Shown here one piece after another: positions 1 to 30,329 of a stretch of 30,329 nucleotides of DNA. The stretch is from a virus. Lineage: Duplodnaviria > Heunggongvirae > Uroviricota > Caudoviricetes. The DNA lies in the IMG/VR virus record IMGVR_UViG_3300017766_003306, positions 69,587 through 99,915 of that record. One strand, 5' to 3'. Position numbers and translations under genes: made by a program. Each line of letters begins with the position of its first letter. The first letter of the stretch is position 1. The notes beneath the pieces were generated by a model. It was not told the DNA's origin. It saw only the letters and a program-made list of their open reading frames with translations, and did not search any database.

Positions 1-2
1 TT

Positions 3-713
3 ATTTCATTTTGGGTTACTCAGAATGGTAAGCGGGTTCGTGTCGATAAACATAATAAATGCACTATGCTGTTTATCAATCAAGTGAGAGATCAGATAGG
101 CTCTCACTTGCCTGTAAAAGTTCTCCCTAATGGTAAGCAACAGGCGTTTATTGCTTCTGATATTCTCATGTTCAGCCCAAAATCTACGAACAAAAAACTC
201 ATTACAGACCCCCATACAGGGATGGAGATTGTAGAATACTCTGAACACGTCATTAAGTTTAACAAGAATAGGGAGGGTGGATACCCTCAAGAGGTTCCTT
301 TCATCATTAAATCTTTAGTAGATCCTGACGAAGCACATCCCCTTAAATCTAACATACACGCCCTAGTTCAATTATGCAAAGTTATGAAAGAATACTCTTT
401 TTTGTCTGTTACGTCTGATGGGACAGTAAAAATATCGGGGTGGGATGTGAACTTCGGTAGTTGGGATACGTTTATCGAAAACTTAAAGAGTGATGAAGAC
501 TTAGTAGATTATTGCAGTAGTCTGATCATCATGGTAGACAGAATGCGAGCAGGTAAAACACCTATCCCCCCTGATGGATACTTAAGATGCGTTACTTCGG
601 GAACAGCCCCTGAGTTCGTAAAAGAGACTGTTAATAGGCTTGGCGTTATGCGAGCAAGTAGTAACGCAATCAAGCGTAGAGACAACGGACTTAGAAAAGA
701 GTTAGGGTACTAA
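3..713 (+). CDS. recA: RecA/UvsX-like recombinase, C-terminal part (5' truncated by the window edge)
   Basis: The frame is open from base 3, upstream of the ATG at 66. LFINQVRDQIG...GKQQAFIASDIL...KFNKNR parallels RecA IFINQIRMKIG...GGNALKFYASVRL...VVKNK. Walker motifs lie outside the window. Confidence 0.75.
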   Translation: MSFWVTQNGKRVRVDKHNKCTMLFINQVRDQIGSHLPVKVLPNGKQQAFIASDILMFSPKSTNKKLITDPHTGMEIVEYSEHVIKFNKNREGGYPQEVPFIIKSLVDPDEAHPLKSNIHALVQLCKVMKEYSFLSVTSDGTVKISGWDVNFGSWDTFIENLKSDEDLVDYCSSLIIMVDRMRAGKTPIPPDGYLRCVTSGTAPEFVKETVNRLGVMRASSNAIKRRDNGLRKELGY

Positions 714-714
714 G

Positions 715-1095
715 ATGGAGTTCAAGAACGGGAAAAAGTACAAAAACTTAGACCCTACAAAAAGATACTCTAAAGAGCAAGAGAAATCTATCGCTAAAGA
801 GACTCTCGGCAAAACTACGAGACGTAGCGGTGCAGGGATATTCGAGAAGGGAGATGTCATTGCTGAGAAATGGCACATAGAAGCTAAAGCGACTAAGCAT
901 GATTCATACGCTTTAAAACTAAGCGAGTGGTCTAAAGTTCAGAGACAAGCTATAGCCCACAGTAAGATTCCTTCTATGGTCGTAGATTTTATGTCTGACA
1001 CGGGTACAGGTTATGATGATAGGGTAGTCTTGATTGATTACCCATCATTTATACGATTGATAGAATTAGTAAACCAAGAAAGTCGAGAGACGTAA
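715..1095 (+). CDS. PD-(D/E)xK nuclease, Hjc-like Holliday junction resolvase
   Basis: 126 aa with E...SGAG..EKGDV....HIEAKAT, the layout typical of phage Hjc-like resolvases. Directly follows the RecA-like gene. Confidence 0.7.
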   Translation: MEFKNGKKYKNLDPTKRYSKEQEKSIAKETLGKTTRRSGAGIFEKGDVIAEKWHIEAKATKHDSYALKLSEWSKVQRQAIAHSKIPSMVVDFMSDTGTGYDDRVVLIDYPSFIRLIELVNQESRET

Positions 1096-1098
1096 ATA

Positions 1099-2205
1099 AT
1101 GAGCGATATTTTAAACAGACTATTGAAAAAAGGTATGGTCACTGGGGCTATTAGTAGATCTCAGTATGCAACAGTTCAAAAAGATCTCAAGTCAAATGAC
1201 TTTTCAAGCTCTATAAACACTTCCGCTGAGAATACCCTTATCAATGCTATATGCTCAGGTGGAAGAACAGTAGATGTAGACGACAGAGCTGTAAGCCCTA
1301 AAGTCCACGTCTCTTCTGCTATAAAAAGTGAGTATTGCTTTTTAAAGCATCGAAAGAATGTAGAGTTAGGGATTAACGCTAGTAAGGAAGATCTACTTTC
1401 TAAGTTCAGAAAATCAGTAGAGTTTAGCACACACTTAGTTTGGAGTATGGGAAGACTATGTGAAGACTCTATTAGATCTTCTATATTAACATCAGACAAA
1501 GGTAGTCATGTTTTAGGTAAATACTCGTGCAGATGCGGAGCTTCTAGCTATGTTGGGGACTATGATAGATCTCACGATTCTTGCTTGTTATGTAATACTA
1601 AAGTCGATAAATACTTAGAGCTACCTATAGAAGTTGGGGCAATATCGGGGAGTCCTGACATTATAATGCGTCTCCCTACTTATTCTGATTCGGGTAACTC
1701 TGTAGAGTGGAAGTATACGGTCGTAGAAATTAAAAGTCAAAACGCTAAAGATTTTGATGCAAACACTCCCCCAACCTTAGACAATAAATTACAAGTAATG
1801 ACGTACTTGTATTTATTAAGATATTTAAGAGATCTAAAGAAAGACGAAGACTTTTACGGTATCCCATTCTCTGAGTTCAACTTAGATACTGCTATCGTTC
1901 TACAGATTAGTAAGGGGTATAGGTTTAAGTCTACAGAAACTTTGAGATCTACTCAAGTTTCAGACAAAGACTTGACAGATCACACTAGACTAAATACAGC
2001 AGAAGTGATCATCAAATTAAGCTCTATGGATTCTATATTAGATTATGACAGTAAGCTAGGCGTTGCCCATAAAGTAGATAACTCTAGTGGGGACGTGACG
2101 TATAGTCCCGATCACCCTGCTTGCTTAGGATGTTTACATATAGATACTTGCTCCGCAATTACAAGCATTATAGAGTCAAACCTTCTAGGGGATATGGTGG
2201 TATAA
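1099..2205 (+). CDS. Cas4/RecB-like PD-(D/E)xK exonuclease with probable 4Fe-4S cluster and a Cys-rich insert
   Basis: SGSPDII (motif II), VVEIKS (motif III), LQVMTY (QxxxY). One N-terminal Cys (EYCF) plus C-terminal CLGCLHIDTC (Cx2Cx5C). Additional CRC...CLLC. Confidence 0.75.
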   Translation: MSDILNRLLKKGMVTGAISRSQYATVQKDLKSNDFSSSINTSAENTLINAICSGGRTVDVDDRAVSPKVHVSSAIKSEYCFLKHRKNVELGINASKEDLLSKFRKSVEFSTHLVWSMGRLCEDSIRSSILTSDKGSHVLGKYSCRCGASSYVGDYDRSHDSCLLCNTKVDKYLELPIEVGAISGSPDIIMRLPTYSDSGNSVEWKYTVVEIKSQNAKDFDANTPPTLDNKLQVMTYLYLLRYLRDLKKDEDFYGIPFSEFNLDTAIVLQISKGYRFKSTETLRSTQVSDKDLTDHTRLNTAEVIIKLSSMDSILDYDSKLGVAHKVDNSSGDVTYSPDHPACLGCLHIDTCSAITSIIESNLLGDMVV

Positions 2206-2206
2206 T
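2198..2206 (+). promoter_or_regulatory. Extended -10 promoter (TGGTATAAT) for the two + strand morphogenesis genes
   Basis: TGnTATAAT overlapping the stop of the nuclease gene, 26 nt before the ATG at 2233. The same GTGGTATAAT lies upstream of the spike gene on the - strand. Confidence 0.55.
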
Positions 2207-2232
2207 TGTAGAGACTCTTAAAGGATCTACAA

Positions 2233-2682
2233 ATGAAACTGTCCCCTAATACAGACGTATCAGAAACGTGTAACAATATGATGACGGTGCTAGAAGAGTA
2301 TTCTGTAGCATCTGTTATGTTGAGGCATACGTTGTTAGAGGAGATGGGGACACTTGCGGTCTTGCGTATGCGTGAGCGTATGCTTCAACCTAAAACAGGG
2401 GAGACTACCCCTTACTTAGGCGGAGATCATACAGCGTCAGCTATTGGGGAAGCTCCCTCAGTAAAATCGGGGGAGTTGTATAAAAATACTCAGTATGACT
2501 TAGGGACTGAAGGCTACTCTGTAGACGTAGGCTATGGTGCAGAGACTCCTTACGGTAAGTTTTTAGAATATGGGACTGAGTTCATGGACTTTAGACCAAA
2601 CATCTATTATATCGGTCAAGACGTAGCTCCCTTAATTCCTCAGCATATCTATATGTTAAGGGCTAGATTTAACATACACTAA
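2233..2682 (+). CDS. HK97 gp10-like neck/tail component
   Basis: TASAIGEAPSVKSGELY...VG...PYGKFLEYGTEFMDFRP matches the SAPGExP.V.TG.L / Y...LExGT..M.PRP pattern of this family. Confidence 0.75.
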   Translation: MKLSPNTDVSETCNNMMTVLEEYSVASVMLRHTLLEEMGTLAVLRMRERMLQPKTGETTPYLGGDHTASAIGEAPSVKSGELYKNTQYDLGTEGYSVDVGYGAETPYGKFLEYGTEFMDFRPNIYYIGQDVAPLIPQHIYMLRARFNIH

Positions 2683-2717
2683 AATAAGAACATACAGCAA
2701 CATAGAGAGACTTCAAA

Positions 2718-4061
2718 ATGCTTAATTACACTAAACTACTCACGCACATAAAAAGAACGCTCCCTGCGTTTGTAGACTACTTTACATCGTCTGCGAAGCT
2801 ATTGTCGTTAATCAATGCAAACTCAGTTACTACGATCACACTTTCAGGAATACGAAAAGATCAGAATGCTCTAATTACTTCTATGTTAGAACCTGTCGTA
2901 TATACTGATAACACCCCTCTATCTATACAAGTTATCCCAAACTACAGATACTTAACTTCTCAATACTTAGATCACTCTGCTTACCCAAACTCAGAGGAAT
3001 ACTACAGTACAACTACAGCAATACAGCTTAACTTCGATCCGTCACTCCCCGCGTATCAAAAGCATCAGCTAAGCCCATTCTTCGCCCCGTCACACAAAGT
3101 TAAACTCTCTGGGGTTATTGGGTATAATAATACGGTATTAGGCATACTTAACGATACGCACATACTCGTAGAATCAACTTCAAACAGCATTACTCTCTTA
3201 CCTAATCCGTCAAAAAGCATAAATACATTCTCAGGACTTACGTCTAGTGCGAGTAGCTTACTGAGCGGTACGGGTCTATCTAGTTCTCATGCTCATGGAA
3301 TAAATCAAGCTATACGGATAACGGATTCAGGCATACTGAAGCTATCCCCTGTAGTAGATAATTCTCTACCTGCTGACACCTACAAATATACAATCACAAA
3401 CTCAAAACTCACTAACCCCCTAACAGACACTTACGTTAGAGATGTATTTTTAGGATCATCCATTAGATTACTCCCTGACGATAATTTCTTGCAGAGAATG
3501 CTAGAAGAGAAAGATCAATCAGGAAATGCAGCAAGCCCCCCTAAATTATTTATAGTTCCAAACAGTGTAAAGAGCTTGTTAGGTAAAAACTCTGATCCCC
3601 AAATAAATACACCCGCAAACTTGACTGGGGGACATAGAAATGAGGCAAAGCTAAAAACTTCTTTCAACCTCGTAGCGGTGTTCCCAAGCTCCTCAGAGTA
3701 CAATAATGAACTCAGCTTATCAGTATGCTACAGTACTTTAGCTTTAGCAATCTTAAGAACTCTTCAAGGGTATAGAGAAGAGTTTTATTTAGACCAGTCT
3801 ACGGATAGTGGGATACAAACTATTGCAGGATGTAGTCTTGAATCCCACAGTACCCTGACGGCAAACAGGGCTTTTTATGCTCACGTCTATACGTTCTCGA
3901 TGTCTCATAGAATATATGGGGAAGCTACAGCAGATAATGATGTTGCGTTGCACTCTATGGAGGGTGTCTCTACAGTATTCAGACGTGCAGAGTTTGAGTT
4001 CTTGAGCAAAGATACGCAACAGCAGTATGGAAACATTGAGATGGGCATTGATATTGAGTAG
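2718..4061 (+). CDS. Putative tail completion/terminator protein with beta-rich inserted domains
   Basis: Follows the gp10-like gene. Ser/Thr-rich beta segments include HQL...VKLSGVIGYNN, similar to the insert in the baseplate J-like protein. Function inferred from position and recalled family resemblance. Confidence 0.45.
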   Translation: MLNYTKLLTHIKRTLPAFVDYFTSSAKLLSLINANSVTTITLSGIRKDQNALITSMLEPVVYTDNTPLSIQVIPNYRYLTSQYLDHSAYPNSEEYYSTTTAIQLNFDPSLPAYQKHQLSPFFAPSHKVKLSGVIGYNNTVLGILNDTHILVESTSNSITLLPNPSKSINTFSGLTSSASSLLSGTGLSSSHAHGINQAIRITDSGILKLSPVVDNSLPADTYKYTITNSKLTNPLTDTYVRDVFLGSSIRLLPDDNFLQRMLEEKDQSGNAASPPKLFIVPNSVKSLLGKNSDPQINTPANLTGGHRNEAKLKTSFNLVAVFPSSSEYNNELSLSVCYSTLALAILRTLQGYREEFYLDQSTDSGIQTIAGCSLESHSTLTANRAFYAHVYTFSMSHRIYGEATADNDVALHSMEGVSTVFRRAEFEFLSKDTQQQYGNIEMGIDIE

Positions 4062-4096
4062 TTACTAGACTATTTGATACAGATACTTAAAAATGC

Positions 4097-4125
4097 TTGA
4101 CAATTAGAACATAGTAATCTATAAT
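4097..4125 (+). promoter_or_regulatory. Perfect sigma70 consensus promoter (early)
   Basis: TTGACA (4097-4102), 17-nt spacer, TATAAT (4120-4125), in a 100-nt intergenic gap. Confidence 0.9.
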
Positions 4126-4163
4126 AACAAAGAAGCACACAAAACAAAAGAAAGCGAGACTTT

Positions 4164-4361
4164 ATGAGTTACTCTATTTCAGCCGTACTTGAGAGTGTTT
4201 ACTTGTCCCTTACTCCAACATTAGCTACAAACAGATCTAAGAGAACTTTACCCTCTGTAGCTAAAACTAACCTAAAAGCTACTACGCAGAAGGTTTTAGG
4301 GAGTGTTCCAAAACTTTTACACAATTTAGAATCTGATATATACGAAAAAAAAGGAGTTTAA
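4164..4361 (+). CDS. Small hypothetical protein (65 aa)
   Basis: First ORF after the consensus promoter. Its 3' end holds the AAGGAG ribosome-binding site of the next gene. Confidence 0.5.
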   Translation: MSYSISAVLESVYLSLTPTLATNRSKRTLPSVAKTNLKATTQKVLGSVPKLLHNLESDIYEKKGV

Positions 4362-4365
4362 GCTT

Positions 4366-4701
4366 ATGCCCCAAGATATTGGCGTTGCTGTACTTAATCT
4401 ATTATTAGAGTCGTACATAGAACATTATACGACGATAGAAAAAGCGTATTATGAATGCTCTATGTGGAGGTCTATTAGATCTAAAGCTAGAAACATAAAC
4501 TTGATAGATAAATTATCTAACACGTTCATTAGCTTGGATGCAATGAATAAAACGCTACAAGAGCTACAAGAGACGTGGCTAGACGATTCTGAGTATCCCC
4601 CTGAGACTAGCGTAGAGCGTAAAGCTTACGAAGACTTTTTAAGTGCTAGAAACTCATTGACAGAGCGAATCACGTTCTTAGAGAAGTGCTACGCACTTTA
4701 A
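4366..4701 (+). CDS. Hypothetical protein (111 aa, helical)
   Basis: AAGGAG upstream, operon context. No recognised motif. Confidence 0.7.
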   Translation: MPQDIGVAVLNLLLESYIEHYTTIEKAYYECSMWRSIRSKARNINLIDKLSNTFISLDAMNKTLQELQETWLDDSEYPPETSVERKAYEDFLSARNSLTERITFLEKCYAL

Positions 4702-4748
4702 TCCTTTTTAAATTATTTGTAAATCACTAAAACAAGGAGAATGCAAGT

Positions 4749-5345
4749 ATGCAAGCAAGAAACAGTATGGGATTTTTTGAAGAACCTAATAGACAACCAC
4801 ACCCAACACAAATCCCTCAAAGACATCGGGGTGATCAACAGTATCCCGCTAATGAATACTATGATCATCCGAATCAAAATACTCAAACAACCGTAAACAG
4901 AGTAAGCTTTAAAGCCCACACGTTTCCTGTAATCCTTAAGACGTTTTTACTCACTGTAGTAATTATTGGGGGAGGCGGACTTACTTATGCTCTGACTACT
5001 TACCCACAACTAAATCCACTAAATCCCAAGCCTGCACCTGTCCCAAAATCTGAAGAGTACATCAAGCATGAAGAACACGCTAATGATTGCTTTGCATTTT
5101 ATCAAAAAAACTACGAAGATATTAAGTCAGGCGATAATGTTGCTGTAAATGCAGGGGTATCTTCTTGTTCTGATATTTTCACAGTGACTAGATCAGGGGG
5201 CGACAGTAAAAGCGTGGGAAAGTCGAGTGGCGAAGTAGCGAAGGACGAGTTGTCGGGGGTATCACTCCCCCAACCCCCAAACAACCTACAAAAGTCGTCA
5301 GAGTCAGTAACGGGGCAAGTAGTAGACCCGCTCCCTCACGAGTAA
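4749..5345 (+). CDS. Single-pass membrane protein (198 aa); possible N-terminal part of a frameshift fusion to the transglycosylase
   Basis: AAGGAG upstream. Q/P/N-rich N-terminus, hydrophobic helix VILKTFLLTVVIIGGGGLTYALTT, then a small domain with two Cys. Confidence 0.75.
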   Translation: MQARNSMGFFEEPNRQPHPTQIPQRHRGDQQYPANEYYDHPNQNTQTTVNRVSFKAHTFPVILKTFLLTVVIIGGGGLTYALTTYPQLNPLNPKPAPVPKSEEYIKHEEHANDCFAFYQKNYEDIKSGDNVAVNAGVSSCSDIFTVTRSGGDSKSVGKSSGEVAKDELSGVSLPQPPNNLQKSSESVTGQVVDPLPHE

Positions 5346-6004
5346 CGACTAAACTAGCCCCTATCCCTAAACAATTAGTCTCTTCTAAGCCTGTAGCTAA
5401 GTCTGTCACAGCCCTTAAGAAATCTAAAAGCAGTGTGACAGTCGCTTCTTCTAACTCTACAGCATCATTTTATAGAAAAAGTGTAGGGTTCAGAGAGTTT
5501 GAGTATAGACTTACTAAAAGCTTGACACCTATACACGGAGAAGTAAAAGGGAAAAAACGAGCTTACGACTTATCTGTTTTTGCTTATAAAAAAATGAAGA
5601 TACAACAAGACTTAGGGCGTAAGATTAGCTTAGCTCAGCTCGCTTCTATGATCACTGTACAAGAGAATGCTACTTGGCAACCTAACATCGTAGGGTTCAG
5701 TGGTGATCTAGGTCTTTGTCAAATCAATCATCACGGAAAAAGCAGAGCAGAAGCGTATAGGCTTGTTTGGGATGTAGAGCATAACTTAGATGTAGCTATT
5801 ATATTACTCGGTGAAAAATATGAGACTGCTAAGTGGCTATTGAAGAATAACAAGTACACTTACGGTATAAAGAACACTCAGAAACTATCTACAATGCTCT
5901 ACAACGGGTATCATAAGACAGGGGCTAAATATGCTGATCATGTTTGGACTCAGAAGAACTACGGCTACTTAGCTTTAACAAACGGGAAAGGGGAGTGGTC
6001 TTAA
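5210..6004 (+). CDS. SLT-family lytic transglycosylase; frame open from 5210, first conventional start is GTG at 5435
   Basis: ITVQENATW (catalytic Glu), GDLGLCQIN (GLxQ), WDVEHNLDVA, MLYNG (YN). Preceded by a 75-codon P/K/S-rich open stretch with no ATG/GTG/TTG. No clear SD before 5435. Confidence 0.8.
   Translation, partial: KRGKVEWRSSEGRVVGGITPPTPKQPTKVVRVSNGASSRPAPSRVTTKLAPIPKQLVSSKPVAKSVTALKKSKSSVTVASSNSTASFYRKSVGFREFEYRLTKSLTPIHGEVKGKKRAYDLSVFAYKKMKIQQDLGRKISLAQLASMITVQENATWQPNIVGFSGDLGLCQINHHGKSRAEAYRLVWDVEHNLDVAIILLGEKYETAKWLLKNNKYTYGIKNTQKLSTMLYNGYHKTGAKYADHVWTQKNYGYLALTNGKGEWS
5216..5222 (+). other. Candidate -1 ribosomal frameshift heptamer G GGA AAG
   Basis: In-frame codons are GTG GGA AAG. 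The -1 frame opens at 5210, after TAA at 5207-5209, and runs without a stop to 6004. Confidence 0.5.
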
Positions 6005-6366
6005 TGTCTTTATTCAGTAAAGATAAAGTTGATCCTGAAGTTATAGATAATCATAGACGATTACTAATATCTCGTAGGCTCAATGCTTATATCAAAAAAA
6101 TGATGAAAGATATGGAGTCTATCGTTAATTGGCTAGTTTTATACGACGATATAAAAACTACTACGTCTACCCCTGTTCAACAATTCGGGACTAGCAAAGA
6201 GTCTTTAAGTACGATATTAGACGCTATAGAGCATACAGATAGACGATTAGTTCGGGTAAAAATAATTTACTACCCTGAAAACTTTGGTGTGTATAAACTC
6301 ACATTTGACGCTACCGTCGAGGCGTTATGTGCTGATGATTTAGTATTCGACGAAAATAAGGAGTAG
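6004..6366 (+). CDS. Hypothetical protein (120 aa)
   Basis: Start reassigned from 5944 to ATG 6004, which overlaps the upstream stop (TAATG) and has GGGAG upstream. Confidence 0.7.
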   Translation: MSLFSKDKVDPEVIDNHRRLLISRRLNAYIKKMMKDMESIVNWLVLYDDIKTTTSTPVQQFGTSKESLSTILDAIEHTDRRLVRVKIIYYPENFGVYKLTFDATVEALCADDLVFDENKE

Positions 6367-6371
6367 AGTAA

Positions 6372-6737
6372 ATGGTAAGCAATAACAGTATCGAATCTCA
6401 AGCTAATACCCGCTCGGAGTTCCCCAAGTCCCCGCCGTGGTATTCTCGTGTGTGGAATAACTTATTCGGTGAGCAAGGTAGTTTAGAGCGTACGGCTTTA
6501 GAAAACCATATCGAGGATGCTCAATTAGCTTGGGAGTCAGACCCTACAAAAGTCTATGTCATTATATCTATTGATCGTTGGGGAAAATTAGATGCTCGTA
6601 CTCGAAGCTGTCATGTAGTAGAGCCTGAGCAAGTCGCTTCTTTGACGAGAGTCTATCGTACTGTTGGGGCAGATGTAGCGAATGCGGATGTATCTGAGGT
6701 TTCTACTCTGTACACAAACGCACCAAACAAAGCTTAA
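6372..6737 (+). CDS. Hypothetical protein (121 aa)
   Basis: AAGGAG upstream, operon context. Confidence 0.7.
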   Translation: MVSNNSIESQANTRSEFPKSPPWYSRVWNNLFGEQGSLERTALENHIEDAQLAWESDPTKVYVIISIDRWGKLDARTRSCHVVEPEQVASLTRVYRTVGADVANADVSEVSTLYTNAPNKA

Positions 6738-6819
6738 GCAGTATAGATAGTCAATAAAATGGTAAGATAGTCATTAGGGGGTATCCCCATATTAGTAGTA
6801 TTTTACGGAGAGATCCCCT

Positions 6820-7098
6820 ATGACATCTATTGAGAACAGAGTAAGAGAAACGGAAGAATCAGACGTGTACATCGACACTTTAAAACACCAATTCATTAGA
6901 TTTTCTAACCTAGCCCACGAAGCTAAAAACGCTACAGATTTTGATCTATTCGTGAATACAATACTAGACTCTGTATCAGACGTTTTAGATAATCCCGCAC
7001 AGATTGAGCTATTAGAGACTGTTTGTAAGTCTTTGACGACTAGAGAAGAACTTAAATCCCCTTCTGTAAACGCCCCGTCTGAATCTACTACTATTTAG
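6820..7098 (+). CDS. Hypothetical protein (92 aa)
   Basis: GGAG upstream. No motif recognised. Confidence 0.65.
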   Translation: MTSIENRVRETEESDVYIDTLKHQFIRFSNLAHEAKNATDFDLFVNTILDSVSDVLDNPAQIELLETVCKSLTTREELKSPSVNAPSESTTI

Positions 7099-7128
7099 AT
7101 GCTCTATAGAGATAGGGAATAAACAATA

Positions 7129-7488
7129 ATGAATATAGATTGGGTTAAACATCGTATACTCTTCCGTGAGTTTCTTATCTTAACGTTGTACACGCTCCCA
7201 TCTTTTCTTTTAGATGTGTATAAGATACTGTTAGTCGATCACGCACTCCCCGACTTAACAGAGATTGAGTTTGAAGAGCTTGATTTAGAAACTTTAGATC
7301 CTGTAGAGAGATTTAACAAGCGATCTATGCCTGAAGAATCTGATATTCCTATACATATCACAAACATAAAAGGGGCTTCTACTGAGTATAGCCGAGACTA
7401 TGAGCCTCCTATAGATAACTCTAAAGAAGCTAAACAAGCTAGGAAGTCTATACAAGACGCTCTCAAAAATACGTTTAGGGATTTTTAG
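7129..7488 (+). CDS. Hypothetical protein (119 aa) with hydrophobic N-terminus and acidic middle
   Basis: AGGGA upstream. Last gene of the + block, convergent with the baseplate operon. Confidence 0.65.
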   Translation: MNIDWVKHRILFREFLILTLYTLPSFLLDVYKILLVDHALPDLTEIEFEELDLETLDPVERFNKRSMPEESDIPIHITNIKGASTEYSRDYEPPIDNSKEAKQARKSIQDALKNTFRDF

Positions 7489-7497
7489 TAAATACTC

Positions 7498-8142
7498 TTA
7501 AACATAAACACACCCGACTCTACAAGTTACTGGGACTAAGTGTTCTAGGAAGTCTACTACGTCTAAGTACTCTATATTTTTTCTCAGATCTGCGGGGAAG
7601 TCGTAAGGAAAATCTATAACTGTACCGCTCGTATAGTACCCAATATCGAAAATAACACAAGCTTCATAATTGTCTGAAACGTCAGGGTGTAGGGTATCAA
7701 AAGCTGATTTAAGCCCTGATGATGCGTCATTGTACATATAGGCGGTGACGGGAAGGGCTAGAGCTGTAAGGGCGGTATTTATGTCTGCAATCGTGCGTAT
7801 GTTGTTAAACTCGAATACTGCATATCTAACCCAATTCCATCGAGTGACAACACTGTTAGGAGTTAGTGATAGGTGTTTTGGAAACTTCCTTGAGCGTGTA
7901 TCTAGTCCGATTATACTCTCCCAAACTCCAACATAGTTTTGGTTAGCTGTTCTAAATGGGAGTAAGTTCTTGAGTAAATCTTCAAAAATATCTTCTATTG
8001 TAGAAAATTGTTCAACATACGTTTTTAAGTATGTTGCGTAGTCAGAACGAACGCCCTCTCCTGAGTATAGAGAATCATAAATACCCCCTTCAGGGAAGTA
8101 GGCGTGTAGTTTTTGCTCAGGCGTTTTATTTGTGATTCCCAT
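7498..8142 (-). CDS. Baseplate wedge protein, Mu gp48-like
   Basis: N-terminal LHAYFPEGGIY, WESIIGL motif, and position directly after the J-like gene. Confidence 0.65.
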   Translation of the reverse strand: MGITNKTPEQKLHAYFPEGGIYDSLYSGEGVRSDYATYLKTYVEQFSTIEDIFEDLLKNLLPFRTANQNYVGVWESIIGLDTRSRKFPKHLSLTPNSVVTRWNWVRYAVFEFNNIRTIADINTALTALALPVTAYMYNDASSGLKSAFDTLHPDVSDNYEACVIFDIGYYTSGTVIDFPYDFPADLRKNIEYLDVVDFLEHLVPVTCRVGCVYV

Positions 8143-8163
8143 TGTATAACCTATAGTAATTCA

Positions 8164-9552
8164 TTATGCTGTAACAGACAATGTACCCAAACATCCAATC
8201 GCATAAGTAGAGATTGACGTAAGGCTTGAGGGGGTAGACAGTGTGTAAGCTGTAGGAGACAACCCTTCTAAATTAGTAGATGTCGTTATGACTCCTCTTA
8301 GCGTGTCTGTATCTACACTTTCTCCTACAGATAACGACGAAAAATAAGACTGTATGTTAGACGCTACAGCACTTATCAAGCTTGCATTGTTTGGTAAAAA
8401 CCCAGTAACCGATACGTTTATAGTTGTGTATGTATGATTTATAACCTCTATTCCGTTAGGGGCTGTACCTATAGGGGCTAAAGCATTTATAAATGTTTCT
8501 ATCGTAGATAGATCACCCCCTGCGACAGTACGCTGAGCTGATGTGTTCCCGTTTTTAGAGACATAGATAGTAGCGAATGCGGGGTCAGGGTATCCTTGTC
8601 TAACTGTGATTACTGGATACAAAGAAGAATACTCATCTAAGATCAAGTCTTTGACATCATTTTTATTAAATCTAGTATACACAGAGCTAAACTTAGAGAC
8701 TACTTTATCCCTAAACTCTGCATCTGTCTCTGTAGATCCTCCCCCAATGATGCCCGAGTACCAAACTCTACCACTCTCTTCTATGCCTGTTATATTGTTT
8801 GAGAGGATCAATACTGCCCCTGAAGATTTATTCCTATCTTCTGTATACTCCTCTGATTGTACTTTTACTTTAGCTAAGATTGTAGATACAGAAATTGCAG
8901 AAGGTACAGGCTCAGTGAGTCCCGCAATAGGTACATCAAACTTGATCGTTTGAGCATCTATTACAGTAATAGTCTTTACGCCGTTATATGAAGGGTTTAC
9001 ACTACCTGCTATAGTGACTGCTAGCCCTGAATAGAATCCATGATCTGTAGCCCCCCCTGTAAGCGTAAGCCCTAGAATTACAGAGTTCCCGATAATACTT
9101 ATAGTAGATGCTGAGTATGATACTGACGAGCTTGTAGCTATGTCTAAAGACGTATAGACTGCATTATCTAAAGATGTAAACTCAGACCCCGAAGGAATAA
9201 CTAAACCCCCCGACTCTGCAAGTAGGGAAATCCACCCAATAGCGGGGGTGTTTTCTTTTCTAGTCACTCCCTTTATAACTGCCCACGGCTCTATATATGA
9301 AGAGCTTACTGTAGGGAGTAGTAAGTTTACAATCAAGAATCTCATTGCAAAGTACCAGTCATACAGACGGCTTGAGAATGCAAGTATTTCTATATAAGTA
9401 ATATCACTAGGGGATATAAACGAGTATTCTTCTTTATTTACGTCAATGAAAGATGCTCTAAAATCAGAGATCATTTTCTCAGCAATAGAAGCTTCACTGC
9501 TAGGGAAGATACTATCTAAAGCGACATTCATTTTTTGGGTTGTACTTACCAT
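8164..9552 (-). CDS. Baseplate J-like / Mu gp47-like wedge protein with an inserted beta domain
   Basis: IEPWAVIKGVTRK..TPAIG, VIPSGSEF and GGGSTETDAEFRDKV are J-family signatures. Insert DHGFYSGLAVTIAG...YNG...ITV. Confidence 0.85.
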   Translation of the reverse strand: MVSTTQKMNVALDSIFPSSEASIAEKMISDFRASFIDVNKEEYSFISPSDITYIEILAFSSRLYDWYFAMRFLIVNLLLPTVSSSYIEPWAVIKGVTRKENTPAIGWISLLAESGGLVIPSGSEFTSLDNAVYTSLDIATSSSVSYSASTISIIGNSVILGLTLTGGATDHGFYSGLAVTIAGSVNPSYNGVKTITVIDAQTIKFDVPIAGLTEPVPSAISVSTILAKVKVQSEEYTEDRNKSSGAVLILSNNITGIEESGRVWYSGIIGGGSTETDAEFRDKVVSKFSSVYTRFNKNDVKDLILDEYSSLYPVITVRQGYPDPAFATIYVSKNGNTSAQRTVAGGDLSTIETFINALAPIGTAPNGIEVINHTYTTINVSVTGFLPNNASLISAVASNIQSYFSSLSVGESVDTDTLRGVITTSTNLEGLSPTAYTLSTPSSLTSISTYAIGCLGTLSVTA

Positions 9553-9584
9553 ATTTCCACCTGTATTCTTATTGCGTAGTTTCT

Positions 9585-10028
9585 CTATACTCTTAGTGTA
9601 ACGTCTACTCCGCTTACTGTGCGTACTGCCACTGCATACGAAGCAACTCCTGAACTCTTATCTACATCTACTGAAATACTTATAACAGAAAAGTACTCTG
9701 AGTATTCTTGAGCTTTAGCGTATATCTCTAATTTAGCTCTCTCAATTTGATCATTAGATCGTATTCTGCCCCTAGTGAGGGCGGGGAACTTACTCCCTAT
9801 GCTTGGGGATGGGAATACATAAGTCGGTATTGCGTTACCAAAGTATCCTGAATACTGATTGTTTGAAGTATCCCCCAATTCGCCTTCGATGTATAAGGCA
9901 TTTATGAAGTTGTGGAAAGCTCTATTTTGCACTTTTTCACTTTGCTTAGATCCAACAAATAGACCTAAATCAACATCAAGGACTTCTAAATTAGTATTGT
10001 GTTTTACGCCAACATATCTATAAATCAT
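9585..10028 (-). CDS. Baseplate wedge protein, Mu gp46-like
   Basis: SGYFGN....IGSKFPALTR...ERAKLEIYAKA resembles gp46 GWWGD..IGSRLWLL.R. Lies between the spike and J-like genes. Confidence 0.7.
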   Translation of the reverse strand: MIYRYVGVKHNTNLEVLDVDLGLFVGSKQSEKVQNRAFHNFINALYIEGELGDTSNNQYSGYFGNAIPTYVFPSPSIGSKFPALTRGRIRSNDQIERAKLEIYAKAQEYSEYFSVISISVDVDKSSGVASYAVAVRTVSGVDVTLRV

Positions 10029-10552
10029 ACGGCTTTACTCACACCCCCGCTAGTTATTGTCCCTGAGACTCCCCCTACGACTACAGTATCACCTACACGA
10101 GCTATAGGAGACCCTGCCCCTGCACTTCCTCCTATAGTGACTGCACCGCTATTTATTGAAACACTAGGGGCAGTCAGTGTAACCGCTCCGCTACAAGTAA
10201 CACTAGCTGTACCTAACACATCTACTTTAAGTAGACCTTTAGAATCTATGACTATCTCCCCTGTTGACTTTATCCATACATAAGACTTAGATACGGGGTT
10301 GTATACTGCTACATCGCCTGAAGGGAGCCATTTAGGGCGATTGTTTACGTCATCTATGAAAGCTAAAGGGTTATCTGACCCTTCTTCTCCGCTCCCTGTT
10401 ATTACAAATGCGTGGCAACCTTTAGGGGGATTAGAGTAGAATCCGTAGTTTTGAACTTGGGTAACGTCTAGTATCGCCCCATTACAATATGCAGAAGCGA
10501 TAGGGAATGTGTACCCTATATAATTCATTGCTTGAAGTATGGCATCATACAT
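10025..10552 (-). CDS. Baseplate central spike, Mu gp45-like
   Basis: QNYGFYSNPPKG...RPKWLPSGDVAVYN, then short beta-helix repeats and a C-terminal PIARVGD apex. GGAGG SD. Confidence 0.85.
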   Translation of the reverse strand: MYDAILQAMNYIGYTFPIASAYCNGAILDVTQVQNYGFYSNPPKGCHAFVITGSGEEGSDNPLAFIDDVNNRPKWLPSGDVAVYNPVSKSYVWIKSTGEIVIDSKGLLKVDVLGTASVTCSGAVTLTAPSVSINSGAVTIGGSAGAGSPIARVGDTVVVGGVSGTITSGGVSKAV

Positions 10553-10573
10553 AATCAGACCTCCGTAAGCTTG

Positions 10574-10582
10574 ATTATACCA
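10574..10582 (-). promoter_or_regulatory. Extended -10 promoter (TGGTATAAT) for the baseplate operon
   Basis: Minus strand reads GTGGTATAATCAAGCTTACGGAGGTCTGATTATG into the gp45-like start. Confidence 0.6.
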
Positions 10583-10626
10583 CGATAGGCTGATTGTAAA
10601 GCTGACTATGTAGCTGAAGTAGTATT

Positions 10627-10669
10627 AAAAAATGGGTCAGACAATTTACCTAAGTAAACCCGAACCCAT
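10627..10669 (-). terminator. Intrinsic terminator: long imperfect hairpin plus U6
   Basis: Minus strand ATGGGT-TCGGG-TTTAC-TTAG-GTAAA-TTGTCTG-ACCCAT-TTTTT. Confidence 0.7.
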
Positions 10670-10675
10670 CACTAT
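10627..10675 (-). ncRNA. Putative ~50-nt small RNA or attenuator leader
   Basis: Defined only by the strong promoter at 10710-10682 and the terminator that follows it. No ORF inside. Confidence 0.45.
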
Positions 10676-10681
10676 GCATTC

Positions 10682-10710
10682 ATACTAACAGAATCGTATA
10701 CGCTTGTCAA
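10682..10710 (-). promoter_or_regulatory. Strong sigma70 promoter, leftward
   Basis: TTGACA (10710-10705), 17-nt spacer ending TGT, TAGTAT (10687-10682). Has both a perfect -35 and an extended -10 TG. Confidence 0.75.
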
Positions 10711-10738
10711 CTATTTATTTCTTTATATCGTCGTATAC

Positions 10739-10767
10739 TTGACTTATTCGACATATCGTAGTATGAT
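10739..10767 (+). promoter_or_regulatory. Sigma70 promoter, rightward
   Basis: TTGACT (10739-10744), 17 nt, TATGAT (10762-10767). Back-to-back with the leftward promoter. Confidence 0.75.
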
Positions 10768-10805
10768 TGTTTAGTAGATGATGAGAAAACTAAGGGACTT
10801 TATAG

Positions 10806-11486
10806 ATGAAGAAAAAAGACAGCAATGTCGTAAATGAGTACAATTTTTATTCTAATACTTTTGCAATGTTTAGAGAAGTCGAGACTCCTCTATCAATACC
10901 CGATCATTTAAGCTCTTGTGGTTCTGAATACTACCATGTCGAGGGGGGAGTTATCCGAACTTCTGATCATTGGGGATTAGCAGTAGGGAGCTGTGACTGG
11001 TTCTTGGAAGAGACTATACCTCACTTAGTGAGAAAAGGAATCTACAGAATTACTCTCCCCTACTCTATGTCAGGATTCTGTGCTTGGGAAGATTTCCTTA
11101 GAATACCTCCCTATAAGCAAAAGAGATATACAACGTATACTTCTACTTACCCTGTCGAAGTCCATAGCATCATAGAGCATTCACTCAGAACAAATGCGAT
11201 TAGATCAGAACATGAAGACTCTCCTAACTTCTATAGATCTCAGTTAGAGTCTTTATATAGAGCTAAGTCTTGCACAATTATTCATGCGACTGGGCATAGA
11301 AATAGAACTACTACTCCACTATACACCCAACTAAATCCAACTACTCAAGAGTATAAAGGGGTAATTAAACAGCTCAACCCTACTATATGCGTTCTTGAAG
11401 ACTTTTCAGGGACATCCGTACATATCCCTTACGTCAATATACTTGGAGTGTACGATGGTGGGTATGGAAAAAAAAGAGTAAAGTAG
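10806..11486 (+). CDS. Hypothetical early protein (226 aa), inserted between structural operons
   Basis: Own promoter and AAGGGA SD. Contains a conserved-looking segment SEYYHVEGGVIRTSDHWGLAVGSCDWFL of unknown function. Confidence 0.75.
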   Translation: MKKKDSNVVNEYNFYSNTFAMFREVETPLSIPDHLSSCGSEYYHVEGGVIRTSDHWGLAVGSCDWFLEETIPHLVRKGIYRITLPYSMSGFCAWEDFLRIPPYKQKRYTTYTSTYPVEVHSIIEHSLRTNAIRSEHEDSPNFYRSQLESLYRAKSCTIIHATGHRNRTTTPLYTQLNPTTQEYKGVIKQLNPTICVLEDFSGTSVHIPYVNILGVYDGGYGKKRVK

Positions 11487-11646
11487 CGTCTATTTTCAAA
11501 GATGGGAAAGTGCCAAAACCTCCTACAAACTCTACATATAGAAGAATATGGGGGGAGTGGCGAGCGGTAAAACTCGACTCAATATCACAAAGCCTTTAAA
11601 CTTAGCCGATATTGACCTCGAAGACTTAGAAGATATGTACGGGTAA

Positions 11647-11997
11647 TTAAACGTATTTGGTGATTAGGGTTAAGTTCCCTAAAGATCCGTTAGCTGAGAT
11701 CTTTAATCCTCTATTTCTTTCACAGAAAACAAAATCTCCGATAAAATCAAGTCTAACTCCTGAAGTAACAGATGTAGCCCAAAGTACTATGTCGTTATCT
11801 GTATTTCCTGAATTACCCGATATAAACGAAAGAGTCCCTGAAGCACTAGGCACTAAGGAGAACCCGATAACTTGAACGTATTTGTCTTTATTTCTATCTG
11901 TAGGTACGGGGATAGCTAAAAACCCTGCTTCGTTAGTTAGCGTGATCTGCTGAGTTACTTTGTAATCTACTGCACATTGTGCTGAAATACTCGTCAT
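11647..11997 (-). CDS. Small beta-rich protein, probably virion-associated or a fibre assembly factor
   Basis: AGGAGA SD, directly downstream of the tail fibre gene, alternating beta-strand pattern. Confidence 0.55.
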   Translation of the reverse strand: MTSISAQCAVDYKVTQQITLTNEAGFLAIPVPTDRNKDKYVQVIGFSLVPSASGTLSFISGNSGNTDNDIVLWATSVTSGVRLDFIGDFVFCERNRGLKISANGSLGNLTLITKYV

Positions 11998-12015
11998 AAT
12001 AATTTCTCCTATACA

Positions 12016-13617
12016 TTAGACTTGAATCTGATACCCTGTTACTGAGACATCTACGAATAAGTTACTTGAAGTTGTAGACATCTGAAACTCCCTATTAGAG
12101 TCGATAGGGAGAGTCATTATATCCTCTACAGCTACCCCTATATCTGCTCTAGTGTATTTTTGAAAGTCTATACCTGTTTGGGACGTTACCCCTCTGAATG
12201 CGAGCCAAAAATCACCTGCGGTAGATCCTGAACGTCTATACACATAGATGTCTGCTTCTGTAGCCCCTACGGGGACAAGGCTAGACAAATCAAACGTCGT
12301 AAAGTTCGTTATTACTGAATCGAATACGTTGACGTTAGTCCCTACTCTATTATCTGTCTGACCTGTTTGTATAGTTTGGTTCCATGAAGGCTCAAACCCA
12401 CCTTGAAAAGCACGTTTCCAAGCTTTATGGTATTTAATCTTAGCAGATCGACTATTCCACTCGCTCACTGTGAAGTTGATAATATCAGACGACGCATTTG
12501 TTCTCAGAGCTAAAGGTAATTGAACGACCTTCTGAGATATTCCGCCTATAGTGATAGTATTTTGATTTGTTCCTGTTGACGCTATTAAACCGCCCGAGTA
12601 TGCGTAAAGATAATACCAAGAATTAGGAGCTACAGTCAGTCCGTCTGCTAATCCATTAGCTCCGCTAGTAGATAGATCTAATAGTCTAGTAGCGTTACTC
12701 AACTCTATGTTAGTCGTATTGTCTCTACTTCTACCCGTAATAGCCCCACTAAACGTAACTATTTTAGGGGTTGAGGGACTAAAAGAAGGCACAGGGCAAT
12801 CTAAATATCCTCTAGGGTAGCGAGAGTTTGCATTGACCCAATTCTGAGTTGCCATTTTTACCCAAGCACCTATAGTCCCCGCACTTTTTCTACGGACGTA
12901 GATTTCTTCTTGGTTAACTAGATCTATCGCTAGTTGAGTCCATTCGTCAGAAGAAGTCCCATTAAATTGAACCCCTGCATAGAAGTTTCCTGAAACTGGT
13001 GTGTTTGTAGTGCTGTTGTTTGCTTTAAAAAGTCTTGAGCTTGTAATCGTATCGCAATCAGCTATAGACGACGAGAGCGTAGTTGCTCCTAATCCAAAAG
13101 TCCTTAATGTAGCTAATACGTCTTCTGAGAATTGTATTTTACGCCAAGATCCCGAACTCGTTATTATTCCTGAAGAGTTCCCTGTCACGGATCTAAAATA
13201 CGTCTCCCCTTGAGTACTAGAACTCGTAGAGTATGTCGTATAAACTTGAACCCCTGTCGTAGAAGATAATCGAGCATTGATGACGTTCCCCGCAGTAGCT
13301 ACAGGGGCATTGGAAGTAGACGACGCAACAGAGTATATACCTGTAGGCTTAATAGCATTTAAGTCTCCGTATGCTGTCATATTAGAAGACCCGACCCCGT
13401 AAAGCGTAGAAAAGTTTGAAATACTATAAGCAATCAACGCTAAAATAGCGTCCCTGACTTGCGTACCATTCATTACGTCGTCAATAGCCACAATACCCGT
13501 ATTGCTTGCAAGTATTAAGTTCTTTAGCTCATTGTAGACAGTATTATACTCATTGTCGTATAAGAATCGGATATTGGGGTCAGTGGATACATCTGATTTT
13601 TCGGGTACTATTTTCAT
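12016..13617 (-). CDS. Tail fibre protein
   Basis: Mu gp49-like N-terminal anchor (YNTVYNELKNLI....TQVRDAILALI). Two pyocin-knob-like repeats (DLNAIKPTGIYSV...TYFRS...WRKI; DCDTITSSRLF...IYVRRK...WVKM). S/T/G-rich. Confidence 0.8.
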   Translation of the reverse strand: MKIVPEKSDVSTDPNIRFLYDNEYNTVYNELKNLILASNTGIVAIDDVMNGTQVRDAILALIAYSISNFSTLYGVGSSNMTAYGDLNAIKPTGIYSVASSTSNAPVATAGNVINARLSSTTGVQVYTTYSTSSSTQGETYFRSVTGNSSGIITSSGSWRKIQFSEDVLATLRTFGLGATTLSSSIADCDTITSSRLFKANNSTTNTPVSGNFYAGVQFNGTSSDEWTQLAIDLVNQEEIYVRRKSAGTIGAWVKMATQNWVNANSRYPRGYLDCPVPSFSPSTPKIVTFSGAITGRSRDNTTNIELSNATRLLDLSTSGANGLADGLTVAPNSWYYLYAYSGGLIASTGTNQNTITIGGISQKVVQLPLALRTNASSDIINFTVSEWNSRSAKIKYHKAWKRAFQGGFEPSWNQTIQTGQTDNRVGTNVNVFDSVITNFTTFDLSSLVPVGATEADIYVYRRSGSTAGDFWLAFRGVTSQTGIDFQKYTRADIGVAVEDIMTLPIDSNREFQMSTTSSNLFVDVSVTGYQIQV

Positions 13618-13659
13618 ATTTTAAATCCTTTGATGGGGGTGAATACATCTCTATCTTAT

Positions 13660-13667
13660 AGTATAAT
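13660..13667. promoter_or_regulatory. Overlapping divergent -10 boxes between tail fibre and tail chaperone
   Basis: AGTATAAT gives TATAAT on + (13662-13667) and TATACT on - (13665-13660). No good -35 on either side. Confidence 0.4.
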
Positions 13668-13722
13668 ATATTTAAGCTCGAATTACTCATCTACTAAATA
13701 CTGAAAGGTTGCTACTATTATT

Positions 13723-14337
13723 ATGTCTAACTTCTCATACGCACTTACTAAACCTGTACGAGTCAATGTCGAAAATGAGACGGAAACAGAACTCCACGTC
13801 ATCTATTTTAAGTCTCCCGAATATAACCAAGTCGGCACGTTTATGAAATGCCAAAAGATTATGTCTGATGCTGTCAGTAAAGCTCAGAGAGTTAATCAGA
13901 TGGATATGCTCAAAACGATGAATGCTGAGACTGTAGAAAACATGAAGGGTATGGATAAGATAATAGAAGAGCTTAGAGCTATTGGCGGAATCTCTCAAGA
14001 GGAGATAAACAAAGGGCTTGAGAGAGCGAAAGCGAAGCAAACTGATCTTATTTCTTTAGAGCCTATTGATGCAGAAGAAGATAAGAAAAAAGAAGAAGCC
14101 TCTCACGAAGAGATTTTAGACGGATTTTATAGTCTAATCGTTCCTCATACTGATGAAAAAGCTTTACATGACTTGATCGCATACTTTAAAACTCTACTCA
14201 CTAAAAACTCGACTGCTAAAGTATTTTTCTCAGATAGCGATCTCAAGACACCTACGCCTGAAGTCTTAGGCAATTTAATTTCCCTTCAAGACCTTATCGG
14301 GATTTGTGCTTACTACTTACATTTTTTTACGAGGTAG
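13723..14337 (+). CDS. Tail assembly chaperone (lambda gpG / P2 gpE-type), 204 aa
   Basis: N-terminal YALTKPVRV...TELHVIYFKSP resembles the L..P....I.EL.LR.P start of myovirus chaperones. Ends in CAT TTT TTT ACG AGG TAG with an overlapping -1 ORF. Confidence 0.65.
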   Translation: MSNFSYALTKPVRVNVENETETELHVIYFKSPEYNQVGTFMKCQKIMSDAVSKAQRVNQMDMLKTMNAETVENMKGMDKIIEELRAIGGISQEEINKGLERAKAKQTDLISLEPIDAEEDKKKEEASHEEILDGFYSLIVPHTDEKALHDLIAYFKTLLTKNSTAKVFFSDSDLKTPTPEVLGNLISLQDLIGICAYYLHFFTR

Positions 14338-14585
14338 GGAAGCTAGCCTTTGAGGGGGTTCCCTTGAGTTCTGATAATTCAGAAAGCAACTCTAAGACCC
14401 CCTCTAAATTAGTCTCCCTAGAGATTCTGTATTTAAAGTCTGCCTATATGAGTAAAGGGGCAGTGACTTTTGAGTTCCTACTTAAATGCCCGATATACAA
14501 AGCGATAAAATACTGTTTTAGTATTATGGAGATGCGAGTAGAAGAGAGTAAAAGCATCGAAAGCTCTATCAAGTCTGCTATGTAG
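14322..14585 (+). CDS. -1 frameshift extension of the tail chaperone (GT-type product, about 287 aa)
   Basis: Heptamer T TTT TTT at 14322-14328 is correctly phased. The -1 frame is open to 14585. Stem AGGGAA (14336-14341) / TTCCCT (14359-14364) begins 7 nt downstream. Confidence 0.65.
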   Translation, partial: FFYEVGKLAFEGVPLSSDNSESNSKTPSKLVSLEILYLKSAYMSKGAVTFEFLLKCPIYKAIKYCFSIMEMRVEESKSIESSIKSAM

Positions 14586-14601
14586 CTTGTCTATAAATAG
14601 C

Positions 14602-14630
14602 TTGACAAAATAAATATAGTCGTCTATACT
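14602..14630 (+). promoter_or_regulatory. Sigma70 promoter for the replication operon
   Basis: TTGACA (14602-14607), 17 nt, TATACT (14625-14630). Confidence 0.85.
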
Positions 14631-14665
14631 TGATATATAGCAGTTATTTTGAGAGGGATGCTTGT

Positions 14666-15316
14666 ATGTCTGAGTCGAGATTCAAATTATTTGAATCTGA
14701 ATACTTCAATTATAGGGAAGAGTTCAAGAGTATTTTAGAAGAGAGTGCTTCATCTATTTCTGATGCTGAGAGAGTTGGGTATGTGTCTATATCTAATCTG
14801 TATAGCTCATTATCGAGATCTCTATTTGAGATGTCTTACGATGAAGACGAAGGCGGAGATAGGGTCTTTAGATGTAAGCCTGATACCCCCGCTATATTTA
14901 GAAACTCTATGTGGATGAATAAACGGGTAGAGAAGCTCTCTGACTATCCCCAATTCTTAACATTCACTTGTGTAGATTTTTGTAACAATAAGATCCCTTT
15001 AGATAAACTTATACCCGAGCATCTAATAGAAGATCAGCCTGACGGCAGTATTTGGGGATATATAAAATTAGATGGTAAGACGTTTGGCGTACCTGTAGAG
15101 TGTATCGCTAGAGAGTATGTCTATATAATGCACACACAAGACGATATAGACGAGTACGCATTCTCTATTCTAATGAAAGCTATTGAACATTTAGAAGATA
15201 GTGAATGCTTTAACAATGCCCGAGAAAAAGAAAACTCCCTAATCATGGGAAATATAATAAAAGGAGCAAAATCATGGGTGACTCACAACTTCCCAAAAGA
15301 GAAGACGCTATTGTAG
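14666..15316 (+). CDS. Hypothetical acidic protein (216 aa)
   Basis: Start reassigned to ATG 14666 (GAGAGGG upstream), because the track start at 14630 lies in the promoter -10 box. Confidence 0.7.
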   Translation: MSESRFKLFESEYFNYREEFKSILEESASSISDAERVGYVSISNLYSSLSRSLFEMSYDEDEGGDRVFRCKPDTPAIFRNSMWMNKRVEKLSDYPQFLTFTCVDFCNNKIPLDKLIPEHLIEDQPDGSIWGYIKLDGKTFGVPVECIAREYVYIMHTQDDIDEYAFSILMKAIEHLEDSECFNNAREKENSLIMGNIIKGAKSWVTHNFPKEKTLL

Positions 15317-15996
15317 TCTCCGTAGACTTAGCACTGAATAGATCTGCATTTATAGTTCAAAGATGTATAAATGGTATCCCAGTATTGGACGCTGAGGGTG
15401 TTTCGGGTATTGTAGGATTAGCTGAATTAGCTGATTGTGCTACATGGGAGGACAAGACTACGGCTCTATTAGAACATATCGTGAATGCGTGTATTGGGAA
15501 GCACTACGATGGAGAAGCCTCTTTACATATTCTTGTAGAAGGATTAGTACACACGGCGTTAAAAGGTGGAAACAATAAGCACTTGCTTCAAGGGAGAGGG
15601 TCTTTATTGTACTCTTTGAAACAAGTTTTAAAATCTGCGTATGGGGATAAAATCTCTATCATTGAATCTCCTGTATTCCTAGCTAAGCAATTGTCAGCAG
15701 GTGCAGGTAATTCTACAAAACTACAAGTATTTGATGCTGTACTTACCTACATAGAGGATCGTACTAATGTTCTTTTTAGTCATGTAAAGTATTCTAAGTC
15801 TAAAGGGTTCATCAAGACAGATACAGTTATATCTCTAAAAGAGTTACTTAACTCCCCTCACAACTTGCCTAAGAATAAAGAAGCAAAGAATCCCCAAAGA
15901 TTTGATATTAGCGATGCTCTATCTATACATAACGTAAACTTAAAACTATTGAGCGGTTCATTAGTAGGAGCTAAAGTATCTAATGTCTTTGCCTAA
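15274..15996 (+). CDS. RuvC-like Holliday junction resolvase
   Basis: VVSVDLALNRS (first Asp), ILVEGL (Glu), GAGNSTKLQV, FDISDALSI (DxxD). Confidence 0.75.
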   Translation: MGDSQLPKREDAIVVSVDLALNRSAFIVQRCINGIPVLDAEGVSGIVGLAELADCATWEDKTTALLEHIVNACIGKHYDGEASLHILVEGLVHTALKGGNNKHLLQGRGSLLYSLKQVLKSAYGDKISIIESPVFLAKQLSAGAGNSTKLQVFDAVLTYIEDRTNVLFSHVKYSKSKGFIKTDTVISLKELLNSPHNLPKNKEAKNPQRFDISDALSIHNVNLKLLSGSLVGAKVSNVFA

Positions 15997-16570
15997 TTTG
16001 CCTACTCTGACTTCAAATATGCTCTTATTTTCCCCATATTCTTATGTCGCTACGGAAGATTGGATCTCAGATTCTACGACGATAGAAGAAAAGAAGCTTG
16101 CTAAAGACATCATAACTGATGCAATAGAGAGCTTACAGCGTAGCGAGACTGATACCTCTCAGCCCATTTATTGCCAAATATATGTACTAGAACTTCCTGA
16201 GTCAAGCTCATACTCTAATGTAATCTCTTTACTTAGGTCTGTATGTACTGGAAAATTGGGGTGCATAACGCTTATGGGTATACATCGAGATATTCTTGAT
16301 TGTGGGTACAGAGTTTTAGACGTTGCTGATATGTTAGCAACAACAAAGCTTAGGGATTCTAGCAGTGTTTGTTTTTTCTTCCCAACCCTTTATGACTTAG
16401 AGAGTGCAAACTCAGATCCTTTAAAAAAGCTAATAACTCGGCTAGCTTCTTCTGATCACTTACACCCACTTTATTTAGTCTTAGGGTGTACGCCTGACGC
16501 TATAACTAGCTTAAAACGTACACACAGCTTACCCAACGTTCATTTTTTATCAAGCACTGTAGCAGAATAG
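15983..16570 (+). CDS. Hypothetical protein, possibly a degenerate DnaC-like helicase loader
   Basis: Sits immediately before DnaB and has an alpha/beta pattern, but no intact Walker A. The loader call is positional only. Confidence 0.35.
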   Translation: MSLPNLPTLTSNMLLFSPYSYVATEDWISDSTTIEEKKLAKDIITDAIESLQRSETDTSQPIYCQIYVLELPESSSYSNVISLLRSVCTGKLGCITLMGIHRDILDCGYRVLDVADMLATTKLRDSSSVCFFFPTLYDLESANSDPLKKLITRLASSDHLHPLYLVLGCTPDAITSLKRTHSLPNVHFLSSTVAE

Positions 16571-16625
16571 AGTTATTGCCTAACCAATTTCAATATCTAC
16601 ATTACACACAGTTTAGGAGTTAAAT

Positions 16626-18173
16626 ATGATTCAAGATAATTCAGAAGGCTCGTCCCCCTCTATCCTAGATGATATGTTGTCAGAAGCACTCGACGACCCC
16701 CAAGACTTTCACGATTCTACGACGATAGAATTAGATGGAGATGAAGATATAGACGATCCTTTAGAAGCATTTGCAGAAGATACGTCTTTATCTAATGAAG
16801 TATTTAGAGAGCTTTTCCCTATAAAATTATTAGCAAAGCTCTGTATAGAAAACGACTATCCCGCATATAGACGTATTGATAAGCGTCTCTTGACGCTCAC
16901 ACAAAGCTCTACAGCATTCTACAATGTCGTAAACTTATTCGCAGAGCGTGAGAGACGTTTACCTAACTTAGAAGAGCTTAGAGATCATAGTATCGGCTTC
17001 ACTAAAGATACATTGACTGGATCTATAGAGCATTACTTAGAAAAGACGATCGAAATCTATAGGCTTAATAATTTATCTAAAATCTTCTCAGAGATGCAAG
17101 ATCATTTAATTAAAGAAGAGTTTTCTCCTCTAGGTAGTAAAATATCAGAAATACGAGATATTTTACAATGCGGTAGCGAGCCTGAGCATTTGAGTCTAAG
17201 AACTCTAGGTGAAGTTATTGATCAAGTTATTATTTCTTCTGCGAATGTTGGGCTATCGTGTGGCAGTCATATTATTACTACTGGGTATGCAGAACTAGAC
17301 GATCTACTTATAGGGGGATATAGACCTCAAAACTTATATGTGATTGCGGGTAGACAGAAGATAGGTAAAACTACTTATTTACTTAATATGGCGTGGCACG
17401 CATGGCGTTCAGGAAAGCGTGTATTAGCCTTGTCGGGTGAGATGTCAGTAGAAGAGCTAGGCTCTAAAGTATTGAGTTACGCAACTCCAATCTCTTCAAG
17501 ATCTTTACTTAGGGGGGAAGTTACGTCTGTTGGATACGACGAAATGCGGAGAGCGGGCATCTTAGAATCAACAGATGGCTCTATGCCTGCTGAGTTTTGG
17601 ATTAAGCCTGTGACACGAGGTGTAACATTAGAGACAATAGAATCTATTATAGAAGAATATGCTCCTGATGCAGTATACATCGACTCAGCACACTTAATCC
17701 CCGCAAAAGAGAACACAAGCAGATTCTATAAGCCTATGGATCAACTCGTAGACACTGTTTACAAATTAAAAGACATGACTGCTAAGTGGGGTATCCCTAT
17801 CATTGTAACGACTCACTTAAACAGAAGTGCTGAGTTTACGAGGAAAGCATCTAGGGCTTCTATTCTTCCTGACTTATCGACTATTGCAGGTACAGATGAA
17901 TGGGCGAAAAGTGCGTCTGTTGTGTTTGGTATAGTTACGCCTTCAGACGATACTAAACGGATCATCACAATTATGACAAGTAGAACGTGTAGAACAGCGT
18001 CGTTCTTAGCTCACTATCTTCCTGAAGCTACAGCAAACTTAAGTATCATAGAAGAGTATACCCCTGAAGTTGAAGAGCATAGCGAAAGCCAAGAGCGGGG
18101 CGTTAATAGTCGAGTAACAAGAGCGTCTATGGCTCAAAGATTAACACAAACACAGTGGATAGCAGAAGCATAA
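16626..18173 (+). CDS. dnaB: Replicative DNA helicase, DnaB family
   Basis: TGYAELDDLLIGGYRPQNLYVIAGRQKIGKTT (Walker A), SGEMS, VYIDSAHLI (Walker B), THLNR. AGGAG SD. Acidic N-terminal extension. Confidence 0.92.
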   Translation: MIQDNSEGSSPSILDDMLSEALDDPQDFHDSTTIELDGDEDIDDPLEAFAEDTSLSNEVFRELFPIKLLAKLCIENDYPAYRRIDKRLLTLTQSSTAFYNVVNLFAERERRLPNLEELRDHSIGFTKDTLTGSIEHYLEKTIEIYRLNNLSKIFSEMQDHLIKEEFSPLGSKISEIRDILQCGSEPEHLSLRTLGEVIDQVIISSANVGLSCGSHIITTGYAELDDLLIGGYRPQNLYVIAGRQKIGKTTYLLNMAWHAWRSGKRVLALSGEMSVEELGSKVLSYATPISSRSLLRGEVTSVGYDEMRRAGILESTDGSMPAEFWIKPVTRGVTLETIESIIEEYAPDAVYIDSAHLIPAKENTSRFYKPMDQLVDTVYKLKDMTAKWGIPIIVTTHLNRSAEFTRKASRASILPDLSTIAGTDEWAKSASVVFGIVTPSDDTKRIITIMTSRTCRTASFLAHYLPEATANLSIIEEYTPEVEEHSESQERGVNSRVTRASMAQRLTQTQWIAEA

Positions 18174-18189
18174 ATAGGAAGGTAGAATT

Positions 18190-21100
18190 ATGTCAAACAA
18201 TATAAGAAAGTCGGGTAATTTTTATTTACAGTCTGTCAAAGAAGGAGAGCCATTAGACAAGTCTAATATAGTCTTGATCGTTTTAGATCCCCTTAACGAA
18301 GAAGTAAACAGACTTAAAATGCCCCTACACCCCGAGTCTATAAACCTACTCGCCCAATCATTTAAAGCGTCGGGTAATAGTTTTTCAGATATTGTGATGG
18401 TTAATTGCTGTGGCTTAATCCCTAAAGATCAGCAAGGGTCTGAGACTCAAAAATTAAATTATGGTAAGACTCAGCAGGAAGAATTACACTCTATTATTAA
18501 ACGCCTTAACCCTAAACTAATCATCACTATGGGGTCTCTAGCATTAAAACTTACCGCAATGAGTAATGATAAGATTACAAAGACGCGGGGCAAGTTTAGA
18601 GAGATCAGCGTTATGGGTAAGCACTTCGTGATGTTCCCTACTTACTCCCCAAGCATGATATTTCACTCATTATCGAATGTTGGCGTATTTAATGCAGATA
18701 TAGATAGAATCTCTAAATACATAAACAACGGATTTTCAGAATCGGACAAGCTCGATGGAGTAGTAGATTACTCTTATTGTACAGACTTATCAGAGCTACT
18801 CGACTTGTCCCCTAAACGCATTGTGATAGATACTGAGACTACTGGGTTAGACGTAAGACTCCCTGACGTTTTCCCCTTCTTATGCCAAATTACCTACAAA
18901 GAAGATCACTCTCTATTAGTCCCTATTCAAGACGGATGGAGGATGAAAGAACTGCCTAGAGATCAAGACAAATTATCTAGGCATCTTAGAGAATTACTTT
19001 CTAATCCTAAAGTTTCTAAAATAGGGCATAACTTGAAGTTTGATACTCGTATGCTCCAAAAAGTAGACTTTCCCGTGAAAGGGGTGCTACACGATACGAT
19101 GCTCTTATGTAGAGCTTTAGATGAGAATATGCTAGACAAGTCTTTAAATACTTGCGTCGCTACTTTTGTCCCTAAGTTTGCAGGGTTCAATGATGAAATC
19201 GAAAAAACCCTAGACAAGTCTAAGATGATCGAATGCGACTTAGAGACTCTAAGAGTTTATGCAGGGAACGATACGAACGCTACGTTTAAACTGTTTAATG
19301 TCGTACATGAGAGAGTTAAACAGGACTCGGGGCAATATGGGTGGTACAAAAAAGTAGCTATCCCTGCAATGTCTGTAATCAGCAATCACTTAGAGACGAA
19401 CGGACTAACTATAGATGAAGAAGAGCTTAGACGGGTAAGCATTATCTTATCTAAAGAAGTAAAAGATCTTAGTAATGAGATTTTAGGGATGTGTAGTGAG
19501 TATTTTATCTCTCACTACATTACTACGTCAGGGGGGAAAGCCCCAAACTTAGCGAGCATACCGTTTAAGACCGCTATGCTCTTCTCTAAAGAAGGGTTTA
19601 ACTTGTCCCCTTTAGAGTTTACAGACGCTACTAAAAACAGCAAAAAACCTGTACCCTCTACAAACTCTAAGCACTTAAATAAGATCAAAGATCAGCACCC
19701 GATCATAGATAAGCTACTCGAATACTCTGTTTTGAATAAGCTATCTACGACTTATGTAGGTAGTCCTAAGACTAATCTGAAGCCTGCAAAGGGTCTGTTT
19801 CAGCATATTGTAAAAGGGCGTATTAACCCTTCTTATCACTTACATACGACTGTTACGGGGAGATTATCTTCTAGTAATCCTAATGGTCAGAATCTTCCTA
19901 AGCGAGGTAAGCAAGCAAAGACATTAAGGCGGGCTTTTGTAGCTCCTGAAGGCTATTCTTACGTCGAGTGTGTTAAGAAGGGAACATTAGTTACGACAGA
20001 CAGAGGTCTGCGTCGTGTGGAGACGCTAGAAGTTGGGGACAACGTATTAACGCACTTGAACAGGTTTAAGCCTGTGACGAAGCGTATGTCGTCGAATAAG
20101 ATAGGATATACAATAGAGTTAGACGATGGGAACACGATAGAATGCTCTACTAATCACCCTTTCTTGACTATAAGAAAAGGAAAACTATGTTGGGTAGAAG
20201 CAAAGCACTTGTCAAAGACCGATCATTTACTCTACACGCATAGAGATCCTTATGCTTCAACGATGTCTAGTGATGAGTTTTGGTTTGGGTATCATTCTGT
20301 CAAAGATGGTGGGTATAATAGCGTAGAGATCCCCGAGAATGCTCTCACACTTAGCGAAGAAGCGATGTGTGGCGTAGTTGCTAAGCTCTTTAACGTGTGT
20401 GGGTCTTATCATGCTTCGTCATTCTGTTACGTCTCCAATAGTAGAGAAGATAGAGACATCGTAGCTACTATGTGTAGGCATTTAGGATACTTCGGCGTTT
20501 CCCCTGAAGCCTCTGTACATGATCAATTTAGTTATGTGATATGTGATCAAGACATTTTAAAGTGTCTACCCATTCCCTCTCAGTACAATAAAAACAATCC
20601 CTATAAAGCTTTATGGGACACTGCTGAGAGAGAGTGCATTACTGCCCTCATACCGTCTGAAGAAATATCAATGTGTAAAAAGCAGTTAGCGTCCCATTAT
20701 TGTGATCCTGTAGCGAAGATTTGGAGTCCTATTCCTAGCTATAAGCCTCTAGTAACTAGAACTAGGCTTAAAGAAGCTATACACGCAGTCCCCCAACTAT
20801 ACGCTTTAAAGCAGTTACTCAACTACAGACACATACAGATCAAAAGCATAACGCTAATGAAAGAAGAGCAAGAGTACTTAGACATCACAGTCGAAGACGA
20901 CAAAAGCTTTCATGCAAACAGCATTATCGTTCATAACTGCGACTTCTCACAGATGGAGTTACGGATCATGGCATGGATTGCTAATGTGAAGGGTATGTTA
21001 AAAGCATATTCTGAAGGGCAAGACTTACATGAAGTTACTGCGTGTGGTAACATAATCAACACTGACCCTATAGCTAAAAAGATCTTTAGAGAGCAAGGCA

Positions 21101-21795
21101 TAGATGGAGTAGTAGACTGGTTCCACGAACTTAAGAAATTAGACGATGGAGACCCCTACAAAGCATTCTACAATAAGAAACGACAGGATGCTAAGGGCTT
21201 GAACTTTGGTAACATTTACTTAGTTCAACCTAGAGGGTTGCTTGAGTTTTGTAAGACGACTTACGGTCGTGTAGACATGACGTTAGATGATGCTGAAACA
21301 GAGCAAGAAGCCTACTATAAACAATATCCCGAACTACTCACTTACTTTGATTACTGCCGTAGATTTATCTTAAAGCATGGGTACATAAGAAATGTCTTAG
21401 GTCTAAAGCGTAATCTACCTGACGCATTCTCTGCTACGAATTATAAAGTAGCTGAAGCTGTGAGACAAGGCGTAAATGCGACTGATCAAGGCGTAGGAGC
21501 AATCTTAGCAACGCTCGGTCTTATTGCAGTTGGGGATTGGATAGATAGTCTAGCAGAAATGATATGCTCGATCTATTTATGTGGGATGATTCACGATAGT
21601 TTGGTACTGATCATTAAAGATACGGAACTCGATAATCACATCCCAATAATCGTAAACCTCCTAGAGAATCCCCCAGTTAAAAAACTCTTTAACGTAGATA
21701 TGCCCGTAGAGCTACCAGTAGACGTGCAAGTAGGAAAGAACTTAGCAGAAATGAAAGACTACACTCTTCCTAAATACAGAGTAAGTAAAGCTTAG
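18190..21795 (+). CDS. polA: Family A DNA polymerase with N-terminal UDG-like domain, 3'-5' exonuclease and an intein
   Basis: ExoI IDTETTGL, ExoII HNLKFD, ExoIII YAGND. TVTGRLSSSNPNGQNLP, motif A E/CDFSQMELR, motif B RQDAKGLNFGNIY, motif C IHDS. Confidence 0.95.
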   Translation: MSNNIRKSGNFYLQSVKEGEPLDKSNIVLIVLDPLNEEVNRLKMPLHPESINLLAQSFKASGNSFSDIVMVNCCGLIPKDQQGSETQKLNYGKTQQEELHSIIKRLNPKLIITMGSLALKLTAMSNDKITKTRGKFREISVMGKHFVMFPTYSPSMIFHSLSNVGVFNADIDRISKYINNGFSESDKLDGVVDYSYCTDLSELLDLSPKRIVIDTETTGLDVRLPDVFPFLCQITYKEDHSLLVPIQDGWRMKELPRDQDKLSRHLRELLSNPKVSKIGHNLKFDTRMLQKVDFPVKGVLHDTMLLCRALDENMLDKSLNTCVATFVPKFAGFNDEIEKTLDKSKMIECDLETLRVYAGNDTNATFKLFNVVHERVKQDSGQYGWYKKVAIPAMSVISNHLETNGLTIDEEELRRVSIILSKEVKDLSNEILGMCSEYFISHYITTSGGKAPNLASIPFKTAMLFSKEGFNLSPLEFTDATKNSKKPVPSTNSKHLNKIKDQHPIIDKLLEYSVLNKLSTTYVGSPKTNLKPAKGLFQHIVKGRINPSYHLHTTVTGRLSSSNPNGQNLPKRGKQAKTLRRAFVAPEGYSYVECVKKGTLVTTDRGLRRVETLEVGDNVLTHLNRFKPVTKRMSSNKIGYTIELDDGNTIECSTNHPFLTIRKGKLCWVEAKHLSKTDHLLYTHRDPYASTMSSDEFWFGYHSVKDGGYNSVEIPENALTLSEEAMCGVVAKLFNVCGSYHASSFCYVSNSREDRDIVATMCRHLGYFGVSPEASVHDQFSYVICDQDILKCLPIPSQYNKNNPYKALWDTAERECITALIPSEEISMCKKQLASHYCDPVAKIWSPIPSYKPLVTRTRLKEAIHAVPQLYALKQLLNYRHIQIKSITLMKEEQEYLDITVEDDKSFHANSIIVHNCDFSQMELRIMAWIANVKGMLKAYSEGQDLHEVTACGNIINTDPIAKKIFREQGIDGVVDWFHELKKLDDGDPYKAFYNKKRQDAKGLNFGNIYLVQPRGLLEFCKTTYGRVDMTLDDAETEQEAYYKQYPELLTYFDYCRRFILKHGYIRNVLGLKRNLPDAFSATNYKVAEAVRQGVNATDQGVGAILATLGLIAVGDWIDSLAEMICSIYLCGMIHDSLVLIIKDTELDNHIPIIVNLLENPPVKKLFNVDMPVELPVDVQVGKNLAEMKDYTLPKYRVSKA
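19969..20937 (+). mobile_element. Intein (323 aa) in polymerase motif A, with a degenerate LAGLIDADG remnant
   Basis: Starts CVKKGTLV, block B STNHPF, ends YLDITVEDDKSFHANSIIVHN, +1 residue Cys. Removal restores GYSYVE-CDFSQMELR. Confidence 0.93.
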
Positions 21796-23006
21796 TTTAA
21801 TTCGTCTAAGAACTGACTCTCCCCTAAGAAGGGGGCAGTTCTTACGTCTACTTTTCTACCCCTCTTACCGCCTTTACCTCGTTTTCTGCCTTTTTTAGCC
21901 TTTTTATTCTTTGTAGGTAAAGGCTCAGGTAAGAACGCTTCTAGCCCCGTCAACGTAAGATCCACTGTAGTACCCGCCTCTGCATCATAATTAAGAGATA
22001 GATCTTTTATGATAAGCTCCCCATCTACATAGCCAACTTTGTCCGAAAACTTGACTTGCTTATGCACGTCGTAGAAGTCTAATGTTCTTGGATCTCTGTA
22101 GCCAAACAAAGACACTGAGTGGGTTATAGATCTAGCACGTCTTACGCTCGCTTCCCACTTTGCCCGCTCAAGTAATTCAGAGTATTTTACGCTATCTTTT
22201 TCTATGCAAATATCGCACTTCAAGTACTTAGGCATACCCTCATCATAAGCGACAGCTTTAGCATAGACGGATTGGGTTGTTACTGGGGTCTTAGACTTAG
22301 CACTTCCCCTCTTCCCGTGAACTGTATACTGATAAAATCTCTCTTCATTATTGATAGATACATCAACGTCAGTAGCCGTGTTTCCATCTTCTGTTAAGTC
22401 AATGTACATACGGGATTGATTCGCTTTGTTACCGCGTATCAAATAGATATTATTCTCTGCGTCAGCATACATAGACACGCCATATCTTCTACAGATTCTA
22501 TCGAGATATTCAAAAACTGTCGTATCTGGCGTAGAGTTGAATTGATCTTTTTCTAAAAGCTCAGCCCCAACATCGCTCACATCTATAATATCTACATTGA
22601 ATACTTCTAGCTTTTTTAATACTTTTTTACAGACCTGTAGCAAGCTCATCTTACCTGCTATGACGATATTCTCCCCTATCGTACTGTTCAAAGCTAATGT
22701 AGTATCAGATAAAGCTTCTATCGTGATAGAAATTGAGTTGCCTGTTTGCTTAGATGAGAGCTTGCTTAAATACCCTTTAAAGTAAGTCTTACCCGTTAAA
22801 TACAGTGATATTCTTGCATTGCTTGGTAGATTTGTAGCATCTCCCCCTTCGTTTATTGTTAAGCTAGCCGTAAACTTCCTAGCCGTAGAATCCATTGCCC
22901 AAGAAACAGATAAATTATCTACAAACCTAGTAATATCATTCCCTTGAGACGTAAGCTTGATCTCAGGAAAGATGTTTGTATCTGTTCTTTTGTTTCGTAC
23001 AGGCAT
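21792..23006 (-). CDS. Baseplate hub, Mu gp44-like
   Basis: TVFEYLDRICRRYGV.MYAD, ERFYQYTVHG, ERAKWEASVRRARS. Start reassigned to ATG 23006 (MPVRNK) to avoid overlap with the upstream gene. K/R/G-rich C-terminal tail. Confidence 0.8.
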   Translation of the reverse strand: MPVRNKRTDTNIFPEIKLTSQGNDITRFVDNLSVSWAMDSTARKFTASLTINEGGDATNLPSNARISLYLTGKTYFKGYLSKLSSKQTGNSISITIEALSDTTLALNSTIGENIVIAGKMSLLQVCKKVLKKLEVFNVDIIDVSDVGAELLEKDQFNSTPDTTVFEYLDRICRRYGVSMYADAENNIYLIRGNKANQSRMYIDLTEDGNTATDVDVSINNEERFYQYTVHGKRGSAKSKTPVTTQSVYAKAVAYDEGMPKYLKCDICIEKDSVKYSELLERAKWEASVRRARSITHSVSLFGYRDPRTLDFYDVHKQVKFSDKVGYVDGELIIKDLSLNYDAEAGTTVDLTLTGLEAFLPEPLPTKNKKAKKGRKRGKGGKRGRKVDVRTAPFLGESQFLDELN

Positions 23007-23038
23007 AGTATGGGGTCTCTTAAAGTATTGTAAGTTTC

Positions 23039-24475
23039 TTATATGATCGTTAGTGAGTCGGGAGTTTCCCCTATGTCTAACCACTTGTTTAAGGCTTTAC
23101 TGTTTGAGTTTCGTACATTCCACTCATAAATAGATAGAATAGAGTCTAAATCCCCAGTATTCTGATAAACTACTGATCTGAGAGGCTTATTGTACGTCGA
23201 TACTTTAAGCTCTGAGAAGGATAAGTCAGCTTGCTTGAAGTCTTCTAAATAAGTAGCAACGGATATATCTACGAACTCTGATACTGTCGCTATAGTGTTA
23301 TCGGATATTCTCGAAAACCGTCTTAGACTTAATAAGCCTCTCTTGCACACTTTTATAGACTCTGTGAATGTGTCGAATGATTTTGGGGTGTAGTTTTTCA
23401 GATAGTCTGAATAAGACAATAACGATAAAGCGAACGTATACTCTGTCAAGTACTGCATTCTATCCATCGCTTCTACAGTTGCGAGATCTTGAAACTGGGA
23501 CGCATTATTTTCAACGAGTAATGCGTCTTGTGCTAGTCTTGAAGTCATACTAGCTACAAGCTCCGCTAGACTTTCTACTGCCGTGTTATCTTCATCTACT
23601 TCCCCTACATTAGGGAACCCTAATACAGATACTTGTTCCGATTTTTGGGAAATATCGGCAGAAGACGTGACTATGCCTAATATCAATGCGGGAGTATTCT
23701 CATTCAAGAAGGGAGACTTAGGGGAACTAGAAAATACTTTGCCTAACGTAGAAGAGACTTGCCCCCGTATTTGGCTTATGACGCTATTCGGGTATTTGAG
23801 TATGCTGACCCCTCCAACTAACCCTCCAAATGTAGCAATAACTCCAAATACCGCTCCCGATACTGCTGACGTAGCAGAAGAAACTATGCCTAAAATCTTA
23901 GATTGAGTCTGCATAACCGCAGTAACTTTAGCTAAGTTAGCGAGTAAAGGGGCAATCAGTAGCTTTAATTTAGCTTGCAAAGACAAGAGCTTTGTCTTGA
24001 CCATAGGCAATAATTCTACTTGCAATCGTTCTGAGAACTCTTCTTGAAGTTGATCGTGTATTCTGTCTAAGCGTATCTTTATTTTTGGGGCTTTGTAAGA
24101 CTTAGGGGGAGTGATCTCAAGTAGAGTTACTTCTATAGTAGAGAGTAAATAATTCTCAAAACTTTCAGATACTTTAATGCTTTTTCTATCTACCGCTACA
24201 ACTGTTTGACCTTGAAAAGGGTGTACAAATGATTGAGGTACGCCCGACTGTAGAACTTCTAGTATATCCCTAAGATTTTCTTGATATTGTATGAGATTCT
24301 CCCCCTTAACGTAGATCGTTATATTAAAATCTCTTAGACCTAGCATTATTGGCTCATAGTATCTTTTACTGTTTGCTATAGGTGTGTGAAACACGTCCCC
24401 TGAAGTATCATACGAAGTAGGTATCTCTGCGTCGATCTCTATATACAATTTTCCTAGCGTTACAACGTATGACAT
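23039..24475 (-). CDS. DNA circularisation / tail initiator protein, Mu gp43-like
   Basis: N-terminal domain ending FVHPFQG (family LVHP..G), helical middle, position before the gp44-like gene. Confidence 0.7.
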   Translation of the reverse strand: MSYVVTLGKLYIEIDAEIPTSYDTSGDVFHTPIANSKRYYEPIMLGLRDFNITIYVKGENLIQYQENLRDILEVLQSGVPQSFVHPFQGQTVVAVDRKSIKVSESFENYLLSTIEVTLLEITPPKSYKAPKIKIRLDRIHDQLQEEFSERLQVELLPMVKTKLLSLQAKLKLLIAPLLANLAKVTAVMQTQSKILGIVSSATSAVSGAVFGVIATFGGLVGGVSILKYPNSVISQIRGQVSSTLGKVFSSSPKSPFLNENTPALILGIVTSSADISQKSEQVSVLGFPNVGEVDEDNTAVESLAELVASMTSRLAQDALLVENNASQFQDLATVEAMDRMQYLTEYTFALSLLSYSDYLKNYTPKSFDTFTESIKVCKRGLLSLRRFSRISDNTIATVSEFVDISVATYLEDFKQADLSFSELKVSTYNKPLRSVVYQNTGDLDSILSIYEWNVRNSNSKALNKWLDIGETPDSLTII

Positions 24476-24524
24476 TATAGTATTTCCTGAGTGTTTTATA
24501 TGACCGTATAATTATTAGTCTCTT

Positions 24525-24932
24525 TTAGAAATTAGAACTACTAGGCAATCCCGCTTCTCCTAGAAGCGTTAAATATATTCTCCCCCCACCCCGTCTACGT
24601 TCTGAGTAACGAGGGACAGATACGACTTTGTATCTTTGTCCGTATGCTTCTATTTGCCAGGTAGAATTTAAGTCTGAGGGGATTCTATCTACATATACAA
24701 CATGGGTCACTTGTATATCTATTGTTTGCTTGCCATACTTATCTAAATTATAAGAGCGTGTCACTTGATTGAGGAGACCAAATGCAGGGTATTTTTTCTC
24801 TTCTGTAGGGGCTACAGATATATGATCTTCATTTAATCTACTCGATAAGAGTCTTACGAAGTAGAGTTTATCTCTACGTTCCCCTATTGCGGGTAGCATT
24901 CTTAATTTTTTTATAGGTAATTGTCTTGGCAT
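24525..24932 (-). CDS. Head closure / head-tail adaptor (SPP1 gp16-like)
   Basis: GERRDKLYF...THVVYV....WQIEAYGQRYKVVSV...ERRR pattern. Follows the connector gene. Confidence 0.7.
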   Translation of the reverse strand: MPRQLPIKKLRMLPAIGERRDKLYFVRLLSSRLNEDHISVAPTEEKKYPAFGLLNQVTRSYNLDKYGKQTIDIQVTHVVYVDRIPSDLNSTWQIEAYGQRYKVVSVPRYSERRRGGGRIYLTLLGEAGLPSSSNF

Positions 24933-24952
24933 GATATAAATCTCTCTCTCTC

Positions 24953-25696
24953 TTAATACATATAGTCTAATTCAGGAAAAGTGTATACTTTACCTAAAGC
25001 TAAGCAAGAATTGTTATAGAACTCGGGGTATCTGTAGTGGTCGTTCAGGTACGGAGCAATGACGGCATTCAGTGCTAAGCCCTGATCATCATCCCCTGCA
25101 TTCCTGTACAAATACGCTACAGACATTAAGAGAGCTTGTTTTAGCTCGTCAGGTAATGTGTCTTCCGTAAAGCCTGCAGATAGCTGTACAGTCATTCTGT
25201 CTGAATCTAGGCAATTTATCTTTGTGCCTGAAATAGATACATCATTATTTCTAATTATCGCAGTTGGGGTAGCAGTTGTAAGCTCCCTTAATGGGATATA
25301 GTCAGATGTTTGTATTACTCTATCAGAAGTCTTTACTGAGTGTACTGCTAAAACATTAGGAAAAGGCAATAATATGAACGGTATCTTAGAGCTACTCGCT
25401 GTAATGATTTCTACTTCGTACGTTTGTGGAAGTATAGGTCTACAAAGCAACGTAGATAAGTGAGAGTTTGCTGAGCGTAAATACGCTGTAAGCTGTGATG
25501 TTTCTTGATTATTAAGAACATCATCCTCTGATTCTTCAAATGGGATTATTCCTAGATGATCTCTTAAGTCTTGTATAGGGAGTAAGTAAGGGTAATCGTA
25601 GCTATCAGGCTTTTTTGCTACTGCTGTATACACACTATGTATGCCCGTAAGCTCTCTAGCATAACCATATTCTGCTATTTCTGAAAGATAACCCAT
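24953..25696 (-). CDS. Head-tail connector (HK97 gp6 / phiE125 gp8-like)
   Basis: LRDHLGI...LTAYLRSA....LCRPILPQTY, LPFPNVLAVHSVK, SAGF...LPDELKQALLMSVAYLYRN. Confidence 0.85.
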   Translation of the reverse strand: MGYLSEIAEYGYARELTGIHSVYTAVAKKPDSYDYPYLLPIQDLRDHLGIIPFEESEDDVLNNQETSQLTAYLRSANSHLSTLLCRPILPQTYEVEIITASSSKIPFILLPFPNVLAVHSVKTSDRVIQTSDYIPLRELTTATPTAIIRNNDVSISGTKINCLDSDRMTVQLSAGFTEDTLPDELKQALLMSVAYLYRNAGDDDQGLALNAVIAPYLNDHYRYPEFYNNSCLALGKVYTFPELDYMY

Positions 25697-25736
25697 GATC
25701 TAATAGCTCCTGATAAAGATTATATAATCTAATATC

Positions 25737-25745
25737 AGTATAGCA
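25737..25745 (-). promoter_or_regulatory. Extended -10 promoter (TGCTATACT) upstream of the connector gene
   Basis: TGnTATACT in the 72-nt gap before ATG 25696. Confidence 0.45.
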
Positions 25746-25768
25746 TTTAATAGGCTTAGTTAATAGAG

Positions 25769-26521
25769 TTATTTAAGCCACTCTTCCCCAAGAACTATAA
25801 GGGCTTGCAAGTATTTTACTAAATCATGCCCTATGCCAATTACTTTTATTTGATGGTCGGGTTTAAACGTCTTCATATCCCCTTTGCTAGGAGTCCAACT
25901 CACGACAGGATCTTTAGTCCCCCACACATTGACCCAAAGTACCTTATCTAGCGTAGTTGGAGCGTCTTGTTCTAATCTCTTAATCACTTTAGATTTTACA
26001 GGCTCTCTATCCAAGGGAGACCCTAAAGAGATGAGCGTAATTCTCAGATCAGAAGAGTCTTTTTTTATATCGTCGTATAATTCGTGAGAGAGTTTCTTCA
26101 ATGTTTGAAAAGCGAGAACGCTCCCCATAGAATGCCCTACTACTATTATTTTTGGAAAGTTTCCGTCTTCGTCCCTCACAGCTACTTGTTCTAATTTAGC
26201 AGAGAATAATGTGTAAGCTTCATTAAATACTGAGCTATACCCTAAAACATCCCCCGCCCTATCAAGCGTAGCGTCTAACATAGGATTGACTAAAGAAGCT
26301 AAGAATCCTATTTTAGTAGCAATGATTATTTTAGAGAGGGTGTTTAGCCCTTTCATCACTCTGTTTGCGATAGATTTATTGAGTATATAGTCCCAACGAA
26401 ACGGGATAACTTCTCCATATTTTGAGAGTAGTTTAGAAGGTTCAACATACCAGTCATCTTGTTGGTCAGATATTCCATGAACTAAGATGATTTTAGTGTT
26501 GTAGCTCTGCTCAGTAACCAT
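25769..26521 (-). CDS. Alpha/beta hydrolase (lipase/esterase-like)
   Basis: ILVHGI (oxyanion HG), VGHSMGS (GxSxG), ISLGSPL, TKDPV (Asp), IGHDL (His). AGGAG SD. Confidence 0.85.
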   Translation of the reverse strand: MVTEQSYNTKIILVHGISDQQDDWYVEPSKLLSKYGEVIPFRWDYILNKSIANRVMKGLNTLSKIIIATKIGFLASLVNPMLDATLDRAGDVLGYSSVFNEAYTLFSAKLEQVAVRDEDGNFPKIIVVGHSMGSVLAFQTLKKLSHELYDDIKKDSSDLRITLISLGSPLDREPVKSKVIKRLEQDAPTTLDKVLWVNVWGTKDPVVSWTPSKGDMKTFKPDHQIKVIGIGHDLVKYLQALIVLGEEWLK

Positions 26522-26572
26522 GATAGATACTCTCCTGTTTTGGTCAGTTTTTTGGGGGGTTTATCCTAACTT

Positions 26573-27145
26573 TTATCCTAGCAAAGTCGGCGTTCTTTTT
26601 GGCGTTAAGGGTATTTTATCCCAAGAATCATAAACAAGCTTACGAATCTTATCCCCTACTTGATTAGGCTTTGTTTTAGATTTACCTTTTTCGTATGGGA
26701 GATCTGTAATGTCTATTTTACCCGCAGACGAAGACTTAGGGTTTCTTAGACCGAACTCTGCATGAGTATAAATAATCATAGGGTTAAGCATATCTTCTTT
26801 TTTAAACTTCCTGAACTTAAAGTATTCAGCGACTTTCTTACAGATCGCTTCTAAAGATATTTCTGTAAACTCAGAAAGCTTACCGCCTATTTTATATCCC
26901 GTATTTCCGCCACAAACTGCTACACCCAATACCCAACTGTTCCCACCTCCGCAATGCCTTGCATAGTTTTTGCTTGCAGGGATAAGCGTTCTAGCGTTGT
27001 CTTGGGGATGATGTTTACCAGTCACTATTTTACCATCCCACTCAGCTATGTAGTGGTAGTGTTCTTTGTCTGTATCATTAGCTGTGAGTCCACCCGCAGT
27101 CCAGTGTATACAGCATTTTTCGCAGTGTCCTTTTTGATTAGGCAT
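26573..27145 (-). CDS. N-acetylmuramoyl-L-alanine amidase (Amidase_2-type endolysin)
   Basis: IHWTAG, HYHY...DG, YARHCGGGNS.VLGVAVC, THAE, GKIDI; probable Zn ligands His/His/Asp. Confidence 0.85.
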   Translation of the reverse strand: MPNQKGHCEKCCIHWTAGGLTANDTDKEHYHYIAEWDGKIVTGKHHPQDNARTLIPASKNYARHCGGGNSWVLGVAVCGGNTGYKIGGKLSEFTEISLEAICKKVAEYFKFRKFKKEDMLNPMIIYTHAEFGLRNPKSSSAGKIDITDLPYEKGKSKTKPNQVGDKIRKLVYDSWDKIPLTPKRTPTLLG

Positions 27146-27156
27146 TATATTTATCC

Positions 27157-29607
27157 TTATTTTCTCATATAGCTTGGAGTATTAGCAGGAATTAACTTAC
27201 TCGGTTTACCCGATGTCGTTGTTTTTTGGGGGAGTACTGTGTGACCTGTTCCTTTTGTAATCACTGTCTGAGTACCCACCCTAGCTTTTCCGTTCTCATC
27301 GACTACAGTAATTTTGACTTCTGATTTAGAGCCTTGCTCAGCTTTATTTCCGCCAAATACGAAACTACCATCCATTACACTAGCCATAGTGTTACCTGCC
27401 CACGCCCAAAAAGCATTCCACTGATCGCCCAAGTATTTAAAGAAGCCTGATACTCCGTTCCAAACACTCGCCCTAACTTGTGACCCGCTCTTAGTGAAGA
27501 ATAGCCACCATAATGTCCCCAATACAACGAGTATTCCAACAACCCAAGCTAAAGCTATCCCCGCAGTAGTGCCTAAGAAAGCAACTATAGAATTGAATAC
27601 GACGGGTACAGCCCCAACTATCCACGTCCAAGTGCTTTTTAGCAGGGCGGGTAAAGTTACTGAGAAGAATGTAAGGACGGGCTGAACCCATTGGAACGTA
27701 ACAGCCCCCTTTATGCTATTCCCCACGCCCTTCAGAACTCCTGCTCCCGCAGTCTCTCCGAATACAGTTTTAGCAAACCCCACCCCAGTAAGTCTTCCTA
27801 AGAATAATTCAGCAACACTCCACAAAATAGGCGTTATCGCTAATGTAAACAATCCTGCAAGTGTTGCAGTGACTTTAGGATACCTACGGAAGAAGTCCCC
27901 TAAGTGCTTCATCAACCAAGACAAGCCATTTAAGATTACTACAAGTGCAGGCTCTACAGCTTTAATGAACGAGTCAGAGAAGATCTTATAACTTTCAGCT
28001 ACTCGTTGCATTGCAGGTTCAAGAGTTTGTAGGTAGTTTGCTACTGAAGCCTCGTACTTTAGCTGTGCCTGAGTTTTACCCTTGCCGTCTTTTTTAGTCG
28101 CCCCTTCTTTACCTATTTTCAAATACTCAGCCATACCTTCAATGTTATCTACGACTGTTACTAGGTCTTTTGCTCGTACCCCTGCTAAATCAGCAAGTGT
28201 AGAGATGATAGGCTCAGCGTCTTTTCCTTCTTTAGACAACGCTTTAATTCTATACATAAGCGTCATAATTGTTCTACTCGCATCGTCTTTCATGTCTTGT
28301 TTTAAAGACTTTTGACTATACCCTAAAGAAGCTAACGCACCTATTTGCGTCTTTGTTTTACCCCCTGAAGCAGCAGTCTCTACGAGTTTAAGCAAGCCTA
28401 ATGTTCCTGTCATTGCTTGAGGCGAAAATTGTTGAACATAAGACTGCATACCAATATAATCAGACGAACTCATACCTAAAGTTCTACCCGTTCCTGCTCC
28501 TCGTCTCATGCCTGACAGTATTTGTTGCGTATTAACAGTACCCCCCGCCATATCATCATACATACTCAAGATTTTTAGATCTTCGAGAGCTTTTCTTAGA
28601 CCCGCATCTATACCTACAACTTTTCCATTCTTGTCTTTTTCCCCTGCATATACTTTACCCATAGAAGTTAAGTACCCAGAAACTTGACCCGACTCTAAGC
28701 CTAACGCTTTAGCCCCTAACACAGCTTCTTTCGCAGTTTTTTGGATTCGGTTTGCCATAGCTTTACCATCTTTTAAGTCCCCCGTAACGCCCCCTTTAGC
28801 TAAGTCAATATACATTCCATACACGTCTTCTACACTTACGCCAATATCATAAGACGTTTGCTGTACTGATTTAACTAAGTATTCAGTATCTTTAGCGTTT
28901 ATTTGTAAAGCTTTTCTCACTTTTAGAGCGAGTTGTTGTCTCTCAGAGTATCCTTTTACAGCAGAAGTCAGCATAAATCCGCCTAATAAAGCACCAGTCC
29001 ACGAAGGCGTAAATGCAGTATTGTTCTTGGATTTATGCCCAGTCCAATTATCGCCTCTATGTCTACCTCCACCCCCACGACTTGTAGAAGGGACTATGTT
29101 CCCTAATTCATCAACAGTAAGGGGTGAGTATCTAGCGGGTCTGCCTTGTCTTTGCAATCTTCTATTTTCTGCTATCTGCCTACCCGTCAACCCTGAACCA
29201 TATATTACAGGAGAGGCTCCTCCCATAGCAGTAGCGACAGCCTCATTTACGCCCCCCATATTGTTTACAGCAGTTCTAGCTCTCTTTGCAGAAGCAACGA
29301 CTTCATTAAACTTAGCTTTAGATCTATCTACATAATCTCGTGTAGAGTTGTAAGCTTTAGTAAGCCCCTCACTAGCTTGTCGTGCATAATCAGTAAACGA
29401 TCTACCCGTATTCTTGACGACTCTACCCAGTTTAGTAACCTTCTTTTCGCTTGGGTCAGTGTTGCTTGAAATAGCTTTACCTGTGTCTTTAAACGCTTTC
29501 CCAATAATCCGTTTAAATGTCGCCGTATTCTTTTGTATCGTCAAAAGTTTAGCAGAGATCAGATCAATAAGCTCTAATCGCATAGATGCTGATAATTTAT
29601 CACTCAT
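27157..29607 (-). CDS. Tail tape measure protein (816 aa)
   Basis: N-terminal LELIDLISAKL, long A/G/K-rich helical core, hydrophobic and Trp-periodic C-terminal part. Confidence 0.85.
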   Translation of the reverse strand: MSDKLSASMRLELIDLISAKLLTIQKNTATFKRIIGKAFKDTGKAISSNTDPSEKKVTKLGRVVKNTGRSFTDYARQASEGLTKAYNSTRDYVDRSKAKFNEVVASAKRARTAVNNMGGVNEAVATAMGGASPVIYGSGLTGRQIAENRRLQRQGRPARYSPLTVDELGNIVPSTSRGGGGRHRGDNWTGHKSKNNTAFTPSWTGALLGGFMLTSAVKGYSERQQLALKVRKALQINAKDTEYLVKSVQQTSYDIGVSVEDVYGMYIDLAKGGVTGDLKDGKAMANRIQKTAKEAVLGAKALGLESGQVSGYLTSMGKVYAGEKDKNGKVVGIDAGLRKALEDLKILSMYDDMAGGTVNTQQILSGMRRGAGTGRTLGMSSSDYIGMQSYVQQFSPQAMTGTLGLLKLVETAASGGKTKTQIGALASLGYSQKSLKQDMKDDASRTIMTLMYRIKALSKEGKDAEPIISTLADLAGVRAKDLVTVVDNIEGMAEYLKIGKEGATKKDGKGKTQAQLKYEASVANYLQTLEPAMQRVAESYKIFSDSFIKAVEPALVVILNGLSWLMKHLGDFFRRYPKVTATLAGLFTLAITPILWSVAELFLGRLTGVGFAKTVFGETAGAGVLKGVGNSIKGAVTFQWVQPVLTFFSVTLPALLKSTWTWIVGAVPVVFNSIVAFLGTTAGIALAWVVGILVVLGTLWWLFFTKSGSQVRASVWNGVSGFFKYLGDQWNAFWAWAGNTMASVMDGSFVFGGNKAEQGSKSEVKITVVDENGKARVGTQTVITKGTGHTVLPQKTTTSGKPSKLIPANTPSYMRK

Positions 29608-29680
29608 AGATAACGTAAACCTTTTTGTTTATATTTATATCTTAATTATAGGTTATTTTTTTGTTTTGAGATTTTTATAT

Positions 29681-29715
29681 AAGAAAAACCCCTGAGATTT
29701 TAGCAATTTCAGGGG
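29681..29715 (-). terminator. Intrinsic terminator after the probable capsid gene
   Basis: Minus strand CCCCTGAAATT-GCTAA-AATCTCAGGGG followed by TTTTTCTT. Confidence 0.85.
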
Positions 29716-29753
29716 AGTGTTTTGGGGCAGTTAAGCTTTAGCTAGAAGATACA

Positions 29754-30329
29754 CTAGGGGGTGTATTTCAAGCCAGTACCAATAACGACGTTATCTGTGT
29801 AGTGATGATTAACGCCAACGTATGTTTGGAAGTTAATGATCATCTGCCAGTTATCGAAGTCGTAGTGGTTTGTCATTTCCATTCCACCCATGAACATACC
29901 AACAGCAACATATTCAGGGTTCAAGAAGAGACCTTTCGTACGTTGCGTGAATGTCACAGCAGACTGTCCTGTCTCTGTATATGCGTGAGCATAAGTAAGA
30001 GCGTGTTCAGGCATAACTTTAAAGCCTGTAGGGGTAGTCACATACTCATTTTCAGTCGCAGTTTTAGGCGTATATTTAAACGCATAATCAGAAGCAACAG
30101 TGCTTAAGCATAATTGCTTGTATTTAGCAAACTGAATAGGTGTAACGAACAAAATGTTATTCGTTGCATCAGCGAGATGTCGATCAGGCAAGCTGTAAGA
30201 CATCAAGTCGGGGGCATCTTTAGGGAGCCACGCATCAGCAGAAGATACTTGGAAGTTAGTTGCAGTGTTCACACCGTTAGCTAACTTGTAGATACCATTC
30301 TGCAAACCAAAATACTCAGTAAGACGCAA
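29754..30329 (-). CDS. Probable major capsid protein, C-terminal part (5' truncated by the window edge)
   Basis: ILFVTPIQFAKYKQL and LFLNPEYVAVG...FQTYVGVNHHYTDNVVIG fit the end of an HK97-fold capsid protein. Followed by a strong terminator. The track's start codon is an edge artefact. Confidence 0.55.
   Translation of the reverse strand: MRLTEYFGLQNGIYKLANGVNTATNFQVSSADAWLPKDAPDLMSYSLPDRHLADATNNILFVTPIQFAKYKQLCLSTVASDYAFKYTPKTATENEYVTTPTGFKVMPEHALTYAHAYTETGQSAVTFTQRTKGLFLNPEYVAVGMFMGGMEMTNHYDFDNWQMIINFQTYVGVNHHYTDNVVIGTGLKYTP

Follow-up and report, generated by a model that had tools for sequence, protein, structure and literature searches.

A candidate programmed −1 frameshift that may join a membrane anchor to an SLT-like lytic transglycosylase in a phage contig

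How might a phage translate an SLT-like lytic transglycosylase frame that opens inside the gene for a membrane protein and runs on for 75 codons before it offers a start? We address this question for a locus within a stretch of 30,329 nucleotides (the window), which corresponds to bases 69587-99915 of a 99.9-kb IMG/VR viral contig (38% GC); feature positions below are those of the window. Our answer, which we regard as probable though not proven, is that a programmed −1 frameshift at 5216-5222 gives rise to an anchor-only protein together with a minor anchor-linker-SLT fusion. A canonical −1 frameshift is favored by the combination of an in-phase heptamer, a long −1 open reading frame (ORF) without an initiation signal of its own, and coding signal in both frames.

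An anchor gene and an SLT-like frame in a small-gene operon

The main features of the operon and of its two reading frames are as follows.

4097..4125, plus strand: promoter-like site of the sigma-70 type (TTGACA-17-TATAAT) that heads the small-gene operon; a match to consensus only, at 12/12 positions
4749..5345, plus strand: 0-frame ORF of 198 aa (21.8 kDa), with a Q/P-rich N-terminal head, one transmembrane (TM) helix, a two-Cys domain (C114, C140) and a 40-residue acidic tail
4923..5003, plus strand: single hydrophobic TM segment, residues 59-85; Kyte-Doolittle 19-residue maximum 1.92
5207..5209, plus strand: TAA, final stop of the −1 frame, which is open from 5210 to the TAA at 6002-6004
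5222..5434, plus strand: start-less, S/V/P/K-rich basic linker in the −1 frame; 71 residues, net charge +12
5435..6004, plus strand: SLT-like lytic transglycosylase ORF in the form annotated by gene callers, 189 aa from a GTG start; Pfam SLT match at 5627-5881; putative catalytic Glu codon at 5663-5665, residue 306 of the predicted fusion

The locus forms part of a plus-strand block whose 5' neighbors are a RusA-like resolvase, an exonuclease and two unknown genes, and the genes 3' of the promoter-like site are small and tightly packed, with strong Shine-Dalgarno (SD) sequences. An earlier reading of this DNA, made from the letters alone (the sequence-only reading), had placed the locus downstream of a consensus promoter at 4097, and all 12 consensus positions indeed match. 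It had also set the locus apart from the virion genes, which does not hold, as a convergent baseplate operon on the minus strand (Baseplate_J, Mu gp45-like) starts at 7498, 1.5 kb away. Elsewhere in the window, an Amidase_2 match at 26573-27145, far from the locus, marks a weak candidate endolysin. The contig's DNA polymerase finds its best phage matches at less than 30% identity.

The upstream ORF is preceded by a good SD sequence (AAGGAG, −8.5 kcal/mol). Its description as a 198-aa membrane protein with a TM helix and a two-Cys domain is borne out by the ORF coordinates, the Kyte-Doolittle maximum and the two cysteines. The TM helix would lie in the N-in orientation, with the head in the cytoplasm and the two-Cys domain outside. 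Searches of Pfam, PHROG and NCBIfam with this protein returned zero matches, holin families included, and the ESM Atlas returned nothing.

The −1 frame carries the hallmarks of an SLT domain, namely QENATWQP with the putative catalytic Glu, GDLGLCQIN and LYNGY. A canonical phage SLT ORF in MT836754.1, an unannotated GenBank phage fragment, has RESSYQP and GDFGLMQIN at the aligned positions (pairwise E 4e-8); this ORF is the nearest detectable SLT relative, and its match is weak. By eye, the motifs also resemble TES, GPLGMMQ and AYNQG of T7 gp16. The Pfam profile PF01464 (SLT, GH23-type lytic transglycosylase) has a cut-off of 21.3 bits; its score is 22.9 bits when all six frames of the contig are searched and 21.0 bits when the stop-to-stop translation is used. 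For the SLT-like ORF, a PDB sequence search and NCBIfam gave nothing relevant, and the ESM Atlas offered only weak leads for the SLT-frame translation, consisting of small phage hypothetical proteins and one SLT cluster; an AlphaFold2 model of the same translation, built from the single sequence, has a mean pLDDT of 39, too low to show a fold. We describe the downstream ORF as SLT-like but divergent, with a predicted muralytic activity.

The manner in which this frame begins is unusual for the contig. The coordinates given by the sequence-only reading were all reproduced: the frame opens at 5210, its first 75 codons contain no ATG, GTG or TTG, and the earliest start is GTG 5435, which, as had also been said, lacks a clear SD (−1.4 kcal/mol, random-like, versus −5.9 to −8.8 kcal/mol for the operon neighbors). 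Among the 132 ORFs of the contig, this start-less extension is the largest, the next being 40 codons long and the median 6. Were GTG 5435 used, 89 nt would moreover separate two genes of an operon whose other members are tightly packed. Past the 0-frame stop (5345-5434), the −1 frame has a coding score of 7.3, typical for a true reading frame.

These features bear directly on the possibility that the locus holds two independent genes and no fusion, with the SLT protein starting at GTG 5435 or at a non-canonical codon and either staying in the cytoplasm until a holin, perhaps the upstream membrane protein, releases it or being packaged in the virion like T7 gp16. Gene callers annotate the 189-aa SLT ORF in all three sources, the baseplate operon is only 1.5 kb off, and the SLT fold could begin right after residue 76 of the SLT-frame translation. 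Soluble endolysins and virion-borne SLT proteins also need no export signal; T7 gp16, for one, carries the annotation of an internal virion protein that contains an endolysin domain. The signal-free virion-borne proteins of the T7 gp16 kind weaken the earlier argument that the SLT frame, being signal-less, needs a fusion to reach its substrate. Against two independent genes stand the random-like SD at GTG 5435, the 75 open, start-less and coding-like codons upstream of it, which make the frame the extreme outlier of the contig, and a constraint on the −1 frame that sets in from 5210 and not from 5435 (see below). The upstream ORF has no holin-family match, and the sole near-cognate candidates, ATC 5261 and ATC 5365, have no usable SD spacing; initiation at near-cognate ATC codons was dropped. 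We therefore consider independent genes improbable.

Some familiar lysis arrangements were also compared with the locus and set aside. For a cassette of holin plus soluble endolysin, the 198-aa ORF would be the holin, and it has no holin-family match, while the SLT ORF has no start bearing an SD. A SAR endolysin was rejected because the TM helix occupies residues 59-85 of a separate frame and, with a Kyte-Doolittle maximum of 1.92, is not a weakly hydrophobic segment at the extreme N-terminus of the enzyme's own ORF. A spanin pair of the Rz/Rz1 type was dropped, as the head of the −1 frame contains no start, lipobox or Cys.

The slippery heptamer and its candidate stimulators

The sequence around the proposed shift site contains the following elements.

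5195..5200, plus strand: AGGGGG, an SD-like element within the 0-frame ORF and a candidate stimulator of the shift; 15 nt upstream of the heptamer, −9.4 kcal/mol
5216..5222, plus strand: slippery heptamer G_GGA_AAG, in phase, where the −1 shift is proposed; it follows the opening of the −1 frame by two codons, in the context GTG GGA AAG
5276..5282, plus strand: C_CCA_AAC, a second in-phase heptamer within the overlap; possible minor or alternative shift site, found in phase 5 times elsewhere in the contig

The heptamer at 5216-5222 is correctly phased, as had been proposed, with GGA and AAG as 0-frame codons. Only two in-phase copies of GGGAAAG occur in the contig, of which this is one. When all in-phase XXXAAAG sites in the contig's genes are considered (n=19), the −1 frame stays open for 260 codons after 5216-5222 and for 1-41 codons after the others. 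The identity of the heptamer with that of lambda G/GT, noted in the sequence-only reading, was confirmed, and in lambda ~4% of ribosomes shift at this site (PMC3296357). In E. coli, G_GGA_AAG is highly shift-prone (PMC5009743). A second tRNA-Lys, present in about half of bacteria, would lower slippage on A_AAG. The contig itself encodes seven tRNA genes, tRNA-Lys being absent among them.

Two kinds of stimulator were considered, an SD-like sequence on the 5' side and a stem-loop or pseudoknot located 5-9 nt 3' of the site. The AGGGGG element at 5195-5200 is a candidate of the first kind. It pairs with a generic anti-SD more strongly than do the real SDs nearby, and its energy is reached by only 1.15% of the 26-nt windows in the contig. 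Its spacing of 15 nt speaks against it to some extent, being somewhat longer than the 10 nt of dnaX and than the 10-14 nt that tests give as optimal. SD stimulators on the 5' side occur at dnaX and at ~56% of insertion sequence (IS) frameshift sites (PMC5009743).

No downstream stem-loop or pseudoknot emerged from four folds around both heptamers, none of which was better than shuffled controls. The complementary G/C blocks pointed out earlier (GGGGGT 5255-5260 and ACCCCC 5273-5278) do pair in the minimum free energy (MFE) fold, so that part of the earlier claim stands. As a stimulator the blocks were rejected, since shuffled sequences fold about as well (z −1.1) and the fold begins 21-32 nt past the heptamer. 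Transcriptional slippage was likewise dropped, as the homopolymer runs are only 3-5 nt long.

Taken together, these elements suggest a model in which one transcription unit would yield two proteins through programmed −1 ribosomal frameshifting. Most ribosomes would finish 4749-5345 and release the 198-aa bitopic membrane protein. A minority would move back by one base at G_GGA_AAG, where tRNA-Gly and tRNA-Lys would pair anew with GGG_AAA, a slip that the AGGGGG 15 nt upstream may assist. The slipped ribosomes would then read the 71-residue basic linker followed by the SLT-type domain. The computed slip product has 418 aa with the junction SVGK-VEWR, and this fusion of 46.6 kDa would be tethered to the membrane on the cell-wall side. 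By analogy with lambda, slippage probably occurs here, perhaps at a rate near the ~4% of the identical heptamer. The sequence-only reading had suggested that the fusion may serve wall remodelling or superinfection exclusion. As to biological role, we can only guess at a dose-limited, local cutting of peptidoglycan, with the anchor-only form acting as partner or regulator.

Evidence for dual coding across the overlap

A −1 shift at the heptamer would leave one region that is read in both frames.

5223..5345, plus strand: overlap of 41 codons, apparently dual-coded; the 0 frame gives the short product its acidic tail, and the −1 frame encodes the first part of the basic linker

The base composition of this region changes abruptly. 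The GC content of 5210-5345 is 55%, versus 39% around it, and is the highest for any 136 nt of the contig. Positions whose coordinate modulo 3 equals 2 are wobble positions of the 0 frame and first positions of the −1 frame. At these positions T makes up ~40% as far as 5207, and afterwards occurs only at 5228 and 5336 until 5375. Across the overlap, T thus occupies 2 of 44 third positions of the 0 frame, and two or fewer per 44 codons are seen in just 0.02% of gene windows. The −1 frame is therefore constrained within a few codons of the heptamer, not merely further downstream. A constraint that begins near 5208 is evidence against a shift or indel at the runs of five G or C, or at C_CCA_AAC 5276-5282.

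We then asked of each frame how well it codes given the other. In this test, which applies our own null model to one sequence, the protein of one frame is held fixed, its synonymous codons are resampled by contig usage, and the other frame is scored. With the −1 protein fixed, the 0 frame is open in 2.5% of resamples, and its observed coding score of 4.18 compares with −5.66 +/- 2.63 (z 3.7), a value that none of the ~3,760 open resamples reaches. With the 0-frame protein fixed, the −1 frame is open in 0.24% of resamples, and its observed score has a z of 2.3. Within the overlap, codon choice is unusually poor for the protein of either frame (P 0.0004 for the −1 frame, 0.009 for the 0 frame). 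The test was calibrated on 56 other long off-frame open runs of the contig, for which z has a mean of −0.04, a standard deviation of 0.95 and a maximum of 2.49. A plain codon-usage score favors the 0 frame throughout the overlap. The conditional resampling explains this preference: both frames are compromised, yet both stand above an off-frame read.

These results carry the signature, in a single sequence and under our own null models, of an overlap that has long encoded two proteins, which is hard to square with either a recent deletion or an assembly error. In particular, because both frames carry coding signal across the 41 codons, a programmed site is favored over a recent indel.

The case for a recent lesion nevertheless deserves to be stated in full. 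A natural 1-nt deletion (GGGG to GGG or AAAA to AAA at 5216-5221) could have split one 418-aa anchor-SLT gene, leaving it broken, with chance slippage restoring the product in part if at all. Lesions account for many more split genes than programmed sites do, a loss in GGGGAAAG or GGGAAAAG gives the in-phase G_GGA_AAG by construction, and the change in frame character at 5208-5228 fits such a loss equally well. However, the 0-frame tail at 5223-5345 should then be meaningless, whereas it is open where 2.5% of resamples are and scores at z 3.7, beyond the control maximum of 2.49. The poor −1 codon usage in the overlap (P 0.0004) is what would be expected from long sharing with another frame. 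An overlap this long has a 0.5-3% chance for any single indel position, and a random 1-nt deletion falls within 9 nt of an in-phase XXXAAAG in only 0.76% of cases. We therefore regard a recent deletion as unlikely, though somewhat less so than two independent genes.

An error of sequencing or assembly would act in a similar way, in that one base lost within 5210-5345, for example in G5 (5255-5259) or C5 (5267-5271, 5274-5278), would have broken a gene that is in reality continuous. The overlap does hold these three 5-nt homopolymers. Yet the JGI and Logan assemblies, produced by different assemblers, are identical over 6.5 kb. An ENA contig that carries an Illumina Nextera adapter matches 5382-6015, the SLT part; the one library with visible chemistry is thus Illumina Nextera, and 5-nt runs are rarely miscalled at the consensus level. 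The dual-coding statistics further oppose any single-indel model. We consider such an error very improbable, and the least likely of the explanations weighed here.

The programmed frameshift thus remains our preferred reading, and the earlier proposal of a ~418-aa fusion beside the 198-aa product gains support from the frame switch at the heptamer, the dual coding, the SD-like element and the two identical assemblies. The single-sequence resampling test with its genome-wide calibration is applicable to other orphan candidates that have no homologues.

Relatives and comparison with known systems

Relatives of the two proteins proved scarce. Apart from the one weak SLT match, searches that covered 15 billion proteins, IMG/VR, JGI metagenome contigs and GenBank phages yielded no relative of the anchor or of the SLT-like protein. 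An exhaustive phmmer search with the SLT-frame translation against 1.84 billion representatives recovered only itself. A word-indexed protein search with both proteins, scans of IMG/VR with both proteins and the two flanking larger genes, and exact-pattern scans of metagenome and viral contigs all came back empty, and blastn and tblastn against GenBank phages gave the single weak SLT match. The literature searched contained no frameshift that joins a membrane anchor to a wall hydrolase, in agreement with the sequence-only reading, which knew of none described for this kind of gene pair. To our knowledge, tailed phages rarely use programmed frameshifts in genes other than those of the tail chaperones and of a few capsid proteins.

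If the slip is real, gene callers, by splitting the locus into two unrelated "hypothetical" ORFs, hide a membrane-tethered muralytic enzyme. The slip would also explain how a signal-less SLT domain reaches peptidoglycan, and would be a translational means by which a hazardous muralytic enzyme is limited to a few per cent of the amount of its anchor. More tentatively, and with rather more doubt than confidence, we suggest that the locus may be an orphan example of a type of phage recoding, widespread but so far undescribed, in which a −1 slip would fix the ratio of anchor-only to anchor-hydrolase forms. At this locus the overlap would give the short form an acidic tail selected in its own right. 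The products would then be distinct partners, a regulator and an enzyme, comparable to the logic of holin and antiholin or of G/GT, instead of a protein and its by-product.

A natural point of comparison is the SLT relative in MT836754.1, a 204-aa ORF in which a hydrophobic N-terminal segment and a linker precede the SLT domain and which shares E-x4-QP and GD-x-GL-x-QIN with the locus. The presence of a hydrophobic N-terminal signal or anchor and an SLT domain within one ORF of the nearest relative favors the anchor-SLT fusion proposed here. That ORF holds anchor and enzyme in one frame with a normal start, whereas at our locus the two frames would be joined only by a slip, and the anchor gene has in addition a 58-residue cytoplasmic head and the two-Cys domain.

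Membrane-tethered muralytic enzymes with the catalytic domain on the wall side are also known from the SAR endolysins, such as P1 Lyz and phage 21 R. In these, a weakly hydrophobic SAR domain sits at the extreme N-terminus of one ORF. In contrast, the TM helix described here follows a long cytoplasmic head, and the tether would depend on recoding.

With regard to the recoding itself, the lambda G/GT tail-assembly chaperone uses the identical G_GGA_AAG to make a short major product and a minor, C-terminally extended fusion from one mRNA, and its ~4% shift does not require elaborate structure (PMC3296357). The two systems differ in that the 0-frame stop of lambda comes almost directly after the site, while the locus has a 41-codon overlap that is apparently dual-coded. 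They also differ in function and position, since the lambda products are chaperones for the tape measure, and the pair studied here would comprise an unrelated membrane anchor and a wall hydrolase at a different genomic position. The E. coli dnaX and IS sites share with the locus a heptamer of the X_XXA_AAG type and an SD-like stimulator on the 5' side (PMC5009743). dnaX, however, also uses a 3' stem-loop, whereas the locus has no significant 3' structure and an SD-like element 15 nt upstream, and the shifted product is the shorter one in dnaX but the longer one here. By these analogies, the mechanism would be tandem slippage of the lambda G/GT and dnaX kind, and what would be new is its use, the joining of an anchor to a wall hydrolase.

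Composition and off-frame reading in the contig

The highest-GC 136-nt stretch of the 100-kb contig is the frameshift overlap, the dual-frame stretch of the anchor and transglycosylase frames, which lies at window 5185-5345 and reaches 55% GC against a mean of 38%. Elsewhere in the contig, GC exceeds 52% only at window 2325-2345, 10045-10055 and 27595-27645. The contig's longest off-frame open runs (74, 70 and 57 codons) sit inside a single gene:

Window 27378-27715 and 29331-29540, minus strand: long off-frame open runs within an 816-aa gene

These runs overlap a GC-rich patch in part. In the calibration of the codon-resampling test, the run at 27378 combined a low chance of openness (0.4%) with a coding z score of just 1.8.

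Elements that may bear on expression of the anchor gene

Two further features may concern transcription into the anchor gene and decoding of the slippery heptamer:

Window 4683-4699: terminator-like hairpin with a T-rich tail, at the extreme end of ORF 4366-4701
Contig 36202-37198, beyond the window: seven clustered tRNA genes (Arg-tct, Thr-tgt, Asp-gtc, two Met, Tyr and Ser-tga)

The hairpin is located 50 nt upstream of the anchor gene and might reduce the transcription that reads through from the promoter at 4097, at the head of the operon; terminator-like sites in the region are not more numerous than in shuffled sequence. Neither tRNA-Lys nor tRNA-Gly, which could bear on slippage at G_GGA_AAG, is found in the seven-gene cluster.

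A polymerase gene and a second assembly

Window 18190-21795: DNA polymerase of 1201 aa, with PHROG matches

In the PHROG profile search, polymerase PHROGs match this protein on either side of residues about 593-705, while those residues instead match unrelated PHROGs (ribonucleotide reductase, helicase and unknown). Such interrupted matches are as would be expected for an intein or similar insertion.

A second deposited assembly also contains the phage or a segment 100% identical to part of it, as seen from the public MEGAHIT contig k141_1330768 in ENA. Positions 1-18 of that contig are untrimmed Nextera transposase adapter (GATGTGTATAAGAGACAG).

Closest relative of the SLT domain

MT836754.1 (unannotated GenBank phage fragment), 2246-2860: unannotated 204-aa ORF

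Of the sequences detectably related to the SLT in the window, this ORF is the nearest. The N-terminus that it encodes is clearly of the signal or lipoprotein type, and a canonical SLT domain comes after it.
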